Shown here: in pieces, positions 1 through 64,000 of the stretch
How positions within the stretch are numbered: position 1 is the stretch's first letter
Layout: the number at the start of each line of letters is the position of its first letter
Source: a phage
Sequence record: OZ346212.1
DNA length: 64,000 nucleotides
Reading direction: 5' to 3' (one strand)
Notes under the pieces: model-generated
Databases searched by the model: none
Told to the model about the DNA's origin: nothing
Seen by the model: only the letters and a program-made list of their open reading frames with translations
Made by a program: the position numbers and the translations under genes

Positions 1-20
1 CCCTTTAAGGAGAACTGTAT

Positions 21-2444
21 ATGAGCATGTGGTCGTTCGACTTTGAGTCATCCGGTTTGCTGGAAGACCCAGATCTTTATTATCACTGCGGCCTGTTTAA
101 AGAGCTGAATAAGAACCGTTTTATGCTGTTCCTTCCTCTAAATGACCGCACACACTACTCCGAGGAGGATATAGAAAAGGCTAAGAACTTCATTCTGGCA
201 AAGAAAACTCTTTATAAAGATTTTGAAGTTCGCATAGCAGATTTTTCAGAGTTGGAAGGTTGGCTTACAGGAAATTCTGACTGGTCACCAACAGCTTTGA
301 ACTGCCATAACTGCTACAGTTATGACTTTATGCTGATGGAAAGATTATCTGGTATTCATTTTGATATGTTCCGTGATCCTAAGTGTATGGGGACTATCAA
401 CGATCACCAGGTTAACCTGTTTGATACGTTGGCGATGAGCCGAATCTTGTGGCCTGATCGCCCTTTACCAAAAGGTTGTCCGGACTCTGTATTCAACCCG
501 GTTACTAAGAAAATGCAGCCTGTTGGTCCTCACGGCCTTATGGCATGGGGCTACGCCCTTGGTAACCAGAAAGTTCAAATTGATGACTGGCGCGATCTTC
601 CGTTATGGAAGTATGTGGATCGTGTATTTGAGGACGTTATCATCCAGGAGCTGCTCTGGAAAGAGCTGGTAGCGGAATCAAAAGGTGTATTCTACGGCAA
701 ATCTGACATGCAGAACTTTATGTACGATCCTGCCAAAGAGAAGCCGAAAGGGTTCAAGAAGATCACCTGGAAGAACGCATTACGTCGAGGCATGTTGCAG
801 CACTTCCTGATGGAGCTGCAGGCCCGTCAGGGTGTATACTTCGACATAGATGGGGCTATTGCTTTACGTGACCGCTGCGATGCGTGGATGAAAGAGATCG
901 CTGATCGTGTTGAACCACAACTGCCTTTAAAAGAGCTGTCAATGTCTCAGCGGCCCAAGTTCCCTGAAAAGCCGTTTAACCAAGATGGGACAATCTCTAA
1001 TAATGGTTGGAAATGGTTAAAAGATAAGCTTGGCTATCCTGTGGACATGAGTGCTTTAGAGTTCAAAGCCCCACCTAAGCGAGCATTTACCTCTACAGGA
1101 GATGTCAGTAAGATGGGGATAAAATGGTGTGAAGAGATGGGCTGCAAAGACCACGATAAGATGGCTGATTTCTTGAGAGGTTATATTAAGGGCACCTCCA
1201 CACCACAACCTTTACCTAAAGAGCTGATGGATCAGGCAATAAGCGATCTGCAACAGAAGCGAATGCCTGACTGCAAGATACCTATGAAAATCAGCAATCA
1301 GGACGACATTAAGCGATACCTGATCAGTGCTGGTTGGCTTCCGACAATGTGGAGAACTAAGGATGTAACTAAGGACAGCAAGAAGAAAGCTCTACCTGAT
1401 GCAGATGTTGATGCACGAGTATATGCATACATGGACGAGCTTTTAGAGTCAGAGTATTGTGACCTAATTATCAACTTCTGGAACAAAACTGATGCTAAGT
1501 TTCAGACAACAGTGCACAAGTTCCGAAGCTTTCCTAACTCCGAAAGGATTAAAAAGGAAGTGTTCGGGAAAATACGCAGAAAAGCCAGGGCACTTATTAC
1601 TTCTCCGCAACTGAAAGATACGTTTGGACACCTATGTCCGAATCTTGAAAAATTGAACGGAGAGATGGCTAAAGATATCGTCTTGTGGTTATCATTGCGA
1701 AACCGCAGATCGGTCCTTGATCCAATCAAGGAGGATAAGGTTGATACTGGTCTTCTTAATCACCCACGTTTGAAGATTGACCATAAGCTTCCTGCTAAAA
1801 GCTCTGGATTAACAAACACTTCCCGACAGAAACACAGTATTTGTGCAAACATGCCTAAACCATCTCCTAAAGTGGTTATGGGTAAAGAGATGCGTAGCTT
1901 GTGGGGTGTTCCTCCTGGATACTTTGAGATCGGTATTGACGGGTCCAACTTAGAGCAGCTTATCGGGGCTTGGGGTGCCTTTGAGTTCGACAACGGCTTG
2001 TACTATGATGTTGTAAGTAACGGGGACGCACACCAAAACAATGCTGAGGCATATACAAAAGTAGCAGGCAGAGAGGTGTCTCGTAACGACGGTAAACCTA
2101 TCACGTATGGGGTTATGTACGGGGCACAAAAAGATAAAGTTGCAGATATGCTGGATATCTCCCCAGAGTTGGGGCAAAGGGTGATCGATGCACTTTGGGA
2201 TGCCAACCCAGGTCTTAAGGGGCGCAAAGAGGATCTGGAGAAATTCTGGGAAGCAACAGGTAAGAAGTTTATCTACTCTTTTGATGGTCATGCTATCTGG
2301 ACCCGATCTAAACACTCTTTACTTAATGCATACCAACAAAATGGCGGCGCATCGTTGTGTGACTTAGTTGGGATACTCATGCACCATCAAATGGTGAAGC
2401 GTGGGTGGTACGATGAAGGTGTTCGTCGTATTATCTATTACCAT
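21..2444 (+). CDS. DNA polymerase, family A (T7 gp5-like), exon 1: 3'-5' exonuclease domain plus polymerase motifs A and B
   Basis: AAGGAG SD then ATG 21; N-terminus SFDFESSGLL...YHCGLF resembles T7 DNAP Exo I; motif A-like IDGSNLEQL and motif B-like RNDGKPITYGVMYG; frame closes one codon after ...RRIIYYH, exactly where motif C (HDE) is expected. Confidence 0.8.
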
Positions 2445-3286
2445 AAATAACATTGTGGCTTCGTGCAGTGATGCACGTCGAAAACCTCTTTAATTGACGG
2501 GAAGGCTAAGTTGACTTTTACACCTAAACATGGTAAAAGCTCAATATGCTAATCCGCAGCGAAGACTAAAGGGGTGTAGTTAAAATGGCTAGATCAGTTG
2601 AGTATCACGGATATACCGTGTTTGATGATGGAACAATACCTTTATCGAAACGTGATCATACAACAATGTTTTGTTTTGATAATGGTCGAGGTTACCTTTG
2701 CGTAACCATGTTCATCGAGGGGAAGCAGTGCACAAAAGGTGTCCACCACTTGGTTGCTGAATGCTTTGTATCAAACCCTGATCCTGAAAGGCTCACATGG
2801 GTGAACCATAAGGACGGAAACAAATACAACAATGCATACTGGAACCTTGAATGGACCACCCCTGGTGGAAATATCAAACACGCTTATGATAATGACCTCA
2901 GAGTAAGGCCAGTCGGTGAGTATAATGCCAACGCTGTACTGACCGAGGATGAGGTAACGGAGATTTGCGAACTGTTACAAAGTGGTTTACGACAATGCGA
3001 GATTAGGGATCTTGGGTATCCTTATGAGACGGTCAGAGCCATAAAGCAAAGAAGACAGTGGAAACATATCTCTAAAAACTACACCTGGTAGTAACGTTCA
3101 GAGACTATCGAAAGCATAGCGCCAACATAAATTGGTGCGAAGAAGCGAGTAGAGTAGACCAGCAAGTGCGGTCGAAATGGGAGGTGCCTTGGTAACAAGG
3201 TAGTGAGATAGTCCGATCCATACAGGAAACTGTATGGCTGTGCACGTAATGGTGCGGGGTAGCTTAACGACCTACCTGAACTATTG
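2445..3286 (+). mobile_element. putative group I self-splicing intron in the DNA polymerase gene (boundaries approximate)
   Basis: Last exon-1 nt is U, last insert nt is G; joining 2444|3287 restores ...YYH|DEYQLQV (motif C); insert carries a free-standing HNH ORF flanked by 140 nt and 195 nt of non-coding sequence. Confidence 0.55.
2585..3091 (+). CDS. HNH homing endonuclease (intron-encoded)
   Basis: HNH signature HHLVAECF...VNHKDGNKYNNAYWNLEW; complete ORF lying inside the interrupted polymerase gene. Confidence 0.8.
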   Translation: MARSVEYHGYTVFDDGTIPLSKRDHTTMFCFDNGRGYLCVTMFIEGKQCTKGVHHLVAECFVSNPDPERLTWVNHKDGNKYNNAYWNLEWTTPGGNIKHAYDNDLRVRPVGEYNANAVLTEDEVTEICELLQSGLRQCEIRDLGYPYETVRAIKQRRQWKHISKNYTW

Positions 3287-3640
3287 GATGAGTACCAACT
3301 TCAAGTCCCTGACACACCGAAGTATAAGACTGTGTACACCTTCGACACAATCGAAGAACTGGAAGCATTTAAGGCAGAGCAGGAGGCCAAACTTCATGTG
3401 TTCGACGGTCATAAGTACAAAAAGGCACGCAAGGATGAGGACGGAAACGAAGTGGTTGACAGAGACGGAAACACGGTGTACGATCCTATCCTGAACGATG
3501 ACGGAAAGCTTGAACTTATCTGGAGCCCTGTGGGTGAAATGGTGGTGCATTGCTTCTGGCAAGCTTCTAAAATGATGGGCGTCCCGTTCCAGATCACGGG
3601 TGAATACCTGTGTGGTCGTAATTGGGGTGATTGTCACTAA
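3287..3640 (+). CDS. DNA polymerase exon 2 (motif C to C-terminus)
   Basis: Frame reads DEYQLQV... supplying the missing HDE; C-terminus ...GEYLCGRNWGDCH parallels the T7 DNAP C-terminus ...GKMGPNWAICH. Confidence 0.7.
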   Translation, partial: DEYQLQVPDTPKYKTVYTFDTIEELEAFKAEQEAKLHVFDGHKYKKARKDEDGNEVVDRDGNTVYDPILNDDGKLELIWSPVGEMVVHCFWQASKMMGVPFQITGEYLCGRNWGDCH

Positions 3641-3689
3641 TGTAAACTATCAACACATGGAAGTGTTGTTGAGCAAAGAGGAGACTTTT

Positions 3690-3974
3690 ATGGTAGTAGA
3701 ACCAACAAAAACATTTACATCCATGACTATCCCTGTTATTATGCAGGTGGAGTGTGTTCAGGTATCTCAAGTGTGGCCTGGCACCAAAATCCCGACAGGG
3801 CCTGATTTCTTTCAGGTTGGCAAAGTGTACAATGTCTGGAAGGCACCAGATTGTTACCCTTTCATCAAAGATGACCGTGGGATGCTGTGGTATCTTGGAA
3901 ATGATTTGACACTGCACCTTGGGAATGCTATTATTGCAGTATTCAGACTTAACAAGAAGGAGACTGATCAATGA
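3690..3974 (+). CDS. hypothetical protein
   Basis: ATG 3690 preceded by AAGAGGAG; longer track ORF (from 3600) would overlap the polymerase 3' end. Confidence 0.5.
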   Translation: MVVEPTKTFTSMTIPVIMQVECVQVSQVWPGTKIPTGPDFFQVGKVYNVWKAPDCYPFIKDDRGMLWYLGNDLTLHLGNAIIAVFRLNKKETDQ

Positions 3975-4198
3975 CGACTTTGGTTAAAGCTACCTTTGTA
4001 GAAGAAAAGATGACAGACCTGTCATTCTTTAAAGAAGGAAAGACCTACGAGGTTTATTACGATAAAGCTCGTGCAAATAAAATGATTAAAGACGAGGAAG
4101 GGGTTGCCTGGTTTATCTCCCATCTGGCAAACGGTGAGTATCATATCTACGGAACCACCCTGCTTGCCAAGTTTGTAGCTGTTGAAGAGGACCTATGA
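3971..4198 (+). CDS. hypothetical protein (75 aa)
   Basis: Track ORF, start overlaps upstream stop (ATGA), co-directional compact packing. Confidence 0.55.
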   Translation: MTTLVKATFVEEKMTDLSFFKEGKTYEVYYDKARANKMIKDEEGVAWFISHLANGEYHIYGTTLLAKFVAVEEDL

Positions 4199-4389
4199 AA
4201 GTAAAGTATCTGGCTGAGGGTATGAGTAGGTATTTCACCCTTGGTGAAGAATATTGGCCATTTACAAGCAACGGCGATGTCTACGTGAAAGATAATTTCG
4301 GCACGCCATGGTTTTTGCACCCTAACGGGTTAGGGTATTCTATTTATCGCAGTGCAATGAGCGACACAACCCTTGCAGAGTTTGTATAG
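4195..4389 (+). CDS. hypothetical protein (64 aa)
   Basis: Track ORF, ATGA overlap with upstream gene. Confidence 0.5.
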   Translation: MKVKYLAEGMSRYFTLGEEYWPFTSNGDVYVKDNFGTPWFLHPNGLGYSIYRSAMSDTTLAEFV

Positions 4390-4399
4390 AGGAGGTAGA

Positions 4400-4771
4400 A
4401 TGTTAGTAAAAGGTACTCACACAGTCAAACAACGTATCGAAGTTGAGATCGATGACTGCGAGCTGAAGCATATTTTACGGTCATGTTCCAACGTTTTGCT
4501 CCTTAGTATTCTCCAGGAGCGAGCGGAGAACGAGTTCTTAAATGCACTGGCAGGCCGCCCTGGTGATTTCTGTGTGCGTAAGCGTGGTGACAACAAGTCA
4601 TGGCTGTGGGAGATAGACGCAGAATGGGATTACCATAAAAATGAGGGTATAGATGAACCTATTCGTGAATTGACGGACAACGAGGTTCAGATGTACAATG
4701 AAGTTTGTCAGTGGGCAAAAAGTCAACAAACTTATCTTGATCCTTGGTGGATGATCGAAAATAGTCGTTGA
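4400..4771 (+). CDS. hypothetical protein
   Basis: Internal ATG 4400 preceded by GAGGAGG; track ORF starts 4373. Confidence 0.55.
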   Translation: MLVKGTHTVKQRIEVEIDDCELKHILRSCSNVLLLSILQERAENEFLNALAGRPGDFCVRKRGDNKSWLWEIDAEWDYHKNEGIDEPIRELTDNEVQMYNEVCQWAKSQQTYLDPWWMIENSR

Positions 4772-4847
4772 CAGGAAGTAAGATTAGATATAAGATGCTT
4801 CACACAAACAGAGCGTTGATTGTTTAACACTTAAGGAGACCGCTAAG

Positions 4848-5102
4848 ATGAAAATTACTCTGAAGCCAGAATGCGTTGAAAATGACCGAGCTTTTAAAGA
4901 TTGCACAATCGGTGCAATTTATGAAGCAGAGTTTTGTGAGAACCCTTTGGTAAAAGCCCTTCTGGAAGAAGGAGCTCCTCTATCACAGGAAGAGCTTGAT
5001 GAGTTGGAAAACTCAGCACAGTGCCTTACCTTTAAAGATGATGAAGGAGACTCTGTCTGGTGCACTGTTAATGAAGTAGTTTTTGTAAAACCTGAACATT
5101 AA
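4848..5102 (+). CDS. hypothetical protein, paralog of 5166-5438
   Basis: SD AAGGAG; shares AF(K/R)DCT...KDD(E/Q)GD...C(T/C)T motifs with the next gene. Confidence 0.6.
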   Translation: MKITLKPECVENDRAFKDCTIGAIYEAEFCENPLVKALLEEGAPLSQEELDELENSAQCLTFKDDEGDSVWCTVNEVVFVKPEH

Positions 5103-5105
5103 TGC

Positions 5106-5134
5106 TTGACAACAGTCATAGGGCCTACTATAAT
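5106..5134 (+). promoter_or_regulatory. sigma70-type promoter (TTGACA-17-TATAAT)
   Basis: Perfect -35 and -10 hexamers with 17-nt spacer upstream of gene 5166. Confidence 0.6.
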
Positions 5135-5165
5135 GGCCCTATCAAAACGAAAGGGGACCACAGCA

Positions 5166-5438
5166 ATGACCAAACAATATCAACGAATTAAAGCCAAGGT
5201 TAAGCCAGACTATCTGGAGAAGGACTCTGCTTTTCGGGACTGCACAGCTGACAAAGTTTACACAGGGGCCGTCCTGTTGAACGATGAACTTGAAGTAGAT
5301 ATTCTGGGTAAAGAGGCCACTATTAAGGACGACCAAGGCGATTATGTTTGCTGCACCACACGTGAGCTAGAAATCTTAGAATACTTCGGTGAAATCTTCA
5401 CCTCTCTTGATGATTACTTAGATGATGAGGAAGCGTGA
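5166..5438 (+). CDS. hypothetical protein, paralog of 4848-5102
   Basis: ATG 5166 downstream of consensus promoter; track ORF start at 5106 is the -35 hexamer itself (TTG). Confidence 0.6.
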   Translation: MTKQYQRIKAKVKPDYLEKDSAFRDCTADKVYTGAVLLNDELEVDILGKEATIKDDQGDYVCCTTRELEILEYFGEIFTSLDDYLDDEEA

Positions 5439-5827
5439 TGAAAAATATTTGGGATATCGATATCTTTGAAGCCTCTAAGCTTGATGGTGCTGATGGAGTG
5501 ATTATGGTGTCTGATGGCAAAGCAACACTAACTTCCGGAGATATCATCTATGCCTTGGACGAGCTGGCGCTTCTGAAATCTACCGGTAACACTTTAGAGG
5601 AGCGTCTTCAAGGCTTCGCCTTCAAAGAAGGCACAAATACCGCCATGATGTGCACCACACGGACAGTTCAAGTTGGTAACGGTGTCTATATGATCATTGC
5701 TGTGTGTCCTAAATTCAGCAACGTCAACAAAGATGATGCTGACGCTGTCAACGATGTGGTTGTTCTCTTCGTGGGTGACGCTATGGCAGATCTGATGAAT
5801 GCAGGAGAAGCAGCAAATGAAGACTGA
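5435..5827 (+). CDS. hypothetical protein (130 aa)
   Basis: Track ORF, ATGA overlap with upstream gene. Confidence 0.55.
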   Translation: MMKNIWDIDIFEASKLDGADGVIMVSDGKATLTSGDIIYALDELALLKSTGNTLEERLQGFAFKEGTNTAMMCTTRTVQVGNGVYMIIAVCPKFSNVNKDDADAVNDVVVLFVGDAMADLMNAGEAANED

Positions 5828-6119
5828 AAACATCACCCCCGCAGGGTTCTTAAAAGTATACCGTGAACTGCTATATACTACAGAGGACAGTGTTCTAGAG
5901 TATCCAGAATATCTTTTGCTGTATAAGTATCTGCAGGAGGCTGGTGAAAATCTGCCAGTTAGTGCAGAAGGTGGTCCGAACTGGATATACAGCGCATGGA
6001 GAAAGGTTGACATTCTCCCAGATCCGGGTAAAGATATGGTAGTTTGGCAGCTTATCAACAACATCGGGATTCCAATCTTTGATGAAGCTGTTAAAATCTA
6101 TTTTGAACTTGACGATTAA
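5817..6119 (+). CDS. hypothetical protein
   Basis: Internal ATG 5817 after AGGAGAAG; avoids overlap with previous gene. Confidence 0.5.
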   Translation: MKTENITPAGFLKVYRELLYTTEDSVLEYPEYLLLYKYLQEAGENLPVSAEGGPNWIYSAWRKVDILPDPGKDMVVWQLINNIGIPIFDEAVKIYFELDD

Positions 6120-6136
6120 TATCAGGAGACCTTAAG

Positions 6137-6382
6137 ATGGCTGAAGTAGTTGCTCGCGCAGGACAGAAAGTACGTTGTGTGGAAGTAGGTTTTGGTGGCA
6201 AAGGGTGTCAAAACTTGACTCAAGGTAAGGAATACGCTGTTATTTCTGGTGGTGGCGACGAGAGTATTGTGTTCGAGGGCCACATCCTGGATGCTGAAAA
6301 CTTTGAAATCTTTGACGACGATGGAGATCCGATCACCTGCCTGCTGGACGGGAATTGGGGAACTTTCGAAGTGATTGGCTAA
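6137..6382 (+). CDS. hypothetical protein (81 aa)
   Basis: SD AGGAGA upstream; Gly-rich small protein. Confidence 0.55.
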   Translation: MAEVVARAGQKVRCVEVGFGGKGCQNLTQGKEYAVISGGGDESIVFEGHILDAENFEIFDDDGDPITCLLDGNWGTFEVIG

Positions 6383-6465
6383 CAAATACCTATTGTAATT
6401 TACAGAAGGGGATGCTAAAATAGTGTCTCCTTCTATGTTGTTCAAATAAAATCGGAGATTCCATA

Positions 6466-6831
6466 ATGGAACAAATGAACGATCAAGCGTCGGTTGCGAT
6501 GAACGAGCAAGAACAACCTCAAGAATTTTTCTTAGGGTTAAGTAAAGATCAAGTGTCTCTTCTGCTAGTGCTTTCTTCTTTCATGGGAAGACTTCAGGAG
6601 CTCACACAACAGCCAGAGGCTGAACAATTATTCCAAGCTTTGCGTGAAGAAGAAAAATATCGTCGTTTGGACTATGCCTTAGGTTGGGTAGCTCAACAAC
6701 GAGATATGCTGATGGCCCTCTCTGGGACCACAAGTTTTGCAATGGGGCTGTTGGCTCAAGTTCAGGACAAATTAATTCAAGCAGGGTTTGCACACACGGC
6801 AAACACTAACGAAGAACAAGGAGACAAATAA
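6466..6831 (+). CDS. hypothetical protein (121 aa)
   Basis: Track ORF with SD-like GGAGA upstream. Confidence 0.55.
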   Translation: MEQMNDQASVAMNEQEQPQEFFLGLSKDQVSLLLVLSSFMGRLQELTQQPEAEQLFQALREEEKYRRLDYALGWVAQQRDMLMALSGTTSFAMGLLAQVQDKLIQAGFAHTANTNEEQGDK

Positions 6832-8057
6832 TGAGCGTTATTCAACAATTCGCTAACCCGATGAATCCGCGTGAAACTGTTTTACTGGCTCACGGCATGA
6901 TTAAACGTGTCAGCATCAAGCCTATCAAAGGTGCTGATCCTACAACAGGTATTAAAACCACTGTGTGGCAAGGTAAGAAAATTGAATCCAGCCACACCAT
7001 CTCTTTACTGATTTCTGAACTGGATTCCTCTGATAACCTGCTTCAAGGTGGTGAAGAAGTTTGGATCAGCATGGGTGATAAGCTGCTTAAACCTGGTCAT
7101 CAAGACTCTGTCTCTGTTAAAATTGATGACAAGTGGGAAACCGTAACGCCGGGATGGATCGTAAATATTCCTTTGAAGGCAAACGAGCATAACGGTAAGA
7201 CCTATTACAAAGGCTCACTGGCTAAGATGGTCAAGCTGGGTGCAGGAGAGGCTCCAGCAGCGACTCAGCAGCAAAAACAGCAACAAGGTGCACAATCACA
7301 AGGCCAGAAGCAGAAACCTCAGCAGAATGCCAATCAGGACGTTTTACGCATCTATGGTGATGTGACTCAGATTGTTGGCAACGTGGTTACTGTTAATGAC
7401 CACAAGATTGGCGAAGGTGCTATGGTTGTAACTGATGAGCAGCTTAAAGACCTGGTGGTAGGTGGTCGTGTTGCAGCCATTGTTGACAAAGACACCGGAA
7501 ACATTATCAGTGGTTTCAAGGCCTATCCTCCTAAGGCAGAGAACGGCACTCAAGGCTCTGGTGGCAAGCGTAAATCCTCTTACGACCCTATCGGTGTGGA
7601 AACGGGGCATAGCATCAATGCGTTGCAGATCATCCTGGATCGCGGGTTTAAGGTAGACGACCCACTGGGCGTGGCTAAAACACTGCACGTAGTCACCATT
7701 GAGCTTAAGAAAGAGTATGCTCAAGCCACCAACCGAGCTGAAGATGAAGTAGGTGCCAGTGTCGGTAATGCGGTGTTGAACGCTTGTCGCCGTATTGACA
7801 AGAAAACGAAAGTTGATGATTTTGCAGTGGCAATTACTGCAGAAGCAAAAGATGTCTTGACTAATCTAGCTGAGCCGTTGTACGATTGGATCAAGAACGG
7901 TGCTGAGTCCACTGACCATCAAGAACCTCAGGCTGCCAAACAGGAAGCAGCTCCACAGCAAAACACTGTAGACGCTCCTCCTGTAAATGATGCGGAAGAT
8001 GACCCAATGGATCAGAATCCAGCACAGTACGTCTTTGATGATGACATCCCATTTTAA
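6831..8057 (+). CDS. putative ssDNA-binding-like protein with SSB-type C-terminal tip
   Basis: Ends ...YVFDDDIPF*, identical to the E. coli SSB interaction tip; internal Q-rich low-complexity linker (QQQKQQQGAQSQGQKQKPQQ). Confidence 0.45.
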   Translation: MSVIQQFANPMNPRETVLLAHGMIKRVSIKPIKGADPTTGIKTTVWQGKKIESSHTISLLISELDSSDNLLQGGEEVWISMGDKLLKPGHQDSVSVKIDDKWETVTPGWIVNIPLKANEHNGKTYYKGSLAKMVKLGAGEAPAATQQQKQQQGAQSQGQKQKPQQNANQDVLRIYGDVTQIVGNVVTVNDHKIGEGAMVVTDEQLKDLVVGGRVAAIVDKDTGNIISGFKAYPPKAENGTQGSGGKRKSSYDPIGVETGHSINALQIILDRGFKVDDPLGVAKTLHVVTIELKKEYAQATNRAEDEVGASVGNAVLNACRRIDKKTKVDDFAVAITAEAKDVLTNLAEPLYDWIKNGAESTDHQEPQAAKQEAAPQQNTVDAPPVNDAEDDPMDQNPAQYVFDDDIPF

Positions 8058-8119
8058 CATTTAGTTAACATAGCCCTGCCAGAAAGGGTGGGGTATTTTT
8101 GTATAAGGAGATCTAAAAA

Positions 8120-8536
8120 ATGACATTAGAAGATATCATTGTTAAACCTGAGAACTATGACCAATACAACCTGTCAACTCAATCTGTAGACCTTGGATGC
8201 GCCACGGTCAGTGCGTGGCTGGTTAACGGAAAAGAGCTGGATAAATGCTTAGAAGCTCACATGTCTATTAACAAGTTTCTGGATGAAAATACTCACTGGC
8301 TTGAGGGTGCAGGAGTATATGCTTCATGGTTGGAAAGTATGGGATTCGACTACCAATCTGAAGAAGGGTGGTGGAGCTATTTAGCTATCTGCCCAGAGAC
8401 GCTGCAATGCTTCATGAAATATTCTGAAGATTTGGAGTACCGGGCGGTGGTTGATAGTGCTATTGCCCGTTATAGCCGTAAACCTTTTTCCCACGACATT
8501 AAAACTGTGGAAGAGTTTGTTGAAGTTTTCTGTTGA
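8120..8536 (+). CDS. hypothetical protein (138 aa)
   Basis: SD AAGGAG upstream of ATG. Confidence 0.55.
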   Translation: MTLEDIIVKPENYDQYNLSTQSVDLGCATVSAWLVNGKELDKCLEAHMSINKFLDENTHWLEGAGVYASWLESMGFDYQSEEGWWSYLAICPETLQCFMKYSEDLEYRAVVDSAIARYSRKPFSHDIKTVEEFVEVFC

Positions 8537-8632
8537 CACAGGTGGAAAGGTGTGCAATTATAACTTCATAGAACGGGAGGACGTGATGAACGAAGAAAAC
8601 TGGGATGTATAACTAACAGGAGGCCACTGCCC

Positions 8633-8830
8633 ATGATTTATCGAATCCGTGTAAGAGAAGATGCACCAGGCTGTTACTTTGACTGGCGTGGGTGGTGGTT
8701 TCTCCACCCAATGGATGGACTCACAGATAGAATGCTGGATGCTGCCCTTTATACAGATACCGACATAGAATATAATCTCTATCTGAAGGACGGTATAGAT
8801 AACGGCCTGTTTGAAGCAATTCCTGTGTAA
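8633..8830 (+). CDS. hypothetical protein (65 aa)
   Basis: SD AGGAGG upstream; preceded by TTGACA promoter-like hexamer at about 8546. Confidence 0.5.
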   Translation: MIYRIRVREDAPGCYFDWRGWWFLHPMDGLTDRMLDAALYTDTDIEYNLYLKDGIDNGLFEAIPV

Positions 8831-8898
8831 GAGACTGTAATAGCTATGTTTTATGATCTTCCTGTAGCACCACCACCTGTTGAACCCGGAGAACTAAG

Positions 8899-9324
8899 AT
8901 GATCTATGAAATGCCAAAACTGATTCGTGACGATGCCCAAAACGCCCACACCTTTATCATGGGCAAGCGCATGGATATTATTTGTCATAAAGATTTCTGG
9001 GAAGGTAGTTACTTCACAGAATATTTTGGTAAACTGGATAATGGTCTGCTGATCCAGTTCTACACCGATGCGGAAAACAATATCTGCTGGGAGTTCGAAA
9101 CTGAAGATATCCATAAACTTTTCACCTTCCTAGGTATTAAGGTTGAGGCCAAGTTTGAAGAAGGCGAGTGCGACGATTGTGGATTCTACGAGGTAACAGA
9201 TTTCTATCTCCCAAGTGGTGAGAACCTTTACTATGAAAGCCACTTCGGCAACTCAAATATGCCACAAGGTTGGGATGAGTTTTTTGAAATTGCGGAAGAG
9301 GAGCTGACATACCGTGATTATTGA
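8899..9324 (+). CDS. hypothetical protein (141 aa)
   Basis: Track ORF, SD-like GGAG upstream. Confidence 0.55.
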   Translation: MIYEMPKLIRDDAQNAHTFIMGKRMDIICHKDFWEGSYFTEYFGKLDNGLLIQFYTDAENNICWEFETEDIHKLFTFLGIKVEAKFEEGECDDCGFYEVTDFYLPSGENLYYESHFGNSNMPQGWDEFFEIAEEELTYRDY

Positions 9325-9772
9325 TACTGTAGCGGGAGATTTAATCTCCCTTTTTAAGAGCGGTGCTGGTCACCTGATCCACGGTTGTAACTGCTTTCAT
9401 ACAATGGGTGCAGGCATAGCGAAAGATATTGCCCGTGAGTTCCCTCAAGCACTGGCAGCCGACAAAGAGACTGCCTATGGTAATCTGGACAAGCTGGGTA
9501 TGTTTTCTTGTTGGGAGCATTTTGCCAAGAACAGGGTCGTATATGGAATCAACCTGTATACCCAGTTCTACCCAGGGCCCAATGCTGAATACTTCTCAAT
9601 AATGAAAGGTTTTGAGCGAGTCAACGAGGTATTCAAAGGTGTGTCATTGCCGTTCTACATTCCTAAAATTGGATGCGGTATTGGCGGTCTAAAGTGGGAA
9701 CATGTAGAAGATGTAATTAATCTTGCAACCACAGATATTGATGTGGTTGTAGTAGAGTACAAAAAGTGTTGA
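9314..9772 (+). CDS. macrodomain protein, TARG1/OARD1-like (putative ADP-ribose hydrolase)
   Basis: GDLISLF...HGCNCFHTMGAGIA and IPKIGCGIGGLKWEHV align with human TARG1 GDLF...HCISEDCRMGAGIA and MPRIGCGLDRLQWENV. Confidence 0.7.
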   Translation: MIIDTVAGDLISLFKSGAGHLIHGCNCFHTMGAGIAKDIAREFPQALAADKETAYGNLDKLGMFSCWEHFAKNRVVYGINLYTQFYPGPNAEYFSIMKGFERVNEVFKGVSLPFYIPKIGCGIGGLKWEHVEDVINLATTDIDVVVVEYKKC

Positions 9773-9826
9773 CGACCATCTTCTGAGGTGATATAGTTTC
9801 CACAACAACTAAGAGAGGAGAGCACT

Positions 9827-9997
9827 GTGGAGACTAAAATCTTAATTCTTGCTGTGGTAGATACAACCGAAGGAGCTATATTCGAATCTGCAGGGGGGTA
9901 TTTCTACCTACCATACGGAAAAAGAACTTCCGAGCCAAGTAAAGATTCAATCCTCAAGGTGTTCCCGTGTGCTTTCTGGCTGGAGATTTTGGTATAA
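9827..9997 (+). CDS. hypothetical small protein (56 aa, GTG start)
   Basis: Strong SD AGAGAGGAGAG 6 nt before GTG; below track size cut-off. Confidence 0.35.
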   Translation: METKILILAVVDTTEGAIFESAGGYFYLPYGKRTSEPSKDSILKVFPCAFWLEILV

Positions 9998-10023
9998 GAT
10001 TGCAGAGGATTTGGGAGAGAATT

Positions 10024-10218
10024 ATGAGAAACAAGAAAGAGCTTTACTCTGGTGAGTGGATCAACGATCAACAGGTGGGAGAGGTAACCTGCTTCCGATG
10101 TTTTACCAGGTACAATCTTAAAACTGCACCAAAAAGTGTTCCAAAGACTGACGGTTATTACATAAAAGAACCTCATTGCCCAAAATGTAAATGCCGATTA
10201 TACTGGAGTAACCTGTAA
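10024..10218 (+). CDS. small zinc-ribbon protein
   Basis: ATG 10024 after GGGAGAGA; CFRC...CPKCKC cysteine pairs. Confidence 0.5.
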   Translation: MRNKKELYSGEWINDQQVGEVTCFRCFTRYNLKTAPKSVPKTDGYYIKEPHCPKCKCRLYWSNL

Positions 10219-10222
10219 AAGA

Positions 10223-10250
10223 TTGACATCTGAAAACTGCAGTGTATAAT
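10223..10250 (+). promoter_or_regulatory. sigma70-type promoter (TTGACA-16-TATAAT)
   Basis: Consensus hexamers 59 nt upstream of ATG 10282. Confidence 0.6.
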
Positions 10251-10281
10251 ATATGCATAAACTAACAGAGAGTGATGTATT

Positions 10282-10473
10282 ATGGTAATTTTTAACCGGG
10301 ATGGTATCATAGTTAGACAGCACCCGTTCCTTGAATACTATCAAATTGAGCAATGGTGCTACGGGGATTGCAGTCACTCCTATGGGCAAAGTTGGGGATA
10401 TCGTACAGTTTTTGAATCCACAGACCTTGACAAAGTAAAACAGAAAGTTTTAGAACTTCTTAACAACAAGTGA
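10282..10473 (+). CDS. hypothetical protein (63 aa)
   Basis: Track ORF downstream of consensus promoter. Confidence 0.5.
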   Translation: MVIFNRDGIIVRQHPFLEYYQIEQWCYGDCSHSYGQSWGYRTVFESTDLDKVKQKVLELLNNK

Positions 10474-10483
10474 GTATCGTGCC

Positions 10484-10816
10484 ATGGTAACATTGGAAAG
10501 ACGTAAAGCTATTGCCGCCACACTGGCAGACATCTTTTGGGATTGTAATTTAAAATCTACCCGAAATTGTGGTGCATCTGTAGATGTATTATTCCCACGG
10601 CCTACTATTGTTGCAATGGGCAACCTGCTCGATGTGGTATATGGAGCATGGGACAAGGAAGGTGGATTCTATATCTGGCAACCTGACTACGGGACTTGGA
10701 AAGAGGTTAGTGGTTCTTCGGACTTCACTCCTGCAGTGGCTAAAATGGATGGCTGGAAAATCTATGTCGGTAACGACATGGAACTGAAAGGCGAAATTGT
10801 TTACTGGTTACCTTAA
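10484..10816 (+). CDS. hypothetical protein (110 aa)
   Basis: Track ORF, co-directional. Confidence 0.55.
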   Translation: MVTLERRKAIAATLADIFWDCNLKSTRNCGASVDVLFPRPTIVAMGNLLDVVYGAWDKEGGFYIWQPDYGTWKEVSGSSDFTPAVAKMDGWKIYVGNDMELKGEIVYWLP

Positions 10817-10837
10817 GAAAGTCCAGGAGATAAAGTT

Positions 10838-11083
10838 ATGAACAAAGGGTGGACATTTGTAGACGGCGTTAAAAACATGCCTCTAGGAAAGTATATTGTA
10901 GCCATGGCAGATGAGAATGGCAAGGTTGATTTCGGAGTTTGCGAGGTTGTTCTTGCAGGATCTGGTGACTATGCTCACAAAACTGGGATAATTAACGGTC
11001 ATTTCTACTTTGATTACAACCCTGTTGTGGCGTATATGGCTATGCCAGAGTTCGAGCTCCCAAAGGAAGGTGCAGATGTTTAA
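10838..11083 (+). CDS. hypothetical protein (81 aa)
   Basis: SD AGGAGA upstream. Confidence 0.55.
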   Translation: MNKGWTFVDGVKNMPLGKYIVAMADENGKVDFGVCEVVLAGSGDYAHKTGIINGHFYFDYNPVVAYMAMPEFELPKEGADV

Positions 11084-11273
11084 GCTTAAATCTGCATGGA
11101 ACATCGCTGTGGGGGACGAGATCCGTATCCCAGGTGGAAAGACCATTATGAAAATATCTCGTATCGAGTACGAAGGTGATCGTGTATTTCATATCTTTGC
11201 AGAAGATGGTCGAGAGATTTATATACAGGTAGGATCTCACATCTATATTCGTAAGAAAGGGGAGGACAAATGA
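11076..11273 (+). CDS. hypothetical protein
   Basis: Internal ATG 11076 after AAGGAAGG; track ORF starts 11010. Confidence 0.5.
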   Translation: MFKLKSAWNIAVGDEIRIPGGKTIMKISRIEYEGDRVFHIFAEDGREIYIQVGSHIYIRKKGEDK

Positions 11274-11599
11274 CAGAGATCATCATTTCAACTGCAGGGT
11301 ATGTATTCCTGACAATCATTGCACTGGCTATTTTGGTGACAGTGTATGGGTTTGTTATCCTTCCTATCCTTGAGACATTTAGTTTGTGTCGGTGTTGGAG
11401 AAAAGCTTACGGTCCACAACCATGGAAGGACTGGCCCCACCTGGTGCGCTTAGCGTTCTCTTATGCTTACGATCACTCCAGTAGTGCATGCATAACCGGA
11501 TACCACGCCCACAACTGGAGCTGGGAAGGGTTGAGGAAATGGAATGTTACAAAGACCATACCTCTGCGCATGTACAAACCTAAAAACAAAGACAACTGA
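11270..11599 (+). CDS. hypothetical membrane protein
   Basis: N-terminal hydrophobic segment (IISTAGYVFLTIIALAILVTVYGFVILPIL); ATGA overlap. Confidence 0.5.
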   Translation: MTEIIISTAGYVFLTIIALAILVTVYGFVILPILETFSLCRCWRKAYGPQPWKDWPHLVRLAFSYAYDHSSSACITGYHAHNWSWEGLRKWNVTKTIPLRMYKPKNKDN

Positions 11600-12780
11600 T
11601 ACTTGAAAATTCCTGGCATATCAAGTATAAGGGGGATTTCTAAAATGGATTTCCTCCTTTTGATATTTCACCGGGCTGGATATTTTAAAATTCTTAGAAA
11701 ATCAGAAAATGGATCGAAAACTAAAATGGATTTTTCAGAGTAGGCGCGACAAGCTGAATAACTCATCCTATCGTTTGCACCATATTCCAGGCCACCATTA
11801 TAGATTTCCCACACATGCTAACCTCTCCCTACTAGAACTTCCTCCACTTACCCTTGACCTTCTATGGTAACAATCTAACCGCTATCTTGAAGTTGCGGTG
11901 CAGCTTTCCAGGTACTCGATCTACTTTTCATTTCAGGGCTTGGATTTTCTGAAAATTTTTCTCGATAAATTTCTCAGTACTCGATCTGTTTTTCGTTTTC
12001 TGAATCGGATTTTCTGGAAATCGTTCCGGCTCTCAACCTGAAATTTTTGGGGACGAAATCGATTTTTCGTTTTCAGAAATGGATTTTTAAAATTTCTATA
12101 TGGGAATATTTTAGTGGATACTGTTTTATAGGAAATTGTTACGGAGGGTAATTAGCATGCTAATTAAATTTATTAAATGCGAGGAGTTCTCATTTAGAAT
12201 TTTGAATGATAATCATTCTCGTTTGCAGAATAACGGGCAGGCCCGGTGATTGTCTCCCGGCCCCTGTTGCCCCGGCTTGTTATTATAGTATCACACAGGA
12301 CAAAGAAAGCAAGGACTTTTTGCATAAATTTTTAAATGATAATGATAACCGTTCTCATTTTATGCAGCGCCCATCCCCGGTGGTTGTCTCCCCCGTCACC
12401 GGTGCCTGCCGTCCTTTCGATATGTATATTGTGCCACCTGGCGGGGCCGCTGTCAACACTTTTCAAAAAATTTTTCTAACCTGGTGCGCTAACCGTTGCA
12501 ACCTGGCGGGGCCAGCCTGGCAGGACCTAACTGACCAGGTAGGGGAGAATGAAGGCTTGTAAACCTGGTGGGCCTATGCTACAGGATAGGTAACAATTGA
12601 AGAGGAGGTACAAAAATGATATGATCCCCCTGGAAAATGTAGCTATTAATGACTCTGAGGCTATCGCCCTGGTTGAAAAGGCTATGGCGGGAGCGTTGGA
12701 ACATAAAGAAGAGTACGAAAATGGTGGTTAACCTGGCGGGGGCGGCAGGTGGATTCTATCATAAAAATAATTTAAAATAG
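11600..12780. other. non-coding repeat-rich island
   Basis: About 1.2 kb without a convincing ORF; degenerate GGATTTTCTGRAAA / TACTCGATCT repeats, two tandem units with Fur-box-like GATAATGATAA sites, repeated CCTGGCGGGGC motif. Confidence 0.6.
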
Positions 12781-12861
12781 TAGTTGACAACAAGGTTAAT
12801 CATGGTATTATTACCCTACAAGGTGAACAACACCGCACTAACCAGTAAAGAGGATAAATTT

Positions 12862-13059
12862 ATGAACGCATACGGGATCAAAGTACGTCGCAACACTCGC
12901 CAGGTGGTCACCAATCAAGTGATTTGCCGGGTGGATGTAACCATCAACAACGGGCAAGGCCTTTATAAATTTCGTCGCGGTCATAGCTATACCCTGCAAC
13001 AGCTTAATCGTTGCGCCCTGACAAAAGGTCAGATCAACCACTGGTTTAATAAAAAATAA
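12862..13059 (+). CDS. hypothetical protein (65 aa)
   Basis: ATG 12862 after AAGAGGA; track ORF start 12784 is the promoter -35 TTG. Confidence 0.5.
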   Translation: MNAYGIKVRRNTRQVVTNQVICRVDVTINNGQGLYKFRRGHSYTLQQLNRCALTKGQINHWFNKK

Positions 13060-13062
13060 GTA

Positions 13063-13091
13063 TTGACATACAGTCAGACACCAAATACACT
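13063..13091 (+). promoter_or_regulatory. sigma70-type promoter (TTGACA-17-TACACT)
   Basis: -35/-10 hexamers 61 nt upstream of ATG 13124. Confidence 0.5.
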
Positions 13092-13123
13092 AAAAGCACA
13101 AAAGACACTAAGAGGATAAAATC

Positions 13124-13309
13124 ATGAAAACCACTACCTTTAATTTTGATAATGCAGACTTTTCTTTTTCTGATGTCAAGAACTGCCGCCGTGATCGTGG
13201 ATTTTACAAGGCTTATAATCTGGTGGGCCTGGACGATGACAATAATTTGCACGAAGTAGCTGAGATCCAGCTTGACAGATTGGACGGGAAAGTACTAAAA
13301 ACTTATTGA
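13124..13309 (+). CDS. hypothetical protein (61 aa)
   Basis: SD AAGAGGA then ATG. Confidence 0.55.
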   Translation: MKTTTFNFDNADFSFSDVKNCRRDRGFYKAYNLVGLDDDNNLHEVAEIQLDRLDGKVLKTY

Positions 13310-13310
13310 G

Positions 13311-13357
13311 TTTATTTTTAGATGGCCTTGACACCAGGGCCATCAATAAAGTAAACT
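13311..13357 (+). repeat. intergenic palindromic element, copy 1 (GATGGCC-TTGACACCA-GGCCATC)
   Basis: TTATTTTTAGATGGCCTTGACACCAGGGCCATCAATAAAGTAAAC; near-identical copies at 13933 and 17650, degenerate copy at 14266. Confidence 0.7.
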
Positions 13358-13509
13358 AACCACAGTTGAGCGGAAAAGGAGGCTTAAAGATGAGCACTAC
13401 ACGCCAGCACACAAAGGTAACCATCATCGTTTGCATCATTGGGTACATCCTGGCGCAAATGTTGATGGGTAGCGCCAACGGTGTCGCAAAATTTTTCTTA
13501 AACTTTTAA

Positions 13510-13537
13510 TTGACAAGCTAACTTAAATCGATATAAT
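13510..13537 (+). promoter_or_regulatory. sigma70-type promoter (TTGACA-16-TATAAT)
   Basis: Consensus hexamers about 79 nt upstream of ATG 13589. Confidence 0.6.
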
Positions 13538-13588
13538 AAGCACATAAACGGGAAAACTTCCCAGAACACACAAAAGGAGAAAAACACC

Positions 13589-13930
13589 ATGACTACTATG
13601 ACCGCCTCAGAAAAAGCTATGCAGATCGCTGAACTGAAAAAACAGATCGCAGACCTTGAGAATAAGATCGATAACTTTGAAATCGACGAGGACAAGTACG
13701 ACGAAAACTATGATGAATGGTTAGACGAGATCTACGGCGAAATTATGATCGGAAACATTTCTTTTCTTCCGTCGCGTATCCTCAAGGAGCTAGATCCTAT
13801 CGCTTACCGCTGCGGATTTAGCGACTACATCGACAGCCTGGATATTGAGGACGATGAAGAATACCAGGAATTACAGACAGAGTTAGAAGAAGCAAAAGAA
13901 GAGCTTGCGGAGCTGGAAGAAAACGAGTAA
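13589..13930 (+). CDS. hypothetical acidic coiled-coil protein (113 aa)
   Basis: SD AAGGAGA; D/E-rich with heptad-like N-terminus. Confidence 0.55.
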   Translation: MTTMTASEKAMQIAELKKQIADLENKIDNFEIDEDKYDENYDEWLDEIYGEIMIGNISFLPSRILKELDPIAYRCGFSDYIDSLDIEDDEEYQELQTELEEAKEELAELEENE

Positions 13931-13932
13931 GC

Positions 13933-13978
13933 TTATTTTTAGATGGCCTTGACACCAGGGCCATCAATAAAGTAAACT
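13933..13978 (+). repeat. intergenic palindromic element, copy 2
   Basis: Identical core to copy 1, directly after stop of 13589-13930. Confidence 0.7.
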
Positions 13979-14019
13979 TTATACTGTTAACACTGAACTA
14001 ATGCATAGGAGTTAAAACC

Positions 14020-14265
14020 ATGGCAGCACTAATCACCAAATATTATGCCCCTACCAACACCAAAAGCGCCCGTATCATGGTAAAAGGCTTCGGACGTAAA
14101 AAGGTGTACACCTGGGATTATGCCTTAGACACGGAAGACAACTACACCAACGCAATGACCGATTTTATTAATGAACTAAATAAGCAGATCTTGACAAGTT
14201 ATAAAGTGACCGATATTGCTTATATAGGTGAAGGCGGGATCTGTTTTGTAGGCATTGTGAAATAG
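14020..14265 (+). CDS. hypothetical protein (81 aa)
   Basis: SD TAGGAG then ATG. Confidence 0.55.
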   Translation: MAALITKYYAPTNTKSARIMVKGFGRKKVYTWDYALDTEDNYTNAMTDFINELNKQILTSYKVTDIAYIGEGGICFVGIVK

Positions 14266-14339
14266 TTATTTTTTCGGTGGTCCTGGTTGCAGGGCCATCT
14301 ATAAAGATAATTTATTAACACCATGAAAGGAGAAAGTAC

Positions 14340-14693
14340 ATGATCAGCGGGGCAAGTTTTATTATTGGCGCTATTGCTACGGCTTTAATTGTAAATAAGA
14401 TCCAGGATAAAAAGGAAAGAGGAAGTACCGCCCTTGCAGAATATCCATTTTGGGCATTCAACGATAACGAAGATTATATTATAAAGTATAAAAATAAAGA
14501 AGGTGACCAAGTAACACCGCGACCGATCCCGGCTTACAAAATGCAGGAAACACTATACCGCCTGGAGGCGGGTGGCGCAAAAATTGTAGACTTTTGGGGA
14601 TACGACCACACAGATCAGGAAGTTATAAAGCGCCGTATCCGGGCTATTCAGGCCAATATTGAAGTTAGCAAGGGGGGAATATATGAAAATTAA
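14340..14693 (+). CDS. hypothetical protein with N-terminal transmembrane segment
   Basis: SD AAAGGAGAAAG; hydrophobic N-terminus SFIIGAIATALIV. Confidence 0.55.
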   Translation: MISGASFIIGAIATALIVNKIQDKKERGSTALAEYPFWAFNDNEDYIIKYKNKEGDQVTPRPIPAYKMQETLYRLEAGGAKIVDFWGYDHTDQEVIKRRIRAIQANIEVSKGGIYEN

Positions 14694-14880
14694 TTTCGAG
14701 AAAATTGTAAAGCGCCCTCATGATTCCGAAGAGCTGCCAGAACGCCGCCAGCGTAACAATAAACTGAATAAGCCAAAAAGGTTTGGGAAGATCTGGCGTA
14801 ATCATTATGATCGTAAATTGCCCGGCCTACTTTTGGAACGTGAACGACAGGCAGAACGATACCGCCATAAAGACAAATAA
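14683..14880 (+). CDS. hypothetical basic protein
   Basis: Internal ATG 14683 after AAGGGGGG; R/K-rich. Confidence 0.45.
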   Translation: MKINFEKIVKRPHDSEELPERRQRNNKLNKPKRFGKIWRNHYDRKLPGLLLERERQAERYRHKDK

Positions 14881-14888
14881 CAACCAAC

Positions 14889-14917
14889 GCCCCGCCATTG
14901 TGCGGGGCTTTTTATTT
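14889..14917 (+). terminator. rho-independent terminator
   Basis: GCCCCGC-cattgt-GCGGGGC followed by TTTTTATTT. Confidence 0.7.
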
Positions 14918-15037
14918 CTATCCTACGAATAGCGCCCCTGGTTGGCCCTGTAAGCGCCAAAAAGGCCCCCACCTATGCAATCGCCCCTTTAACCTGAAAA
15001 CATCGCCCAGGGCCGTTTCATGGCGTTAAAAATATCA

Positions 15038-15065
15038 TTGACATCGTCAACAGGTTAGCTATACT
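15038..15065 (+). promoter_or_regulatory. sigma70-type promoter (TTGACA-16-TATACT)
   Basis: Hexamers 60 nt upstream of ATG 15098. Confidence 0.6.
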
Positions 15066-15097
15066 AACCACATCAAAGAGAGAAAGGAGTAAACGCC

Positions 15098-15358
15098 ATG
15101 CGTAAATTAAAAAATTTTGATAAAGTTGATGTTATCCTGAATAATTTTTACTACTGCAACAACAAGGCTATTTGGTGGCGTGATAGTTCCACCGATAAAG
15201 TCAGGGCGCGCTTTCTTCAGGGGCACTGGCAAGGCCGCCCAGTGATTAAAATCATGGGGCAATCGGTAGCGTTTAAAAATTGCCGCCGTGTTGATGACGT
15301 TGAGGAGATTTTAAACATTTTGCGCCACAATAATTTAAAAAATAGTGTTGACAAGTAA
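15098..15358 (+). CDS. hypothetical protein (86 aa)
   Basis: SD AAAGGAG then ATG. Confidence 0.55.
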   Translation: MRKLKNFDKVDVILNNFYYCNNKAIWWRDSSTDKVRARFLQGHWQGRPVIKIMGQSVAFKNCRRVDDVEEILNILRHNNLKNSVDK

Positions 15359-15375
15359 GCCTCAATAAGTATACT
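15348..15375 (+). promoter_or_regulatory. sigma70-type promoter (TTGACA-16-TATACT)
   Basis: Overlaps last codons of upstream gene; followed by leader hairpin GGCGGGAA-aac-TTCCCGCC. Confidence 0.6.
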
Positions 15376-15432
15376 TAAACACACAGGCGGGAAAACTTCC
15401 CGCCACTAACAAAGAAAATAGGAGAAAATATC

Positions 15433-16056
15433 ATGACCACCGTTAACATTACCGCAGGTTACAATTTATCTTTCGACGTGCTGACCGACGAACAAAAAGA
15501 AAAAGCCGTTGAAATGGTCCGCGAAAGAGAAGAACACAGCGGGGATAACTTTTTTGCAGAAAGTGTAATTGAATACTATAAAGAATATGTTTTTCCAGAG
15601 TATGGCCTTGAAGATACCGAAGTACATTGGTCAGGCTTTTGGTGCCAGGGTGACGGCGCGTCAATCAGTGCTGAAAACGTGGATTTAGAAAAATTTTTAC
15701 GTAAAGTAAAGGCCCTGACCAAGTTCCGATCAATTCGTCACTTGTTCGGCACAATGCACGATGGCGAGTTATCAGCCAGTGTTGAACGCGACAAGTACAG
15801 CCATTACAGCCATGAAAACACTGTAAGCGGGTACATTGATACCACTTGGCTAGATCTGACCGCCAAACAAGAAAACAAAGTGGAAGACCTGGAAGAACTG
15901 ATCACCGAGACGGTACGGGAGCTATCCCGCAAGGTTTACGTAGACCTGGAGGAGGCCTATCTAGAACAGTTCACCGCAGAAAACCTGATCGGCCTTATCG
16001 AGGCCAATGATTGGCGGTTTGATGTCGATGAATATGGTGAGATGACTTTTTCATAA
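15433..16056 (+). CDS. hypothetical acidic protein (207 aa)
   Basis: SD TAGGAGA; strongly D/E-rich. Confidence 0.6.
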   Translation: MTTVNITAGYNLSFDVLTDEQKEKAVEMVREREEHSGDNFFAESVIEYYKEYVFPEYGLEDTEVHWSGFWCQGDGASISAENVDLEKFLRKVKALTKFRSIRHLFGTMHDGELSASVERDKYSHYSHENTVSGYIDTTWLDLTAKQENKVEDLEELITETVRELSRKVYVDLEEAYLEQFTAENLIGLIEANDWRFDVDEYGEMTFS

Positions 16057-16146
16057 ATAAAGTGTTGCAATAACCTAAAAACCTGCTATATTAAAACTCA
16101 AGGGGGCAAGACGTTTGCCCCAACACAAAACAAAGAGGATAACATC

Positions 16147-16527
16147 ATGAAAAACACTACCAAGGCTATTGACACCGTTATGTTTAACCTGGTTACATTC
16201 CGTGAAGATATGAAAGATCTTCCTCGTGAAACAGTGTGCGACCATATCGAAAACTATCGCAAACTAATCAAAGAGTTGCCTTTAAAACGTGATCAATATG
16301 CGGCTAACGCCATGCTTAATGCCATGATCAAAAAGATGATCCAGTGTGATTTAACCCTGGCCTATGATTATGCAGGCGGTCGTTTTGCAGTATACAATCA
16401 GCCCGTGCCCGGTATGAGCACCACCGAAGAATTGCACGCGCTCAATCTAAAACAAGACGTGTGGGATAGTATGCCTCGCGTGGTGGTATGGGTAGAAAGC
16501 GGAAAGATTTACGGCGATAATTTTTAA
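16147..16527 (+). CDS. hypothetical protein (126 aa)
   Basis: SD AAGAGGA then ATG. Confidence 0.55.
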   Translation: MKNTTKAIDTVMFNLVTFREDMKDLPRETVCDHIENYRKLIKELPLKRDQYAANAMLNAMIKKMIQCDLTLAYDYAGGRFAVYNQPVPGMSTTEELHALNLKQDVWDSMPRVVVWVESGKIYGDNF

Positions 16528-16536
16528 TCAGGTAGC

Positions 16537-16563
16537 AGGCGGCATATTTGCCGCCTTATTGTT
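16537..16563 (+). terminator. rho-independent terminator
   Basis: AGGCGGCA-tatt-TGCCGCCT followed by TATTGTT. Confidence 0.6.
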
Positions 16564-16591
16564 AATCAGAACTGTAAAAGAGGTACATAGA

Positions 16592-16963
16592 ATGGAATTT
16601 ATTATTTTGGCTGTATTGGTTGCCTTGTTTAACGCCTGGATCGCTGGCAAGATGGGAAGATCCGCCTTTTTATGGTTTATTATATCTATTTTCCTGGGGG
16701 TGGTTGCAACTATTGTATTGGTTATCCTTGCAATTGTTGACAAGGGGAATAATAGAAAGGGTAAAGTATTTTCAGACCTGTACGACGCTCAAACGTTTGT
16801 CAACGCCTATTATAGTGATCTTCCAGTCTCCCTACGTTGCAGCCTTGCACAACAGGTTTTCGATGAAGCTAAAACCAGAGATCACGCCCATGAGATTTGT
16901 TTAACTGAGGCGGATCGCCTATTTGAGAGGAATAGAAAATATGTGGACCAGCCGTTTAAATAA
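16592..16963 (+). CDS. hypothetical membrane protein (two predicted TM helices)
   Basis: ATG 16592 after AAAGAGG; IILAVLVALFNAWIAG and FLWFIISIFLGVVATIVLVILAIV hydrophobic stretches. Confidence 0.55.
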   Translation: MEFIILAVLVALFNAWIAGKMGRSAFLWFIISIFLGVVATIVLVILAIVDKGNNRKGKVFSDLYDAQTFVNAYYSDLPVSLRCSLAQQVFDEAKTRDHAHEICLTEADRLFERNRKYVDQPFK

Positions 16964-17306
16964 TGCCACGTTAATTAACCCCTTTAGTAAAGATTTGAAG
17001 CCAGCCGCCTGGCGGGATGGATTCAATAACGAACGCTTTATTTTCAGGCCTGATCTTGAGGAATTTTATAACAATGGATCGAACAACAGCGGAGATAATT
17101 TTTCTTGTGGTGTGTGTCGTGATAGGACTCCTGGGGGCCATTGTAGATCGCGTCACTACTACCAGAAGGAAAGGGGGAGACGATGACAACCAAGGATAAG
17201 CCCCGCACCGATAAGGTGCGCCGTGTTATGGTATGGCTTGAGATCATCGCCCTTGAAATATTGTTAGGCGTAGGGATGTATTTTATCTCTGTAAGTAACT
17301 GATAAC

Positions 17307-17338
17307 GGCCCCCGATCCCTGGGGGGCCTAACTTTTTT
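17307..17338 (+). terminator. rho-independent terminator
   Basis: GGCCCCC-gatccct-GGGGGGCC followed by TAACTTTTTTC. Confidence 0.65.
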
Positions 17339-17445
17339 CAAAAAATTTTTCTTCCGGGGTGTTGCAATCCGGTCCTGAATATGGATAATAACAATCAACG
17401 GGGAAACATCCCCACCAACACAAAAACCAGAAAGGAGAAACAAAA

Positions 17446-17646
17446 ATGAGCAACAATATCCGCGTTATTAACTTCAAAAAAGAAGAAAAAATTGCCGTGC
17501 TGATTGACGGTCAAGAAATCTTCAAGGGCGACTATGAAGATCATCAAACGGCGATTAGTATCACTCGCGTGATTGGTTACCATAATTTTTACCCCCAAGG
17601 CGCTGAGGCGGCGGTTAAACGAATCAAAGAGATTGTAGGCCTGTAA
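17446..17646 (+). CDS. hypothetical protein (66 aa)
   Basis: TTGCAA/GATAAT promoter, leader hairpin, SD AAAGGAGA. Confidence 0.55.
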   Translation: MSNNIRVINFKKEEKIAVLIDGQEIFKGDYEDHQTAISITRVIGYHNFYPQGAEAAVKRIKEIVGL

Positions 17647-17649
17647 AAT

Positions 17650-17695
17650 TTATTTTTAGATGGCCTTGACTCTAGGGCCATCAATAAAGTAAATT
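17650..17695 (+). repeat. intergenic palindromic element, copy 3 (TTGACT variant)
   Basis: TTATTTTTAGATGGCCTTGACTCTAGGGCCATCAATAAAGTAAAT. Confidence 0.7.
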
Positions 17696-17739
17696 TAAAC
17701 CCTGTTAAAATACCACGCAGTTAACAAGGAGTAATGATC

Positions 17740-18039
17740 ATGTTTATCCAGGCTAATAATCTTTATTTCTTTGATGGTCAGATCGTAGATGGTGTGGAAG
17801 TGGAGATCACTGGGTGCCCTGGTGGTCAGGCTATGACTTTTCGGAATAATGCCTTTGATGATTCTCATATCGTTATGAGAATGGAAGTTACAAAGCTGGA
17901 CGACAAGAAAACGCTCATTGACTATTCCGTGAAAGATCATCCAGACTACCACATGATCTATGGTGATTTGTGCATTGTTGACCGTGACAAGGTGGGCGGC
18001 ATTGTGATCGCTATTGTGAACGATGTTTTCTCTGTATAG
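17740..18039 (+). CDS. hypothetical protein
   Basis: Second ATG (17740) has better spacing from SD AAGGAG than track start 17734. Confidence 0.55.
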   Translation: MFIQANNLYFFDGQIVDGVEVEITGCPGGQAMTFRNNAFDDSHIVMRMEVTKLDDKKTLIDYSVKDHPDYHMIYGDLCIVDRDKVGGIVIAIVNDVFSV

Positions 18040-18097
18040 TTCCGGCAAATGATGCAAAATAAGGCCCCTAGCAGGGCCTACAGCGATATAATCACAT

Positions 18098-18130
18098 AAA
18101 GGCCATGCAACCGCATGGCCTTTATTATTT
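18098..18130 (+). terminator. rho-independent terminator
   Basis: AAGGCCATGC-aacc-GCATGGCCTT followed by TATTATTTT. Confidence 0.7.
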
Positions 18131-18217
18131 TGGCGTTACAGCGGCCCCAAGGCGCTTAAAAATTTTTTAAAGAAGTACTTGCATCAAGCCCTACAATATG
18201 GATAATAGGACGTGTCA

Positions 18218-18231
18218 GGGGGGGGGGGGGG
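18218..18231 (+). repeat. homopolymeric G tract (14 nt) in a 5' leader
   Basis: G14 between the TTGCAT/GATAAT promoter and the SD of gene 18271. Confidence 0.8.
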
Positions 18232-18270
18232 AGGCCCCAATCATTAACCGGATAGATAGGAGTTAAAACC

Positions 18271-18555
18271 ATGGCTATTGTTACCGCTGGCGATGTAGTA
18301 GAAATGGAAGCAAAATACTTAAAAGCGGGTATGCATATCCTACGCAACGATCTTGAACTGGTCCTGACAATGGTTGACTATAACCCAGGGCAAGATTATC
18401 CAAGTGTTGACTACTTTTTTGAGTATGTTGATGAAGAGTTGAAAGAGGATGAGGCCTATTGCGGTGAGTTCTGCAACTTCTTTTGTCCTGATGAGGTTGT
18501 AAAGGTTATCTATCAACCTGGCGTAGCTTTCCCGCTGCACGCTATCAATAAATAA
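18271..18555 (+). CDS. hypothetical protein (94 aa)
   Basis: SD TAGGAG then ATG. Confidence 0.55.
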   Translation: MAIVTAGDVVEMEAKYLKAGMHILRNDLELVLTMVDYNPGQDYPSVDYFFEYVDEELKEDEAYCGEFCNFFCPDEVVKVIYQPGVAFPLHAINK

Positions 18556-18559
18556 ACCT

Positions 18560-18590
18560 GGCGGGGCCGAAAAGGCCCCCGCCTGAAATT
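18560..18590 (+). terminator. terminator-like hairpin
   Basis: GGCGGGGCC-gaaaa-GGCCCCCGCC directly after stop; weak U-tract. Confidence 0.45.
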
Positions 18591-18617
18591 ATGAAAAATA
18601 AAAAGAGGCAAACTATC

Positions 18618-18851
18618 ATGATGGAACAAATTAAACGCGCTGAGGCTATTAATGGCAATGTAATCTATTTTGTCAGCAAAAACGAAAAAGGCGTACCCTA
18701 TGCGGCGGTAATAGTACAGCCTGACGGCGATTATTGGTGCACTGTGTACGGCGCTTATTCTTTTGGGCGTCCAGTGCATGATAAAATTTTGAAAGTAGCG
18801 AACCCTACCGGGAAAAATATTACAGCAGAAAAATTTTTTGAAAAAAGTTGA
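18618..18851 (+). CDS. hypothetical protein
   Basis: ATG 18618 after AAGAGG; track ORF starts 18591. Confidence 0.5.
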   Translation: MMEQIKRAEAINGNVIYFVSKNEKGVPYAAVIVQPDGDYWCTVYGAYSFGRPVHDKILKVANPTGKNITAEKFFEKS

Positions 18852-18927
18852 CATGACCATATAAAACTGTAGTATATAAATCAAAGGGGGCAACAAGCCC
18901 CACCAACCACAAAGAGGATAAAAAATC

Positions 18928-19107
18928 ATGGCTATTATTGCAAAGACCGAGATCGTAGGCTTAGATTCTATTCTCCTCGCATATGAGGAAGCTATAGAAA
19001 TGTATGTGGTTTCCTATGGTGAGTATATCCGTGAATATGAATCTATTGATCTAGCTTTTGAATGTTATATTCGCCAGGTTAATAAAGCGTACGATGATTA
19101 TCGTTAA
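18928..19107 (+). CDS. hypothetical small protein (59 aa)
   Basis: TTGACA promoter, leader hairpin, SD AAGAGGA, ATG 18928; just below track size cut-off. Confidence 0.45.
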   Translation: MAIIAKTEIVGLDSILLAYEEAIEMYVVSYGEYIREYESIDLAFECYIRQVNKAYDDYR

Positions 19108-19198
19108 AATAGTTTGACAACAAACAACCATCTAACAAAGCATAATACATAAGGTGGTAGAATGATCCGCCACCCGGAACAAAGAAGAGGTAAACACC

Positions 19199-19444
19199 AT
19201 GAAAAGCAATAAAGGTTATAACGGTTACAAAAACAAAACTCATTGGAATGTAAGCCTTTGGATTAATAACGATGAGTCATTGTACCGGTTGGCCCAAGGA
19301 TTTATTAACGCTAATGCTAATCGTAATGATGCGGCGCGGGATATGATGCTTTTTCTGGAGCTAACCGGACAAGATAAGACCCCGGACGGCTTCAAGTACA
19401 GCACTACGGCGATCCGTGCCGCGATGGTTGGAATGAAACACTAA
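19199..19444 (+). CDS. hypothetical protein (81 aa)
   Basis: TTGACA promoter at about 19117, SD AAGAGG. Confidence 0.55.
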   Translation: MKSNKGYNGYKNKTHWNVSLWINNDESLYRLAQGFINANANRNDAARDMMLFLELTGQDKTPDGFKYSTTAIRAAMVGMKH

Positions 19445-20436
19445 AAGCACATAGCCGCCAGATCTCAGAATTTACGTACGCTCACCAGTCTATAGCCTGC
19501 TAAGTATTTATTCCAACCATAGAATAACGGAATAGTCAATACCTGCATAAAATAATTATTCGTGTAAACTGCATAACATAAATCGGCTAGGATGTCAACA
19601 TTTTTCGTAAACAGCTCGAAATTATAACGGTGAGTTATAATAAACAGAGAAATCTTTAGTCGTCTAATGTTTACTGTACATTACTATACTGACTGGAATC
19701 ATTAGATGACTAAGAGAAAGATAAGAAATCATTAACAATGCAATTGTTTTATTCGTAACAATAAGGCAACTATGCAAACGGATGGCATGGCGCGACGGAG
19801 TCGCGACATAATATAAAAGCAGTAACCATCACCCCCGTGATAGTTTGTCTGCAAACTATTAATCAGATCATAGTTGCCTTGTATTTAGTTAATCATGACA
19901 TAACAAGCAAGGCAACTATAGATCTGCTAATAGTTGCCCTGCTTTTATATTATGTCATAGATTATTAGCCTGTTAATTGTTAGTCAGTCAAATCAACAAC
20001 GTTATCATTTCAGTCTTTATTGTTGTTGATCGTTATTGTTATCATGCAAACGAATGGCATGGCTTATCATTTTTGAGTAAACAATCTATACGTGAACAGT
20101 GAGGCAAGTTAGCAGCCGATAGATTAGATATTAACCTGCAGACTTCTGACCGTCTAGACGTCTAAACGCCCACACAACAAGGATTATACATACAATACTG
20201 AATGTAAACAGGGCCGCAAAAATGCTACCATACCACAGATTGTAAATTTTTCATGCAGCACTTGACAAAGAGGAGAACTTAATTTTATCAGGATAGGCAA
20301 GAATGTCAAGGCATGACTGCTCACTAAACAAGCAAACAGTCATGTGTGGGAGGTAAGTGATTGTGGTGGTAGGAAATTTAGTTGAAAGATGTGTTATAGG
20401 TGCTTCCAGCACTTTAGCCGGGCAGCTAATTGTGTG
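19445..20436. other. convergent-transcription junction, AT-rich with hairpins and direct repeats
   Basis: No ORF; palindromes ATAGTTGCCTTG...CAAGGCAACTAT, CGCGAC-gga-GTCGCG, ATAGTTTG-tctg-CAAACTAT; direct repeat ATGCAAACG(G/A)ATGGCATGGC twice. Confidence 0.5.
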
Positions 20437-20652
20437 TCAGTCCAGCGGTTCATCCTCTACTTCACTGAAATCAATGTTCATGGTCTCTTCCCAACCATCG
20501 ATCTCAGCACAAGAGTGGAGTTCTTTAGGGTTTACTCCTAAAGCCTCAGCAACAGAGTCTATATTTAACACCTCTGGCAGGTATGATTCATCAAATTCAA
20601 GGTAAATCAGGCCACGAGTGTTGTCAGCTCCACCAAATATTTCTATCTTCAT
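20437..20652 (-). CDS. hypothetical acidic protein (71 aa)
   Basis: Track ORF; last gene of the minus-strand block. Confidence 0.5.
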   Translation of the reverse strand: MKIEIFGGADNTRGLIYLEFDESYLPEVLNIDSVAEALGVNPKELHSCAEIDGWEETMNIDFSEVEDEPLD

Positions 20653-20773
20653 AAAATCTCCTCTGGAAATGAGAGTGTGAACAGGGTTTTATACGTCCCA
20701 ATGCACAGGAATTATGCACGTTTTCCTCTTCAGGCCATGCTTTAGCATGAGGAACCTGTGTGGGCTCGGTGCT

Positions 20774-20986
20774 TCATAGTCTACCACCTCTGAACTCTTC
20801 GTGCTCAGGCATAATAGAGAACCAGATATCTACGATGTCCTCCCACGTCAGGTCATCAGCCTCAGGATCTGTCTGGGACGAAGATGAAGAGTCCTCAGAA
20901 TCTAAGTTTTCCTCTTTAACTGGCTCATCCAAGGGACATATGGTCACTCCTTCGGATGTCTCTTCAGATGCATGTGTGTTGATCAT
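20774..20986 (-). CDS. hypothetical acidic protein (70 aa)
   Basis: Track ORF; D/E/S-rich. Confidence 0.5.
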   Translation of the reverse strand: MINTHASEETSEGVTICPLDEPVKEENLDSEDSSSSSQTDPEADDLTWEDIVDIWFSIMPEHEEFRGGRL

Positions 20987-21346
20987 GTTCCACCCGTGAG
21001 TATTCCGGCAACAGCTGCTATGGACGTAATGATCATCAGGATCACCACTAAAACTTCGGACAATGTTCTCATTGTGTACTCCATATTCTACAAACTATGT
21101 GTGGATACTATCACTGGATCGGTAATGTGTCAACAGAAACGCCGCGAGGGTTTGGTTAAAATCCGAGCGTATGGTGATTTGGGTCAAAACGGACGTGCGT
21201 TCTCGCTACGCTCGAAAGAGAGATTTGTTTGTAGGAAGCTCTTAAACGCTCTGTAATGAGATTATCTGTCCAAGGTATGCAATCGTGCACCAGATAAAGA
21301 AAAGGACGCCACAGAGCGTCCTAGGTGTCTTAAATTTGATATTTTG

Positions 21347-21658
21347 CTATACCCATGAGGGCTTATCAAGGTTGGAGTAGCTGAAAGGTGTCAAAAGGTG
21401 ACTGTCAAAATCTCTCAAACTATCTAAATCTTTTTCCTCGTCCTGACACCATCTGTGCCTACATTTATTGTTGTAGTGCATAGAATGCATAGCGTTCTGC
21501 AACTTAACAGGTACAAGTGATTCAGGAGTAGATAGTATTGTTGGGTATGCCAGAATCACCTCAAACAGTGGAAACACATCGAAACTAAAGTCTACCTCTG
21601 CAGAGGTTGATGGCATATAGGAGTATTTAGCCGCCTTTGTAGACATAATCCACCTCAC
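21347..21658 (-). CDS. hypothetical protein (103 aa)
   Basis: Track ORF; ATGA overlap with upstream gene. Confidence 0.5.
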   Translation of the reverse strand: MRWIMSTKAAKYSYMPSTSAEVDFSFDVFPLFEVILAYPTILSTPESLVPVKLQNAMHSMHYNNKCRHRWCQDEEKDLDSLRDFDSHLLTPFSYSNLDKPSWV

Positions 21659-21981
21659 ACAGGTTTGATAATACCTTTACCGAATAATTCTTCGTATCTA
21701 ATCTTATCCGGATCCCACTCTTGGATAATTTCGAAGACAATATCCAACCCAGGGATAATCACTTCTCCAGTGTCAAGTTTGGCAAGAACAAAACCAGAAG
21801 GCTGAATGGTTTCCCAGTTGCGCCGATTGGAATAGAAGACCTCGAAAATATCGCCGACCTTTATCTGTTGATCAAGATGTTCAAGATTCTCTTTCATATA
21901 GACGCAGCGGATTTTTCGTGCAGGCCATAGACCACCTGCATCACGTTCATTTAGCTCTTTTACAGTAATCGGTATACCCAT
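21655..21981 (-). CDS. hypothetical protein (108 aa)
   Basis: Track ORF. Confidence 0.55.
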   Translation of the reverse strand: MGIPITVKELNERDAGGLWPARKIRCVYMKENLEHLDQQIKVGDIFEVFYSNRRNWETIQPSGFVLAKLDTGEVIIPGLDIVFEIIQEWDPDKIRYEELFGKGIIKPV

Positions 21982-22034
21982 CTCAAATCTCCTTCATAGA
22001 TAGTAAAGAGGGGCCCAAGCCCCCCTCTTTGTCA

Positions 22035-22340
22035 TCATTCTACAGAGCGTTTGAACAGAATGTCTGCCTCAGACATGTGCTCAACCTCTTCTTCGATTTT
22101 AGCGCGACGTTTTTCAGCCTCATAGCGAATATCGAACTCGGTAGCCACCAGAGATTTGATGAATTTAGGAGAATACAGGTGATCCTGCTTCTCAACGAGA
22201 ATGATATCCTTAATGGCATCTTTCAGATCTTTAATCTGAAGTTGGAGTTCTACCAGTTCTTCGATTGTTTTGCGAAGGCGATCACGCTCTGCAGTGTCAG
22301 AAGGAAGAGAGGTGAACAGTTCAACTTTAGATTTAGCCAT
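22035..22340 (-). CDS. hypothetical coiled-coil protein (101 aa)
   Basis: Track ORF; charged heptad-like sequence. Confidence 0.55.
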   Translation of the reverse strand: MAKSKVELFTSLPSDTAERDRLRKTIEELVELQLQIKDLKDAIKDIILVEKQDHLYSPKFIKSLVATEFDIRYEAEKRRAKIEEEVEHMSEADILFKRSVE

Positions 22341-22368
22341 AGTAAGAGTCTCCTTATGTTGTTTTAAA

Positions 22369-22623
22369 TTAACGTTCTACAAAAATACCGTTCAGTTCAA
22401 TAACCAGGAATTTCTGGTCTTCACTATCGTCTCGTGCCAGCACCTCACAGACGTATCGGTCATCCCCATCATCATCGCAGTCAAATACAAGACTGAGGAC
22501 TTTATCATGGTAAACCTTCGCCACTACCGCCTCGTAAGTATTGCCGATTGTGAATCCAAGATAATCTCCGATGCATTTGACAACAACATGGTCTCCAGCA
22601 TTTAAGTCAATCTTCGTCATTAC
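22369..22623 (-). CDS. hypothetical protein
   Basis: Internal Met (MTKIDLNAGDH) avoids overlap; track ORF extends to 22686. Confidence 0.5.
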   Translation of the reverse strand, partial: VMTKIDLNAGDHVVVKCIGDYLGFTIGNTYEAVVAKVYHDKVLSLVFDCDDDGDDRYVCEVLARDDSEDQKFLVIELNGIFVER

Positions 22624-22775
22624 TGCGCTCCTTGGGTAATAATACTGTATGTAAAACTTTAACCAGAGATGTGAATAACGCCCCAAAACACACCGATAGC
22701 GCTAAAACAGACAAGGCCATCATTAAAGCTTCAGTAAAATCAGTCATTCCTCACCTCTTGTTAGCCACTATACTA

Positions 22776-23039
22776 TCATTTATCCTTTTCGTCAAGAACT
22801 TTTTTAAATCTTTCAGGGATATCTCCCGTTCTTAGATAGTTCATGACCTCGCAAGGTTCCCACTTGAATTTCTTACAGAGCAGGGCGGCTGAGATTGTTT
22901 CATTGCGAAAAGAAAGGATATTAATATCCCACTCTGAGAACCCCAACTTCCGAAGGGTAGCTACAGAAATCCTCACCGCAACCCAGCAGCAAAAACATGC
23001 AACAAACGCCACTGCTACAACCCACATCAGGATGTTCAT
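22776..23039 (-). CDS. hypothetical membrane protein (87 aa)
   Basis: N-terminal hydrophobic helix ILMWVVAVAFVACFCCWVAV. Confidence 0.5.
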   Translation of the reverse strand: MNILMWVVAVAFVACFCCWVAVRISVATLRKLGFSEWDINILSFRNETISAALLCKKFKWEPCEVMNYLRTGDIPERFKKVLDEKDK

Positions 23040-23128
23040 ATAAGCACCTTACTGAAATACAAGACACAGTGTTAAGGTTACTGACCAGCAAATAATTAGC
23101 AGGACCATTGCAACCTTGGCAAGATTTA

Positions 23129-23416
23129 TCATAGTGCCTCTAAGATTTCATATCCTTCAGGTCGAAATACAAGCCACTCCGTGGCTCCGTTTGGTCGATA
23201 CGCTTTATACAGAACAACCTGATCTCGGCACATGCACATGGCTACATAGTTTTCATCCACACCTGCAGCCTGCATTGCATCTTCTTCTCCGGCAACTGCT
23301 TTGCTTACAACTTCCTTGGTAGGTAGGTGTGCGATCAGCTCGTCACCATCATTAATTCCAAAATGACTGAGTTCTCCATTGGTATCTTTAATCTTAATCT
23401 TAACCAGATCTTTCAT
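23129..23416 (-). CDS. hypothetical protein, possible distant member of MKVK...EIVE family
   Basis: Ends ...EGYEILEAL; tandem with family members. Confidence 0.5.
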   Translation of the reverse strand: MKDLVKIKIKDTNGELSHFGINDGDELIAHLPTKEVVSKAVAGEEDAMQAAGVDENYVAMCMCRDQVVLYKAYRPNGATEWLVFRPEGYEILEAL

Positions 23417-23745
23417 TAGTCTTTCTCCAGGTTCAAAGGTCCTAAGATTTCATATGCCAGATTAGAAGTTACCAGAGGGTCTTCTGCATCTTTAGTATTG
23501 TACCACCCGTGAATAACCAGAGTCCCACTTTGTTTCATATCCAACTGGAACTGTTCTGCAGTTTCCTCATCCAGCTCCAAGATTTCCATAAGGTATTTGA
23601 TGTTAGGAAGGTATGCAGCTGTTACAGTTCCCTCCACCAAACCTTCGGGCCAACCTACATCCGGATGACAAGTAGGAACCAGGTTGGTCAACTTAATGGT
23701 GTACGCTTTTTCTGCACGAGCCTTCAGTAACGGGTCAATCTTCAT
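23416..23745 (-). CDS. hypothetical protein (109 aa)
   Basis: Track ORF; ATGA overlap. Confidence 0.5.
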   Translation of the reverse strand: MKIDPLLKARAEKAYTIKLTNLVPTCHPDVGWPEGLVEGTVTAAYLPNIKYLMEILELDEETAEQFQLDMKQSGTLVIHGWYNTKDAEDPLVTSNLAYEILGPLNLEKD

Positions 23746-24095
23746 TATTCGTCCTCCTCTTCGGTGCCTGCTTCCAGTAATAAGTTAAGAATATCTTCTG
23801 CACAAGGCTCATAGAACTCTTGGCCTTCATTATCGATGATTTTGTAGTCATCTCCACGAATAATCAGGGGATCACTCTCAAAATTATCGAGACCTTTAAC
23901 AACGACAACACGATCGATTGCCATCATTGTAAGAACTTTATCGACATCTTCCTCTGCTACACCATACTGCAGCAGAATGTCTTTGGTAGGAGGAACAGCA
24001 TCCACCACAACGCCGTTACCAAAACCTTCTGGAAGTTTAGCTAAAATATCTTCCGGAACCACATTCACATCAAAACCGGTAATTTCTACTTTCAT
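23745..24095 (-). CDS. small acidic protein, MKVK...EIVE paralog family
   Basis: MKVEITGFD... N-terminus, acidic C-terminus; tandem array. Confidence 0.6.
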   Translation of the reverse strand: MKVEITGFDVNVVPEDILAKLPEGFGNGVVVDAVPPTKDILLQYGVAEEDVDKVLTMMAIDRVVVVKGLDNFESDPLIIRGDDYKIIDNEGQEFYEPCAEDILNLLLEAGTEEEDE

Positions 24096-24356
24096 TTACA
24101 GCACCTCTTCGTCAACTACTTCATAAAAATGGCCTGGGATTGCAATAGCGTTCTCACCTTCACCTGCAAACACAGTTCCGTCAAGAATCAACATCATAAG
24201 AATTTCTGTAATATCCTCTTCCGGAACGTTGCCAAAACCTTTAATCAGCTCGTAGGTTGGAATATTTACATCTAAGATGTCACCATCTTTAGAACGGAAA
24301 TCAACACCGTCCTGAATCTCTGCCGTTTCAAGGTTTTTCAATTTAATCTTCATCAA
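24096..24356 (-). CDS. small acidic protein, MKVK...EIVE paralog family
   Basis: MMKIKLKNLE... and C-terminal FYEVVDEEVL. Confidence 0.6.
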   Translation of the reverse strand: MMKIKLKNLETAEIQDGVDFRSKDGDILDVNIPTYELIKGFGNVPEEDITEILMMLILDGTVFAGEGENAIAIPGHFYEVVDEEVL

Positions 24357-24432
24357 TCGGTCTCCTGTCTTGTTAAGATGAAGGTATTATTTCACACAGG
24401 GTTGGCGTTGTCAACACCTGTGTGCAAGAAAA

Positions 24433-24828
24433 TTACTGAAACAGTGCGGATAAATTACCTTCTGGTGGGAACTTATCTGCCAAAAACGGTGTTAGCACAG
24501 TAGCCTTCTGAAGATCTGGGGTCCACTCGTTGTTCAGAACATCCCAGTAGTACGCAATGTTGCTGTGTGGGTGCCGCATTACGAACTTTTTCCCTTCGTA
24601 GTCGTCTGAAACCTCTACAGAAGAAATAACAACAGAATCTTCAAGGGTTTCTTCATAGAAAGATCCCCCTTCAAATTTCCAACGAGATGCAAGAGCCCCT
24701 GCCTTGAACGCTGCAGATAACGGACTGTCGGCAAGAACATACATTTCTTGCACTCTGTCGCTGCGATCTTTGCTTCTTACGTTGTATACAGTATCTGAGC
24801 TATACTCAACACGGTATAGGCTTACCAT
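24433..24828 (-). CDS. hypothetical protein, paralog of 26640-27038
   Basis: Shared YYWxxxxxxWTP...ATxLTPF segment. Confidence 0.55.
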   Translation of the reverse strand: MVSLYRVEYSSDTVYNVRSKDRSDRVQEMYVLADSPLSAAFKAGALASRWKFEGGSFYEETLEDSVVISSVEVSDDYEGKKFVMRHPHSNIAYYWDVLNNEWTPDLQKATVLTPFLADKFPPEGNLSALFQ

Positions 24829-25160
24829 TACCGCACCTCCTCAATAACTTCCACATCTGAACCTACCACAAATGCAAAAGGACAGGTTTCATGAAAGACA
24901 TCTGGATCGCCGCCAAGCTTGCTAACAATCTCTCCACCACTAATAAACACAAGCTCACCGATATTCATCAGATTGCTGAAATAGTAACCATAATGATTAA
25001 AGAATGCAGCAGGGTCAGGTAGACTGGTAGCCTCAAGCACTACATCGGTTGAGGTTACTTTCTTATCATAACCTCTCGCCTTTTGAGATGCAAGATCTGC
25101 AGAATCCTCAGGAGACCGGAGATGCACAGGAATTGTTTCACCAATAAAGCGTACTTTCAT
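24828..25160 (-). CDS. small acidic protein, MKVK...EIVE paralog family
   Basis: Internal start MKVRFIGE...; C-terminal AFVVGSDVEVIEEVR matches family; track ORF extends to 25187. Confidence 0.55.
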   Translation of the reverse strand: MKVRFIGETIPVHLRSPEDSADLASQKARGYDKKVTSTDVVLEATSLPDPAAFFNHYGYYFSNLMNIGELVFISGGEIVSKLGGDPDVFHETCPFAFVVGSDVEVIEEVR

Positions 25161-25164
25161 ATTA

Positions 25165-25428
25165 TCACCCAACAACCATAGCTTCAAAAGGAGTCATGAA
25201 CGAATAAACGGCATCATCATCTGCTTCAGGGAATGCTCCCAAAGACTTCATATCTGAACCCTTGACAAATACAAGGTTTTGATCAAAGGCTTCTTGGGGG
25301 TCAATCCGATACATATTTCGTAGAATATCGCTTACCTCCTCATCAAGAGGTGAGTATGCTGTGCACGTTTTTCCGATCAAGCTTTGAGAATCAGGGTATC
25401 CACCTGAAGTTTTAAAATAAACAATCAT
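25165..25428 (-). CDS. small acidic protein, MKVK...EIVE-related
   Basis: VFVKGSDMKSLGA matches family core VLVKGKDLLAAGA. Confidence 0.55.
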   Translation of the reverse strand: MIVYFKTSGGYPDSQSLIGKTCTAYSPLDEEVSDILRNMYRIDPQEAFDQNLVFVKGSDMKSLGAFPEADDDAVYSFMTPFEAMVVG

Positions 25429-25519
25429 ATAGTATCACCTCTGGTAAGAGATTGGGATTCCTTTCCCACAAATAATTACAAATCTTCCTTATCGAGGAAG
25501 TATGCTAATCCAAGCAGGA

Positions 25520-25789
25520 TTATTCCTCTACAATCTCATACACATCAGGAGTTACAATCAACTCTTCTCCGTTACCCGGTGCAACAAACACCACCAAACC
25601 TTCAGGTGTGTGCTTTTTAGCCATCTCGATAACATCTTCTCGCAGAGCTGGCTCCATCAGATCAAAACCTTCACCCAGGGCATCACGAACCACCTTCATA
25701 TAGTCAACTGGTTGTGCTTCAACAATCATGCCTTCAACCAGTCCACAGTTTTTGTCTGCCAGCTCAGTTTTGAATAATTTAATTTTCAT
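25520..25789 (-). CDS. small acidic protein, MKVK...EIVE paralog family
   Basis: MKIKLFKTE... and C-terminal TPDVYEIVEE. Confidence 0.6.
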   Translation of the reverse strand: MKIKLFKTELADKNCGLVEGMIVEAQPVDYMKVVRDALGEGFDLMEPALREDVIEMAKKHTPEGLVVFVAPGNGEELIVTPDVYEIVEE

Positions 25790-25926
25790 TTAGAGGTCTC
25801 CTCAATTATTTGATATTAATAGCCGTAACCTAACACATTAACTACAACTGCGATTGCAAACATAATTTCAAAGCATGCAATCTCTACATTTGGGACTAAT
25901 TTCTTAATCACACCCATTGTAGCACC

Positions 25927-26247
25927 TCATTCTCCAAAGTCAATCTTTACTTTGCCTTTCCCCTTACCTTTCTTTCCACCGCATTTAGCCAGCTGACGTG
26001 CTGCAACATCTACCATACGGTCAGTTGCCTCGTAAGCATCACTGCCTTTAGCCTTGGCAATAACTTCTTTTCCAGAATTGTCAAAAATGAACGCCATAAC
26101 TTCCTGGTGATCATTTTCAACTTTTACACTTACACGTGCATAGTTAACAGAGGGATGTAAACGCTCCAGCTTGGACATTTTGCGGGAAATAAAAGATACC
26201 ATACCTTCTGTGATTTCTACATTGTTGCCAGTGATTTCAATTTGCAT
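25927..26247 (-). CDS. hpf: ribosome hibernation promoting factor / RaiA-family protein
   Basis: MQIEITGNNVEITEGM...KLERL...VKVE...GKEVIAKAKGSDAYEATDRMVDVAARQL aligns along its length with E. coli HPF MQLNITGNNVEITEAL... Confidence 0.8.
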   Translation of the reverse strand: MQIEITGNNVEITEGMVSFISRKMSKLERLHPSVNYARVSVKVENDHQEVMAFIFDNSGKEVIAKAKGSDAYEATDRMVDVAARQLAKCGGKKGKGKGKVKIDFGE

Positions 26248-26331
26248 AACGTGTTCCTTTTAAGGAAGAGGGAATAACTATCTCTCTTTGAAAACAATGA
26301 TACTAAATCTGAAGCGTTGTGTCAACAGTTT

Positions 26332-26622
26332 TTACAGCTTGTTGTCGATAGTTTTTAAAATATCCACAGCAAGATCTGCCATTTTTCGAACATACTCTGC
26401 AAACTCAACAGGATCCTTGATCAAAGAATTCACAGGGTCGTACCCTAGAGCGTTTAAAATGGCTGCAGCATCTACAACCTTCTCATCATTTGCGAAGATC
26501 TCTCCGTCAAACTTGTAGGTCTATTTTGAGTCAACCTTAGCAGAGCAGGGTTTGTCCATGCTTGTTACACCATCGTCTTTAAACTCTCCTGCGTTATCAA
26601 TATTTAGAATTAAATCCATCAT
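26332..26622 (-). pseudogene. small ORF interrupted by an in-frame TAG (amber) after codon 33
   Basis: GAGGTG SD then ATG ATG (26622); TAG at 26521-26523; same frame stays open for 62 further protein-like codons (TYKFDGEIFANDEKVVDAAAILNALGYDPV...) without any start codon. Confidence 0.4.
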
Positions 26623-26639
26623 GGTGACACCTCACTGTT

Positions 26640-27038
26640 TCAGTTTAGCTTTTCTTCAACAACCCCATAACTTGGGGCAGAGTCAAGAGCTTTCTGGTTT
26701 AAAAGTGGCGTAGCAGAATCTGCAAACGGTGTCCAAGTTTTTGTTCTGGAATTCCAGTAATGCTTCACTCTGGAATCTGGATGCACTATAACAAAAACTT
26801 TTTCACTTGTCAACACATTAATTTCTTCTACACCCTTGCTGATAATTTCTCCGTCATAGCCCCCAGTCTGGTATCCTTCGTACCAGGTTCTTGCATAGGC
26901 ATAGCCAGCCTGCCAGCATGCAGCCTCCTCCGAGGTGGAGACTACGTAGAAGTCTTTCTCAAATTCCGGAATACGCCCTTGCTTTACGCTCCAAGCTCCG
27001 CGAATTTTCATTGTTACTTTGAAAAGCTTGTTCTTCAT
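26640..27038 (-). CDS. hypothetical protein, paralog of 24433-24828
   Basis: Shared HYWNSRTKTWTPFADSATPLL segment. Confidence 0.55.
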   Translation of the reverse strand: MKNKLFKVTMKIRGAWSVKQGRIPEFEKDFYVVSTSEEAACWQAGYAYARTWYEGYQTGGYDGEIISKGVEEINVLTSEKVFVIVHPDSRVKHYWNSRTKTWTPFADSATPLLNQKALDSAPSYGVVEEKLN

Positions 27039-27039
27039 A

Positions 27040-27294
27040 CTACCGCTCTACAATCTCTACGTCTGTTCCTACACCGAAGGCATAGTAATGTTCTTCCCCA
27101 AAGTAATACTTGGGGACACCCGCTTTGATCAGATCTAACCCGCGAATAAATACCACACCGTGTGATACAGTGGAATGCTTCTGACGCACAGGATCGTTGT
27201 CAGGCAACCATTCAAAGTACACCGCAGGTACAACCTTTCCCTTCAGGAAGGATTGTCCCAAGTAGACGTTAGAATCAAGAATTTTAACCTTCAT
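27040..27294 (-). CDS. small protein, MKVK...EIVE paralog family
   Basis: MKVKILDSNVYLGQ...GLDLIKAG...YYAFGVGTDVEIVER. Confidence 0.65.
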   Translation of the reverse strand: MKVKILDSNVYLGQSFLKGKVVPAVYFEWLPDNDPVRQKHSTVSHGVVFIRGLDLIKAGVPKYYFGEEHYYAFGVGTDVEIVER

Positions 27295-27511
27295 TCTCGT
27301 CCTCCACTATCTCTGCATCCTCACCAAGGGCAAAGTTGTAGGTCCACTGGCTGTCAAAGCAGTCCTGAGATGCACCAGCGGCAATAAGATCTGCACCTTT
27401 TATTTTTAAAAGGTCAGGATAATCTTCGTTAGGGATAGCGGTAAACACTTTCCCCACTAAGGGCTCCTGACCAATATAGAAGCTTGAATCTAAAACTTTA
27501 ACTTTCATCAA
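27284..27511 (-). CDS. small acidic protein, MKVK...EIVE paralog family
   Basis: MMKVKVLDSSFYIGQ...GADLIAAG...FALGEDAEIVEDE; closest paralog of 27040-27294. Confidence 0.65.
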   Translation of the reverse strand: MMKVKVLDSSFYIGQEPLVGKVFTAIPNEDYPDLLKIKGADLIAAGASQDCFDSQWTYNFALGEDAEIVEDENEG

Positions 27512-27795
27512 CGGTCTCCCTCAGGCGGTTGTGGGACGTAAACACTGTTACGAATATCGTCAGCAGTGTAGTAATAAGTGGTTCCAACCCTATCTCGGGC
27601 TGCAATGTACTCTGCTATACCAACAAGTGCCATTGATTTGGTGGCGTATCTTCCCCACTCGTTAGCTCCCCAGTAGAATTTAGACCAGTAGGGAATAAGA
27701 CCGAACAAATATACCTTTTGACGAACTTCCCAGTAAGTGCCTTTTCCGACAAGTTTAAACTCTACTTCACTACTGTTAATCTTTTTCATTATCAA
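27508..27795 (-). CDS. hypothetical protein (95 aa)
   Basis: Track ORF; W/Y-rich. Confidence 0.5.
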   Translation of the reverse strand: MIMKKINSSEVEFKLVGKGTYWEVRQKVYLFGLIPYWSKFYWGANEWGRYATKSMALVGIAEYIAARDRVGTTYYYTADDIRNSVYVPQPPEGDR

Positions 27796-28088
27796 TCTCC
27801 CTCTACCGTGGTCGGATTGTCAGTAAGAAATTGAGCATTGGCTGGAGGCACGCCTGACATTTTCCACACAACCATAAGTTTATAACCAGGCACTCTATTA
27901 AGTGCAGATCGAGTAGAGTTTGTGCACGTATACTTTCGCTTTCCAAACCCGTTCTCCATCATAATCCAGTACCCAGTATCTTTGTCACCAGGTATCGGTA
28001 GACCACCTTCATCAACCCACTGAATTGACCACGGCACGATGGCTACAGCTTTATATTTAAACTTTTTAAACCACTCAAAAAGTTTCAT
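27792..28088 (-). CDS. hypothetical protein (98 aa)
   Basis: Track ORF; ATGA overlap. Confidence 0.5.
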   Translation of the reverse strand: MKLFEWFKKFKYKAVAIVPWSIQWVDEGGLPIPGDKDTGYWIMMENGFGKRKYTCTNSTRSALNRVPGYKLMVVWKMSGVPPANAQFLTDNPTTVEGD

Positions 28089-28388
28089 AATTCAGCCCCG
28101 CATAGACATAATCACTATAAATAGGCAAACAATGAATCCGAATGCCACGCCACCCATAAACGTTAATATTGATGCAATCATAGTCAATCAGCCTCGCCTG
28201 GCAACTCTTCTACCTTAACATGCCGAAAAGTGTTACCGTAATGGTTGATCCATGACATCAGCTCACTTTCTTGCTCTTCCTCTGGGATGAACTCTCGAAT
28301 ACTGACAAGTTTTAAGAAAACCTAATCACAATCTGCACCCATTCTACCAGACAGACAATAGTGCTTCATAAAAACCCTCCCGCCCGGT

Positions 28389-28583
28389 TTAGAATATTGC
28401 TTCTTCCATTGCGCCTGAGAGCAACAAAGAGGTGATCTGGCTAACATTCATCTCAGACTCTACTTCCTCCCCTTTGAAAGGTTCGCGGCAGAATAGGACT
28501 GTTTCAGGACTTTTACTTCGAACAATATAATACAAATCATTCAATGTGTTGTAGTAATAAGTGTTAAAACGTAAGTTTTTCAT
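28389..28583 (-). CDS. hypothetical protein (64 aa)
   Basis: Track ORF. Confidence 0.45.
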   Translation of the reverse strand: MKNLRFNTYYYNTLNDLYYIVRSKSPETVLFCREPFKGEEVESEMNVSQITSLLLSGAMEEAIF

Positions 28584-28867
28584 TTTCTAGTCCTCTTCTT
28601 AGATTTTTGGGGAGAAACGCTTTCTGCAATACGAGACAGACGTTCTTCTGAAGCCTTACCTACTCCAGGTTTTTTGAGTGGATTATCTTTATGACCACAA
28701 TCCAACTGGATATTGGATACCTCTCCAACTTTGTAAGTCAATTCTAGCAAAAGGTTGTCGTCCTTGTCAAATGTTTTTACGATAAATTTTTTATCGTTCT
28801 CCTGAACTTCATATCTGGTACCTGCAGTATACAGCATGGTGCCATCAGCATAGGATATCCAGATCAT
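28580..28867 (-). CDS. hypothetical protein (95 aa)
   Basis: Track ORF; basic C-terminus. Confidence 0.5.
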   Translation of the reverse strand: MIWISYADGTMLYTAGTRYEVQENDKKFIVKTFDKDDNLLLELTYKVGEVSNIQLDCGHKDNPLKKPGVGKASEERLSRIAESVSPQKSKKRTRK

Positions 28868-29211
28868 TGAGCCTCCTTTTGCTGCAACAGCATTAACTCT
28901 TTGTTAGAGATCTTTACTGCTGTTTTTATTGTTCCATCTTCACGAAACCACGACCAGAACTCTACAGTGTCACCACTATCAAGTAAAGCATGCCCATGGT
29001 AAAAATCTTTGTCCTTAGACAGTTTCTCATCTATATCTGCATCAACACATTCGTGATCCAGAGCATTTTGCCTGAACGCATCGGTTATGCCAATGCACGC
29101 CTTGCTCTCAAGACTGGTATATCCGATATCTTTTAATTCAGTTTCCCAAGTCCAGTACCCTATAAAAGCTAAAACAGCTACCCACAGTAATAACGTTTTA
29201 ATCTTTGGCAT
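28864..29211 (-). CDS. hypothetical protein with N-terminal signal/TM segment
   Basis: MPKIKTLLLWVAVLAFIGYWTW hydrophobic N-terminus. Confidence 0.5.
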   Translation of the reverse strand: MPKIKTLLLWVAVLAFIGYWTWETELKDIGYTSLESKACIGITDAFRQNALDHECVDADIDEKLSKDKDFYHGHALLDSGDTVEFWSWFREDGTIKTAVKISNKELMLLQQKEAQ

Positions 29212-29273
29212 TCTCTCTACCTCTTTCTTAGTTTATTTCACTATGGCACATCCTTTGTGCCATATCTCAACTA

Positions 29274-29744
29274 CTACTTAAATAGTAGTTCAAAATAGTG
29301 CAAAATTAACAGAAGTTGAACTACACCTAGTGCAACGGCGAGTATGTTAATCTTAGAATCGAAAAACTTCTTAACTTTTACTCTAAAAGGTTCCTTAATG
29401 TCCTTTACGATCCTATCTATAGATGACCTCATATCTCTGATTACCATCCTGAACATTAAAGACGGATGCTCCCCCATCTCCGTAACGGAATCGAAAACAT
29501 ACTCTCTTCGGTCATAAGGGCCGCCAGCTCTGCGTATTAACCTCTCCACAGAGACCTCGAACGTCACACCTGTAACGTAATCATCTATAACAAGTCGTGA
29601 CGGGTCTTTACCTTTACTATCAAGAGGTATCAAAGTTATCTTTCCAGATTTTGTTAAAATTTCCCCTTTTTCAAGCAAGGTGTACCAATGCTCTCTGCCA
29701 AGACTGTTGAGGCACGTTTTTACATATTTAACAAACATCGTCAC
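29274..29744 (-). CDS. hypothetical protein with C-terminal TM helix (156 aa)
   Basis: C-terminal ILAVALGVVQLLLILHYF. Confidence 0.5.
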   Translation of the reverse strand: MTMFVKYVKTCLNSLGREHWYTLLEKGEILTKSGKITLIPLDSKGKDPSRLVIDDYVTGVTFEVSVERLIRRAGGPYDRREYVFDSVTEMGEHPSLMFRMVIRDMRSSIDRIVKDIKEPFRVKVKKFFDSKINILAVALGVVQLLLILHYFELLFK

Positions 29745-29944
29745 CCCTCATCGCACGTCTGATATAACCACTCTATAAAATCTTGATACCATTCGCCCTC
29801 TGAGCGCTCCGTAGGCCAATAATCTTCACCCTCTCGTGCATTAAAATCTGAGTATTCAACTTTCCACTCCTTTACCAGCTCGTGGAGAAGGTTTTCAGCC
29901 TGCTCTAAAGATTTATTTTTTACCATTGCTGTCTCCTTTTTCAA
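29741..29944 (-). CDS. hypothetical protein (67 aa)
   Basis: Track ORF. Confidence 0.45.
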   Translation of the reverse strand: MKKETAMVKNKSLEQAENLLHELVKEWKVEYSDFNAREGEDYWPTERSEGEWYQDFIEWLYQTCDEG

Positions 29945-30145
29945 GATAGTTATACATCAGAACTGCACCACCTAAGATGGCTACCAGTAACAATATCCCA
30001 GATAGCATCTCAATAAACATGGCTTGAAACACTGGAAGGTCTCCCTAAATTAACGCACCATTTTAAATACATGCTCTTTTCCCATAAAGGTGCCTGGCTA
30101 AGATCTGCGTAGAACGCAATCTCTTTAAGAACAGTATAGATAGTT

Positions 30146-30373
30146 TTAGGTGCGGTCTCCATCCCTACTCTCCTTCCTGATATTCTTGTAGTAATCAACT
30201 AGGCACATTATTACGATGAAGATAACAACAGGCCAAAAAGGTGCAGCAGTGATGATGGTGATAAAATCATCAAACTTCACCCTTCGTCTGGACACGATGC
30301 ATACACCTGTCAAGAATACCGCTGTTATAACGGACATTACCAGGTAACCTATTAGCACAACATTTATACTCAT
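30146..30373 (-). CDS. small membrane protein with two TM helices and charged C-terminus (holin-like topology)
   Basis: VVLIGYLVMSVITAVFLTGVCIV and ITIITAAPFWPVVIFIVIMCLV followed by KNIRKESRDGDRT. Confidence 0.45.
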   Translation of the reverse strand: MSINVVLIGYLVMSVITAVFLTGVCIVSRRRVKFDDFITIITAAPFWPVVIFIVIMCLVDYYKNIRKESRDGDRT

Positions 30374-30403
30374 TGGTCCTCCCTTTGTAGGTTAAATTGT
30401 ATA

Positions 30404-30937
30404 CTACAAATGGTCGCTGAGGGTGTCAAGAAAATTATCCCGTTCTTTCTCAGAGTTTTCATGTGTGTAGCTGAAAAACATATCGAGAATAACCTTATTG
30501 ATATATTCCAGCTCCTCTGTGTTCAGATGCTTAGCAGGATCTACAATGACATCCCAAATATCATACAGACCGCACTCATGATACCCATAACGCCACTCAA
30601 TTGTCAAGCTGAGCGGCAAATCTTTACCTTCACAAACAACCTTCCATCTACATATGTTGGTATCTGGTCGTACCTGTGCACGGTACACCTGCACAAAATC
30701 CAATTTGAATTTGAGGTACTCGTCATACAATTTAAGCACAAAGCTCTCGATTTGTGGAGACACTTTTGCAGCAAACTGTGCGTATTCGTACTTGCACTGG
30801 ATGATCTTTCTGCGTTTTGCAGTTAAATTTTTTGCCGCCAGTTGTTCTTCAGTGTATCTCCACCTACGATCAACAAACGCAACAGGGTCTTTGTCCCCAT
30901 AGAGGTCTTCCCAGTTAATCAGAAGCATACCTGTCAC
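30404..30937 (-). CDS. hypothetical protein (177 aa)
   Basis: Track ORF. Confidence 0.55.
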   Translation of the reverse strand: MTGMLLINWEDLYGDKDPVAFVDRRWRYTEEQLAAKNLTAKRRKIIQCKYEYAQFAAKVSPQIESFVLKLYDEYLKFKLDFVQVYRAQVRPDTNICRWKVVCEGKDLPLSLTIEWRYGYHECGLYDIWDVIVDPAKHLNTEELEYINKVILDMFFSYTHENSEKERDNFLDTLSDHL

Positions 30938-31167
30938 TCCTCCACAACTTCAAGGCCTTTACCGCCTCGCTCTGGCAGATTACTTAAAGATAGGTAATAC
31001 ATATAATCAGGAGAGATCCTGCCAGACTCTGCACCTGCAGCTAGTAAATCCTTCCCTTTAACCAGGACAACATTCTCGTTTGCAGATAGCCGTTTTGCTT
31101 CCACAATTTTACCAACACAGTCAACCAAGGAAGGGTACCCTAAATCTGTAAGAAATTTAACTTTCAT
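30934..31167 (-). CDS. small protein, MKVK...EIVE paralog family
   Basis: MKVKFLTDLGYP...VKGKDLLAAGA...LEVVEE. Confidence 0.6.
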   Translation of the reverse strand: MKVKFLTDLGYPSLVDCVGKIVEAKRLSANENVVLVKGKDLLAAGAESGRISPDYMYYLSLSNLPERGGKGLEVVEE

Positions 31168-31204
31168 GCTACCTCCTACCTACCGTCCCTGGTAAGATAA
31201 ATTA

Positions 31205-31603
31205 TTACTGAACAGAGCGCGGTGCTGGGAAGGATAACTCTTCTAAAGAGAAGATTTCATTTCCTACCACCCAAGTTGCTGGGTCATCTGGATCAACAGG
31301 TTGGATAATCATTACCTCATCCGCCTCGCACACACGTTTCCCACCCATAGTAGCGTCAGCCACTAACATACGCGGCTCTTCAGAAATGCACAGGTAGCCA
31401 CCTCGGCCCACTGTTCCTTCCACGGGATCCTGCCCTTTGACCACAATGAATACCTTCTCTCCTGTGGCGATATTACTTTTCACACTAACAGTTTGACCAA
31501 CTTTAGATGTACCGATCTTGGTGGCTTCAAACATTAAATCCCGAATTACTGTTGCATAGTTGCCGGACACTTTCTTACCTTCTTTAGTAATCTCAATCTT
31601 CAT
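31205..31603 (-). CDS. hypothetical protein, possible distant family member (132 aa)
   Basis: MKIEITKEGKKV...; track ORF. Confidence 0.5.
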   Translation of the reverse strand: MKIEITKEGKKVSGNYATVIRDLMFEATKIGTSKVGQTVSVKSNIATGEKVFIVVKGQDPVEGTVGRGGYLCISEEPRMLVADATMGGKRVCEADEVMIIQPVDPDDPATWVVGNEIFSLEELSFPAPRSVQ

Positions 31604-31872
31604 AACCTAGGCTCCTTAAATGAATCTATGTAATCAATTAAATCCCAAGCATCGCGATGGGCTGTCAGAGGGTATACTTCTCCGAGAGGGATCATAGCAA
31701 TAAGTCTATCAAAAACCCAGTCTGGACGCAACATTTTATGGTGATATTCCCACTCACCTTCCACAGATTTTTTCTGAGTGATCAGGATCTCTGTGTAGTG
31801 TTTCGCCTGTCTTGAGTAGATTGAAAATGACTTGTACATAAAGACCCCCTCTTGTTGAAAACAACAATACAC
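31600..31872 (-). CDS. hypothetical protein (90 aa)
   Basis: Track ORF. Confidence 0.5.
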   Translation of the reverse strand: MYCCFQQEGVFMYKSFSIYSRQAKHYTEILITQKKSVEGEWEYHHKMLRPDWVFDRLIAMIPLGEVYPLTAHRDAWDLIDYIDSFKEPRL

Positions 31873-31874
31873 AA

Positions 31875-32159
31875 CTACCAGGTTACTGTCAAGTAGGCAA
31901 CCGTATTATTTTTCTCTGGGGAGATGCCAACAACATCTACCTGCAGACCTCCTGCCCTTAAATCTCCAACAATGTGCGGGAAGTAATCTGAGAGATGCGA
32001 GGGTAGATTTATCGAAAATCCGCACCCCAGAAAGCCTGCTAACGCTTTATTTTGTATCTCCCCTACAATCGCATCATAAATGGAGTTAAGCTCGTCAGGG
32101 AGCGTTACAGGACGTTTTAGCGCTAACTGGTGTAATTTGTCCTTAGCACTCATTTTCAT
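31875..32159 (-). CDS. hypothetical protein
   Basis: Internal Met (MKMSAKDK) gives 4-nt overlap with upstream gene; track ORF extends to 32189. Confidence 0.5.
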   Translation of the reverse strand: MKMSAKDKLHQLALKRPVTLPDELNSIYDAIVGEIQNKALAGFLGCGFSINLPSHLSDYFPHIVGDLRAGGLQVDVVGISPEKNNTVAYLTVTW

Positions 32160-32689
32160 TTCAGGTCTACCTCTGGTGGTGCCAACCACATAAATGGCGG
32201 CAAGCCTAAACGGTTTTTCTTATCCCACACAAAATATGCATATGCTTGCCCGTCAGTTCTGCCATTTGATTGAAAAGATGGACGCTTAGATATTGTGATC
32301 ACAGTGGTAGGTGCATTATCAAGCCACCATTCAAATCTGGCTTTGCTTTCCAGAAAATTAAGACGCAAAAGCATAATAACTACGTCAGCATCTTTCAACG
32401 CCTTGTCTACAAACTCACGAGCCAAACTGTATGGTGGGTTGGTGATAATACAGTCAACATGGTTGTATTCTGTATTCAGATAGTCAACACCTTCTTGGAT
32501 TTCTCCCCATGCAGATCCTAACGGCATACGGGAGTAGAACACACCTGAGGCACTATTCCTGCAAGGCTCTAAGTAGGTCCAGTCTTCTGGGAACGGAATA
32601 AGGTCATACAGCCCTTCTGCACACCACTCCGGTGTCACATACTCATCGTAGGCGTTACGTTGTTCATCAGGTTTTCGAGCACAAGTCAT
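32156..32689 (-). CDS. putative N6-adenine methyltransferase (NPPY motif)
   Basis: CIITNPPYSLAREF catalytic motif IV. Confidence 0.45.
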   Translation of the reverse strand: MTCARKPDEQRNAYDEYVTPEWCAEGLYDLIPFPEDWTYLEPCRNSASGVFYSRMPLGSAWGEIQEGVDYLNTEYNHVDCIITNPPYSLAREFVDKALKDADVVIMLLRLNFLESKARFEWWLDNAPTTVITISKRPSFQSNGRTDGQAYAYFVWDKKNRLGLPPFMWLAPPEVDLK

Positions 32690-32740
32690 GCAAATCTCCA
32701 GATCATAAAAGCCCTCCGAAGAGGGCTTTAGAATTAATGT

Positions 32741-33790
32741 TTAAGCTTCTTCGACAATTCCTGCACCCAGGATTTTTTCATTGAGCTCTTTTGCTGTTTT
32801 AATAATATTGTCCACCAGACGCTTGCGAGTCTTATCTTTTACCTTAACCTCTTCACCGCCGTTCAGGGTTGTCTTCAATTGGGACAGAATGTCTTGAAGT
32901 TCAACGACAGAGAATCGCTGCAGATCTTCTGAGGTAATCTCGCCTAAGGCAATCTTAACGGTCTCACCACTTTCCATCTGCAGGTTCAGGAACACAGTGT
33001 GAACATCACCTTTCGAACCACCCGCTTTTGCAGATTCAACAGCATGAACTAGCTCATCTAAAGAGGTGCACTGGTGAATCTCCGGAAGACCTGCTTCACC
33101 TAGCACACCTTCTTCATCACCTTTTGCCAAAAGCTTTTTAGGTTTTTGTCCGTTCTGGATGCGTTGTATGTTGCCTTCATCCAGAATGATAGCTCCAGTT
33201 CGAGCTGCCAGCTCCTCTCCGTCCAACCACACTTCGCCACCCGCTGTGATGGATGCGATCTCATCTTCTGTCAGCACCCAACCGTAGTATTTTTCGATCA
33301 GGCGTTCGAAACGTTTTTTCCAGTAGCTGACCTGAGTATTCATGTTCACACCATTGCCATAAGTGCCGCCTTGATAGTAGTGGAACATAAACTCTGTGTC
33401 CGGAGCCACAGTGCGTTCTTTGCAACCCAGCCATAGGATTGTTCCAGCAGAGCAGCACATCCCTTCAGCATGTGCAACAACGCTTGCCTGAGACTCGCGG
33501 AATGCCTGTAGATAAGCCATTGCAATGTGCACGCAACCCCCAGGGCTATTGATGATCACACGAATGCTTTCTTCCGGCTGAGCCATACGGATCGTCTGCA
33601 GACGAGACATATGATCCTGCAGGTCCTCCAAATCGTCGATATAAAGAACGTGGTCAACAACAGGTGTTGGGTAGCTGTATGTTTCCATAATACCACCCGG
33701 CATACCAAACATTTTATTACTCATAGGTTCGAAACCGTTCTGTTTTTCTTTCATGCCGTGTACCATGGTTCTGCGAGGTGTTAAATTCAT
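32741..33790 (-). CDS. ClpP/S14-family serine peptidase-like protein with C-terminal extension
   Basis: INSPGGCVHIAMAYLQAF...GMCCSAGTILWLGC resembles ClpP core around the catalytic Ser. Confidence 0.6.
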   Translation of the reverse strand: MNLTPRRTMVHGMKEKQNGFEPMSNKMFGMPGGIMETYSYPTPVVDHVLYIDDLEDLQDHMSRLQTIRMAQPEESIRVIINSPGGCVHIAMAYLQAFRESQASVVAHAEGMCCSAGTILWLGCKERTVAPDTEFMFHYYQGGTYGNGVNMNTQVSYWKKRFERLIEKYYGWVLTEDEIASITAGGEVWLDGEELAARTGAIILDEGNIQRIQNGQKPKKLLAKGDEEGVLGEAGLPEIHQCTSLDELVHAVESAKAGGSKGDVHTVFLNLQMESGETVKIALGEITSEDLQRFSVVELQDILSQLKTTLNGGEEVKVKDKTRKRLVDNIIKTAKELNEKILGAGIVEEA

Positions 33791-33850
33791 GAGAAATCCT
33801 TAATATTGGAAGTTGAAAGCTATTTATTTAAACCTGATTCACATTTACCT

Positions 33851-34162
33851 TTATTTAGCAATCACTATGGAATACTTACGATTGTCAGAAGCATCACAAC
33901 TCAATGATTGCCAGTCTACCACATACCACGTATCATTGTCAACAATTACTTTATCGCCTGTTCTGTAGCAAGTGCTGCTTTCAATAATTCGAGACTCGAT
34001 AAAGAATCTGTGTCGGCGCTCACGTAGCAACGCTAAGTTAATTATATTACCACCGCTGTCCTTGGTCCACACATTCTTGGATCCCTTATTTGCCAAAATT
34101 GTCTCGCCGTTATAGACAAACAGGCAGTATATTTTATTCAGTTTCTCTTGTATTGTAGCCAT
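33851..34162 (-). CDS. hypothetical protein (103 aa)
   Basis: Track ORF. Confidence 0.5.
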   Translation of the reverse strand: MATIQEKLNKIYCLFVYNGETILANKGSKNVWTKDSGGNIINLALLRERRHRFFIESRIIESSTCYRTGDKVIVDNDTWYVVDWQSLSCDASDNRKYSIVIAK

Positions 34163-34263
34163 ACTGTCCTTCTCTCTGTTTTGTCCGATAATAATATCTA
34201 AAGCTTACCTATTTGTCAACAACTGTTTTAGATATTTAAGGGTGGAATAACCACCCTTCTGTA

Positions 34264-35052
34264 TTACTCGGAAACAGGGGTCCAAATATGATTTGCACGA
34301 TCCTCAATAAGATTGAGTGCGATCTGACGACCCAACCCAGAACGAACGACATCGTCTGGACTATCAAAGCTGATCATTCCAACCTCAGGATCTGGATGAC
34401 GAGTAAAGAAATCCGTCACCCATGCAAGGCCAGATTTACCAGGGATGTCACGTTGGCTATTATCACCCATAATTACAAGGGTGGCTTGATCAGAGATCCT
34501 TGTGATAATTGACAACATTTCTTCAGGGTTAGTTTGCTGTGCCTCGTCAATCAGGACAAAGCATCGCTCATCGAAACTACGACCACGAATGCTTTCAACT
34601 TCACAAATCTCGATACGGCTGTTCTGACCGTCTCCCAGCATTGCGGCAAAAGCACCTTTGCCAACACGACGACAAATCGTGTCCATCATGCTTCGAAGAT
34701 AGGGCCACAGTTTCTGCATTGCATTTCCAGGTTTAAATCCTGAAGTCTTTCCTGTCTGAACGTAAGGACGTGCAACAATAATCTTATCAATCTCGTTCTT
34801 ACGCAGAAGATCACCTGCATATGCAGATGCCATGAATGTCTTACCGGATCCAAACACACCGTTTACAATAATAATCTTACGTGACCCTAGATAATCAAGA
34901 TACTTTTGCTGCTTCTTATTCATTGGTCTGAGAGCTGGAGCGGTGTGCTCTCTTTCGTCAGCAAATTTCTCAGCAGCCTTACGCAGGCGATCAGATTTGC
35001 GAGCCTCTCTAGCTTCATCACGCATGCGTTTTGTTTCTTTAGCTCGACCCAT
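34264..35052 (-). CDS. phoH: PhoH-like ATPase
   Basis: Walker A GVFGSGKTFMA and PhoH-typical downstream motifs (VLIDEAQ...). Confidence 0.8.
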   Translation of the reverse strand: MGRAKETKRMRDEAREARKSDRLRKAAEKFADEREHTAPALRPMNKKQQKYLDYLGSRKIIIVNGVFGSGKTFMASAYAGDLLRKNEIDKIIVARPYVQTGKTSGFKPGNAMQKLWPYLRSMMDTICRRVGKGAFAAMLGDGQNSRIEICEVESIRGRSFDERCFVLIDEAQQTNPEEMLSIITRISDQATLVIMGDNSQRDIPGKSGLAWVTDFFTRHPDPEVGMISFDSPDDVVRSGLGRQIALNLIEDRANHIWTPVSE

Positions 35053-35090
35053 GTTGGGACTCCTTTCAGATTGAGATGTGCCAAGTACTT

Positions 35091-35441
35091 TTACTGCAAC
35101 AGTTTTTCAATAGCCGCTTCCATGCTGCTTGCAACAGCCTGAACTCGGATATTCATCTCTTCTTGGTGGATCAGCTCCTTAAGCTCTTTAATGGTAAATT
35201 CTTTAGAGAAACCTTCCACCATAATCTTGTGCAAGGCTTCTTGCGTGTCTACTTGCAAGAACTTTTCCAGTTTGTTGGCAGAGGCTTCTAAATCAGCCCG
35301 AATACGAGGGTCATCTGTGCGATTCAGCATTAGGCGTAAGCCATCAAGATTAGTAGAAATAGCATCTGCATGTTGAGTAACTAACCGTGGCAAAATGAGA
35401 TCTACAAACTTATTAGCCAAATCGATACGTTCTTGTGTCAC
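35091..35441 (-). CDS. hypothetical protein (116 aa, GTG start)
   Basis: Track ORF. Confidence 0.5.
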   Translation of the reverse strand: MTQERIDLANKFVDLILPRLVTQHADAISTNLDGLRLMLNRTDDPRIRADLEASANKLEKFLQVDTQEALHKIMVEGFSKEFTIKELKELIHQEEMNIRVQAVASSMEAAIEKLLQ

Positions 35442-35551
35442 TGTTGCACCCCCTCTTCATCTTCATGATGTTTCTTTTCACGCTTGTGTTTTTTCTTAAG
35501 CTCAAGCGCAATCTCTTTCTTGTACGCCTTCTTCAAGGCTTTTTTAGCCAT
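35438..35551 (-). CDS. small lysine-rich protein (37 aa)
   Basis: SD GGAGGTG then ATG; MAKKALKKAYKKEIALELKKKHKREKK...; below track cut-off. Confidence 0.35.
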   Translation of the reverse strand: MAKKALKKAYKKEIALELKKKHKREKKHHEDEEGVQQ

Positions 35552-35613
35552 TTGGCACCTCCTCTGCTTTCATTACGGCAATTATAACCAACTCAACAAA
35601 GCTTTGTCAACAA

Positions 35614-36087
35614 CTAGTCTACCTGAACCCAACCGCCTGATACTTTTTTAAACATTCTTTGGTTATCACTGCCTCGGAACGGTTTCTTGGTTGGTAAATC
35701 TTTTACATACTTACCGTCAATGATGATATCAGCCAGTTTAATAACATCACTAGAGATATGGTCAAATGTGAACCCAGTATATACAAGAATAGTTTTCTTG
35801 TCACCAAATTTTTCCTTAATTTTCTCCATCAGGCTAATAATATCTGGCTCATTATAGTATGCTAAGGGTTCTCCACCCAGTAGAGAGATACCGCACACAG
35901 ACGGGTTATCTAAATCTGACAAGATTTTTTGCAAGTCTTCTTCAGTGAACTTCCTCCCCTTATCTTTTGACCAAAATGCCTGATTAAAGCAACCAGGGCA
36001 AGCGTGTGGGCACCCAGATACCCACAAGGCAGTTCTAATACCTGGTCCTTCGGTGTAAGATATTTCTGTGTATCCAGCAATGTTCAT
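35614..36087 (-). CDS. nrdG: anaerobic ribonucleotide reductase activating protein (radical SAM)
   Basis: CxxxCxxC cluster VSGCPHACPGCFN. Confidence 0.8.
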   Translation of the reverse strand: MNIAGYTEISYTEGPGIRTALWVSGCPHACPGCFNQAFWSKDKGRKFTEEDLQKILSDLDNPSVCGISLLGGEPLAYYNEPDIISLMEKIKEKFGDKKTILVYTGFTFDHISSDVIKLADIIIDGKYVKDLPTKKPFRGSDNQRMFKKVSGGWVQVD

Positions 36088-36200
36088 AGATACTCCGCAT
36101 CACATTTAGGGCAATGCCAAATAAAATCGTCTAGTGCCTTGCACCAACGAAGATTACAACTACAGCCGCACTTGCAAATTTTATAAATACCTGATGACAT
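36084..36200 (-). CDS. small Cys-rich protein (38 aa)
   Basis: SD GGAGGTG then ATG; KICKCGCSCNLRWC...HCPKC; stop overlaps nrdG start. Confidence 0.35.
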   Translation of the reverse strand: MSSGIYKICKCGCSCNLRWCKALDDFIWHCPKCDAEYL

Positions 36201-36263
36201 ACTGCACCTCCTAGCTCACTGTGTGTCAATAATATGCCACATCCTTGTGGCTTTTGTCAAGAA

Positions 36264-37532
36264 TCAGCAACCACAACTTCCGTAGTGCTTAACTCGCTCG
36301 ATAACTTCCGCTTGCTTACCTTTATTGTAAGGACGGGAGTTAGGACTGGAAAGGTATCCAGACACACGTCGAATTACACTGATCGTTCCCTCTTCATGGT
36401 TTCCACACTCTGGGCATACAAAGCCTTTAGCTGTTGCACTGAACTCACCAGAGAAACCACACTTGAGACATTTATCCACAGGTTGGTTAATACCAAAATA
36501 CATAATGTGTTTATACCCGAAGTCAACAAGAGCCTCTAAAGCATCCAGGTTGTTTTTCAGGTTAGGTGTTTCTACGTATCCGATGTTGCCACCAGAGGAT
36601 ATCATAGCAAAACCTTCTTCATACTCCCACTTATCAAAAGGAGAGCTATTGATCCATACTGGCTGATGGAAACTGTTGGTGAGATATTCATGCTCGTGCT
36701 TCAACACTTCAGGATATTCACGATCCAGACAGGTTGCAGCTTTATAGCATAGACTCTCAGAAGGGGTGCCGTACAAACTAAACGCTAGTCTACTTTTCTT
36801 CTTGTATCGCTCACAAGCATCTCTCATGTGCTGAAGTATTCCAAGAGCTAAAGCCTTGTCACCCTCTCTGCCCAAAATCTGACAGGTTTCATACACACCA
36901 ATATACCCAATACTGATGGAAGCGTACCCGTCATAGAAGAGTTTATCAATACTCTCTTCAGGATCCAGGCGAGCAAGAGCGCCTTCACACCACATGATAG
37001 GGTTCTGCCCTGCCTTAGTGCCTTTCAGACGGTTAACCCTTACAAGGTGAGCTTCATATGCCAAATCCAGATACTCGTCAAGAACGGAAAAGAAATCAAC
37101 ACCTTCCGTCTTAGCTTTTGCCGCAATCATTGGCAGGTTAAGACTAACAACACCCAAGTTGAATCTGCCGAGGTATTTCTCCTCACCTGTTTCCAAGTCA
37201 TTGTATTTGCTAAGAAAACTCCGGCAACCCATGCTCGTTACTTTACCATCTGTCGAGCCTGTCACTTTACGATTTAGTGGAACAGAAACAAAGTCAGGAT
37301 AAATCCGCTCTGCAGAGCATTCCAGAGCTAATCGTTTCAAATCATAGTTAGGATCTCCAGGGTTCATGTTGACACCCTCTTCTAGGAAGAACAACACTTT
37401 AGGGAACACAGGTGTGATACGTTCTTCACCAAGACCCATTTTGTGGACTTTCAAGTAGTTTTTGGTAATCATTCTACCAAAGACTGAGGTGTCCAGACCT
37501 AAACTTAATGTGATGAATGGAGTCTGCTGTCT
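36264..37532 (-). CDS. nrdD: anaerobic ribonucleoside-triphosphate reductase, exon 2 (glycyl-radical half)
   Basis: In-frame upstream extension RQQTPFITLSLGLDTS...; MGCRSFL active-site Cys, RRVSGYL glycyl-radical motif, C-terminal CxxC...CxxC. Confidence 0.75.
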   Translation of the reverse strand, partial: RQQTPFITLSLGLDTSVFGRMITKNYLKVHKMGLGEERITPVFPKVLFFLEEGVNMNPGDPNYDLKRLALECSAERIYPDFVSVPLNRKVTGSTDGKVTSMGCRSFLSKYNDLETGEEKYLGRFNLGVVSLNLPMIAAKAKTEGVDFFSVLDEYLDLAYEAHLVRVNRLKGTKAGQNPIMWCEGALARLDPEESIDKLFYDGYASISIGYIGVYETCQILGREGDKALALGILQHMRDACERYKKKSRLAFSLYGTPSESLCYKAATCLDREYPEVLKHEHEYLTNSFHQPVWINSSPFDKWEYEEGFAMISSGGNIGYVETPNLKNNLDALEALVDFGYKHIMYFGINQPVDKCLKCGFSGEFSATAKGFVCPECGNHEEGTISVIRRVSGYLSSPNSRPYNKGKQAEVIERVKHYGSCGC

Positions 37533-38332
37533 CCTCCCTGTGTTTCCACAGGGCCAGACTATCTCTTACTCTACTTCAATAAGATAATAACCCTTTATTG
37601 TGAGATGCTTACCTTCGGCATTTCCTTCGATAGCCCTATGAACGTTACCTACGTTCAAATTTAAGGCTTTTGCACAGGCATAGAGTGAAGGATATTCACC
37701 CACCAAGGTTTTACCTTTGTATGCCTGCACTTTCCTATAGCACTTACCTGGACAAAGTCCTGTTCGGAAAGCATGTCTCTTATTATCTTCCGGCAAAACC
37801 CACTCTAGGTTAGACGGATGATCATTCAATGTATTGCCATCTTTATGATTCACTTCCCAGTTTTCAGGGTCTTCTGGGACATCCGGCAAACAATACAAGG
37901 CAACAATCCTTGAGGTTTGGATTCGAATCTTTTTACCTTTGTGGTTGAAAGAGTACATATAACGGCGTTTAACATGCTTGTTACCTTTTCCATAACCTCC
38001 CCACAATATTGGGTGTAGCATTCCACGTTTTCCGTATACGTTTCCAACCTCATCAATCACATAGTTTGATTCTTCACCATTAAGAATGATCTTTTTCATA
38101 GAGCCTCTCCATTTCGAAGTTAGTATTTCAACTAACCCCTACACTACTTGGTTCAGAAATGTTTGTCAAGCATTTCTGCCTTTCGTTAGTCGTTACAACC
38201 GTTCCAACTCCTGTAAGAACTAGTCACGGGATTGGCATAGCTTTCGCCTTAGCGTTCCCCGTTAGCCGGATTTACCGACCCCTCTTATGAGGTTAGGAGA
38301 GTTTTACAACGGCCAGTTTGTTAACCGTTGAC
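37533..38332 (-). mobile_element. putative group I intron (T4-like core) in nrdD, HNH ORF in 3' region (boundaries approximate)
   Basis: 5' portion contains CUAACGGGGAAC...CAAUCCCGUG, matching the T4 td intron core AAACGGGGAAC...CAAUCCCGUG; exon 1 ends in U, insert ends in G; splice restores INTLTS|RQQTPF. Confidence 0.6.
37566..38099 (-). CDS. HNH homing endonuclease (intron-encoded)
   Basis: WEVNHKDGNTLNDHPSNLEW HNH signature; lies between the two nrdD halves. Confidence 0.8.
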   Translation of the reverse strand: MKKIILNGEESNYVIDEVGNVYGKRGMLHPILWGGYGKGNKHVKRRYMYSFNHKGKKIRIQTSRIVALYCLPDVPEDPENWEVNHKDGNTLNDHPSNLEWVLPEDNKRHAFRTGLCPGKCYRKVQAYKGKTLVGEYPSLYACAKALNLNVGNVHRAIEGNAEGKHLTIKGYYLIEVE

Positions 38333-39184
38333 AGAAGTTAACGTGTTGATTTGATAGAGCAAAGTCTGCATGCTGTCAAATACGTCTTTATCTGTCATTT
38401 GCATTGCAACAGTTTCAGCATCCGGCAACCAATGTTCCTGGCAAAATTTAAGGTTCTTCTCATAGGTTGCTTCAGCATACTGTGCCAGATAATGATCAAT
38501 ATGGCTCATAGTCTGACCACCATATTGAGCACTAGCTACCGCACTAGAGATTTGGCTAAGGATTGTTGTTGCAACCCCTATTGACTTCGGCTTACTGACA
38601 TGGGCGTTACCAATGTTGAATCCGTTTTCCAACATATCTGGATAATTTACCAAACAACAGTTTGTTAACGGACTGATCAAGTAGTCAAGATCATGCACAT
38701 GGATGAATCCTTTATTGTGCTCTTCGGAGACACGGTCTGGCAGGATCTGTGTTGATGCAAGGTGTTTGCTAAGAATACCTGCAAGCAGGTCGCGATGAGT
38801 GTGTACATGATTAGTAGGCTTATTTGCGTTTTCTTTTGTAAATTCATCACAAGTTCGATCCAAGAAGCCACTAATATCTGCAAGCAGTTTTCCACCTGCC
38901 TCTCTGTTATTATCTCTTGTCTGTCTATACTGGATGTATTCTCTGGCTGCACATTTTAAACCCATATCCATAAGAGCATCTTCAACAAGGATATGGATAT
39001 TTTTTACAGAGATCGTGCACTGGTCGGTTGGTAGATTGTTAGCAACAACTTCATTAACCGCGCAGGCGATCCGGTAAGCTTCTTCTTCAGTATGTCCAGA
39101 CTCAAGTAAGGCGGACTCTGCCGCCTTGATCACCTTAATTCCGTTATAGAACTCTTCTCTACCGTCCCGTTTTACAACTTTCAC
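38333..39184 (-). CDS. nrdD: anaerobic ribonucleoside-triphosphate reductase, exon 1 (ATP-cone and N-terminal half)
   Basis: MKVVKRDGREEFYNGIKV ATP-cone start; ends ...LYQINTLTS just before the intron. Confidence 0.75.
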
Positions 39185-39459
39185 TTTTTCTCTCCAAAAC
39201 CATTCTTAACAAAAGAGATGAAATCGTCGGCACCGCCTATATGGACACTGTCAAGATCGCTTTCTAAGAAGATCTGCGGCAACGTTCTGGGGACAATTGG
39301 ACTGCACTTCTCAATAAGCTCTTCTTTTGTGTAGCCCTCGCCAAGTGTCTTATATACAAAAGGCAGACCTTTGCTGATTGCAAATTCTTTTGCTCTGACA
39401 CAATGTGGGCAGTTATCATTACCGTAAATGATGATGAAAAAAGATTTTTCGCAGCTCAT
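39181..39459 (-). CDS. glutaredoxin/NrdH-like redoxin
   Basis: CPHC active site in IIIYGNDNCPHCVRAKEF. Confidence 0.7.
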   Translation of the reverse strand: MSCEKSFFIIIYGNDNCPHCVRAKEFAISKGLPFVYKTLGEGYTKEELIEKCSPIVPRTLPQIFLESDLDSVHIGGADDFISFVKNGFGEKK

Positions 39460-39462
39460 ATA

Positions 39463-40551
39463 TTAAAACTCCCAAATTTCTTCTTCAGCGTCGTTAACAG
39501 TTGTGTTGACGCGGTAGTCAGTGTTCGACATTTCTTGGTTCGCCGTCTGTTGTAATGAAGGTTTCATCCACACCTGCATAAACGGTAGCGGGTCCTTTGT
39601 TGGCGGCACAAAGTCTTTGTCGATGTCGTAGTAATCATAAATCGGTGAGCAGTTATAGTCAACCCACTCTTTAAGCAACGGTGAGTTAAGACCTATAATC
39701 GCTCTTCCTTCGCTGAAAATATAGTCACTCCAACCGTACTCTTTGGTTCGTACTTCATCAAGAATCTCTTTTAACTCCCCCTTTATCTCAAGGAAGCTTT
39801 TCTCCCATGCGGGATCATTAAGCAAGATATCAATGATGGCAAAATCACCTTTCGAATGTAGCATTTCGTCAAGCATGATTTTTTGAACAAGCTGCGCCAC
39901 CTGAACAAAGATACCCTGTTCAGCTACTGCGAAAGTGCATGCAAAACTTGCAATAAACTCAATACTTTCCAGAGCTAAAAGTGCAAAAAGCGCTCTAAGA
40001 ATGCATTTCCGCACAACATCTTCTTCAACACTAGAAGGATCCAGTCGGTATTTTGCACCAATAACCTCAAGCTCTTGCATGTATTTGACAATAACGCCAG
40101 ATCTGCTCAGAACGTTTTGGTTTTCCTGAATCTCTTCTATAATCTCACGGGCATTGGGGAGGCATTGTCTAACAATCTCTGAGTAAGTTAGTGCGTGAAG
40201 AACTTCAATCTCTGACTGTTTCATCAATAGAGTGAAAAGCTCACTATTAGTGATGAATGGTGAAAAGAGGCAGATGATCGATCTTGCCGCAACGCTATCA
40301 GCCTCCCATTGCCACATCAAGGTCTGCACCATCACGTCATAAGTTGACTTTGAGCATGTTACAAAATCTGAAATAGATTGCGACAAATCCACTTCATCCT
40401 CTGCCCAATCTTGCTCTTTTTGTTTTTTGTATAGTTCAAACAGTTGTGGATATTTTTTGTTGATAGAGTCGTACATACCCATTTGCTGTCCCAGAAACAG
40501 CGGATAGTCACCAGTTTTATGAGCGGTGTTCTCAGCATTAAATACAGCCAT
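39463..40551 (-). CDS. nrdB: ribonucleotide reductase class Ia small subunit
   Basis: Internal Met after GAGGTAGAA SD; ferritin-like di-iron protein adjacent to nrdA; track ORF extends to 40611. Confidence 0.8.
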   Translation of the reverse strand: MAVFNAENTAHKTGDYPLFLGQQMGMYDSINKKYPQLFELYKKQKEQDWAEDEVDLSQSISDFVTCSKSTYDVMVQTLMWQWEADSVAARSIICLFSPFITNSELFTLLMKQSEIEVLHALTYSEIVRQCLPNAREIIEEIQENQNVLSRSGVIVKYMQELEVIGAKYRLDPSSVEEDVVRKCILRALFALLALESIEFIASFACTFAVAEQGIFVQVAQLVQKIMLDEMLHSKGDFAIIDILLNDPAWEKSFLEIKGELKEILDEVRTKEYGWSDYIFSEGRAIIGLNSPLLKEWVDYNCSPIYDYYDIDKDFVPPTKDPLPFMQVWMKPSLQQTANQEMSNTDYRVNTTVNDAEEEIWEF

Positions 40552-40589
40552 TATTCTACCTCTAAAATGGGGCCGAAGCCCCTTTAAAA

Positions 40590-42905
40590 TTATAGTGCAC
40601 AGCTTTCGCAATACGGATCTTCAACTGAACTATCTGCAATCAAAGGATAGTTCTTTCTGGTTTCATCTTCAGCCTGTTTCTTGGCATGGAGTTCCTCTGC
40701 CAAGGAGTCACCAGCACCAACCCTAGAGTTTAAATAATACCATGTCTTCATCCCGAATTTAGTGGCACGGATAAGGTACCCTAGCTGCTCCTTCATTGAA
40801 ATTTTACCATCTTTCAACTTGGTGTAGTCTATGTATAAATCCGCGCTGATTGCCTGACCTGTGAATTTTTGAATCACAGCATACATATCGATCATGTCGT
40901 TAGTATCAACGTCCCAAGCCGAAGTGTAATACTCTTTCAACTCATCGTATTCAGGAACGATAAACAGCACCTGCCCTTGTGGCGACTTTTTAAAGATAAT
41001 GTGCTCACGGACAGGATAAACCCCGTTAGTGGTGTTTGTTGCCAGCGAAGAGCTTTCATTAGGCATATATGCTTCAAGAACGCTATTACGTAGCCCACCA
41101 TTTTCAATGATTTCTTTACGTAACCCTTCCCAATCCTGTTTAAGAGAAGGATCTTTCACCACACTATCGACCTCTTTGTTATAAGTGTCGATTGGTAACC
41201 AACCTTCTGGATATTTTGTTTTATACATCCACTCGCAGACACCACGCTCTTTTGCCAACCGTAAACTTGCCTTATGCAAGCTGTAGCTGTGAAGTTCTGC
41301 AAGATCGTGAACAAGCTGTTTACTTTCAGGAGATCCGTAAGTAACCTTGTGGCTGGCAATAAAATGTGCAACATTGGTAAGGCCAACCCCGATGGATCTG
41401 CGTTTTTTAACAGTACTCTCCATGTTTTCATACGGATATGCCATGATTTCCATAACATTGTCAATCATAAGCACCGTGTAGTATGCAACATCCTCATACT
41501 CCTCTGGGGTAACCCTTCCAGCTACAAGAGATGACAGGAAGCACAATGCAACCTCACCATCATCAACATCGTACTTGAAGATATTACGCATATCTGAATA
41601 GCCTTTTGTCGGGAGGGCTATTTCTGCACACAGGTTGCTTGAATAGATCACATCTTTAAAAGGTGTATGTCTATTCATCTCATCTGTCCAGTATACGTAC
41701 AGCCTTCCCACCTCAGTACGCTGCGTGATCAGCTCAACAGCAAGATCTCTAGCCCGGATCCATGTCTTAGGAATACTGTCATCTTTAGCAATACGCTCAA
41801 CCTCTGCATCGAACTCCTCCATAGACATGGTGAAGATACCCTCATACAGTTGAGGAGCGTGCTTATAAGAAACAAGCATCCAATCTAAATTCTTAGCCAC
41901 ACGGTTGATAAACGACCTATTAATACCGATGGAGTAGTCCATGGTGTTGATTCTTTTTGAAGCAACAGTCATAGGGTTTCTCAAACGGATTAGCTCATCA
42001 ATCTGCGGGTCCAGTGCAAGGAATGATACTGTTGCAGAACCGCCACGTGATTGTTGTCTGTTCTCCTTAACACCAGCATCAATACCTCGATAATATGGAA
42101 TCTTACCCATGTGTTTAATAGTGTTACCGCGAACACCATCACCTGCAGATCTTGATGATAAATAGTAGCCGATACCTGCTTGGTTAACCGTCATTGTGTA
42201 CGCAACTTCACGTGCCACACCAATAGATTTTGCTGTATCGTCAGCTTTTATTACACAACAAGATGCATACCCTGTCTTACCTGTGCGCAGCCCGTTTAAG
42301 TACGGTGTCGGGGCATTGATCTTTAAGTCGGACAGATAAGTGTATAATTTTACAACATCGTTGATACGACGTTCTTTCGGCATATTCTTCATGACAGCCA
42401 TTGCTATCCCCATAAACATCATCTGGGGAGATTCAAACAAGGTGTCTTTAAGAGTATCCTTGATCCCGTATTTGTCGCGAAACTGTTTAAGGACTGCATA
42501 GCCATAGCCGAGATCTTTACTGTGGTCAATAACAGCGTCTAAAGTGTTTAGCTCGGTAAAGCTATATCCCATATCCTCCCAATACCCTTTCTCAACCATG
42601 TCGTTGTAAAATGATGGTAAGGAAGGGATCTTTGTAAACCCTCCAAAAGCCTCTTTATAAATCTGACCAATAAGAACACGACCAGCCATACGGGAATGTG
42701 CTTCGTCTTTACGGCTAACACAGGAGTCTATGATAGCTTGGTTAACTTCTTTGGTTGTACATCCATCATACAGTCGTTTGTATGCATCCAGTGCAATATG
42801 TGACCAATTGCCGTTACCGTCGTCACCGAAAATAGCTGCCTTATTTAAACGTTCTGGATCGAATGCCACTTCACATCCGTTGCTTTTAATTACCTTGGTG
42901 ATCAA
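40590..42905 (-). CDS. nrdA: ribonucleotide reductase class Ia large subunit
   Basis: 771 aa; N-terminal ATP-cone, catalytic SSNLCAEIALPT motif. Confidence 0.9.
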   Translation of the reverse strand: MITKVIKSNGCEVAFDPERLNKAAIFGDDGNGNWSHIALDAYKRLYDGCTTKEVNQAIIDSCVSRKDEAHSRMAGRVLIGQIYKEAFGGFTKIPSLPSFYNDMVEKGYWEDMGYSFTELNTLDAVIDHSKDLGYGYAVLKQFRDKYGIKDTLKDTLFESPQMMFMGIAMAVMKNMPKERRINDVVKLYTYLSDLKINAPTPYLNGLRTGKTGYASCCVIKADDTAKSIGVAREVAYTMTVNQAGIGYYLSSRSAGDGVRGNTIKHMGKIPYYRGIDAGVKENRQQSRGGSATVSFLALDPQIDELIRLRNPMTVASKRINTMDYSIGINRSFINRVAKNLDWMLVSYKHAPQLYEGIFTMSMEEFDAEVERIAKDDSIPKTWIRARDLAVELITQRTEVGRLYVYWTDEMNRHTPFKDVIYSSNLCAEIALPTKGYSDMRNIFKYDVDDGEVALCFLSSLVAGRVTPEEYEDVAYYTVLMIDNVMEIMAYPYENMESTVKKRRSIGVGLTNVAHFIASHKVTYGSPESKQLVHDLAELHSYSLHKASLRLAKERGVCEWMYKTKYPEGWLPIDTYNKEVDSVVKDPSLKQDWEGLRKEIIENGGLRNSVLEAYMPNESSSLATNTTNGVYPVREHIIFKKSPQGQVLFIVPEYDELKEYYTSAWDVDTNDMIDMYAVIQKFTGQAISADLYIDYTKLKDGKISMKEQLGYLIRATKFGMKTWYYLNSRVGAGDSLAEELHAKKQAEDETRKNYPLIADSSVEDPYCESCAL

Positions 42906-43132
42906 TTTGCTTCCTCCACTTCATCAACGTATTTATCAAGGCAGGTATCAGTATCTTGCTGGATAAAGGTATCCTCTTCTACAGAGATATTTATAATTTT
43001 GCCTGTATACTCGTCATAATAAACATCATCATACATTTTAATATCGTTTGTCAGGCCGTTGAACCAAAGCCAACCAACATACTCTGACCGACTTGCAAAA
43101 CCAAGATCCTTCCACTTGGAGTTATGACTCAT
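42902..43132 (-). CDS. hypothetical protein
   Basis: Internal Met (MSHNSKWKD) after GGTGGTGAAG; track ORF extends to 43210. Confidence 0.45.
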   Translation of the reverse strand: MSHNSKWKDLGFASRSEYVGWLWFNGLTNDIKMYDDVYYDEYTGKIINISVEEDTFIQQDTDTCLDKYVDEVEEAN

Positions 43133-43142
43133 CTTCACCACC

Positions 43143-43643
43143 TTAGCTTTCAATACCGAATAATTTTTCCAGGCGATGCAGATCTTCAAAATTGAAAGGT
43201 TCATCAACAATATGAATATCTTCAGCCTTTTCAGATTGTTTTGTATACTTTCTTACATTAACACGATCCTCTACAGGAATATCATACGGAAGATCTTGAA
43301 CAAGCATTGCCTCACCAGGTGCTTTATCCACATCTAAAATATCTACACCGTTATACATTTGCGGGTATCTAAAGTCTGCACGCATGACACCAGCAAATAC
43401 ATCTGCCTTTCGATAATGTGTTGGCTTATTTTTGCATCGAACGTTTTTTCCACGAAGAACATCAATACTTTTTAAATCAAACCCTACGGCAAAGAGTGCA
43501 GCTCGGAGACCGTTTCGTGTGCGAACGTTAAACCCGGGAACGGTAGATAGGAAATCCAAAGTAACTGAAATAAATGTCTTTTTAGGAATCATAACATTAC
43601 TCATATCTGTCTCCATTTCTGGCTCACCAACAAAGTGAGCCAT
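43143..43643 (-). CDS. hypothetical protein (166 aa)
   Basis: Track ORF between thyX and nrdA; no confident motif. Confidence 0.5.
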   Translation of the reverse strand: MAHFVGEPEMETDMSNVMIPKKTFISVTLDFLSTVPGFNVRTRNGLRAALFAVGFDLKSIDVLRGKNVRCKNKPTHYRKADVFAGVMRADFRYPQMYNGVDILDVDKAPGEAMLVQDLPYDIPVEDRVNVRKYTKQSEKAEDIHIVDEPFNFEDLHRLEKLFGIES

Positions 43644-43702
43644 TATTATAGATTATCTAATACTATTAGTCAACACAAAAGTTACCTATCGCTGTGATAG
43701 GA

Positions 43703-44686
43703 TTAACCTTTCACGAAGTGGTTATTAAGCAGTTGTCTGTGCTGAACCCACCCACAAAAGTTGGCAGACCAGAATTTACCATCACGGTCTTGATGGGTTA
43801 CACCTTCCTGCCAAGTACTGATGTCTTGTGTGATTTCACATGAAGACAGGTAGTAGTTTAAACGTTCCATTGCGTTATCGTGATCCATAGGTGTTGCCTG
43901 GTGCTCGTAAGGGCTTGCATGAATACGATCCCCACCAATCAATTTTTTAGCCACACTGTCTGCCTTTTCAAACGTGCTGTCAATATTTCGATAAGATACT
44001 TGTGCACAGCAACTAGCACTGATAGACAGAGCTTCTTTAGTATCGAGAATGCAGAGCTTTCCTTCTGTGTCACGTACAGCGTAGTTAAACTCCCCGTCCA
44101 AATAAACGTGCTCTACATATGGAGTGTGCCATTGACCCGGTTTAAGGATTTCAGGAGTGCTATTCACAAGAGCCTCCCACATACAATTAGCTAACATCTG
44201 AATCGTAGGATCCGCATCGTGCCAGCAACGGAGGTGGAAAAAATTATTCCACTCGGTGCTTGTTACAACTGTTTTCATGCGCTGAAAAGGCTCCACTAAG
44301 CGGTTACATACTTGCTTATGGTAACCAGCAAGGGCAAACTTCTCTGCATGCCAAGCGGCGTTTTTTGCAGCTTCTTTCCAAAACTCTTCCGGAGTTAGCT
44401 CCATATCAGTGTACTCTACACGGATCTTTTGATCGTGTTCCCCACCATCTTCCATTCCTCGCTTATTTACACCGAAGCGAACTGGCATTGCCGGATTCTC
44501 CACAATCTGTTGCAGCATCTTTCCGACAGGCACTGCACGGGAAGACATGGCGTTTCGGCTGAACACTCGGTGCGTCATAAGCTCTGAGTGAATAATTCGA
44601 GGATACTCTAGCTCAAAAGTGGTGATGCGCTTACCTTTCTCGGAAATGCTGTCAGCAATGATCTTTGCAGTGCACAGTTTTAGCAT
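43703..44686 (-). CDS. thyX: flavin-dependent thymidylate synthase
   Basis: ThyX signature region MTHRVFSRNAMSSRAVP (HR...S...SxR). Confidence 0.7.
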   Translation of the reverse strand: MLKLCTAKIIADSISEKGKRITTFELEYPRIIHSELMTHRVFSRNAMSSRAVPVGKMLQQIVENPAMPVRFGVNKRGMEDGGEHDQKIRVEYTDMELTPEEFWKEAAKNAAWHAEKFALAGYHKQVCNRLVEPFQRMKTVVTSTEWNNFFHLRCWHDADPTIQMLANCMWEALVNSTPEILKPGQWHTPYVEHVYLDGEFNYAVRDTEGKLCILDTKEALSISASCCAQVSYRNIDSTFEKADSVAKKLIGGDRIHASPYEHQATPMDHDNAMERLNYYLSSCEITQDISTWQEGVTHQDRDGKFWSANFCGWVQHRQLLNNHFVKG

Positions 44687-44886
44687 TATTTAGCTCTCCT
44701 TGTTTTAATTTTGGAAATTTCGTCTGGGTTTATGTTGGCCTTAAATGCAAGGTATCTGTTGAACATATCGGAGCACATGTCTTGGGTGATCCTGGAGGCA
44801 TACACCAGCTTACCTCCCAGATCATACACCTCTAGCCAGTCACCGTATCTGACTACAGGATCGCCACCTTTAGAACATCTGCCCAT
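44686..44886 (-). CDS. hypothetical protein (66 aa)
   Basis: Track ORF; ATGA overlap. Confidence 0.45.
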   Translation of the reverse strand: MGRCSKGGDPVVRYGDWLEVYDLGGKLVYASRITQDMCSDMFNRYLAFKANINPDEISKIKTRRAK

Positions 44887-44887
44887 T

Positions 44888-45481
44888 TCAAATACCTTCT
44901 AAAAACTTTCCTATTTTATACCAGCTATTAGCGGTATAGTCAACACTGACCTTTAACTCCTCAAATTGCTCATAAGGCGTATCTTTTAGGATTTTAATAA
45001 CTTCAGGGCGTGAAGCGAATTGGTTCAGGTATTCATGCCTGTCGTCAATTATAACATCTACAGCCACATTTCCCTTGAAATGCGTGGCGTAGAAGCCGTG
45101 ACCCTGGGTGTGATCGTCCAGATCCATAAAATCACTAGTCCAACGCTTTAAGAACCTTGATTTAGATGCAAGGTGACCTTTCTTGCATACCGAGATAAAT
45201 GCAAGCTTGTGACCACGAGCCACCAAATCTTTCATAACCTCAATAGCCCCCTCTTCAGGCTTAAGAAAGTCGTAGAGGAACGGGTCACTCCAGAAATCAA
45301 AAGGCCCTATGATGTTTTCTTTGGGGCGATCAGGCCAATACTTTGACAGATCGTAATACATTAACCCATTAGAAGGTTTAGTGACTGTCTTACTGGCTGG
45401 ACCATATAAACGCTCCAACCACTCCCACCATGCTGTTCCTGAATCTACCAGTGTCAAATCTACATCAATACCGATTAACAT
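44888..45481 (-). CDS. HAD-superfamily phosphatase (possible 5'-nucleotidase)
   Basis: N-terminal DxDxT motif in MLIGIDVDLTLVD. Confidence 0.45.
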   Translation of the reverse strand: MLIGIDVDLTLVDSGTAWWEWLERLYGPASKTVTKPSNGLMYYDLSKYWPDRPKENIIGPFDFWSDPFLYDFLKPEEGAIEVMKDLVARGHKLAFISVCKKGHLASKSRFLKRWTSDFMDLDDHTQGHGFYATHFKGNVAVDVIIDDRHEYLNQFASRPEVIKILKDTPYEQFEELKVSVDYTANSWYKIGKFLEGI

Positions 45482-46092
45482 TCTTCTTGGGCCTCTTTAG
45501 CATCAATATACTTGCACACAATCTCCGATGCACATTCCCAAGGTGCACCTTCAGGGTTTACAACATCGAACTCAATTCCTTTTATTCCGTTCTTTTCCAG
45601 ACTTAGATAGGTTCTGGAATCATTTCCCCAGTCATATCCGACACGGTGAATACGGAACAACAACAGATCTCCACCTGTGCTGTACGCGTACTCGCTAAGG
45701 CATGCCAGCTCCTCTTTGAATCCACCATCGGAGTAAACAACAACCCCTTTACCTTTAGGGAAATCTTTCTTCAAAGATGCGACTGCGGCTTTACCGAAAG
45801 CATCTTCACCAAAGATAGGTTTAATCAGATTTTCACTACAATGGATCATCCATTCTCGCGGAGAAACATGCTTGCCGTCTATCATTAAGAAAGGGCAAGG
45901 CTCTTCTTTGTAGTGGCGGTCATAAAGTGCATTCCAGAGTTGAGGAGTTACACCAGCTGCCTTAATTGCCACACTGAAGAGCATCTCCTTAACCTCACGG
46001 TGGTGTGAGTTAGGAATAGCTTCCAACAAGAGATCTGCAATGTGATCCTTACCACTGCTGGGTGGGGCGTTAAGAACAATAATATCCATCAA
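45475..46092 (-). CDS. putative deoxynucleoside monophosphate kinase
   Basis: P-loop-like NAPPSSGKDH resembles T4 gp1 SGVKRSGKDT; nucleotide-metabolism context. Confidence 0.4.
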   Translation of the reverse strand: MMDIIVLNAPPSSGKDHIADLLLEAIPNSHHREVKEMLFSVAIKAAGVTPQLWNALYDRHYKEEPCPFLMIDGKHVSPREWMIHCSENLIKPIFGEDAFGKAAVASLKKDFPKGKGVVVYSDGGFKEELACLSEYAYSTGGDLLLFRIHRVGYDWGNDSRTYLSLEKNGIKGIEFDVVNPEGAPWECASEIVCKYIDAKEAQEEC

Positions 46093-46292
46093 AAACCTCC
46101 GTGGTATTCTTCAACTGCATCAATAATACTTTTACACTTATCTACCAGCTCGTTAGCCACTACAGCATCGTCTTCCCAAACAGCTTCCTCGATCTGATCA
46201 AGCAATGATCGCATCTTACCCATCATTTCTGGGATAAAGTCTTCTGAAAAGCTGTCTGGAATTGTTAACTTTAGTGTCATTGCGTTCTCCAA
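46089..46292 (-). CDS. hypothetical protein (67 aa)
   Basis: Track ORF. Confidence 0.45.
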   Translation of the reverse strand: MENAMTLKLTIPDSFSEDFIPEMMGKMRSLLDQIEEAVWEDDAVVANELVDKCKSIIDAVEEYHGGF

Positions 46293-46307
46293 TCATACTA
46301 TGCGTTA

Positions 46308-46766
46308 TTAGAAGTTTGTTTTTACACGTCCCTTTTCATCAACCTCGTTGTTGGCTAGAAGCGTTACAAAGTCTGTGAAACGGACATGAAGAACTCTTTT
46401 CTTATCAAGGTATCCTAAAGCCACCCCTGAGAAATTTAGCATCAAAGGGGCTAAAGAAGCTCTGGCACTGAAATGCTGTTGTTCTACCCTTCCAACACCC
46501 TTAGTGTAGGATGGGTTAAGATTGTAAGTTCTGAATCCCAGTTTTGTTGGAGCTTTAGAATTAAAAACAACTTTATAGCGTTTCTTACTCAACTTATGCT
46601 CCAGGATAAGCATTCCCTTATCACCCTTGATAAGTTGAAAATCTGTAAAGTGCTCTTTTAATACGAAAGGTAGTGCCAGTCCCATCGCCTGCCCCCTTTG
46701 TACCGCTGTCTCACCAAAAGCTTTTGCATCAGTAAGTTCTTTGGTCAAGTCTATGCTTTTGATCAT
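46308..46766 (-). CDS. hypothetical protein (152 aa)
   Basis: Track ORF. Confidence 0.5.
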   Translation of the reverse strand: MIKSIDLTKELTDAKAFGETAVQRGQAMGLALPFVLKEHFTDFQLIKGDKGMLILEHKLSKKRYKVVFNSKAPTKLGFRTYNLNPSYTKGVGRVEQQHFSARASLAPLMLNFSGVALGYLDKKRVLHVRFTDFVTLLANNEVDEKGRVKTNF

Positions 46767-47577
46767 ACCTAGTCTCCAAAATGTATTGTAGTTCTTTCTT
46801 ACCTATACTCTTCATTCCGGCAGTCTTACCTGCTTCTTCTTGAAAAGAAGAATAGCATTCAGCAAACACTCTGTCAACACCGTCAACTAAAGATTTTATG
46901 AAATATGTTGATTCTTCAGATTTTGGGTCATCCTCCCCCAATACTTTTCCAGCATTATACCCAACACGTCTTACACAGAAGTCGTAGTCATCTGGAGTGC
47001 TAAAAGAAAATAACTTATTCTCCCCAATCTCTACAGGATCCCTGTTGCACGCCTTTTTCTCCCAAATTTGGAAAACACACGGCACGTCATAAGGTTTGCC
47101 ATTAAGTAGAAACGAGTTCTTAGGGCACCTTTCACTGTAGACAAGGTGCATCGACATGTCCAGTTTGTTTGCAAAAAATATTTTTTCAAATGTCCGTGGC
47201 AAGATGAAGGCTATAGCCCCTCCAAGCTCTAGCAATGATGCACAATGGTTAAAGAATTTGCAAGCTAAAGATGAATTCTTGCCAAATGGTGGGTTACCTA
47301 TGAAGACATCTGCCTTGGGATGCACCTCCAAGAAGTTTGCCTGAATGCACGGTGTTGGTCCTTCAAATTCAGGATCTGGTACTAGATCGTAAGACAGTAT
47401 CTCTGAAAATAGTTTTGAAAAAGAACCCCTTCCAGCAGAAGGCTCAACGTATGCACAATTTCCATACTTATCTTTTACTTTACCAACAAGATATTCTGCA
47501 TACTCAGGGTTTGTGTAATATTTGTCGTTGGACTCTTTCTTGCTCAAAGTGCCTCCAAAAGGAAAAGGGAGGCGCAA
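46729..47577 (-). CDS. putative adenine-specific DNA methyltransferase
   Basis: AdoMet-binding-like PSAGRGSFSKLF and catalytic DVFIGNPPFG. Confidence 0.5.
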   Translation of the reverse strand: MRLPFPFGGTLSKKESNDKYYTNPEYAEYLVGKVKDKYGNCAYVEPSAGRGSFSKLFSEILSYDLVPDPEFEGPTPCIQANFLEVHPKADVFIGNPPFGKNSSLACKFFNHCASLLELGGAIAFILPRTFEKIFFANKLDMSMHLVYSERCPKNSFLLNGKPYDVPCVFQIWEKKACNRDPVEIGENKLFSFSTPDDYDFCVRRVGYNAGKVLGEDDPKSEESTYFIKSLVDGVDRVFAECYSSFQEEAGKTAGMKSIGKKELQYILETRYDQKHRLDQRTY

Positions 47578-47593
47578 GCCTCCCTATACTTGA

Positions 47594-48583
47594 TTAGATT
47601 ATCTGAATCAGGGTGTTTTTCATTTCTTCTCTGGTACGGATGTTGTTACGGTCACGAACAACAGATCCACAACCTTCGCAGCGATATGTTTTAAATGCAC
47701 TCAGTTGAGTATACGCCAAAGCTTCTTCCTCGTGAAGGTGTTCTCCACCGCAGCGTGGGCAACGAACTTTTGGCTCCTCATCCTGGTAGTACAATGACAT
47801 ATTGGGGTGCTGCTTAGCAAACGGGCGTGCCAGCAAATACAGGCCTTCCAGAGATAGGATATCACCAACATTGTACTCCCGCATCTGTTTAAACGCCTCA
47901 AGATCACCATGAACACACTTGATCCACATTTCAAATGTGTGGTCAATCAGTTTCTGTCGGGCAAGTTGGAAGTATTTGCATGCATACTCCAAAGTGTTTG
48001 CATTCAAACGGAATGCCTTCTTGATCATTTTAAGGGTGTCAACCTCTTTGTATGGGCTTGTTGGAGGCAACCCGTGAAATGCAAATCGTTGGTTTGCCCA
48101 CCCACAGTCAAAACCTGAATTGTGGGCTACTGCGACATCACATTTATCCAGATAATACCACAAGTCCTGAATCAATTCGAGGTCATTGTGAATATCCTCA
48201 TCCCACATTTTGTAATCGGGAAGAGCGCAGTCAACCACACTAGGACTGTCTAACCACTTACCTGCGAAAGTTAGCATATAGGGCATAATTTCAATACCGC
48301 AGGTTTGAATGTTGGTCTTATAGTGCCCAAAGAACCAGCCGTTTGTTGGTGATGTTTCTGTATCATACACCCAAACTTTAGCTCCTTTGTGTTCTTCAAG
48401 GAAGCGCTCAGTTGCTTCTCCTACAATCTCTGACATATTCTCTTGTGCACGTTTAAGCTGTAGTCGGATCCAACTCTCACGTGACTCACGGCCTAAAAAT
48501 TCACGAGCAATTTGTCTATTAGTGTATCCCTGCTGCTTTAGTGTTAAAATTTGCTCAAGAGTTAACTTTGTCATCATCGTCAA
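47594..48583 (-). CDS. DnaQ-like 3'-5' exonuclease with N-terminal HTH and C-terminal zinc ribbon
   Basis: Exo motifs VWVYDTET and VAHNSGFD; CPRCGG...CEGCG. Confidence 0.5.
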   Translation of the reverse strand: MTMMTKLTLEQILTLKQQGYTNRQIAREFLGRESRESWIRLQLKRAQENMSEIVGEATERFLEEHKGAKVWVYDTETSPTNGWFFGHYKTNIQTCGIEIMPYMLTFAGKWLDSPSVVDCALPDYKMWDEDIHNDLELIQDLWYYLDKCDVAVAHNSGFDCGWANQRFAFHGLPPTSPYKEVDTLKMIKKAFRLNANTLEYACKYFQLARQKLIDHTFEMWIKCVHGDLEAFKQMREYNVGDILSLEGLYLLARPFAKQHPNMSLYYQDEEPKVRCPRCGGEHLHEEEALAYTQLSAFKTYRCEGCGSVVRDRNNIRTREEMKNTLIQII

Positions 48584-48589
48584 AATTCC

Positions 48590-48811
48590 TTAGTAAAACT
48601 GAAGAATGTCTTTTAAAGCGAAGTCACGATATTCGCCCTTGTCTACATCAAAGGCATGCATCAACCACTGCTCTTCTTTATGATACTCTGTAGAGCCAAA
48701 CCATAAATTAGGCTCAGTAACGCAGCGATCTGCAACAACACCTTTCCAGTTACGGTATTTCATCCTGATCAGGACTGAGTCGCAAGGATTGAATACCTTT
48801 TTCATCCCCAT
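48590..48811 (-). CDS. hypothetical protein (73 aa)
   Basis: Track ORF. Confidence 0.45.
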   Translation of the reverse strand: MGMKKVFNPCDSVLIRMKYRNWKGVVADRCVTEPNLWFGSTEYHKEEQWLMHAFDVDKGEYRDFALKDILQFY

Positions 48812-49355
48812 AGAAATCTCTCTCCTCAGTTTTCTTTATAAACTCCTGCATGTAGGACTCAATAGCCTCATGCTTGGTGCACTCTGGATTAATGACAAGA
48901 TTGAGATCTGATTCTGCTCGTGCAATAATCGTAGCTTTAGAGCATCTCCTCAAGAACTTTGTCATATCATCTCTGTAGTTTTTGTGGAGCGGGAAGTCGC
49001 TGTAGTCTTTCTCCAGATAGTCAGCCATCCGGCGCAACGCCTCTGATAAACTGCAATCTGTATACTCGTTACAGTATTTCATCCAGTATTTAAGCACATA
49101 CCCCTCAAAGGTATTAGTGCACTGAGACAAAACACCCCTGCAACGACCAGTCAGATGATCATGATCTAAACAAGGCTTACGAAGTGGCTCGCACAAGATC
49201 GGATCAAGACCATCCTGCTCCTCTGACAATTCTTTTCGAAAGTTGGCTATGTCCTTAGAATCTTTTAGCCACCCGCTATGAACGGGGGCTTTGACAGCTT
49301 TCTTTCTTATTTTACGCTTTGCGATAACCCCTCCAGATGCGCCCTGCCTATCCAA
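48750..49355 (-). CDS. endonuclease VII-like recombination endonuclease (T4 gp49-like)
   Basis: CLDHDHLTGRCRGVLSQCTNTFEG parallels T4 EndoVII NHLDHDHELNG...VRGLLCNLCNAAEG. Confidence 0.65.
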   Translation of the reverse strand: MDRQGASGGVIAKRKIRKKAVKAPVHSGWLKDSKDIANFRKELSEEQDGLDPILCEPLRKPCLDHDHLTGRCRGVLSQCTNTFEGYVLKYWMKYCNEYTDCSLSEALRRMADYLEKDYSDFPLHKNYRDDMTKFLRRCSKATIIARAESDLNLVINPECTKHEAIESYMQEFIKKTEERDFYGDEKGIQSLRLSPDQDEIP

Positions 49356-49936
49356 TAAGCATCTGCGAGATCGGCCTTACCTTGTACCAAATTGATCCCA
49401 TCTAGGAACCCAGGTTCAGATACTTCGCAGGCCTTAACCATCAACTTTTTATCCATCGTAACAGGTTTCTTCACAGTATGCTCTTTACCTGTCTTTTTGT
49501 CAAGCTTTTTCTTCTCCTCAAAAGCAAGTTCCTCAGGAAGATGACTACGAGCAAACTTTTTGGCAGTTGTTGGTGTCACAGTGTGGACCTTAAACAGGCC
49601 GTCATTTTCACAATCAGCTAAAGCATCCCAAAGCATAACTTCAAGACCGTAAAACAACCCAGCCAGTTCGCGTGTGGCATCCCCGCGTGATCCAAAGGAA
49701 AGCCCTTCCATAACCACGGTGTCAACGCCGTGCGTGTGGATGTAATATCTGACCTGTTTGCAGATCCAGTCAATACGCTCAGCAGCTGTTGCAAAAGAAA
49801 CCGTCCCTGGTTTCTTCTCTTTTGCAGATGAGCTTTGAGTTCGTAACACAACCTTATGAACAGGCTTTCCATCGTCCCATACAACGCAAGCTGTGTGTGT
49901 CAACGACTGGTCTATGGATAATAGACGCTCTCTCAT
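49307..49936 (-). CDS. putative RuvC-like (RNase H-fold) nuclease
   Basis: LLSIDQSLTHTACVVW, VVMEGLSFGSRGD and DLADAYWIG resemble RuvC-family catalytic segments. Confidence 0.4.
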   Translation of the reverse strand: MRERLLSIDQSLTHTACVVWDDGKPVHKVVLRTQSSSAKEKKPGTVSFATAAERIDWICKQVRYYIHTHGVDTVVMEGLSFGSRGDATRELAGLFYGLEVMLWDALADCENDGLFKVHTVTPTTAKKFARSHLPEELAFEEKKKLDKKTGKEHTVKKPVTMDKKLMVKACEVSEPGFLDGINLVQGKADLADAYWIGRAHLEGLSQSVK

Positions 49937-50265
49937 GCTTCCTCGTCCTCCTCTCCTTCATCAGGAGCATAAGCCTTATCTTTGAACAAGACGAGAGAGC
50001 AAAGCTTAACATCTGTTTCCACACTGGTGAACATGCATAACCGCTCGCCCTCAATCAGCTCACAATCCTCTTTTAAAACAGCAGACCATACACGGTCATC
50101 TGCGTAATCATCCGTGTACAGGATGTATGAAATGGTGTCATCTTCATACAACCGCCACATACCTGTGGCAACAACGAATGTATTTTTTGTTTTAAGTGTC
50201 CCTGTTGTGTGATCATCCTCAAAAACAGCTTCCATAATTGCGTTATCTACAGCATTTTTAGTCAT
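49933..50265 (-). CDS. hypothetical protein (110 aa)
   Basis: Track ORF. Confidence 0.5.
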   Translation of the reverse strand: MTKNAVDNAIMEAVFEDDHTTGTLKTKNTFVVATGMWRLYEDDTISYILYTDDYADDRVWSAVLKEDCELIEGERLCMFTSVETDVKLCSLVLFKDKAYAPDEGEEDEEA

Positions 50266-51404
50266 CAGATTGCTCCAACATTTCTAAGAACGTTAACAAG
50301 TTTTGTCTGGTCATTAAATGTCCGCTTCATATACAAACAGTCAAAAATTATACTCATCCATTGACCTACGGAAATTCTACGATCAATACCATTGAAGTCA
50401 GTATACTTAACAACACCTTTCGGGAACCACTTCTTGTACTGATCAATAATAGCCACCCACATCTCCTTTGGAGTGCTGCACTGAGACAGTAGGTAGAATG
50501 CTGAGGCATCCCCGAACTTACCCTTACCGATAAGTCCTTGATACGGCTTGATGTTGTCAGCAGAGTCACCACACAGCATTTGGTATCCGAAGAACAGCAT
50601 CCCGTAACCGCCAACCTCTCCATTGGGCTTCATGAAGATGTTCCCCATACCGTTATCGATCAGCATAGGGGTTTCCCTTACAAAATCTCCCTTATCGTTT
50701 CGCATGGGATCGAACACAAGCCCCGGTAGTGTTCTTTGGTCCTTATCAATAGAGATAATAAACTTGTTGAACTTACCTGTTTTTTGGTAGTGGTTCCAAC
50801 CTTCAAATTGCTGGATAGCTAACCAGTCGTCAGCCTCGATACCGTTGATCACTTGAGCATTATACTGCTTTTGGAGATACTGTCTTGCATCTCCAAGCAG
50901 CAGTGGTCGAAGAGTATTGTTACGGTTGGCTTTATATCTTTCCGGCATGGGAAGATCTAGTCTGAAATTACCTGTGCCTCCAAGTACCCCCACGCACCGA
51001 TCTTCCGGAATACCGAGATAATTAAGGACTGCATTAGCTTTACACTTAATTGTGTGCAAGCAGTTCTCTACAGGATCAGGGGTTTGGATATCCAAGACAT
51101 CGAAATCTTCTCGTGTCCACGGAATAAACTCCTTGCCAGCCTTTTTACATGCAGCTTCACGGTTGGTATTCTCAGCTTTTAACCAACCACCAACGGTGTT
51201 CTTCTGCCGCCCCCAGAACTCTGTTCGTGTTTTAAACATCTTCTTACGTCCGGAGGCTTTGTGTGTTACCTCAATTGTCCTTTTTTCACAACTTGCTGCA
51301 GCTTGATATGCAACCTGATCGAAGTCATAATAAACTATAGCGTCAGGTTCAAGAAGATCAGCCAGACAATCTATGGACTCAATAAGTGGATATTCTCTAC
51401 TCAA
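50265..51404 (-). CDS. 5'-3' exonuclease, T7 gp6-like (FEN family)
   Basis: YKANRNN, GIEADDWLA and IISIDKDQRTLP parallel T7 gp6 YKANRKA, EGDDVMG and IISCDKDFKTIP. Confidence 0.6.
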   Translation of the reverse strand: MSREYPLIESIDCLADLLEPDAIVYYDFDQVAYQAAASCEKRTIEVTHKASGRKKMFKTRTEFWGRQKNTVGGWLKAENTNREAACKKAGKEFIPWTREDFDVLDIQTPDPVENCLHTIKCKANAVLNYLGIPEDRCVGVLGGTGNFRLDLPMPERYKANRNNTLRPLLLGDARQYLQKQYNAQVINGIEADDWLAIQQFEGWNHYQKTGKFNKFIISIDKDQRTLPGLVFDPMRNDKGDFVRETPMLIDNGMGNIFMKPNGEVGGYGMLFFGYQMLCGDSADNIKPYQGLIGKGKFGDASAFYLLSQCSTPKEMWVAIIDQYKKWFPKGVVKYTDFNGIDRRISVGQWMSIIFDCLYMKRTFNDQTKLVNVLRNVGAI

Positions 51405-51705
51405 AGACCCTCCTGTTAGTTATTCTGCAAGATGGTTGGATGCTGTAATGGAATGCATCATCACTCTCTGCAATAAGTGACTCAACATCCCAATACTTTT
51501 CAAAAAGGAACGGATTAGACCCCCAGTGGTGGGTTATTTTCATCAAGGAGTCTGGTATCATATAACCACAGATCTTAATTACATCGCCAGGTTGAATTGT
51601 GTTTTCATGAAGGTTGCTTGCCTTCTTCAGAATCATACCTTTATGATTCTCGTTTGCATACAACTGGACAATATCTTTATCTTCAACAATAAAAATTTTA
51701 AGCAT
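51397..51705 (-). CDS. hypothetical protein (102 aa)
   Basis: Track ORF. Confidence 0.5.
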   Translation of the reverse strand: MLKIFIVEDKDIVQLYANENHKGMILKKASNLHENTIQPGDVIKICGYMIPDSLMKITHHWGSNPFLFEKYWDVESLIAESDDAFHYSIQPSCRITNRRVFE

Positions 51706-51764
51706 ATCTAGTTCTCCTAGTTTATAGATATCTGACCGATAATATCAGATTAATAACACTTTTG

Positions 51765-52058
51765 TCAAGACTTTTTAGTCTTTCTTGGAGAGCTTTTTGT
51801 TGATCTTTTCCTTTTGTGGTAGATTCCAAGTGCAGCGTTTTCTTGGGCGCACGTTTTAACAGTTCTCAGAGAAGAACTTTCAGCTTTAGGCAGGTTTAAC
51901 TCCCACCAACCGAGCCAGTAAAGTTCTGATTCCGACAGCTGCTCAGATTCAGCCTTCCGATACAATGATTGCATACCTCTAATGATGTCGTCCAGAGGTG
52001 TATCGAATACAAAAGCTGTCTTATCGAATTTCTCTTTTACAGGTCTCTTAGCCATCAA
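51765..52058 (-). CDS. hypothetical protein with basic C-terminus (97 aa)
   Basis: Track ORF; ...HKRKRSTKSSPRKTKKS. Confidence 0.5.
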   Translation of the reverse strand: MMAKRPVKEKFDKTAFVFDTPLDDIIRGMQSLYRKAESEQLSESELYWLGWWELNLPKAESSSLRTVKTCAQENAALGIYHKRKRSTKSSPRKTKKS

Positions 52059-52563
52059 GGTAACCCTCTATCCACGAAAAGTCAGTCTTCCATTCTGGAA
52101 CTTTACTAAGCTCACGCCACTCTGCAAAGCAGTCTCGGTAATACGCCTCTGCCATACTCTTGGTGATCTTATTCACCTTAGCCAACTGATTAACTGCCTG
52201 AGCATACTTTCCACGGATATTTGCTAACCCAGGATGCACCGATGTGTGACAATCCGGGCACAGTGCTATCAGTCCGACAAGCCGGATCACTCCCTCTTCG
52301 AAAGTGTAAAGTTCATGACACTCCACTGGGTGTTTGCTGCCTTTACCGCCGCACACCTCACAAGTGTAGTTGGCTTCTCTATAGCACTTCTTACGTATCT
52401 TATCCCACTCACTCTTCTTCACAGCGTTTCGGAGGTTATTATACCAAGCTGTTTCTGGGATCAGTTGCACAATAAGCCTGCGTTCAGACTTCATTAAACG
52501 TCCGTCTTCCACGTGTTCTCCCTCATTCAAAGAAATGGGTGCGAGGGCAGGAACCTGCCTCAC
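52048..52563 (-). CDS. HNH endonuclease (free-standing)
   Basis: CEVCGGKGS...HPVECHELY...CPDCH zinc/HNH motif pattern. Confidence 0.6.
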   Translation of the reverse strand: MRQVPALAPISLNEGEHVEDGRLMKSERRLIVQLIPETAWYNNLRNAVKKSEWDKIRKKCYREANYTCEVCGGKGSKHPVECHELYTFEEGVIRLVGLIALCPDCHTSVHPGLANIRGKYAQAVNQLAKVNKITKSMAEAYYRDCFAEWRELSKVPEWKTDFSWIEGYLDG

Positions 52564-52729
52564 CTTGTTTCACAAGCTCGTAGAGCTCACCTTGACTTGT
52601 CTCATAAAGGCAAATACGTTTACCATTGTCCCGATATACATCGACAAGATACGCTGTTTCACCTGCAAACACGACACCACAGGCCAGACATGCTACCATG
52701 AACAAAATTGCCAATAGAAAATCTTTCAT
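52523..52729 (-). CDS. small secreted or membrane protein (68 aa)
   Basis: N-terminal LLAILFMVACLACGVVFA signal-like segment, directly downstream of lysozyme. Confidence 0.45.
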   Translation of the reverse strand: MKDFLLAILFMVACLACGVVFAGETAYLVDVYRDNGKRICLYETSQGELYELVKQGEAGSCPRTHFFE

Positions 52730-52792
52730 GGTTAAGCCCTCCTAAACATTTTATGAGGTAACAATACCACGTCCGTGTGGTTATGTCAATGA

Positions 52793-53263
52793 TCAATCAA
52801 GGACAACACCGCCTGCCTTTTTAAACACCTCGATCAACTTCTCGATCTTCTGTTCATGCTGACCATATCCAGCACCAGGTAACGAAGCCCAGCGGGAACG
52901 GCATTTATGGATAGCCTCGTGGATACGCCCTTCGTCAATGTCGGCGAGAGCCTTGCACTCACGGATCAGTTGCAACGCAATCTTGTCCTGACTGGCGGGG
53001 CCAAAATCTGGCAATCCTAACTGTTCCATGTAGTGTTTAGCAAACTTCTCCAAAACCTGGTAACGACCAGCAGCGGAGGAGGTAAGTTTAGCATTTAGCT
53101 TAACGTACACACCTGGATGCTTGCTGTAATCGCTAAACAGCTTGCCACCAACTATGACATCGTATCCCCGATCCTTAGTGGGTTGCCTACCATTATCTGT
53201 GCCTTCCGAATATGCGATCATGTCCAAGAAAGCTTTTCGTTGAACATTTTTATCAAGTTTCAT
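52793..53263 (-). CDS. lysozyme / lytic transglycosylase, lambda R-like endolysin
   Basis: QRKAFLDMIAYSEGTDNGRQ...GYDVIVGG...WASLPGAGYGQHE collinear with lambda R QRKAFLDMLAWSEGTDNGRQ... Confidence 0.85.
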   Translation of the reverse strand: MKLDKNVQRKAFLDMIAYSEGTDNGRQPTKDRGYDVIVGGKLFSDYSKHPGVYVKLNAKLTSSAAGRYQVLEKFAKHYMEQLGLPDFGPASQDKIALQLIRECKALADIDEGRIHEAIHKCRSRWASLPGAGYGQHEQKIEKLIEVFKKAGGVVLD

Positions 53264-53386
53264 TTTTCATACTCTCCAGTTTACTCATAACTAACACGAT
53301 CAACAACACTACACAGTGTGGTTATGTAGGTGCCGATTGAAAACCATCATTCAATTGGCTACCGTTACCTACTGAACCTTCCTACA

Positions 53387-54670
53387 TCATTCAAGCACCT
53401 CCCAAGTGTCTGGGTTAACATTTCGGACGCAGATACCGACAGGGAATTGGTAATTGTTGTCTTCTGTCCTTGCTTGGTATTTGAAGGTGACAAACTTGCC
53501 GATCATTTCCTGCATCCTGTCATAGCTACGCTCCTCGTGCGTGCCTTTCATCTTCATTTTAACAACAACACCTTCCTTGTCAACACAGATAAGAACACCT
53601 TCATCATTCTTATCTTTCTCAACGTCAATAACTTTCACCTCTGCGTCGTTGAACTTTTTCCATTTCAATGCTTCAGATGTTCGCTGACCATACTCATATT
53701 TACCGCAGAAATTACGCATGATAGTACCTTCATATCCTTCGGACATGAATATACCAACAGATTCTTCGCAATGATCAACTGTGTACGCAAGCTCTGCGTC
53801 AACAACCTTGATATGATCAAGCATCAGAGTGGTAACGGTATCCTCTGCATCCATAAGATCCTTGCAGCGTCCAGACTCTGTTTCTGGATCCCACCACACC
53901 TTGTCGCTAGGAATATCAAAAATGTGATACTCCAGATCGTAGCTACAGTATCCACCGTAACGCAAATCATCACGAACAGGCTCAACATCGACAGGAATAT
54001 CTACCTTGTTGAAGTTTTTGTATGTTGATAAGCCTGCCTTAATTGCTGCATGACGGCGTTTTTTATCTGCCTCATAGTCTTTATCGATCTCGGCCTGAAT
54101 CTCTTCCTGTGTGCGCCACCGTTTAGCAAGAGACACTATTTTCTGCAAAGGAAGACCATGAATGTATAGTTCCCCATCAAGTTGTTTAATCCCAGTGGTA
54201 GAATGGAAAGAACGAAGTTGCTCTAAAAGCTTTCCTTGAATAGGGTAGGACTTATTACCACGGGAAATAAATTTAGGCTCACCATTTTGGAAAACAACAA
54301 GCAGACGAAGGCCATCTAACTTACGCAAGATCCAGCAAGGTAATTTAAGTGCCTTGCCACGCTTCAGGTAGTCATGCACCAGCATAGGTAAAAGATCAAC
54401 ACCCTGCTCGCAATCTTCCATGTTTTCAACATACCCCAGACGGACTTGTTTTTCCCACTTGCTGATAGCCTCAAGCTCGGCCTGTTGCTCAGCTGTAGTC
54501 TCGTTGGCACGACCTACGTTTTTAGGTGTACATACCGTCTCTTTGTACTGCAATTTACCGTCAAGCTTGCCAAACTCTACGATAACCTTTTCGCCATCAG
54601 TGAATACTTTCCACTGTTGGTAGCTGCCATCTTTGTTCAGTGCGTACAGTGTTGTTTTGATTTGATGCAT
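53387..54670 (-). CDS. ATP-dependent DNA ligase
   Basis: Adenylation motif I RKLDGLR (KxDGxR). Confidence 0.7.
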   Translation of the reverse strand: MHQIKTTLYALNKDGSYQQWKVFTDGEKVIVEFGKLDGKLQYKETVCTPKNVGRANETTAEQQAELEAISKWEKQVRLGYVENMEDCEQGVDLLPMLVHDYLKRGKALKLPCWILRKLDGLRLLVVFQNGEPKFISRGNKSYPIQGKLLEQLRSFHSTTGIKQLDGELYIHGLPLQKIVSLAKRWRTQEEIQAEIDKDYEADKKRRHAAIKAGLSTYKNFNKVDIPVDVEPVRDDLRYGGYCSYDLEYHIFDIPSDKVWWDPETESGRCKDLMDAEDTVTTLMLDHIKVVDAELAYTVDHCEESVGIFMSEGYEGTIMRNFCGKYEYGQRTSEALKWKKFNDAEVKVIDVEKDKNDEGVLICVDKEGVVVKMKMKGTHEERSYDRMQEMIGKFVTFKYQARTEDNNYQFPVGICVRNVNPDTWEVLE

Positions 54671-54939
54671 TACTCGGCCTCTTCCTTAAAAATTTTAAAC
54701 ATCTCTTCTTTACTCATTACCAACCAGTCTCCCATAAAGTCAACTAACCAATCTCCCTGGTACAAAACCAAGTTGCCAAACGGCTCAACAAGCTCACACA
54801 TGCGACGAATATCTCTGGTCCGAACAGGTGACGATGTAAACACACCTGTATCAATCCACCGTTGCAGATCAGATACTGATGAAGAGCTTCCATCAAACTG
54901 GTGTGCTTCTACAGGTTTAGCAAGATTAAATAACGGCAT
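54670..54939 (-). CDS. hypothetical protein (89 aa)
   Basis: Track ORF; ATGA overlap. Confidence 0.5.
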   Translation of the reverse strand: MPLFNLAKPVEAHQFDGSSSSVSDLQRWIDTGVFTSSPVRTRDIRRMCELVEPFGNLVLYQGDWLVDFMGDWLVMSKEEMFKIFKEEAE

Positions 54940-55234
54940 TGCAGTCCTCCTTCTGTAGTAGGTCTTTTATAGGATAAACAAGTAAGTGTGGATCGGAATA
55001 ACGTATAGTCCTATTCTGCCACACTATGAACTTTATTACAACCAAATTTACAATATCTTTATCACCATGTAGCCCAACACACACATTTGTCCATATTTTG
55101 TGGTTGAAGATCTTGCTATCGATGTAGATTTTAGTGTCAAACTTATCTTCCATTCTACCTATAAGTTTGATCAGCTCCTTCATCTGGTCGCCAAACACAG
55201 CATCTTTTTCAAGATCTCTGGAATGCTTGTACAT
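54926..55234 (-). CDS. hypothetical protein (102 aa)
   Basis: Track ORF. Confidence 0.5.
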   Translation of the reverse strand: MYKHSRDLEKDAVFGDQMKELIKLIGRMEDKFDTKIYIDSKIFNHKIWTNVCVGLHGDKDIVNLVVIKFIVWQNRTIRYSDPHLLVYPIKDLLQKEDCNAVI

Positions 55235-55296
55235 AACTAACTACCTCACTGCATACTTTCCATAATAAGTAAAGCCGGGTAATCCCGGCTATGTTG

Positions 55297-56010
55297 TTAA
55301 ATATACTCTGTTACATCCTTGAAGCTCGAAGGCTTCATAATCTTACCTTTACTGTCAAGGAATATAATAACTTTATTACCGTTGTAGAACTCCTCTTTAG
55401 CAACGAAACCTTCGTAGCGACCACCAAAACGACGCTCAAGATCTTCAATCTCTAACTCTATGAGCAATTCAGTAGACATATCTGCACTGGCACCGTGAGA
55501 ATATCGTAGATGGTTGATCCGTGCAAACTTGCTGTCATTAGATTTGAGAACCTTCCGCATCATCCCACACACATCGCCGCGAAGCTGGAACAGCAAAGCT
55601 GTTGACAACTCCGCTAAGCGGTAAGCTGACGCTCTTTGCTTGGATGTGTTTTTCGCAGCGATCAGTGTATCATAGAACTCACCGATCTTGAACTTAAGAC
55701 CTCGTGGATTATCAAACAGGTTTGACCACTTTTCGTGATTATCATTAACAAGATAAGCGGCATAACTTGTGACAACGTGAAGATCGCAGGCCTCTTTTAG
55801 CAGGTGATCTCCACCATCACCTTTCTCCAGCTCTTCCAAAACCTCATTGAACTCTTCCTCAATGAAGCTAAGCTGTAATTCGAATGGTGTGTATGATTTT
55901 TTCACTTTAGCTGCCACACGGTTCCAGTTTTCCACCCAGTTGGCAGACCAAAGGTAGTTTTCAGGCTGAGACAGTTTTTCCAGGTTGTCGATCAGTTTAG
56001 TATTCAGCAT
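55297..56010 (-). CDS. hypothetical protein, possibly MazG-like NTP pyrophosphohydrolase
   Basis: EEEFNEVLEELEKGD...LKEACDLHVV reminiscent of MazG EExxE...EA...D pattern; weak. Confidence 0.3.
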   Translation of the reverse strand: MLNTKLIDNLEKLSQPENYLWSANWVENWNRVAAKVKKSYTPFELQLSFIEEEFNEVLEELEKGDGGDHLLKEACDLHVVTSYAAYLVNDNHEKWSNLFDNPRGLKFKIGEFYDTLIAAKNTSKQRASAYRLAELSTALLFQLRGDVCGMMRKVLKSNDSKFARINHLRYSHGASADMSTELLIELEIEDLERRFGGRYEGFVAKEEFYNGNKVIIFLDSKGKIMKPSSFKDVTEYI

Positions 56011-56023
56011 TAAAGGTCTCCTT

Positions 56024-56785
56024 TTAAAGTTCCATAAAGTTTTCTACAGTTTCAATAAATGCTTTATCAGAGAAAGCGTCAACAGCACCGTTAAACCATA
56101 CAGGGATCCCGCGATCCTCATATTGATAAAGGTCGCTACGTGAAATGCCACTCCCATCTGCACTCTGCGAGTCATACTTGTTTACAATCAGCAGTTTTGT
56201 GCCTTTACAAGTAGCAGGAAACAATTCCCAGTTAAAATTAATAACTGTGTTAGAACAACCTACTAGGATCACCATATCATTGCTTGTGAGAGATGTCAAC
56301 AGGTCATACATGTCTGTATACTTAGGAGCAACCTCACCGAAGAACACTACATTGGGCTTAACCCAGGTATACTTGCCTGTATCTACCTCCGTGTATCCGA
56401 TATTTTTAATTACATCATTACCTTCAGCATCTTCGTAGGTGATTTCAGGCAAATACCCGTGGACATGTAAAATATCTTCATGTTTTACACCAGCACGCTC
56501 CAGCAAATCATCTACATTGGTGGTAAGGTTGATCACACGACCAGACCAGCGGGAATACCACTCAGCGATCCGAAGATGTGCAAGGTTAGGATCAACACTG
56601 CCCAGAGCTACACGACGTGCATTGTAAAAGTCATGCACCTTATAGTAGTTCTTGGCAAAGGTGTGGATGTTGCACACCTCATCGATGCTGAAATTCTCCC
56701 ACATTGCAGTGCTACCAGATCGGAAAGTGGGAATACCAGATTCAGCGCTCAAACCAGCACCGGAGATAATAATCAGTCGTCGCAT
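56024..56785 (-). CDS. Sir2-family (sirtuin-like) NAD-dependent protein lacking zinc-ribbon cysteines
   Basis: Rossmann signature IIISGAGLSAESGIPTFRS and catalytic-His region LHVHG; no CxxC...CxxC pairs. Confidence 0.75.
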   Translation of the reverse strand: MRRLIIISGAGLSAESGIPTFRSGSTAMWENFSIDEVCNIHTFAKNYYKVHDFYNARRVALGSVDPNLAHLRIAEWYSRWSGRVINLTTNVDDLLERAGVKHEDILHVHGYLPEITYEDAEGNDVIKNIGYTEVDTGKYTWVKPNVVFFGEVAPKYTDMYDLLTSLTSNDMVILVGCSNTVINFNWELFPATCKGTKLLIVNKYDSQSADGSGISRSDLYQYEDRGIPVWFNGAVDAFSDKAFIETVENFMEL

Positions 56786-56793
56786 AAGTGTCC

Positions 56794-57144
56794 TCAGTAG
56801 ATGTTTTGTTTAATCTCTATTCCAAACTTCTTGAATGAGTCAGCAGCAAGCATAAATTTACGAGCTGCCGATGGATTAGAAGTATGCACGAAAATAATCA
56901 CGTTGTCAATAAGTGGTGGCTTTCCGAATACAAGTTTCTCCTCTAGCGCAGAGAAGCAGTCGTACCCTTCAAGCACTTCACCTAGATCATTGTCAAAATA
57001 CCACTCAGATACGCGTCTGTAGAGCTTTCTCTTATCATTAAGAAAATCCATAAACTCAGAAGAATTCTTTAGCCACAGAGCGTCTGGGAGTCCATAATCT
57101 GACGGATCTCTAAAATCATCAAGCCACACAATCCACTTCTTCAT
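56794..57144 (-). CDS. hypothetical protein (116 aa)
   Basis: Track ORF between the sirtuin-like and ligase-like genes. Confidence 0.5.
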   Translation of the reverse strand: MKKWIVWLDDFRDPSDYGLPDALWLKNSSEFMDFLNDKRKLYRRVSEWYFDNDLGEVLEGYDCFSALEEKLVFGKPPLIDNVIIFVHTSNPSAARKFMLAADSFKKFGIEIKQNIY

Positions 57145-58076
57145 TGCATATAGTCCTCGTTGTGGAAATAGTAGTCCAGTATCTCACGACGCTCCTGCTC
57201 TAATAAGCAATTCCACACATCTTCTGTATAGTTGCTACGAATAAATTTTACCATACCGTAAAACTCTTCGTCAACACGTTTAAAGATATCATCATCCCAA
57301 ATCTTCCAAGCTTTACCCCTCATTACTGCCTTCCGTGCCAGATAGTATGGAGACTTGATCTTCAGCTGCAGATCATAAGGGTAGTAAGGCTTACGAATCA
57401 TATACCCTTCACCTCTTGTTTCTGCAGCTAATTCTTTTGCATAGCTGAACGGAATTTCACGCACAGTGTTAGGACGTTTTGCACCAAGGTATTTGGCAAT
57501 CCCATCTAAAGCTGCTTCTGGTAGCATTATTCCAGAATCATTATATCTGCAACCTATCAAATATGCGCCATGGTCTTCTTGAACAATATGCGGATCTGAA
57601 GGGTGACAAATTTCAAACATGAATGTCATGTTTTCATTGCCCATAACCTTCTTGATAAGATCTAAATTACCACATTGCTCTTGGATGGTTTCCTTTGCAA
57701 GGTTACAATATGGAGAATCAAGAGACCCGGTTGTTGAGAACAATAGGTCACCTTTATGAGATGATACCACACCAAGGAATCCGTTCTTTTTCTCTACCGC
57801 AGTCACAAGCTTATTGTCAGGCAGGTTGGTGGAGTTTTCTCCCAAGTTAAACACTTTTGTGAAGGGCCATGCCACAACATTTCCTTCATTACCTACAACA
57901 ATGCCTCGGCACTCCAGTAAACGAGGGGACAAATGCCATAAATTGTTGTAAAATACTTTTCTAGCATATTTATAGATCTTTAACCCGAGATCTGGGTAAT
58001 ACCTACTGGTTACAAGACCTTTGTCAACTAGGTCGTCTGCATTAAAATACTTCATTATATGTTCCTCATTTGTCAT
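57141..58076 (-). CDS. putative RNA ligase / nucleotidyltransferase (ligase superfamily)
   Basis: Candidate motif I VEKKNGF (KxNG); divergently paired with P-loop kinase and phosphoesterase next to tRNA genes. Confidence 0.4.
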   Translation of the reverse strand: MTNEEHIMKYFNADDLVDKGLVTSRYYPDLGLKIYKYARKVFYNNLWHLSPRLLECRGIVVGNEGNVVAWPFTKVFNLGENSTNLPDNKLVTAVEKKNGFLGVVSSHKGDLLFSTTGSLDSPYCNLAKETIQEQCGNLDLIKKVMGNENMTFMFEICHPSDPHIVQEDHGAYLIGCRYNDSGIMLPEAALDGIAKYLGAKRPNTVREIPFSYAKELAAETRGEGYMIRKPYYPYDLQLKIKSPYYLARKAVMRGKAWKIWDDDIFKRVDEEFYGMVKFIRSNYTEDVWNCLLEQERREILDYYFHNEDYMQ

Positions 58077-58176
58077 TTTGTCAGTCTATCCTGCCACACA
58101 AATAACCTAGTGTCAACACTTGAAATTAACAAAACAGTTAGGTATACTACCGTTGAAATTAAAACGGAGGGTCGCT

Positions 58177-58587
58177 ATGTCTAAAATGCTATATATCGTG
58201 CGTGGTCTACCAGGGTCTGGCAAATCAACACTGGCAAATGAGCTATCTTTAGAGGGTCTGTATCCACATTTTGAGAACGACATGTTCTGGTATGACGATG
58301 ACGGCAATTACAACTGGGATGCAAGTAAAGTAACACTCGCAGCAAAATGGTGCAAAGATAACGTAGAAGATATGATGCGTATGGGATACGACCGTATCGT
58401 GGTAAGTAATACGTTTACAAAAGAAAAACATGTGCAGGAATATGTTGACATGGCAATCACTCACGGGTATAGTTATACCGTGATCGTGGTTGAAAACCGC
58501 CACGGTAATAAAAGCATTCATGATGTTCCAGACAAGGTTGTGGATCGTATGGAACGCCAGCTTAAAAACTGCATTAAACTTAAATGA
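58177..58587 (+). CDS. P-loop polynucleotide-kinase-like protein
   Basis: ATG 58177 after GGAGGG; Walker A GLPGSGKST; track ORF start 58120 lies in promoter. Confidence 0.6.
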   Translation: MSKMLYIVRGLPGSGKSTLANELSLEGLYPHFENDMFWYDDDGNYNWDASKVTLAAKWCKDNVEDMMRMGYDRIVVSNTFTKEKHVQEYVDMAITHGYSYTVIVVENRHGNKSIHDVPDKVVDRMERQLKNCIKLK

Positions 58588-58594
58588 GGAATGT

Positions 58595-59149
58595 ATGAAA
58601 TACTTTGTAACAAGCGACACACACTTTCTCCACCAGCGGGTCATGGAGTTTGATTCATGTCAAAAACACAGATCTCAGTATGATCACAATCTTGACAGTA
58701 TGAATGCAGGAATCATCGCCGAGTGGAACTCTGTTGTGTCACCTGCAGACACTGTGTTCCACTTGGGAGATATTGCGTGCACTAATGATAAGAATATCAA
58801 CAACTTACTTCCAGATATTCTAAATATGTTGAACGGACATATTATTCTTGTTCGTGGCAACCATGACACAAGGACGACTGTCAGAATTATGAAAGAGTTC
58901 GGTCATGAGGTTGTAGATTATTACGAGCTTCGCCACAACAAGAATTTGATCTGTATGAGCCATTACCAGTTTGCAAAGTGGAACAGAAAGCCTCACGGAT
59001 CAGTCCAACTGTTCGGTCATGCTCACGGAACCACACAACAGTTGTTTGGCAGGCAGCTTGATGTCGGTTGGGATGTGTGGGGGAGACTCTTACCATTAGA
59101 AGAGGCATACCGTATTGCAATGAGTTTTGATATTGACAGCAGGGAGTAA
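58595..59149 (+). CDS. calcineurin-like metallophosphoesterase
   Basis: MPP motifs SDTHF, GDIAC, GNHD; ATG 58595 after GAGGA. Confidence 0.65.
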   Translation: MKYFVTSDTHFLHQRVMEFDSCQKHRSQYDHNLDSMNAGIIAEWNSVVSPADTVFHLGDIACTNDKNINNLLPDILNMLNGHIILVRGNHDTRTTVRIMKEFGHEVVDYYELRHNKNLICMSHYQFAKWNRKPHGSVQLFGHAHGTTQQLFGRQLDVGWDVWGRLLPLEEAYRIAMSFDIDSRE

Positions 59150-59196
59150 TCCCTGCTATTTTAAAGAAAATTGCCACACAAGGAGAATCAGGAGAT

Positions 59197-59547
59197 ATGA
59201 AAGATGGGGATAAGCTGCTATATCTTAAAGTCCCCCTTGAAATACTATCTATGTCAAAAGTTTTGAATGACACAACTGGGGAGGTTGTTGTTCTTGACTT
59301 GTATGACAAGATCGTATACTGCTACCTGCACAACTGGTATAAGCTTGGAGGAAATTCACGCTTCACACCAAGCACAAGGAAAATTGCAGCAGATGTTGGG
59401 ATAAAGAAAACAAAAGCAGCAGCGTGCGTTAAAACTTTAGAATGTGCAGGAGTGGTTGAAACATCCACACAAGGGAGAGGTAAAAGATGCACATTTTCCA
59501 AAGTTTTGCCACCAGAAGAAGTTATTCGGATGTCAACAACTGGTTAG
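59197..59547 (+). CDS. putative HTH DNA-binding protein
   Basis: Helix-turn-helix-like STRKIAADVGIKKTKAAACVKTLECAGVV; immediately upstream of iteron array. Confidence 0.5.
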   Translation: MKDGDKLLYLKVPLEILSMSKVLNDTTGEVVVLDLYDKIVYCYLHNWYKLGGNSRFTPSTRKIAADVGIKKTKAAACVKTLECAGVVETSTQGRGKRCTFSKVLPPEEVIRMSTTG

Positions 59548-59621
59548 ACCAGTAAAAACTTAAATATCTGTACTATAAGGATTCGTATGTTTTATGTTCG
59601 CCATGGAACGGATACTATTAA

Positions 59622-59704
59622 CTGTCCGTGATACGGACACTACTGTCCGTCACGCGGACACATCTGCCCGTAATACGGACACTAACTGTCCGTGATACGG
59701 ACAC
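59622..59704. repeat. four phased palindromic iterons (CTGTCCGTGATACGGACAC, 21-22 bp period)
   Basis: Copies at 59622, 59643, 59664, 59686; each an inverted repeat TGTCCGT-N3-ACGGACA; followed by AT-rich tract to about 59830. Confidence 0.85.
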
Positions 59705-59829
59705 ATAAAGAATATAACTAAAATAACTAAATAATAAAAAATAAAAGATCTAGTACTTATGGTACTAAGTACATATACTTAACTTATGTAGAATATACTA
59801 GATCCTAAGTACCATGTTTTAAATTTATT

Positions 59830-60100
59830 ACTTACTATGGGCAGTGTCGGCCCTTCATTGGCACTCGCCTACGAGGGGGCGAGATGCCGGGCCTCCTTGG
59901 CGCACACAATAACAGAAGTTCATACATGCAGGTCTGTTAACATGTGTGGGAGCGAAGCGATAGCGCAGGCCAAAGGCCGAGCACTGATGTGGACCACCGA
60001 CGAAAGCTTGCCAGCGCCGTAAGGAGTCGGTTGAGAGTCTCCCGCGCGAGCTTGGATGAAGTTTATGTGTGGAAACTGACAAGAAGGCCCCTAAATCGCT
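59830..60100. ncRNA. GC-rich structured non-coding segment (candidate ncRNA, identity unknown)
   Basis: Sharp GC jump in an AT-rich genome; nested hairpins e.g. GGCA-CTCGCC-tacgaggg-GGCGAG-a-TGCC; both-strand ORFs are not protein-like and lack SD. Confidence 0.3.
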
Positions 60101-60208
60101 CCACAGCTATATAAACTATACCAGGTAATGCAATCGCACCAGTTTGATAGAAAAGCTCGTTACAAAGCGATACAGTGAGTTTTTCTATAACTTGAAGAGG
60201 AGGCAGCT

Positions 60209-60787
60209 ATGGGTTCACGCAAAGATGACCGTGAAAAGATTGCAAAACGTTATCAGAATGAAGAACAGATGGAGAAAACTTTCAAGTGGAAGCCAGGTTT
60301 CCAGCGTAATCATTCTAACGCTCGTGATCGTAAGCATCCGGATAAGTGGCTAACACCGCCAAATGATGGCATGCAGGTTGGGGATGAGAAGGAGATGTCG
60401 CCTGGAAAAGATGGCAACTACATTCGCACTAAGGACGCTGGTCCAAAGGATGACAGCTATCTTGTAGATAAGGTTCTTGATGGTATCAATGTAGATGTTG
60501 ACACTGCACGAAACCTTTTTCTTGGGTGGTATCGCACAGGTTTTTTCGACATCAAGGCTATTCGTCGTGTTTGTGATATTAAAAAGTCTGCATATGATGA
60601 CGACTCGTTACATCGCACCCTGAGACAATATTCAGAAAGATATGGTCATCCGGTTATCACTCTTGACGATGTTAACGAAGTGATGTATCATGCAGAGGTT
60701 GTTGCAGGAAGATTCGGTGATGCATATCTTGATATCCTTTCTGCAAAGGATGAGGTAATGTTAAATAAGATTTACTATGAACGCTGA
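60209..60787 (+). CDS. hypothetical protein (192 aa)
   Basis: SD GAGGAGG then ATG. Confidence 0.6.
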   Translation: MGSRKDDREKIAKRYQNEEQMEKTFKWKPGFQRNHSNARDRKHPDKWLTPPNDGMQVGDEKEMSPGKDGNYIRTKDAGPKDDSYLVDKVLDGINVDVDTARNLFLGWYRTGFFDIKAIRRVCDIKKSAYDDDSLHRTLRQYSERYGHPVITLDDVNEVMYHAEVVAGRFGDAYLDILSAKDEVMLNKIYYER

Positions 60788-60797
60788 GGAGCGCTTA

Positions 60798-60986
60798 ATG
60801 AACAACCCGGTAGCAAAGAACTGTAATAAGTTCAACAAGTCTGCAATTCACACTGACAGGAAAAAGAGCTGGTCTCCTGACATTGACGAGGAGCTTGAGA
60901 GTTACTTTGAAGACCTGGTCACTAATGCAGATGAGGTTGCGATTAAAGAATACGCAGACAGGAAGGATAAGGCCGGAATCTGTTGA
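60798..60986 (+). CDS. hypothetical protein
   Basis: Internal ATG 60798 after GAGGAG; track ORF starts 60777. Confidence 0.45.
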   Translation: MNNPVAKNCNKFNKSAIHTDRKKSWSPDIDEELESYFEDLVTNADEVAIKEYADRKDKAGIC

Positions 60987-61062
60987 CAAAAATAGTGTTA
61001 CCTGATAAGATCTGCAATATGATGTGATGCAATTTTAACTTACGAGGTCTACAGGTAATGCT

Positions 61063-61305
61063 ATGTTTAAGGTTAAGCTCGTTTTTCGTTCCATGAATGA
61101 GGATTATTTAGAAGATGAAGGTGAATTTCGTGCACTGGATGATGCAATAGATTTTGCCAACGACTTAGCTTGTATGAATACGGGTTATGGGCTATGCTGT
61201 TGGGATGGTGGTGTTCAGATCGGTGATAGCAAGATCTTCTACTTCTACCCTGAGCCTGATAACAAACAAATTAAGTATGTTTTATTTATTTGTGCTTTAC
61301 AATGA
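61063..61305 (+). CDS. hypothetical protein (80 aa)
   Basis: Preceded by TTGACA promoter at about 60984. Confidence 0.5.
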   Translation: MFKVKLVFRSMNEDYLEDEGEFRALDDAIDFANDLACMNTGYGLCCWDGGVQIGDSKIFYFYPEPDNKQIKYVLFICALQ

Positions 61306-61329
61306 GGTTGTTTTCGTGTATCATGATGA

Positions 61330-61592
61330 ATATCCAATTTAAAGATGAATTTGATGGCTTTATCTCCGGATGCTTTGAAACAGGGTTCGGAGAAGGCTGA
61401 GTTCCCCTTAGAGGGCTTGATAGTGCACCACACTTAAAATGGTAGGGGCAGCCAGCACATGACGATGTGACCCCAGCCAACCTGTAATAAGGTCGAGCCA
61501 AAGTGCGGTAATGGGCTCTGGTAACCCACTTGTTGGGTCTTGCTGGTCCAGGACGCTGGACAAGTCGCAGGGAATACCACCCTGCGGCGAAC
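61330..61592. other. second GC-rich structured non-coding segment
   Basis: No protein-like ORF on either strand; hairpins TCCAG-gacg-CTGGA, GCAGGG-aatacca-CCCTGC. Confidence 0.3.
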
Positions 61593-61621
61593 TTGACAAT
61601 CAGTATTTGCTATGATAAAAT
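61593..61621 (+). promoter_or_regulatory. sigma70-type promoter (TTGACA-17-TAAAAT)
   Basis: Hexamers 57 nt upstream of ATG 61650. Confidence 0.55.
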
Positions 61622-61649
61622 CCACCTATCACGTGATAATGGAGGAAAC

Positions 61650-61988
61650 ATGGCGGATACAACTAAAAAGCGTCGCCGTAGAGGCAGACCTCTGAAAGAG
61701 GAGTCCAACGCCATTCAGCTAGAGAAGAACATCCTTGATATGAAGGAATCTTTTATAGCGATGGTTCCAGAAGCTCACAAAGTTTTAAGAGAGCTGATGT
61801 TGGACCCGAAAACCAAACAAAATATTCGTCAAAGCATTGCAGAGTATGTTCTTGATAAGGCAGACCGAATGCAGGAAGAATATGATGAGATGTTTGGTGA
61901 AGAGGAAGAGGTGGTAGTAGAAGAGGCTGAAAAACCAGCACCTTTTATGCCATTCACCACAGAAATACAGCCTGTTGGCAATAGTTAA
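61650..61988 (+). CDS. AT-hook-containing acidic protein
   Basis: ATG 61650 after GGAGGA; KKRRRRGRPLK AT-hook-like motif, acidic C-terminal half. Confidence 0.55.
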   Translation: MADTTKKRRRRGRPLKEESNAIQLEKNILDMKESFIAMVPEAHKVLRELMLDPKTKQNIRQSIAEYVLDKADRMQEEYDEMFGEEEEVVVEEAEKPAPFMPFTTEIQPVGNS

Positions 61989-61997
61989 AATATTTTC

Positions 61998-62026
61998 TTG
62001 ACAAACTTTGCTTAACAGTGTAATAT
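61998..62026 (+). promoter_or_regulatory. sigma70-type promoter driving tRNA cluster (TTGACA-17-TAATAT)
   Basis: Consensus hexamers about 60 nt upstream of first tRNA. Confidence 0.6.
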
Positions 62027-62084
62027 TGTAAACATGGTCTCCCACCTTTTCTGGCGGCTAAGGTGTAAAAGAAAGCCACCCAGT

Positions 62085-62159
62085 GCCCTGTTAGCTTAGT
62101 GGATAAAGCAGCGGCCTTCTAAGCCGTTGACACTGGTTCGAGTCCAGTACGGGGTGCCA
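62085..62159 (+). tRNA. tRNA-Arg (anticodon UCU)
   Basis: Hand-folded cloverleaf: acceptor GCCCTGT/ACGGGGT, anticodon loop CTTCTAA, T-loop TTCGAGT, encoded CCA. Confidence 0.8.
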
Positions 62160-62163
62160 AATT

Positions 62164-62250
62164 GGGGAGTTATCCCGTAGAGGTAGCGGTGTAGACTGTA
62201 AATCTATTGTCATTGCGACTCGGGTGGTTCGACTCCACCACTCCCCACCA
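62164..62250 (+). tRNA. tRNA-Tyr (anticodon GUA), long variable arm
   Basis: Acceptor GGGGAGT/ACTCCCC, anticodon loop CTGTAAA, T-loop TTCGACT, CCA; overall like E. coli tRNA-Tyr. Confidence 0.8.
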
Positions 62251-62364
62251 AATTTATATTTTTAGATGCATAAATAATACAGATAATGGCATTGATATTT
62301 ATCGTCGTTTATACTAGTCACTAACTGCTCGAAAATCAGTGTCATTATCAGTATTATTTATAAA

Positions 62365-62455
62365 GGAGGGTAGGGAGCAATGGTGCTCAATCGGTCTTGA
62401 AAACCGTCCCGTTGAGGATGACTCGATGATGGTTCGATTCCATTACTCTCCGCCA
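62365..62455 (+). tRNA. tRNA-Ser (anticodon UGA), long variable arm
   Basis: Acceptor GGAGGGT/ACTCTCC, anticodon loop CTTGAAA, 20-nt variable arm, T-loop TTCGATT, CCA. Confidence 0.75.
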
Positions 62456-62553
62456 CATTGTTGACCTTGTAATTAAGCGAAAGTCGGAAGCAGAACCGGA
62501 TTATCAAATGTTACAGTCGTCATCGCCGACTAGCAACATGGTCAACATACTGA

Positions 62554-62650
62554 GCTAGGTAAGCCCTTTGGCAAGGGCGAGGATTTTTAATCCTGAAAAT
62601 AGACGAGGTAGTCGTTGAATACATAGGTGGTTCGATTCCATCACCTAGCA
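62554..62650 (+). tRNA. atypical 97-nt tRNA-like gene (possibly Lys-UUU with about 29-nt variable region) or pseudo-tRNA
   Basis: Perfect acceptor GCTAGGT/ACCTAGC, D-arm GCCC...GGGC, hairpin with loop TTTTTAA, extra hairpin ACGA-ggtag-TCGT, T-arm GGTGG-TTCGATT-CCATC; no encoded CCA. Confidence 0.35.
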
Positions 62651-62657
62651 CCTTTTT

Positions 62658-62733
62658 GCTGATGTAGCACAATCGGTAGTGCAATTGATTTGTAATCAAT
62701 AGGTTGTAGGTTCAAGTCCTGCCATCAGCACCA
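62658..62733 (+). tRNA. tRNA-Thr (anticodon UGU)
   Basis: Acceptor GCTGATG/CATCAGC, anticodon stem ATTGA/TCAAT with loop TTTGTAA, T-loop TTCAAGT, CCA. Confidence 0.85.
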
Positions 62734-62734
62734 A

Positions 62735-62809
62735 GGCCCTGTAGCTGGAAGGTTCAAGCAAGCGACTCATAATCGCCAGACGGTGGTTCAATTCCACCCA
62801 GGGCCACCA
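62735..62809 (+). tRNA. tRNA-Met or Ile2 (anticodon CAU), elongator type
   Basis: Acceptor GGCCCTG/CAGGGCC fully paired (not initiator-like), anticodon loop CTCATAA, T-loop TTCAATT, CCA. Confidence 0.75.
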
Positions 62810-62820
62810 AATAGTAAATA

Positions 62821-62897
62821 CTCCGCGTAGCTCAGCTTGGTAGAGCGCCTGATTTGGGATCAGGAGGTCGAGTGTTCGAATCACTCCGTGGAGACCA
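62821..62897 (+). tRNA. tRNA-Pro (anticodon UGG)
   Basis: Acceptor CTCCGCG/CGTGGAG, D-arm GCTC...GAGC, anticodon stem CCTGA/TCAGG with loop TTTGGGA, T-loop TTCGAAT, CCA. Confidence 0.85.
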
Positions 62898-62943
62898 CTT
62901 TCAGTTATACTTTAAACATATATAAACAAAAGGAACCTTTAAA

Positions 62944-63213
62944 ATGTATACACTTAAAATTGTAGAGCGTGTAAATCCAACTCATACCGTAGATTTTCGT
63001 GACGATTTCAATCCTCTGGCTGTAAATCTTCGAGAGTCATATCATGAACTCAGCTGCGATGCAGTGGTGGTCTTTTTTGAAGACAACTCTGAAGGGGCGG
63101 TAGCTTGTGTTGTTGATAGTGAGCAGAAGTTTTATATTTACAGAGATGTAGATGCATACTTGATGAATGAAAACGCAGTTACTGTTAGAATCATCCACCG
63201 AGTGCCTCGATAA
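62944..63213 (+). CDS. hypothetical protein (89 aa)
   Basis: SD AAAAGGAA then ATG, followed by terminator. Confidence 0.55.
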   Translation: MYTLKIVERVNPTHTVDFRDDFNPLAVNLRESYHELSCDAVVVFFEDNSEGAVACVVDSEQKFYIYRDVDAYLMNENAVTVRIIHRVPR

Positions 63214-63269
63214 GTATTAGTCTCCTTTTAGTTAGTTTCGATCTATTTAGGTTACTCAATTTTAACCCG

Positions 63270-63300
63270 CCCCGTTAGCTGTATAGCTGCGGGGTTTTTT
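63270..63300 (+). terminator. rho-independent terminator
   Basis: CCCCG...CGGGG stem followed by TTTTTT. Confidence 0.7.
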
Positions 63301-63318
63301 CGTTTCTGGAGCCTTAAA

Positions 63319-63717
63319 ATGATTTCAGGTTTAACATGGCTGAGTAGGTATAGAGGGATCATAAAAGGTTTAGTTTTTGCAGCGGCTATAGGTACAGCTT
63401 ATCTTGGGGCCGTGTATTGGTTTAACTCTAAGCTTAATGAAGCCTACCAAGAAGGTGTGTTAGCAACAGAGTTGAAGTGGGAACGGATCCTTGATCAGCA
63501 ACAAAAGCAGGCCGACAAAATTAAAATGGGCCACGCAGAGGAGGTTAAAAACCTTGAAAAATCCCTTTCTGATCTACAGGATAAATTAAATATAGCTGAG
63601 AGGGCAGGTAGAGAAAAGCAGATTATCTACCTCCAATCACCTGAAGGTAAGAAGTCAACACTTCCTGATCAGCTTATAGATATTTATAATGAGAGTATCA
63701 ATCAGGAGGATCGATGA
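63319..63717 (+). CDS. putative i-spanin (Rz-like)
   Basis: N-terminal TM helix LVFAAAIGTAYLGAVYWF then charged coiled-coil-like periplasmic region; overlaps lipoprotein gene by ATGA. Confidence 0.5.
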   Translation: MISGLTWLSRYRGIIKGLVFAAAIGTAYLGAVYWFNSKLNEAYQEGVLATELKWERILDQQQKQADKIKMGHAEEVKNLEKSLSDLQDKLNIAERAGREKQIIYLQSPEGKKSTLPDQLIDIYNESINQEDR

Positions 63718-64000
63718 GAGTTGCCGCACTGTTTATTGCGTGCTTGTTATTATGTGGGTGTGCAACAAGCGTTGAGAGAGAATACAAGATTGACCCTCCG
63801 GATGTAGGAAGGTTGATTGTTAAACCCCCAGAAGGTGCCATGAAACCACCTGCTAAGGCTATGCCTTTGAAGAAAGGTGCGCCAGATGCAGTGAATTCTG
63901 GCATTATGAGGGATAATAATCTGTCTTGTAGCAATGATAGAGCTAAATTGATCATTTTGCAAGACTATATTAGAACACTGTTTCCAAAGGAGAGAGGTTA
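63714..64000 (+). CDS. putative o-spanin (Rz1-like lipoprotein), 3'-truncated by window end
   Basis: MRVAALFIACLLLCGCA lipoprotein signal with lipobox-like LCGC; proline-rich mature part (DPPDVGRLIVKPPEGAMKPPAKAMP). Confidence 0.55.
   Translation, partial: MRVAALFIACLLLCGCATSVEREYKIDPPDVGRLIVKPPEGAMKPPAKAMPLKKGAPDAVNSGIMRDNNLSCSNDRAKLIILQDYIRTLFPKERG

What the first reader, a model, noticed from the sequence alone, without database searches (positions are those of the whole stretch)
12195..12440. Tandem units with Fur-box-like sites inside a non-coding island
Two consecutive units each contain a close match to the Fur box GATAATGATAATCATTATC (12204-12222 GAATGATAATCATTCTC; 12338-12356 GATAATGATAACCGTTCTC, 16/19), followed by a GC-rich segment (...CCGGTGATTGTCTCCC...). 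Fur boxes overlap promoters of iron-repressed genes and sRNAs, and phage-borne iron-regulated promoters are known (Stx1). Here they would drive short GC-rich transcripts rather than an obvious protein, so these are candidate iron-responsive phage sRNAs.
Basis: partly seen in the sequence, partly recalled or inferred. Interest (0 to 1): 0.55.

Follow-up and report, generated by a model that had tools for sequence, protein, structure and literature searches.

The report
Host Fur-box operators in phage island
Two tandem copies of a conserved regulatory module in a non-coding stretch of an rV5-like coliphage carry binding-site look-alikes for the host iron sensor Fur, set between promoters that face each other. 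This suggests the phage reads or exploits host iron status, but there is no sign of self-contained small-RNA genes.

Summary
The window is a Vequintavirus (rV5-like coliphage), and 12195-12440 lies in a ~1 kb non-coding island (11600-12615).

- **Fur-like sites.** Two homologous ~136-bp units each carry one: 12202-12220 (15/19) and 12338-12356 (16/19; 0.04 expected by chance).
- **Match to a real Fur site.** Box 1 is identical over 19 nt to the E. coli mntH promoter, a top-scoring Fur site.
- **Conservation.** The box (AATGAkAATCATTCTCATT) is conserved in related phage genera, often as arrays with a 29-bp period. The same palindrome also occurs in T5-like and RaK2-like phages.

- **Rightward promoter.** Box 1 fills the spacer of a weak one (TTGAAT-18-CAGAAT). 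Its TTG is conserved only in the last box of each array.
- **Leftward promoters.** The better-supported sigma-70 promoters fire leftward toward the boxes (P2 TTGACA-17-CACAAT; P1 TTGCTT-16-TACTAT).
- **GC-rich segment.** It is the ~40 bp between facing start sites.
- **No small-RNA evidence.** I found no terminator, Rfam match or significant covariation.

Best reading: host Fur operators in a convergent-promoter module that controls non-coding early transcription. Rivals are a Fur sponge or architectural site, and replication-origin iterons. Fur binding is inferred, not shown.

The parts
11600..12615 (.). Non-coding island in the + strand early gene region of a Vequintavirus. It holds several repeat families, the Fur-like boxes and promoters on both strands.
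   Evidence: Closest relatives are 94-98% identical Vequintavirus genomes. Annotations there are inconsistent short 'hypothetical' ORFs. The rV5 paper labels a 'non-coding' box. Indels break the ORFs.
12192..12327 (.). Unit 1 of the tandem pair: box 1, GC-rich segment and leftward promoter P1.
   Evidence: Direct repeat families D8 and D11. Pairwise alignment with unit 2 scores 93 against 34 +/- 8 for shuffles. Nearly invariant in 11 Vequintavirus sequences.
12328..12463 (.). Unit 2 of the tandem pair: box 2, GC-rich segment and leftward promoter P2.
12173..12197 (+). Box 0: a degenerate Fur-like box (TTAAATGCGAGGAGTTCTCATTTAG), exactly 29 bp upstream of box 1.
   Evidence: Register scan. The same 29-bp register holds good boxes in relatives.
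12202..12226 (+). Box 1. The Fur 19-mer frame is 12202-12220 (15/19). The near-palindromic core AATGATAATCATTCTCGTT is 12205-12223. The stretch 12207-12225 is identical to the E. coli mntH Fur site.
12202..12231 (+). Candidate weak rightward sigma-70 promoter overlapped by box 1: -35 TTGAAT 12202-12207, 18-bp spacer, -10 CAGAAT 12226-12231, start inferred near 12238.
   Evidence: 8/12 to consensus, which is below the scan threshold in the window. The orthologue TTGAAT-18-TAGAAT is flagged in L017. TTG is conserved only in the last box of each array. The A at position 2 of the -10 is not conserved in all relatives.
12235..12278 (.). GC-rich segment of unit 1, with the conserved core CCCGGTGATTGTCTCCC at 12242-12258. 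It lies between the inferred rightward start (~12238) and the leftward P1 start (~12278).
   Evidence: The core GGTG(T/A)TTGTCTC is conserved across genera while its flanks vary.
12285..12312 (-). Leftward promoter P1: -35 TTGCTT (12312-12307), 16-bp spacer, TG-extended -10 TACTAT (12290-12285), start inferred near 12278.
   Evidence: Read from the sequence. In 16 relatives the orthologous promoters keep TTGnnn and TATnnT at 16-18 bp while the GC-rich spacers differ. The scan tool finds them in L005.
12338..12360 (+). Box 2. The Fur 19-mer frame is 12338-12356 (16/19; 17/19 in relatives with C12350T). The core AATGATAACCGTTCTCATT is 12341-12359.
12376..12392 (.). GC-rich core of unit 2 (CCCGGTGGTTGTCTCCC).
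   Evidence: family D11.
12428..12456 (-). Leftward promoter P2: TTGACA (12456-12451), 17 bp, CACAAT (12433-12428), TG-extended, start inferred near 12421.
   Evidence: Promoter scan gives 10/12. Within the genus the only -10 variants are CATAAT and CAAAAT, at hexamer position 3. It is homologous to TTGACA-18-CATAAT in phage W70 and TTGACA-17-TATAAT in L017.

Best explanation
Each unit is a copy of a regulatory module conserved in the non-coding early-region island of rV5-like phages and their relatives.

**Anatomy**
- Each unit has a Fur-box-type palindrome (AATGAkAAT-C-ATTCTCATT). I take this to be an operator for host Fur-Fe2+.
- A sigma-70 promoter sits ~60 bp to the right of the box and fires leftward toward it.
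- In unit 1 the box also fills the spacer of a weak rightward promoter. The two promoters therefore face each other with start points about 40 bp apart, and the conserved GC-rich segment is that interval.

**Proposed working (inferred)**
- With iron, Fur occupies the boxes. It shuts the rightward promoter and sits as a roadblock at about +56 to +81 in front of the leftward promoters.
- Without iron the boxes are free, and convergent or antisense transcription changes what leaves the island.

The module would thus couple non-coding early transcription to host iron status. It is not a pair of self-contained sRNA genes.

**Shown:** the sequence anatomy, its conservation and the identity to a host Fur site.
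**Inferred:** Fur binding, promoter activity, start sites and the regulatory outcome.
For: **The boxes look like Fur sites**
- Matches are 15/19 and 16/19 to the Fur consensus, far above chance.
- The only E. coli chromosomal match of the unit is the mntH promoter, with 19 identical nt. That site is a listed high-scoring Fur site (PMC2189734).

**The box is a selected motif**
- Across 43 boxes from 18 loci the positions AATGA.AATCATTCTCATTT are nearly invariant.
- Arrays of 2-4 boxes keep a 29-bp register.

**A host factor is likelier than a phage-specific protein**
- It occurs in T5-like phages next to DnaA boxes and a perfect LexA box. There the repeat length steps by 6 bp, as expected for Fur hexamer arrays (Chen 2007 cluster spacing).
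- In another phage family it lies directly downstream of TTGACA-17-GATAAAAT promoters.
- No Fur homologue is encoded in the window.

**Promoters**
- P2 scores 10/12.
- Orthologous leftward promoters keep their hexamers and spacing while the spacers diverge.
- The rightward -35 TTG is specific to the last box of each array, and the orthologous rightward promoter is flagged in L017.

**Constraint**
- Both units are almost invariant within the genus while the flanks vary and carry deletions.
Against: - No binding or expression data exist for any of these phages in the searched literature.
- The rightward promoter is weak (8/12), and the key A at position 2 of its -10 is missing in several relatives. 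Unit 2 lacks a rightward promoter altogether.
- Fur operators usually overlap promoters (PMC2189734). A box at +56 to +81 is unusual.
- Position 17 of the box is C in 42/43 copies where the Fur consensus has A. This could point to another protein or simply to shared ancestry.
- In T5-like and RaK2-like phages the same boxes sit in terminal or injection-stop regions without such promoters. That fits a structural or titrating role at least as well.
Confidence: 0.45

Rival explanations
1. Fur sponge or architectural site. The boxes recruit or titrate the abundant host Fur protein on incoming and replicating phage DNA. This could derepress the host Fur regulon, as in a Fur titration assay. It could instead mark or organise a special DNA region such as an entry pause or an end-proximal domain. 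On this view the nearby promoters are incidental.
For: - Upstream boxes in arrays have no promoter elements of their own, yet they are conserved at a 29-bp register.
- In T5 the same boxes are the annotated direct repeat C and palindromes E-I at 9473-9630. They sit beside the 7.9% nick, at the calculated first-step-transfer shear point of 9618.
- In RaK2-like phage Muenster the array region is annotated as a terminal repeat.
- In Mydovirus KPP-1 five boxes lie in or next to the 514-bp terminal repeat, and the island lies ~8 kb from it.
Against: - The window has only three boxes, one of them degenerate. That is few against the thousands of Fur molecules per cell (my own knowledge).
- The last-box-specific TTG and the fixed geometry to the facing promoters argue for a transcriptional role here.
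- The island is not at the genome end in KPP-1.
Confidence: 0.2
2. Fur-repressed rightward promoters drive short GC-rich phage sRNAs, analogous to RyhB.
For: - The Fur-like box sits in the spacer of TTGAAT-18-CAGAAT in unit 1.
- The conserved C/U-rich core CGGUGUUUGUCUCC could act as an anti-Shine-Dalgarno seed (inference only).
- In other genera a terminator-like hairpin plus a pyrimidine tract lies ~200 nt downstream on the + strand.
Against: - There is no terminator after either unit in the window.
- Unit 2 has no usable rightward promoter.
- Fold z-scores are -0.27 and -1.19.
- There is no Rfam family and no covariation.
- A rightward transcript would run head-on into P1 about 40 nt after its start.
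Confidence: 0.15
3. Replication origin. The boxes are iterons for a phage initiator. The leftward promoters supply activating or primer transcripts with a G-rich leader that run into an A+T-rich repeat region. This resembles lambda ori, the T7 primary origin and T4 oriF.
For: - Arrays are regularly spaced.
- Two tandem leftward promoters are followed by a 30-36% GC zone at 11900-12200 with GATC-containing repeats.
- DnaA boxes flank the same palindrome in some unrelated viral contigs (L112, L143).
- The origin of rV5 is unknown (PMC3606486).
Against: - The identical box occurs in unrelated phage families and in a host promoter, which fits a host factor better than a cognate initiator.
- Six-bp length steps in T5-like arrays fit the Fur hexamer logic.
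- The DnaA-like sequence at 12115-12123 is not conserved within the genus.
- There is no skew signal independent of transcription (PMC3606486).
Confidence: 0.12
4. Chance resemblance. An A+T-rich promoter-like sequence merely looks like a Fur box.
For: Fur boxes resemble -10 elements and A+T-rich DNA. The two sites are paralogues, so they count as one event.
Against: - Expected count is 0.04 at the observed stringency.
- The motif is conserved across genera at near-invariant positions.
- It is 5- to 20-fold or more enriched over scrambled controls in viral contigs.
- It shares 19 nt with the mntH site.
Confidence: 0.03

Closest known systems
Fur-repressed host promoters of E. coli (mntH, fhuA type)
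   Same: The operator sequence is the same: 19 contiguous nt are identical to the mntH site. The box lies between a -35 and a -10 element. Sites are clustered or overlapping, as described by Chen et al. 2007 (PMC2189734).
   Different: It lies in a strictly virulent phage, in a 1-kb non-coding island with no iron-related gene downstream. It faces a leftward promoter ~40 bp away. Extra boxes are spaced at 29 bp rather than overlapping at 6 bp.
Fur-repressed small RNAs (RyhB, PrrF)
   Same: There is a Fur box at a promoter with no protein-coding gene directly behind it.
   Different: It has no terminator, no conserved fold, no Rfam match and no sequence similarity. It is not a member of that family.
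Phage T5 injection-stop (iss) repeat region: direct repeat C and palindromes E-I
   Same: The same box motif occurs as an array with ~23-35 bp spacing, inside a large conserved non-coding region of a virulent coliphage some 8-10 kb from a genome end (KPP-1 comparison).
   Different: No facing sigma-70 promoters are annotated there. T5 has terminal repeats and two-step injection, neither of which is known for rV5-like phages. A link to Fur has not been proposed for T5 in the texts I could read.
Face-to-face promoter switches and antisense pairs (coliphage 186 pR/pL, IS10 pIN/pOUT, ColE1 RNA I/RNA II)
   Same: Two promoters point at each other with start sites tens of bp apart, so interference or 5'-overlapping antisense RNAs are expected.
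   Different: Those comparisons rest on my own knowledge and were not tested. Here one partner would be under a host metal sensor, and neither transcript has a known product.
Iron-regulated Stx1 promoter and Fur boxes upstream of sitABCD in lambdoid prophages
   Same: [quoted passage not shown]
   Different: Those control cargo genes of temperate phages. This one is in the early region of a virulent phage and controls no recognisable cargo.

Membership tests
Fur box (operator of the enterobacterial Fur regulon) | Close match to the 19-bp consensus GATAATGATAATCATTATC, or to the 7-1-7 TGATAATnATTATCA form | tested here: met
   Matches are 15/19 and 16/19 and 13/15 to the 7-1-7 form. Nineteen nt are identical to the mntH Fur site.
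Fur box (operator of the enterobacterial Fur regulon) | Overlap with a sigma-70 promoter (83% of predicted E. coli Fur clusters, PMC2189734) | tested here: inconclusive
   Unit 1 has a weak TTGAAT-18-CAGAAT promoter (8/12) with lineage support. Unit 2 has none. Relative to the stronger leftward promoters the boxes lie at +56 to +81 (and the sequence).
Fur box (operator of the enterobacterial Fur regulon) | Built from hexamer units, with clustered sites at 3- or 6-bp offsets | tested here: inconclusive
   Box 1 contains two overlapping palindromes 3 bp apart (sequence). T5-like arrays change length in 6-bp steps. The arrays in relatives of this phage use a 29-bp register.
Fur box (operator of the enterobacterial Fur regulon) | Binding by Fur with metal, and iron- and fur-dependent expression | not testable with these tools
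   Needs EMSA or footprinting, a Fur titration assay, and reporter or RNA mapping in fur mutant hosts.
Fur-regulated small RNA (RyhB/PrrF type) | Discrete short transcript ending in an intrinsic terminator | tested here: not met
   No terminator-like site follows either unit on either strand.
Fur-regulated small RNA (RyhB/PrrF type) | Conserved secondary structure or membership of a described RNA family | tested here: not met
   There is no Rfam hit at gathering or E<=10 thresholds. Fold z-scores range from -0.27 to -1.19. One helix pairs in 85.7% of cells, but 167 of 500 shuffles do as well.
tRNA or tRNA-like gene (as annotated over the homologue in Klebsiella phage K45PH128C2) | Cloverleaf detected by tRNA finders or a covariance model | tested here: not met
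   ARAGORN and Rfam find tRNAs only at 62085-62897 in the window. They find none in the homologous loci.
Iteron-type replication origin | Three or more regularly spaced direct repeats next to an A+T-rich unwinding region | tested here: inconclusive
   Relatives have 2-4 boxes at 29 bp. The window has one good and one degenerate box at 29 bp, plus a third 136 bp away. A 30-36% GC zone lies to the left.
Iteron-type replication origin | Cognate initiator that recognises the repeats, usually encoded nearby | not tested
   Neighbouring ORFs match only PHROGs of unknown function. The spread of the box across unrelated phages and into a host promoter argues against a private initiator.
Protein-coding gene (phrog_14993, annotated in some relatives) | Reading frame preserved among relatives | tested here: not met
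   One-nt indels in L001 and L156 and deletions in L157, L158 and L160 break the frame. There is no Pfam match.

The most novel reading that the evidence does not exclude
Arrays of host Fur boxes may be a shared, so far unrecognised feature of the large non-coding regions of several groups of big virulent enterobacterial phages. The groups are rV5-like, phAPEC8-like, T5-like (exactly at the injection-stop locus) and RaK2-like and Mydovirus (at terminal repeats). In this reading the phages use the abundant Fur protein as a host factor in one of three ways:
- to pause or organise entering DNA;
- to time early transcription by iron status;
- to titrate Fur and derepress iron-uptake receptors and Fur-repressed functions.

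The module in this window would be the rV5-like version of that device.
Probability: 0.2. Interest if true: 0.8.

Novelty: new variant of a known kind. Interest (0 to 1): 0.58.

Why it matters
Fur boxes on phages are known for cargo genes of temperate phages. A conserved Fur-type operator module in the non-coding early region of strictly virulent therapeutic-type coliphages has not been described in the literature I could search.

If Fur really binds, infection by rV5-like phages would depend on host iron status, which matters in the gut and in phage therapy.

The same motif at the T5 injection-stop locus would give a concrete, testable protein candidate for a question that has been open for decades.

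It also corrects database annotations. The spurious ORFs and tRNAs over this element should be replaced by regulatory features.

Tried and rejected
- **tRNA or pseudo-tRNA.** This was suggested by the 'tRNA-Met/tRNA-Ile' annotation over the homologue in K45PH128C2. ARAGORN and Rfam reject it.
- **Protein-coding ORFs.** 12206-12562 (+) and 12194-12325 (-) are rejected because of frame-breaking indels and the lack of any domain. The PHROG match is to a family of unknown function, which I take to be built from near-identical annotations.
- **Leaderless micro-ORF on the leftward leader (ATGGCGAGGGG...).** The frame is not kept in L006, and there is no ATG in L004 or the window (sequences).
- **Structured RNA.** RNAalifold on the leftward leaders and on the conserved ~100-nt element of other genera, on both strands, gave only one or two covarying pairs. 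The best helix fails the shuffle control. A G-U versus A-C count slightly favours the minus strand (108 versus 97 of 128 cells), which is not decisive.
- **Capture of a host promoter.** No similarity to E. coli extends beyond the 26-nt mntH match.
- **Phage-encoded Fur.** tblastn gave no hit, using a Fur sequence recalled from memory.
- **Island as genome terminus.** In KPP-1 the terminal repeat is ~8 kb away. The record starts of related genomes are inconsistent.
- **GC skew as an origin signal.** There is no independent signal.
- **Literature searches.** Searches for transcriptomes or Fur in Vequintavirinae found nothing relevant.
- **Quantitative Fur weight matrix.** I could not build one, because the site sequences are not in the text of PMC2189734 and PMC99535 is not held.
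Full report
**What the window is**

The 1.2 kb around the finding matches about 120 phage records at 80-99% identity. Nearly all are Vequintavirus (rV5-like coliphages), and the closest is phage EdH4. The flanking genes are all on the + strand and are small early-region genes of unknown function.

Between 11600 and 12615 the related records carry inconsistent short 'hypothetical' ORFs on either strand, or nothing at all. The rV5 genome paper shows a 'non-coding' box on its map and predicts no promoters there (PMC3606486).

**Checking the observation**

- **Site 2.** It is the only match at three mismatches or fewer in 64 kb, against 0.04 expected.
- **Site 1.** The quoted 17-mer is at 12204-12220. 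In the 19-mer frame, 12202-12220 matches 15/19.
- **Chance.** At four mismatches or fewer there are 4 sites in the window against 0.26 expected.
- **Tandem units.**
  - The GC-rich motif recurs 134 bp apart at 94% identity, and the box regions recur 136 bp apart.
  - The two 136-nt units align with a score about 7 standard deviations above shuffles.
- **Non-coding.**
  - The long ORF that starts inside box 1 is broken by indels among close relatives and has no domain.
  - A 'tRNA-Met' annotation over the homologue in one Klebsiella phage record is not supported by ARAGORN or Rfam.

One caveat applies: the two sites are paralogues.

**The box is a conserved motif and looks like a real Fur site**

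A distant BLAST shows that window 12169-12260 is the part of the island conserved outside the genus. It is 75-87% identical in Mydovirus, Certrevirus, Phapecoctavirus, Salmonella PVP-SE1-like phages, and Serratia and Pectobacterium phages.

In those relatives the box occurs as arrays of one to four copies with a strict 29-bp register. In the window a degenerate copy (box 0, 12173-12197) lies exactly 29 bp upstream of box 1.

A count over 43 boxes gives TTGAATGATAATCATTCTCATTTGC. The positions AATGA.AATCATTCTCATTT are almost invariant, which amounts to a 9-1-9 palindrome AATGAkAAT-C-ATTCTCATT.

The only match of the unit in 5,426 complete E. coli genomes is the mntH promoter. It shares 19 identical nt, TGATAATCATTCTCGTTTG, followed by GAATAAC after a 2-nt gap. 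Chen et al. 2007 list mntH among the strongest predicted Fur clusters, at 19.9 bits and -56 from the start codon (PMC2189734).

**A host factor or a phage protein?**

The evidence favours a host factor.

- **Enrichment.** Two scrambled palindromes of the same composition give 6 and 23 loci.
- **Varied contexts**.
  - It appears directly downstream of TTGACA-17-GATAAAAT promoters in one phage family.
  - It appears between DnaA boxes in other contigs.
  - It appears as long arrays in T5-like phages.
- **T5-like arrays.**
  - In Salmonella phage SP01 the array lies beside DnaA boxes and a perfect LexA box.
  - Its repeat length changes in 6-bp steps (35, 29, 23 bp). This fits the hexamer logic of Fur sites and the 3- or 6-bp spacing of Fur clusters (PMC2189734).
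- **No phage Fur.** No Fur homologue is encoded in the window (with a query recalled from memory).

One point counts against Fur. Position 17 of the box is C in 42 of 43 copies, where the consensus has A, although the mntH site has the same C.

**Promoters**

Read on the minus strand, each unit ends in a sigma-70 promoter.

- **P2** is TTGACA-17-CACAAT, TG-extended and 10/12 (12456-12428).
- **P1** is TTGCTT-16-TACTAT with a TG extension (12312-12285, read from the sequence).
- **Across genera.**
  - In 16 relatives the orthologous promoters keep TTGnnn and TATnnT at 16-18 bp, while the GC-rich spacers differ completely.
  - The scan tool finds them in L005 (10/12 and 9/12) and L017 (12/12).
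- **Within the genus.** The only changes in the P2 -10 are at hexamer position 3.

These promoters fire toward the boxes. The boxes then lie at about +56 to +74 from P1 and +63 to +81 from P2. Start sites are inferred from the usual 7-nt distance.

On the plus strand, box 1 fills the 18-bp spacer of TTGAAT (12202-12207) and CAGAAT (12226-12231). This promoter is weak (8/12) and the A at -10 position 2 is not universal.

Two observations support it nonetheless. The TTG is present in 13 of 18 last boxes but only 3 of 25 upstream boxes (p = 8.6e-5, not corrected for relatedness). The tool also flags the orthologue in L017.

Unit 2 has no comparable rightward promoter.

In unit 1, then, two promoters face each other with inferred starts about 40 bp apart. 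The conserved GC-rich segment is that interval.

**Is there an RNA gene?**

I found no evidence for one.

- No terminator-like site follows either unit.
- Single-sequence folds are ordinary.
- No Rfam family matches.
- A helix could pair the 5' end of the leftward leader with the sequence just before the box. It is possible in 85.7% of cells against 28-59% for slid controls, but shuffles reach this value 167 times in 500.
- RNAalifold finds one or two covarying pairs at most.
- Other genera carry an additional, very conserved ~100-nt element between two leftward promoters, which the window lacks. Its strand could not be settled either.

**Best explanation and rivals**

I rank the readings as follows.

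- **Host Fur operators in a convergent-promoter module (0.45).** The module makes non-coding early transcription depend on iron status.
- **Fur sponge or architectural site (0.20).** The promoter-less upstream boxes support it, and so do the passing observations below.
It keeps its promoter but lacks everything else that defines an sRNA gene.
- **Replication origin with the boxes as iterons (0.12).** It has regular repeats, tandem promoters and an A+T-rich zone, but the box is shared with unrelated phages and a host promoter.
- **Chance (0.03).**

Nothing about binding or expression has been shown.

**Passing observations that bear on the bigger picture**

- **T5.**
  - The Fur-like boxes at 9473-9630 are the annotated 'direct repeat C' copies and palindromes E-I. 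They sit next to the 7.9% nick.
  - Davison's preprint places the first-step-transfer shear point at 9618. It discusses DnaA boxes but not Fur (10.1101/866236).
- **RaK2-like jumbo phages.** The array region is annotated as a PhageTerm terminal repeat in phage Muenster.
- **Mydovirus KPP-1.**
  - The reported 514-bp terminal repeat (PMC9862379) carries or abuts five such boxes.
  - The island homologous to this finding lies about 8 kb from that repeat.

These parallels are few and could be coincidence. They are the basis of the 'novel case'.

**Novelty and score**

Fur boxes and phage-borne Fur-regulated promoters are known. A conserved Fur-type operator module inside the non-coding early island of virulent rV5-like phages, with facing promoters and array forms shared with T5-like and jumbo phages, was not found in the searchable literature.

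I rate it a new variant of a known kind, with interest 0.58. The anatomy is solid and directly testable, but the function is still inferred.

Noticed in passing
L162 (phage T5 AY587007) 9473-9630: The annotated 'direct repeat C' copies 1-4 and palindromes E-I of the T5 injection-stop region are an array of the same Fur-like boxes (for example AATGAGAATCATTATCATT, 1 mismatch to the phage box). The array lies beside the 7.9% nick, at the calculated shear point of 9618. The T5 preprint I read discusses DnaA boxes there but not Fur.
   Followed up: partly
L052 (Salmonella phage SP01, T5-like) 4870-5215: About seven Fur-like boxes separated by TAAAAAGCGG, with unit lengths of 35, 29 and 23 bp. They are followed by DnaA-box-like TTATCCACA sequences and a perfect LexA box, TACTGTATAAATATACAGTA. 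Together this is a cluster of host transcription-factor sites in a non-coding region.
   Followed up: partly
L192 (Klebsiella phage KPP-1) 1414-2016 = record 116713-117315: Five Fur-like boxes lie in or next to the 514-bp direct terminal repeat reported for this Mydovirus. That repeat also contains TCTTTACAAAA and GTCAA promoter-like motifs like those of the island. In RaK2-like phage Muenster the box array region is annotated as a terminal repeat.
   Followed up: partly
L003-L006, L017, L019, L027, L149-L154 (for example L004 2650-2790); absent from the window: A ~100-nt element (GCTACCGGCGATCCACCTTCC...GTTAGCCCCGCCTTTTCGCCGTGGGGTGGCG) is very conserved in other Vequintavirinae and Phapecoctavirus genera. 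It lies between two leftward sigma-70 promoters. In Vequintavirus it appears to be replaced by unit 2. It has no Rfam match, and its strand and function remain unresolved.
   Followed up: partly
window 11637-12087: The left, A+T-rich half of the island has other repeat families. GAAAATGGATTTT-like motifs occur at least four times (11637, 11718, 11997, 12071). Three 65-74-bp tandem units contain TACTCGATCT (GATC) at 11902-12087. Similar CTCGATC repeats occur in Klebsiella phage homologues.
   Followed up: no
window 12432-12448, 12478-12513, 12562-12575, 12727-12743, 13217-13230, also 11439-11458: The motif AACCTGGYGSGSC, which contains a CCWGG (Dcm/EcoRII) site, recurs at least six times to the right of the units. 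CCWGG also sits in the GC-rich spacers of many of the leftward promoters in relatives.
   Followed up: no
window 12149-12166: A perfect 18-bp palindrome, TAATTAGCATGCTAATTA, lies just left of box 0. It is conserved in the genus with one variant position.
   Followed up: no
window 12516-12563: This stretch is deleted (48 bp) in phages SYGMH1 and YP-6, and 14 bp of it are deleted in 'Campylobacter phage C12'. The part of the island right of unit 2 is therefore dispensable, unlike the units.
   Followed up: yes
window 27775-27793 and 62331-62349 (minus strand): Two further 15/19 matches to the Fur 19-mer: GATAATGAAAAAGATTAAC and GATAATGACACTGATTTTC. The second lies between tRNA genes. They do not match the phage box consensus and were not examined in relatives.
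   Followed up: no
IMG/VR loci L040, L116, L117, L118, L129: A family of unrelated viral contigs has the perfect palindrome AATGAGAATCATTCTCATT directly downstream of TTGACA-17-GATAAAAT promoters, after a conserved CGGCGCC. This is a classical operator position.
   Followed up: no
public records MG0656xx ('Campylobacter phage' D1, C12, A142 and others); OY978796 (K45PH128C2): Some 16 records labelled Campylobacter phages are 93-99% identical to E. coli Vequintavirus genomes over this island, so the host label is doubtful. K45PH128C2 annotates tRNA-Met, tRNA-Ile and tRNA-Lys over non-coding island sequence that no tRNA finder supports.
   Followed up: partly
window 12240-12241 and 12266-12267: Two dinucleotide polymorphisms (GG/CC and GT/AC) occur inside the otherwise invariant unit 1, in all four combinations among relatives. 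They are therefore not compensatory. The GG/CC alternative also separates other genera (GGCAGG versus GGCACC).
   Followed up: yes

Follow-up and report, generated by a model that had tools for sequence, protein, structure and literature searches.

A conserved non-coding region of rV5-like phages that is intolerant of insertions and may contain the replication origin

Introduction

The rV5-like phages (Vequintavirinae) have a broad host range and are widely proposed for therapy and biocontrol. The window analysed here, a 64,000-nucleotide stretch of sequence record OZ346212.1, comes from an rV5-like coliphage (Vequintavirus) and contains a gene-free gap of about 1 kb (11600-12616; unless another genome is named, all positions are those of the window). 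What does this gap do for the phage? The rV5 genome paper could not locate the origin of replication, and its map has a box marked 'non-coding' without ORFs (Kropinski et al. 2013; PMC3606486) that may be this gap. No mapping of replication initiation in these phages was found in the literature searched. An element of about 600 bp with clear parts is a concrete candidate for the family's unmapped origin or for another essential DNA signal, and for phage engineering it marks where payloads should not go.

The original prediction described a repeat field of some 500 bp (11640-12180) and offered as candidate functions the binding of a nucleoid or phage protein, packaging or the control of injection, and a link with an origin. 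We propose, tentatively, that this field is the left half of an essential non-coding control region of about 1 kb that acts in cis and is most likely a replication origin.

Results and discussion

Architecture of the gap

The repeat field is real, and all three motifs quoted in the original prediction were found where it had placed them. The motif GGATTTTCTGRAAA occurs exactly at 11942 and 12007 with no other copy in the 64 kb; TACTCGATCT is exact at 11913 and 11978, with one further, unrelated exact copy at 27906; and CGATTTTTCGTTTTC lies at 12060, with a copy containing two mismatches at 11986. All three exact copies of AAATGGATTT in the window fall within the field. The self-similarity of the array is above chance (best self-alignment score of 35, versus 20.9 +/- 2.4 with a maximum of 32 in 200 dinucleotide shuffles). 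What had been read as 10-15-nt motifs in irregular tandem are instead sub-parts of one composite unit of 54-77 bp, which is present three times head to tail (Table 1); the starts of successive copies are 65 and 74 bp apart, and the copies are 70-74% identical. A profile built solely from the units of three other genera was run against the complete 136-kb genome of another Vequintavirus, Bas54; it matched exactly the three unit places (E = 1.7e-5, 0.012 and 0.032) and nothing else at E < 1. No other 200 bp, either of the window or of the complete Bas54 genome, is as dense in A/T tracts as the unit array.

Table 1. Features of the gene-free gap, from left to right, in window coordinates.
Feature	Position	Strand	Sequence and remarks
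Left cluster of short A/T-tract repeats	11637-11745		AAAATGGAT(T/C), GATATTT x2
Repeat-free spacer	11746-11904		Drifts among relatives (within-genus identity 0.75-0.80); zero A/T tracts
Composite unit 1	11905-11969	+	Head GTACTCGATC, then TTTTC, GGATTTTCT, tail GAAAATTTTTC
Composite unit 2	11970-12046	+	Best cross-genus profile match; within-genus identity 0.92-0.99
Composite unit 3	12047-12100	+	Head diverged (GGGGACGAAATCGAT); inside bas54_0101 equivalent
AT-rich low-stability stretch, candidate DNA-unwinding element	12078-12177		76% AT
Palindromic candidate operator site (weak), 19 bp	12176-12194		29 bp centre to centre from the strong site
Palindromic candidate operator site (strong), 19 bp	12205-12223
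Rightward promoter-like site	12202-12231	+	TTGAAT-18-CAGAAT, strong palindrome in spacer; read from sequence
GC-rich module A	12232-12284		ACGGGCAGGcCCGGTGATTGTCTCC...; 71-88% identity to distant genera; within-genus identity 0.97-0.98
Predicted leftward sigma-70 promoter P_A	12285-12312	-	TTGCTT-16-TGaTACTAT
Third palindromic candidate operator site	12341-12359		PWM 25.4 bits; in duplicated module
GC-rich module B	12360-12427		Most duplex-stable part of the region; within-genus identity 0.99
Predicted leftward sigma-70 promoter P_B	12428-12456	-	TTGACA-17-TGgCACAAT; 10/12 matches + TG in the scan

To the left of the units, separated from them by the spacer, lies a cluster with 8.3 A/T tracts per 100 bp, compared with 1.3 in the window, and a within-genus identity of 0.89-0.94. 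Its counterpart in other genera consists of two to four copies of GATATTTG together with GAAATC-type repeats after the upstream gene, the motif class having been matched by eye. The description of the field as AT-rich applies only modestly to the whole (63.6%, versus 57.3% for the window) and strongly to the low-stability stretch, which ranks third among the 100-bp segments of the 64-kb window for low stability; its Bas54 equivalent is fourth genome-wide. Within it, TAATTAGCATGCTAATTA (12149-12166) is the only perfect palindrome of at least 16 bp in the window.

An extent of about 500 bp proved too small, since the earlier description left out the adjoining palindrome/promoter block. This right half of the gap (12176-12460) is part of the same element as the repeat units. 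It begins with two Fur-box-like palindromes of the 7-1-7 type (AATGAtAAtcATTcTCatt), which score 18.6 (weak) and 25.1 bits (strong) against a null maximum of 15.3. The third palindrome arises within a duplication in which 12328-12392 repeats 12192-12258. The 29-bp palindrome spacing is also present in four other genera and holds in most genera with at least two palindromes.

Both predicted promoters point leftward into the AT-rich stretch and the unit array. Their hexamers and spacing are conserved over 17 aligned sequences with unrelated spacers; for P_A the hexamers and a spacing of 16-17 bp are kept in all genera, again with unrelated spacer sequence. A promoter scan recovered P_A equivalents in PVP-SE1 and CR3 and P_B equivalents in PVP-SE1, CR3 and anhysbys. 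The scan did not report the rightward promoter-like site, which is therefore regarded as weak or inferred; judged by its sequence it may drive a + strand antisense RNA, and the block that contains it is conserved in the 17 sequences. Leftward transcripts would be only mildly G-rich (+ strand GC skew of -0.09 to -0.16), and for this reason no weight is given to an R-loop argument. Just to the right of the gap, in other genera too, a further promoter-like site points away toward the strand-switch gap and presumed genome end.

Conservation across phages

The original prediction had asked whether the repeats are conserved in related phages, and they are kept in all of the Vequintavirinae genera examined. 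Exactly three direct units are found at the same place in the window and in five further phages (four other genera and one unclassified lineage), and the order of three units, AT-rich low-stability stretch, palindromes and two leftward promoters is maintained throughout these genera. Within the genus, identity is 0.92-0.99 for the units and 0.94-0.99 for the palindrome/module block, compared with 0.67-0.97 for the flanking genes. The units and the palindrome block are thus conserved at least as much as the neighbouring genes, which on these alignments indicates purifying selection.

At the corresponding position, Phapecoctavirus carries a repeat unlike these units. The palindrome/promoter block is common to Vequintavirinae and Phapecoctavirus, that is, across subfamilies, and on this comparison is the most widely conserved part of the element. 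Lineage-specific units would fit binding sites evolving together with a phage-encoded initiator. The region has no sequence similarity to plasmid origins or host DNA; the single 'plasmid' match is a Vequintavirus genome.

Insertion intolerance and coding status

A published transposon map of Bas54, whose gap is about 93% identical to that of the window, provides per-gene insertion counts (HIDEN-SEQ preprint; 10.1101/2025.11.20.689424). The Bas54 gap (81,181-82,200) contains about 65 TA sites, and its segment at 81,181-81,474 carries no annotation. Three annotated genes of that map fall in the gap, corresponding to window positions 11895-12041 (bas54_0100), 12047-12151 (bas54_0101) and 12206-12479 (bas54_0102). 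The second, which covers unit 3 and the AT-rich stretch up to 12151, has insertions at none of its 11 TA sites (mean reads 0) and was called 'Essential'. In the region of unit 1, bas54_0100 was hit at one of three TA sites (mean reads of about 5, versus about 200 in its neighbours), and bas54_0102, which corresponds to the palindrome/promoter block, at five of 15 (mean reads 13; 'Strong fitness defect'). Neighbouring genes have mean reads of 150-800, and in most of the flanking genes 73-100% of the TA sites were hit; bas54_0090-0099 and bas54_0104-0109 are all non-essential except for bas54_0095 ('reduced fitness') (10.1101/2025.11.20.689424). An artefact from a promoter-less selection marker was ruled out, as the transposon supplies a promoter, BBa_J23110, for its marker.

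One explanation of such counts would be that the region encodes small essential proteins (bas54_0100, bas54_0101 and bas54_0102) and that the repeats are incidental. The preprint treats the locus as protein-coding and highlights just the other intergenic gap, of about 2 kb (10.1101/2025.11.20.689424). In its favour, the window has open frames of 34-118 aa, several records list such ORFs as genes, and the Bas54 authors called bas54_0101 'Essential'. However, the variation of these ORFs is flat across codon positions (13/14/13, 5/5/9 and 8/7/8 variable columns for bas54_0100, bas54_0101 and bas54_0102, respectively), whereas real flanking genes give 13/7/42, 11/4/21 and 20/12/43. Frameshifts disrupt the first ORF in YP-6 and the third in EdH4 (99% identity to the window); bas54_0101 has a TTG start, no visible ribosome-binding site and a premature stop in four of ten phages. 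A further ORF (11709-11870) likewise has a flat pattern (24/23/17) and stops in relatives. The distance from unit to unit is not always divisible by 3, in the window or in other genera, and other genera retain the DNA architecture without the ORFs. A protein-coding explanation is accordingly highly improbable. The earlier statement that the field has no ORF was nearly right: small ORFs of 34-53 aa are present, but they fail the coding tests.

Insertion intolerance, conservation and the failed coding tests together lead to an essential cis-acting non-coding element. The 'essential or unclassified hypothetical genes' bas54_0100-0102, annotated in what is the first map of gene essentiality for a phage of this kind, are almost certainly cis-acting DNA and not genes. 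The rV5 paper and the Bas54 preprint are both silent on the repeat architecture, on its conservation between genera and on any function. The annotation of the small ORFs could be corrected in many of the more than 100 related records. The anatomy, conservation and non-coding nature of the region and its intolerance of insertions in a close relative are established, and the view that the array is functional rather than junk is borne out by the architecture kept across genera, the purifying selection and the Bas54 insertion data.

A possible origin of replication

Among the functions offered in the original prediction, an origin-associated repeat field fits this anatomy best. The roles of the parts (origin, iteron, unwinding element, priming and regulator) are ones that we infer from it. 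The three units, unique in the genome and with phased A/T tracts, would be iteron-like sites for a phage-encoded initiator or helicase loader, and the adjoining 100-bp AT-rich, least-stable stretch would serve as the unwinding element. P_B and P_A, used by the host RNA polymerase (sigma-70), would fire leftward across this element, and their transcription would either activate replication by the T7-type replisome of the phage or provide primers for it. The palindromes between the promoters and the unwinding element might be sites for a dimeric regulator (a phage protein or a Fur-like host protein), which would gate the leftward transcription and the possible antisense promoter.

Several observations are in line with an origin. 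The locus is essential in Bas54 and non-coding; its direct units are unique in a complete genome and lie immediately next to a duplex segment that ranks among the least stable; the array has the highest A/T-tract density of the genome; and conserved predicted promoters are aimed at the AT-rich stretch. The region is under purifying selection with lineage-specific units, and the replisome genes (annotated as a family-A DNA polymerase and a gp4-like primase-helicase) lie upstream in the same early transcription unit.

The arrangement also recalls known origins. At the primary origin of T7, an AT-rich region follows the tandem promoters phi1.1A/1.1B, and T4 oriF and oriG consist of a promoter with a downstream unwinding element. 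In the same way, the present element has two tandem predicted promoters that fire into an adjacent, easily melted AT-rich segment, and the phage shares with T7 a replisome with a family-A DNA polymerase and a gp4-type primase-helicase. Unlike in T7 and T4, the promoters are of the host sigma-70 type, since the phage encodes no RNA polymerase; three long direct repeats are placed past the AT-rich segment and a palindromic array lies between it and the promoters. Iteron origins (lambda ori, P1 oriR, RK2, pSC101 and R6K) similarly combine direct repeats beside an AT-rich unwinding element with bent DNA, and their repeats are lineage-specific, as expected under co-evolution with an initiator. The phage units differ in being long composites, only three in number, with no adjacent initiator gene, DnaA boxes or IHF sites. 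With ColE1 RNA II/RNA I the element shares a predicted transcript aimed at the presumed start and a possible fully complementary antisense RNA from an opposing regulated promoter; it differs in that module A has no conserved RNA secondary structure and in the lack of sequence similarity to plasmids.

Other observations weigh against an origin. The essentiality is equally compatible with any essential cis element or RNA. There is no origin-type shift of GC skew at the gap (+ strand about 0.135 to the left and about 0.065 to the right), and the skew break-points of rV5 fall elsewhere. Units of about 54-78 bp are far longer than classical iterons of 17-22 bp. The neighbouring proteins include no initiator candidate, all belonging to PHROGs of unknown function apart from one macro-domain/phosphatase protein. 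The gap of the window has no DnaA boxes (at most one mismatch), no IHF consensus and no GATC enrichment, and the few DnaA-like matches in other genera are positionally unconserved or overlap the P_A -10 element. Finally, there is a second essential non-coding gap at the strand switch (19.4-20.5 kb in the window); it carries the same palindromes in Bas54, and the origin may lie there instead.

An RNA or regulatory function as an alternative

The promoters could instead serve an untranslated RNA product or an antisense interplay that the phage needs. Leftward RNAs would then start from P_B and P_A, possibly opposed by a rightward RNA of about 200 nt from the palindrome-controlled promoter-like site, and the units would be downstream or 3' sequence or sites that tune transcription. 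Such a locus would explain why the promoters are conserved, why modules A and B show extreme primary-sequence conservation between subfamilies and why insertions in the module block cause a strong fitness defect. In non-Vequintavirus genera, moreover, the equivalent of module B forms a + strand hairpin of 11 bp followed by a U-rich tail, with three G-U pairs that are valid on that strand only and one compensatory change, in Hena1. This hairpin is not conserved in Vequintavirus itself, however; covariation in module B is minimal, and no consensus RNA fold was found for module A on either strand. The covariance models of Rfam 15 gave no match at E < 4 in window positions 10500-13500 and none at E <= 1 in four distant loci. 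Five insertions are tolerated within the promoter/module block, whereas the strictly insertion-free part (0/11) has features of the DNA type (direct repeats and A/T tracts) and no RNA-structure signal. We regard an RNA function as rather unlikely. The pseudo-ToxI RNA repeats of phiTE, a phage of the same subfamily, which act against abortive infection, were considered and set aside: the phiTE escape locus (106,714-106,772) lies beside tRNAs, about 1.6 kb upstream of the terminase gene, and not in the syntenic gap.

Packaging or DNA entry as alternative roles

A recognition site for packaging, of the pac or cos type, would also be essential in cis; the three bent units would be binding sites for the terminase small subunit, and packaging would start here. 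In two reports, Vequintavirus genomes are described as headful or as circularly permuted; genomes of this kind require a pac site at some position. In addition, the three A-tract-rich units are unique in the genome. Like lambda cosB (three R sites and an IHF bend) and SPP1 pac (bent pacL and pacR), the phage array combines three repeated candidate binding elements with bent DNA and is unique in its genome and essential in cis. The record of EC152 opens inside unit 1, but 8 nt are missing at its junction, which is consistent with a break in the assembly, and among the matches listed (60 of 248) only EC152 begins at the gap. The array differs from cosB and SPP1 pac in that it is not near the terminase genes: the Bas54 gap (81.2-82.2 kb) is about 80 kb from the terminase, the large subunit of which is encoded at 683-3113. 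To our knowledge, palindromes and inward-firing promoters play no role in known pac sites, which counts further against this explanation. Evidence also comes from Klebsiella phage KPP-1, for which coverage and PhageTerm place a 514-bp terminal repeat at 116,316-116,829, in a convergent strand-switch gap. The KPP-1 homologue of the present gap (124,907-125,507) has the same architecture and lies about 8 kb away, a distance that disfavours packaging. The terminus or packaging site among the earlier proposals is thus not upheld by KPP-1, and we consider such a role unlikely.

The same geometry raises the question of DNA entry. The array might be a T5-like stop or pause of injection, or a nucleoid or architectural array, about 7-8 kb inside the presumed right genome end, where it would divide early genes that enter first, as a block, from the remaining genome. 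The gap is about 7 kb (window) to about 11 kb (Bas54) from the strand-switch gap, which is the site of the terminal repeat in KPP-1, and the promoter-like site beyond its right edge is directed toward the presumed end. The injection-stop region of T5 contains repeats, palindromes and bent DNA, and the gap is similarly dense. The genes from the gap to the presumed end are almost all dispensable, however, and a role in entry is very unlikely.

The palindromes and the host regulator Fur

If the palindromes of the proposed origin bind a dimeric regulator, host Fur is one candidate. The Escherichia coli Fur box has the consensus GATAATGATAATCATTATC, with TGATAATnATTATCA as its 7-1-7 unit. Against the 19-bp consensus, the two best matches of the window are 16/19 at 12338-12356 and 15/19 at 12202-12220, where the null expectation is 2.7 sites with five or fewer mismatches. 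The phage palindromes have the same 15-bp 7-1-7 inverted-repeat geometry, and, as in Fur-repressed promoters, the strong palindrome sits in the spacer of a promoter-like sequence. They differ from Fur boxes in their 29-bp-phased array and in the cross-genus consensus TGAGAAT-N-ATTCTCA, in which G replaces the T of Fur at position 4 of the half-site; a T at this position in each half-site (TGATAAT) is thus not seen in the consensus. In most genera one half of the promoter-proximal palindrome still reads TGATAAT; this is not so in PVP-SE1, Hena1 and CR3. The literature searched contained nothing relevant on Fur binding or iron-dependent regulation of such sites. That the phased palindromes are true sites for host Fur, or for a phage protein with Fur-like specificity, is quite doubtful. 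Were it so, a strictly lytic phage would gate an essential replication or control element, together with incoming transcription, on the iron status of its host. The Fur-like array gives a hint of a link, as yet unexplored, from host physiology to the control of phage replication. In Bas54 the palindromes occur at just two places, which are the two essential non-coding loci of the genome.

Repeat architecture and genomic setting

The 2 kb around the repeat field are 94–99% identical to many Escherichia Vequintavirus (rV5-like) genomes, the best-matching relative being phage EdH4 (98.9%). Genes lie on the + strand from position 1 to ~19.4 kb, followed by a block of − strand genes. The primase-helicase and family-A polymerase of a T7-type replisome are encoded upstream of the gap in the same early unit, and the phage has no RNA polymerase of its own. 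The + strand ORF on the left of the gap ends at 11599 and the next genes are at ~12616. The gap is therefore ~1 kb; the original prediction of a gene-free field was right as to the genes but about half the true size, and its AT-richness proved modest overall (63.6% versus 57.3%).

Exact-match checks placed all three of the motifs originally quoted where they had been reported: GGATTTTCTGRAAA has just two exact copies in the 64 kb, at 11942 and 12007, TACTCGATCT lies at 11913 and 11978, and CGATTTTTCGTTTTC at 12060 with a two-mismatch copy at 11986. A further motif, AAATGGATTT, occurs exactly three times in the window, always in the repeat field. The repeats are thus real, but they are not independent 10–15-nt motifs in irregular tandem. 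A single composite unit recurs here in three head-to-tail copies (start-to-start distances of 65 and 74 bp, 70–74% identity with a repeat finder), and the three quoted motifs correspond to its head, middle and body/tail. The self-similarity score of 11640–12180 (35) exceeds those of all 200 dinucleotide shuffles (20.9 ± 2.4, maximum 32), and the unit array is the densest 200 bp of the window in A/T tracts (12–13 tracts, where the background is 1.3 per 100 bp). The adjoining AT-rich stretch contains the only perfect palindrome of at least 16 bp in the window (TAATTAGCATGCTAATTA, 12149–12166).

At the left border, an 11-bp inverted repeat (CTGATACTTGA / TCAAGTATAAG, 14-nt loop, 11596–11631) begins at the upstream gene's stop codon; lacking a T-run, it is not a canonical terminator. 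Between the predicted promoter P_B and the next gene (12478–12573) are short GC-rich direct repeats, AACCTGGTGCGC / AACCTGGTGGGC, and two copies of TGC(C/A)ACCTGGCGGGGCC, in a segment that is variable among relatives (~0.76 identity).

Features of the gap in window coordinates, with identities from the within-genus alignment and insertion data from Bas54
Feature	Position	Observation	Basis
Left short-repeat cluster		identity 0.89–0.94	within-genus alignment
Spacer	11750–11900	identity ~0.75–0.80	within-genus alignment
Units	11950–12100	identity 0.92–0.99	within-genus alignment
Palindrome/module block	12150–12450	identity 0.94–0.99	within-genus alignment
Right segment	12500–12600	identity ~0.76	within-genus alignment
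Flanking protein genes		identity 0.67–0.97	within-genus alignment
Unit 1	11905–11969		repeat finder, self-alignment placement
Unit 2	11970–12046		repeat finder, self-alignment placement
Unit 3	12047–12100		repeat finder, self-alignment placement
AT-rich stretch	12078–12177	third least stable 100 bp of window	
Palindrome	12176	18.6 bits	matrix scan
Palindrome	12205	25.1 bits; 29 bp from 12176 copy	matrix scan
Palindrome	12341	25.4 bits	matrix scan
P_A (predicted)	12312 to 12285, leftward	TTGCTT-16-TGaTACTAT	read from sequence
P_B (predicted)	leftward	TTGACA-17-CACAAT with TG	independent promoter scan
bas54_0100 (units 1–2)	11895–12041	TA sites hit 1/3; not classified; mean reads 5	transposon map
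bas54_0101 (unit 3, AT-rich stretch)	12047–12151	TA sites hit 0/11; Essential; mean reads 0	transposon map
bas54_0102 (palindromes, modules, promoters)	12206–12479	TA sites hit 5/15; Strong fitness defect; mean reads 13	transposon map

Conservation within and beyond the genus

In an alignment of eight Vequintavirus copies (79–90% identical overall) the identities by segment point to purifying selection on the repeats. With the gap sequence as query, a sensitive search matched 248 phage records. Outside Vequintavirus, among the matches listed, only a 60–150-bp core (window ~12157–12313) aligns, with 71–88% identity, in Seunavirus, Mydovirus, Certrevirus, Henunavirus and Phapecoctavirus, the last belonging to a separate subfamily (Stephanstirmvirinae). 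Every relative locus compared shows, at the syntenic position, a large gap without genes. Read by eye, the gaps of PVP-SE1, GAP31/EC152, 4MG, KpS8, Hena1, POP15, CR3, F1M1E and ABPH49 share one order of parts: GATATTTG boxes and short GAAATC-type repeats directly after the upstream gene, a variable spacer, exactly three tandem units of the type GG(T/A)(T/A)CTCGATC...TTTTC...(A)AACGTATT(T/C)TCT...GAAAAAATTTTTC, an AT-rich stretch, one to four 19-bp palindromes and a conserved GC-rich block. A repeat tool found three units per phage in all tested (spacings of 75/67 in PVP-SE1, 74/67 in KpS8, 76/69 in Hena1, 78/63 in CR3 and 68/65 in ABPH49); Phapecoctavirus has a different 72-nt repeat at the same place. 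A profile built solely from the PVP-SE1, KpS8 and Hena1 units has exactly three matches in the complete 136-kb genome of the Vequintavirus Bas54, namely its three units (E = 1.7e-5, 0.012 and 0.032; nothing else with E < 1). Conservation in related phages, on which the original prediction had been made to depend, thus holds both within the genus and across genera.

In Seunavirus, Mydovirus and Phapecoctavirus, a small − strand ORF (60–88 aa) with its own divergent promoter region lies inside the gap directly right of module B, a GC-rich conserved block (L005 2294–2476, which is PVP-SE1 gp201; L006 2317–2508; L007 2327–2518; L003 3314–3580, in coordinates of the compared loci); Vequintavirus, Hena1 and Certrevirus have none. 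About 17 records labelled 'Campylobacter phage' (MG0656xx; D1, D#, C9, A141 and others) are 94–97% identical to coliphage Vequintavirus over the region, and their Campylobacter jejuni host labels look doubtful. The sole plasmid matching the region, CP057073.1 (PLSDB, 137,565 bp; 17143–17742, 95% identity), has the size of a Vequintavirus genome and appears to be phage DNA entered as an E. coli plasmid, through contamination or a carrier state.

Essentiality and coding potential

A saturated mariner-transposon library has been described for Bas54 (phage MaxBurger) in the HIDEN-SEQ preprint (10.1101/2025.11.20.689424, 2025). Three small 'hypothetical proteins' tile the gap in the Bas54 record, and alignment gives their exact window counterparts (Table). 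The surrounding bas54_0090–0099 and 0104–0109 are all non-essential save bas54_0095 (reduced fitness), with 73–100% of sites hit and 150–800 reads (Extended Data Table 8, 10.1101/2025.11.20.689424). The selection marker carries its own promoter, BBa_J23110 (10.1101/2025.11.20.689424), so that an insertion-free segment is not explicable by missing local transcription. The preprint text stresses only the other insertion-free gap, of ~2 kb, at the strand switch (10.1101/2025.11.20.689424).

That the annotated ORFs are true small genes is hardly credible. Variable columns at the three codon positions show a third-position excess in real flanking genes (13/7/42, 11/4/21, 20/12/43 and 3/4/11), but are flat in all four ORFs of the gap: bas54_0100 (13/14/13; frameshifted in YP-6), bas54_0102 (8/7/8; frameshifted in EdH4, 99% identical to the window), bas54_0101 (5/5/9) and an ORF at 11709–11870 (24/23/17; stops in relatives). 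In addition, bas54_0101 has a TTG start, no visible ribosome-binding site and a premature stop in 4/10 phages. Together with unit spacings that are not consistent multiples of three, and other genera in which the DNA architecture is kept and the ORFs are not, this pattern argues that the essential entity is non-coding DNA or RNA. The earlier reading of the field as free of ORFs stands in the sense that, by these tests, its ORFs are not genes.

An essential RNA or regulatory locus would be such an entity, and we consider it unlikely. Rfam searches of the window and of four distant loci gave no hit. In phiTE, from the same subfamily, the pseudo-ToxI RNA repeats lie at a different locus and were rejected as a parallel.

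Promoters and palindromes

An alignment of 17 sequences (six named genera and the unclassified ABPH49) contains two predicted leftward sigma-70-type promoters, P_A and P_B, with −35 and −10 hexamers and 16–17-bp spacing kept and with unrelated spacer sequences. A promoter scan of relatives found both in PVP-SE1 and CR3, and P_B in anhysbys. Both point to the palindromes, AT-rich stretch and units. A putative weaker rightward promoter-like site (TTGAAT-18-CAGAAT, 12202–12231) has a strong palindrome in its spacer.

The palindrome consensus across phages is AATGA(G/T)AA(T/G)NATTCTCATT. A matrix built from the cross-phage copies scored only three places in the window above chance (null maximum 15.3 bits), all inside the gap. 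In Phapecoctavirus anhysbys, Certrevirus, Seunavirus and Mydovirus, wherever two or three palindromes are present, their centres are separated by exactly 29 bp; the four copies of phiWec179 are irregularly spaced (40, 28 and 23 bp). In geometry each palindrome corresponds to one Fur-type 7-1-7 unit, and no sites in the 64 kb match the E. coli Fur consensus better than those at 12338 (3 mismatches/19) and 12202 (4 mismatches/19). However, in each half-site the phage cross-genus consensus has G where the Fur consensus has T.

A candidate replication origin

We tentatively propose that the element is a replication origin, the most likely of the readings considered but one with somewhat less than an even chance of being correct; every functional assignment in it is one that we infer. 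The anatomy is of the origin type: repeats in direct orientation, found nowhere else in the genome and rich in bent DNA, lie beside a low-stability segment; the two promoters would transcribe into this segment, with a phased operator array between promoters and melting region. As the phage has no RNA polymerase of its own, promoters read by the host polymerase would take the role of phi1.1A/B in the T7 primary origin. This model agrees with the insertion data: the core, made up of unit 3 and the AT-rich stretch, tolerates no insertion at all, and the need for the promoter/operator block is strong without being absolute. Each subfamily has its own units, and the palindrome/promoter block is common to both, as expected were the units evolving together with a phage initiator and the block handling host machinery.

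Against an origin stand the absence of an origin-type GC/AT skew signal in the window and in the rV5 analysis, where an origin was sought by skew and not located (PMC3606486), the unusual unit length and the lack of a known initiator. Moreover, the origin could instead be the second essential gap, at the strand switch, which holds the only strong palindrome copies of Bas54 outside the repeat-field gap (94146 and 94262). Searches of the repeat-field gap found no DnaA boxes, IHF sites or GATC enrichment, and nothing similar to plasmid origins or to E. coli DNA.

The rV5 genome map includes a 'non-coding' box (PMC3606486), which is possibly this locus. The locus was previously recorded only as the hypothetical genes bas54_0100–0102 and possibly as that unlabelled box, and our literature search found no description of its repeat architecture, cross-genus conservation, non-coding nature or a functional model. 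The element would be a phage cis-acting origin or control region whose role is directly testable.

Termini and the strand-switch gap

The gap of Klebsiella phage KPP-1 (124.9–125.5 kb) is 99.5% identical to that of KpS8. The reported 514-bp direct terminal repeat of KPP-1 is at 116.3–116.8 kb, in the convergent strand-switch gap, and the suggestion that genome termini might map to the repeat field was therefore not borne out. This separation makes a packaging site improbable; for Vequintavirus itself the reports on termini conflict, giving them as circularly permuted, as headful or, with CheckV, as a DTR. A site of entry control or of an architectural kind, also among the functions first suggested, is very improbable.

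The window has a second gene-free gap, of only ~1 kb, at its convergent strand switch (19446–20440). This gap has repeats of its own: ATGCAAACGRATGGCATGGC lies near both 19772 and 20043, and AAGGCAACTAT / ATAGTTGCCTT form inverted copies at 19763–19945. Its counterparts are the ~2.5-kb insertion-free gap of Bas54 (92,786–95,297) and the KPP-1 terminal-repeat region, and each related record matches the window gap at three separate places. Fur-like palindromes lie at 94128, 94146 and 94262 in the Bas54 gap, and none in the window counterpart; KPP-1 has the same type (GGAATGATTCTCATT, AATAATTATTCTCATTC; L012 1900–2050, minus strand) in or beside its reported terminal repeat. The operator thus links the two large non-coding loci.

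The record of Enterobacter phage EC152 (PP681140.1; L004 position 1 / L011 end) begins inside unit 1, and its end/start junction lacks 8 nt (TACTCGAT) relative to GAP31. This is likely an assembly break at the repeats, a physical end being the other option. Elsewhere, within a cluster of seven tRNA genes (62085–62897), ARAGORN called a tRNA-like gene of 99 nt whose anticodon has four bases (atcc) at 62554–62652; this may be a tRNA that is unusual or contains an intron, or else a mis-call, and its Bas54 counterpart is annotated as tRNA-Lys.

Follow-up and report, generated by a model that had tools for sequence, protein, structure and literature searches.

A GC-rich word of 11-12 nucleotides that recurs within a short stretch of phage DNA, and returns once more at a distance from it, raises the question of whether such repetition reflects a function and, if so, whether the word serves as a protein site or as a module of RNA structure. 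The window, i.e. the whole stretch of 64,000 nucleotides that was analyzed (sequence record OZ346212.1), comes from a Vequintavirus, an rV5-like myophage of E. coli: its positions 11500-14500 are ~98% identical to phages Alma, naswa and EmilHeitz and were matched in 126 phage records overall, and its tRNA cluster at 62.1-62.9 kb is the counterpart of the cluster annotated in phage EdH4. With a G+C content of 40-45% the genome is only moderately AT-rich, which corrects the original prediction, where the word had been set against an AT-rich background.

Our search of the window revealed CCTGGCGGGGCC at three positions, all on the plus strand (12437-12448, 12502-12513 and 18557-18568, referred to as copies 1, 2 and 5), versus 0.00 exact matches expected from 100 dinucleotide-preserving shuffles. 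With up to two mismatches the 11-mer gave 18 matches versus 5.65 expected, a count that no shuffle reached, and the extended word AACCTGGYG occurred nine times versus 0.75 expected. Thus, the recurrence of the word was confirmed and a chance-level frequency in the window was ruled out. The three exact positions had been predicted correctly; the variant predicted at 12563, CCTGGTGGGCC (copy 3), occupies 12564-12574, and the copy predicted at 12733, CCTGGCGGGGG (copy 4, one mismatch), occupies 12732-12742, both on the plus strand. A degenerate copy, CCTGGTGCGC (AACCTGGTG), is located at 12480-12489 on the same strand. In 110.7 kb of EdH4 (81% of its genome) the exact word was found only at the homologous positions of the three copies; the window and this portion of EdH4 jointly cover one whole genome, and the three exact and about three degenerate copies are the total in the two together, with no further exact copy in either. 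The 14-mer AACCTGGCGGGGCC was present once each in at least 120 unrelated IMG/VR contigs, which is uninformative at that collection size. The word is accompanied by a clustering of CCWGG sites, nine of which fall within 12437-12732 compared with at most three in any other 300-nt window; no C5-cytosine methyltransferase motif was detected in window ORFs of at least 150 aa, so that nothing ties the cluster to a phage Dcm-like enzyme.

Several known signals were considered for the word and rejected. A sigma-54 promoter (GG-N10-GC, TGGCAC-N5-TTGCA) was sought by hand at 12437, 12480, 12502 and 12516, none of which has GC at the required spacing. The Chi site GCTGGTGG differs from the copies, which read CCTGGCGG or CCTGGTGG, in the first base, and the exact copies carry C, not T, at position 6. 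An NtrC-like site was rejected by eye. A protein-coding repeat was likewise rejected: the ORF at 12206-12562 is reduced to 7-132 aa in relatives, leaving no conserved ORF, and copies 1 and 2, spaced by 65 nt, lie in different frames.

The conservation of the copies was examined in an alignment of 13 Vequintavirus relatives over 12100-12830, in which 12200-12460 shows almost no variation and exceeds the small ORF on its right in conservation. Of the 13 relatives only Alma and nomine have an altered copy 1; the other 11 keep it unchanged, as do EdH4, FV3, slur16 and V18. Copy 2 is exact in every aligned relative but Alma, where it was lost by a 14-nt deletion between two CCTGGC words; the TTGCAA on its 5' side is not conserved (TCGGGA in slur16), while the motif itself is. 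At copy 5 the motif is exact in five genomes (the window, EdH4, FV3, slur16 and V18). In most relatives copy 4 reads CCTGGCGAGGGC and falls within the small ORF, which is longer there. Lineages that diverge by 6-12% in their intergenic DNA still have three mutually identical 12-mers; copies 1 and 2 share an identity of 17 nt that ends abruptly on both sides. The retention of the exact copies in diverged relatives, next to flanks that have mutated or been deleted, supports the proposal that the repetition implies a function.

The folding of the plus strand bears on what this function may be. Copy 2 forms the 5' arm of a predicted hairpin at 12502-12524 (CCUG-G-CGGG, loop GCCAG, CCUG-G-CAGG) with an energy of -14.2 kcal/mol on the plus strand versus -7.3 on the minus strand. 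Across nine distinct relatives 98.6% of the pair cells are kept, and the five changes are all G-C to G-U or U-A to U-G, which preserve pairing in plus-strand RNA only; no pair is changed on both sides, and the close relationship of these phages (83-98% identity) limits the power of the invariance. In slur16 both flanks of copy 2 are changed and the stem gains three pairs (GGA/UCC). A 48-nt deletion in FV3 and SYGMH1 spans 12516-12563 and has both ends at CCTGG repeats; it rebuilds the hairpin with the GCCAG loop retained and copy 3 as the 3' arm, which is possible because CCUG-G-CGGG is complementary, with wobble, to another copy of itself. The second hairpin of the cluster (12534-12569, plus strand; ACCAGGU/ACCUGGU), the 3' arm of which overlaps copy 3, has an energy of -15.2 kcal/mol versus -9.1 on the minus strand and lies in a deletion-prone stretch. 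Both plus-strand hairpins are therefore 5-7 kcal/mol more stable than their minus-strand counterparts. Copy 4 pairs with CGGCAGGU in a hairpin at 12731-12750 (plus strand, z = -3.8) that begins at the stop codon of the small ORF.

The hairpin predicted at copy 5, GGCGGGGCC-GAAAA-GGCCCCCGCC (18557-18583, plus strand), is real as a structure (-19.7 kcal/mol, z = -3.4) and begins 2 nt past the stop codon of the ORF at 18271-18555. Its former designation as a terminator is not supported. The GC-rich stem is stable; the tail following it (UGAAAUUAUG) contains no U-tract, and the same is true of the tails of the other motif hairpins (GGAUUCUAUC and ACCUAACUGA). Nor are both arms maintained: the 3' arm varies across relatives (GGCCCCCGCC, GGCCCCCTCC, GGCCCCTCC, GGCCCC and GGCC) and shrinks from 10 to 4 nt, leaving 4-6 bp in slur16 and V18 beside an unchanged 5' arm. 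The motif hairpins resemble Rho-independent terminators and intergenic mRNA-stabilizing hairpins in being GC-rich stem-loops of the transcribed strand placed directly after stop codons (12731 and 18557), and differ from terminators in the missing U-tract, in the unconserved 3' arm at 18557 and in a 5' arm of fixed sequence common to several sites, which is not a property of terminators. A terminator scan of the window reported none of them, and an attenuator, i.e. a hairpin with a U-run, was rejected by eye. Searches of Rfam brought only tRNAs to the gathering score in the window and a best E-value of 0.68 under permissive settings for 11500-12900, and the folding of 12190-12620 and its sub-windows was no better than that of shuffles (z = -0.1 to -0.7).

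The GC stem of nutR boxB in phage lambda is closed by a GAAAA pentaloop. The same holds for the stem of copy 5; the loops of the other copies differ from it, the loop in V18 is AAAAA, and neither a boxA-like element nor an N-like protein was identified. The hairpins of copies 2, 4 and 5 each use a different 3' partner, and because their loops differ as well (GCCAG, GGGG and GAAAA) they define no common structural motif.

The observations, then, are that the motif is non-random and conserved, that its hairpin potential is specific to the plus strand and that copy 1 stands in a promoter context. The explanation that we prefer, and to which we assign somewhat less than an even chance, is that the word serves early transcripts as a stem-forming module for hairpins in leader and intergenic RNA. 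In this explanation CCUGGCGGGGCC would be a conserved G-rich stem-forming word on the transcribed strand of the early-gene block, the CCUG-G-CGGG core of which would pair, via G-U wobble, with another copy or with CCUGGCAGG, so that each copy would nucleate a short GC-rich hairpin in leader or intergenic RNA (12502-12524, 12731-12750 and 18557-18583). As the hairpins have no U-tracts they would not be classical terminators and might instead act as RNA-end or processing barriers, or as pause elements. We infer the transcription of the motif sites as well as the role of the hairpins; the sole candidate plus-strand promoter for copies 1-3 is the weak one (8/12 matches) that overlaps a Fur-box-like palindrome discussed below. 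The word may also serve as a short homology at which deletions occur, CCTGG words being the start and end points of deletions in several relatives. In this explanation the motif is an ordinary kind of element, a regulatory hairpin word. A function in hairpins only does not predict the pattern at 18557, where the 3' arm decays to 4-6 bp beside an exact 5' arm.

Copy 1 requires a separate account. The proposal of an RNA structural module fits copies 2, 4 and 5, each the 5' arm of a plus-strand hairpin, but not copy 1, which has no local pairing partner and is not a hairpin arm. It is contained in the 17-nt spacer of a leftward sigma-70-type promoter, P_as2 (12456..12428, minus strand; TGTTGACA-N17-(TGg)CACAAT, with hexamers TTGACA-N17-CACAAT), which scores 10/12 matches and has an extended -10 element. 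At the position of P_as2 a minus-strand promoter with 9-10/12 matches is present in 9 of 11 aligned units from six genera, with hexamers and a spacing of 16-17 nt conserved and a spacer that is GC-rich and variable in sequence. P_as2 aligns with and resembles a Certrevirus early promoter (promoter consensus in PMC7344957), and a comparison of 12400-12620 with the corresponding regions of other genera gave no local alignment above shuffled controls except at P_as2. Copy 1 may be a derivative of the hairpin module that was co-opted as the GC-rich spacer of a conserved leftward promoter.

The pairing of a fixed 5' arm with variable or decaying 3' arms makes a protein site the main rival. The 12-mer, or the 17-mer TGCMACCTGGCGGGGCC, would be a DNA or RNA recognition site of a sequence-specific phage or host protein; binding at copy 1, between the -35 and -10 elements of a strong promoter, would occlude P_as2, and copies 1 and 2, being 65 bp or about six helical turns apart, might bind cooperatively. 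Such a site was among the functions originally suggested, and we regard it as possible but unlikely. Sequence rather than pairing is what has been kept at 18557, where the partner of the motif decays, and at copy 2, where the upstream TTGCAA does not share its conservation; the abrupt ends of the 17-nt identity and the presence of TTGCAT-CCYGGCGGGG at another promoter in Seunavirus phages point in the same direction. Against these stand the lack of dyad symmetry at the DNA level, the restriction to three exact copies in a single orientation and the lack of a known candidate protein. The equivalent promoter spacers in other genera, which are GC-rich and of different sequence, argue for composition rather than for a specific site.

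The deletions found in relatives suggest another alternative, namely that the word has no function of its own and is a short GC-rich homology that arose from illegitimate or homologous recombination among the regulatory cassettes of the plastic early region, that it still mediates such exchange and that it has been kept by descent. The deletions in Alma (14 nt) and in FV3 and SYGMH1 (48 nt) have their exact end points at CCTGG(C) repeats, further deletions within the 12534-12569 stretch are present in HMD-6 and slur16, and to the right of copy 4 the DNA is a mosaic with two promoter and gene alleles, in which the matched stretch is ~690 bp shorter in the window than in Alma. A precedent exists in the PeSLs of T4-like phages, composite promoter/stem-loop cassettes that mediate shuffling (PMC2839356, PMC4122927). 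We nevertheless consider this alternative rather improbable, since neutral scars should drift and the 12-mers are identical despite the intergenic divergence of 6-12%, since the exact copies number only three, and since the word is absent from most early promoters and terminators in the window.

The comparison with PeSLs has limits of its own. Like the motif hairpins, PeSLs are short, conserved, GC-rich stem-loops, and they stand beside near-consensus sigma-70 early promoters, which holds for the motif in part (PMC2839356, PMC4122927); both belong to a plastic block of small early ORFs, and in both, indels between relatives start and end at repeated sequence, here at CCTGG in Alma, FV3 and SYGMH1. 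PeSLs, however, form a series of terminator-coupled-to-promoter cassettes across hyperplastic regions, whereas only three exact copies exist here, the motif hairpins have no U-tract and one copy is inside a promoter spacer. Only copy 4 is situated just upstream, by 41 nt, of a strong promoter (TTGACA-16-TATTAT at 12784); copies 2 and 5 have no strong promoter nearby, and copy 1 is inside an opposite-strand promoter. The copies are few and the hairpins are not consistently coupled to promoters, two points on which the motif departs from PeSLs.

The word alone is a small regulatory detail of one phage genus, and our interest in it is modest; it marks, however, a 1-kb non-coding region (11600-12600) that holds the motif cluster, has no consistently annotated gene in relatives, is conserved better than the surrounding genes and is the more novel lead. 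The left part of the region contains three degenerate tandem repeats of 65-74 nt (11902-12087; ...CTCGATC...TTTTCGTTTTC...GGATTTT...), and similar repeats are present at the loci of Seunavirus, Mydovirus, Certrevirus and Henunavirus. The region is not a physical genome end, a candidate that proved wrong. The EdH4 record begins and ends with a 459-nt direct repeat, in line with a reported terminal redundancy of 458 bp (PMC6563267), and the homolog of this repeat was found at 20107-20277 of the window, between sequences adjoining the two EdH4 ends. This places the non-coding region ~7.5-8.6 kb inward of one genome end, where the block of small early genes has its inner border. In the genome paper on rV5, which lists 33 promoters with 20 terminators, no origin was found (PMC3606486); it mentions neither the 11600-12600 region nor Fur, and our literature searches on these phages yielded no Fur boxes and no transcriptomes.

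This setting permits a further alternative, drawn by analogy and in our view improbable, in which the motif copies would be parts of a cis-acting DNA element that spans the 1-kb region and acts either as a replication origin, with iteron-like repeats, an A/T tract and G-rich leftward primer transcripts, or as a boundary like the injection-stop region (iss) of phage T5, marking the inner limit of the terminal early-gene block. Consistent with it are the GATC sites within the tandem repeats, the A6T5 tract, the putative host-factor palindromes, a conservation that exceeds that of the flanking genes and reaches across genera, the distance from the terminal-repeat homolog and the fact that no origin has been defined for rV5 (PMC3606486). 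The T5 iss is a conserved untranslated repeat region of 1.2-1.7 kb with host-factor boxes, located at 7.9% of the genome (bioRxiv 10.1101/866236). Both regions are non-coding over at least ~1 kb, contain direct repeats, palindromes and host-factor boxes, are conserved above their neighboring genes and adjoin a terminal block of small early genes on its inner side. The likeness remains an analogy: the two share no sequence similarity, the boxes here are Fur-like, DnaA boxes being absent from the region, rV5-like phages are not known to inject their DNA in two steps, the terminal repeat measures 459 bp compared with ~10 kb in T5, and copy 5 (18557) is outside the region. The last alternative, a chance effect of local GC-rich composition, for which similar GC-rich stems in other terminators of the window (14889 and 17307) and the 14-mer matches in a very large collection of unrelated viral contigs might be cited, is refuted by the shuffle statistics for the 12-mer and AACCTGGYG together with the conservation of the copies at homologous positions.

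The non-coding region contains two repeated units, each made up of a Fur-box-like palindrome, the core CGGTG(A/G)TTGTCTC and a leftward promoter, and its promoters are oriented face to face. The first palindrome (12202-12231, plus strand) includes TGATAATCATTCTCG at 12207-12221, which agrees with the 7-1-7 Fur consensus TGATAATnATTATCA at 13/15 positions (14/15 in other genera), and is overlapped by a candidate rightward promoter, TTGAAT-N18-CAGAAT. The second site, GATAATGATAACCGTTCTC (12338-12356, plus strand), agrees at 16/19 positions with the classical 19-bp consensus GATAATGATAATCATTATC. Models of the Fur-box consensus have been described (PMC2189734), and the predicted palindromes conform to it. 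The leftward promoter of the first unit, P_as1 (12282-12312, minus strand; TTGCTT-N19-TATAAT), is weaker and homologous in position to the minus-strand promoter of the multi-genus unit alignment.

This arrangement extends far beyond the genus. A distant BLAST search with the first unit (12164-12313) gave 248 records of 71-88% identity, among them Phapecoctavirus, Seunavirus, Mydovirus, Certrevirus and Henunavirus, and the unit is annotated in none of them. In an alignment of 11 units from six genera the palindrome AATGA(T/G)AATCATTCTCATT is conserved, and the core of the region, i.e. the Fur-box-like palindrome with convergent promoters, recurs in six Vequintavirinae genera and Phapecoctavirus. 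RNAalifold, applied to both strands of these 11 units, gave ~-2.9 kcal/mol and no convincing helix. Scans of IMG/VR with a flanking protein or with the Fur-box pattern returned two loci each.

The fhuA gene of E. coli is repressed by Fur. The 16 consecutive bases of ATAATCATTCTCGTTT (12209-12224) are identical to the fhuA promoter of E. coli K-12, an identity seen only by direct reading of that promoter; in a distant BLAST search with 12180-12470, E. coli genomes gave no match at E <= 1. In common with Fur-repressed promoters such as fhuA, the phage region has a 7-1-7 palindrome (TGATAATcATTcTCg here, TGATAATCATTCTCA in other genera), a box overlapping the -35/-10 pair and one to three boxes in tandem. 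It differs from them in that the putative sites occur in a strictly lytic phage, without annotated genes, and face a convergent promoter. The comparison concerns the palindromes beside the motif and not the motif itself.

Read as an iron-sensing switch of a kind not described before, which the sequence makes conceivable though unlikely, the region would bind host Fur at 12202-12231 and 12338-12356 and gate the rightward promoter, so that iron would set the balance of convergent transcription, with the motif hairpins as part of the leader. The predicted arrangement, with P_as1 and P_as2 facing the rightward promoter at the head of the early block, would be common to lytic Vequintavirinae and Phapecoctavirus, and the 1-kb element might at the same time be an origin or an iss-like boundary of DNA entry. 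If Fur does bind there, strictly lytic phages would read the iron status of the host at the start of infection, which would be relevant to their performance in iron-poor settings such as the host gut or tissue; several phages in which the core of the region occurs are being investigated for biocontrol or therapy.

For the small minus-strand ORF that Seunavirus, Mydovirus and Phapecoctavirus carry downstream, the window contains no homolog. To the right of the motif cluster the small plus-strand ORF of 36 aa (12621-12731) is the first gene; it is preceded by the Shine-Dalgarno sequence GAGGAGG at 12602-12608. It has been shortened in the window by deletions of 7 and 2 nt and is annotated in relatives as a CDS of 36-60 aa.

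Two Fur-box-like palindromes are located at window 12202-12231 and 12338-12356, and the first of them contains ATAATCATTCTCGTTT (12209-12224), a run of 16 consecutive bases identical to the promoter of fhuA in E. coli K-12. One to three palindromes of this kind are kept at the same position in phages of the genera Phapecoctavirus, Seunavirus, Mydovirus, Certrevirus and Henunavirus. They carry no annotation in any of these phages, and no description of them was found in the literature. Each of the two units to which the palindromes belong (window 12202-12312 and 12338-12456) has two predicted promoters in convergent orientation, as do the aligned units from loci of related phages in other genera (L005-L007 and L021-L026; 11 units from six genera in the alignment). 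The candidate rightward promoter, TTGAAT-N18-CAGAAT, is weak and positioned under the Fur box, and the conserved leftward promoter faces it from a distance of 60-70 nt. The overlap of the facing promoters encloses an invariant core, CGGTG(A/T)TTGTCTC. Leftward transcripts of the units would be G-rich and non-coding.

Ahead of the Fur boxes, every genus examined has a tandem array of three or four degenerate repeats, each 65-74 nt long (window 11902-12087; L006 1-230; L021 1230-1450; L022 1230-1450; L023 1210-1400). Containing CTCGATC with its GATC sites, TTTTCGTTTTC and A/T tracts, these repeats look like iterons.

Nowhere in the window do CCWGG (Dcm/EcoRII) sites lie as densely as in the cluster of the GC-rich 12-mer, with nine in the 296 nt at 12437-12732 and no more than three in any other 300-nt stretch. 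Window ORFs of at least 150 aa yielded no C5-methyltransferase motif. Two open frames (32159-32740 and 46732-47583, minus strand) contain a DPPY-type motif, which is typical of N6/N4 DNA methyltransferases; the adenine methylase and N6-adenine methyltransferase annotated in the related phage EdH4 map to other places of the genome and not within these two frames. Stems related to the 12-mer were also found in two canonical terminators with U-tracts, at 14889-14908 (GCCCCGCCA...CGGGGC) and 17307-17328 (GGCCCCC...CCCTGGGGGGCC), and the word is therefore part of a wider G4-5CC stem vocabulary of the early region.

A second non-coding block that is GC-rich and conserved, CTACCGGCGATCCACCTTCCGACC...GCCCCGCCTTTTCGCCGTGGGGTGGCG, occurs in phages of Seunavirus, Mydovirus, Certrevirus and Phapecoctavirus (L007 3150-3245; L022 1680-1810; L023 1680-1790; L005 3190-3270). 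It has a separate leftward promoter of its own with a GC-rich spacer and is followed in some genera by a minus-strand ORF of 60-88 aa. Neither this block nor its ORF was detected in the window. The small ORF that follows the 12-mer cluster (12621-12731) encodes 36 aa, shortened by deletions of 7 nt and 2 nt, and is annotated as 36-60 aa in relatives. On the right side of this ORF, relatives show two alleles of the next gene and its promoter (window 12784-12830), and the window sequence is ~690 bp shorter than the matching stretch of the related phage Alma, which indicates mosaic exchange in the region.

The physical genome ends probably lie within window 19451-20550, at the turning point of the GC skew, since the terminal repeat of EdH4, a direct repeat of 459 nt, has its homolog there (20107-20277), flanked by sequences adjoining the left and right EdH4 ends. 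This 171-nt piece of the repeat aligns in the orientation opposite to that of its flanks.

A tRNA of 99 nt predicted by ARAGORN at window 62554-62652, with a four-base anticodon (atcc) and no assigned identity, scores 35.5 bits as a tRNA in Rfam, and the same call appears in the EdH4 annotation as tRNA-OTHER.
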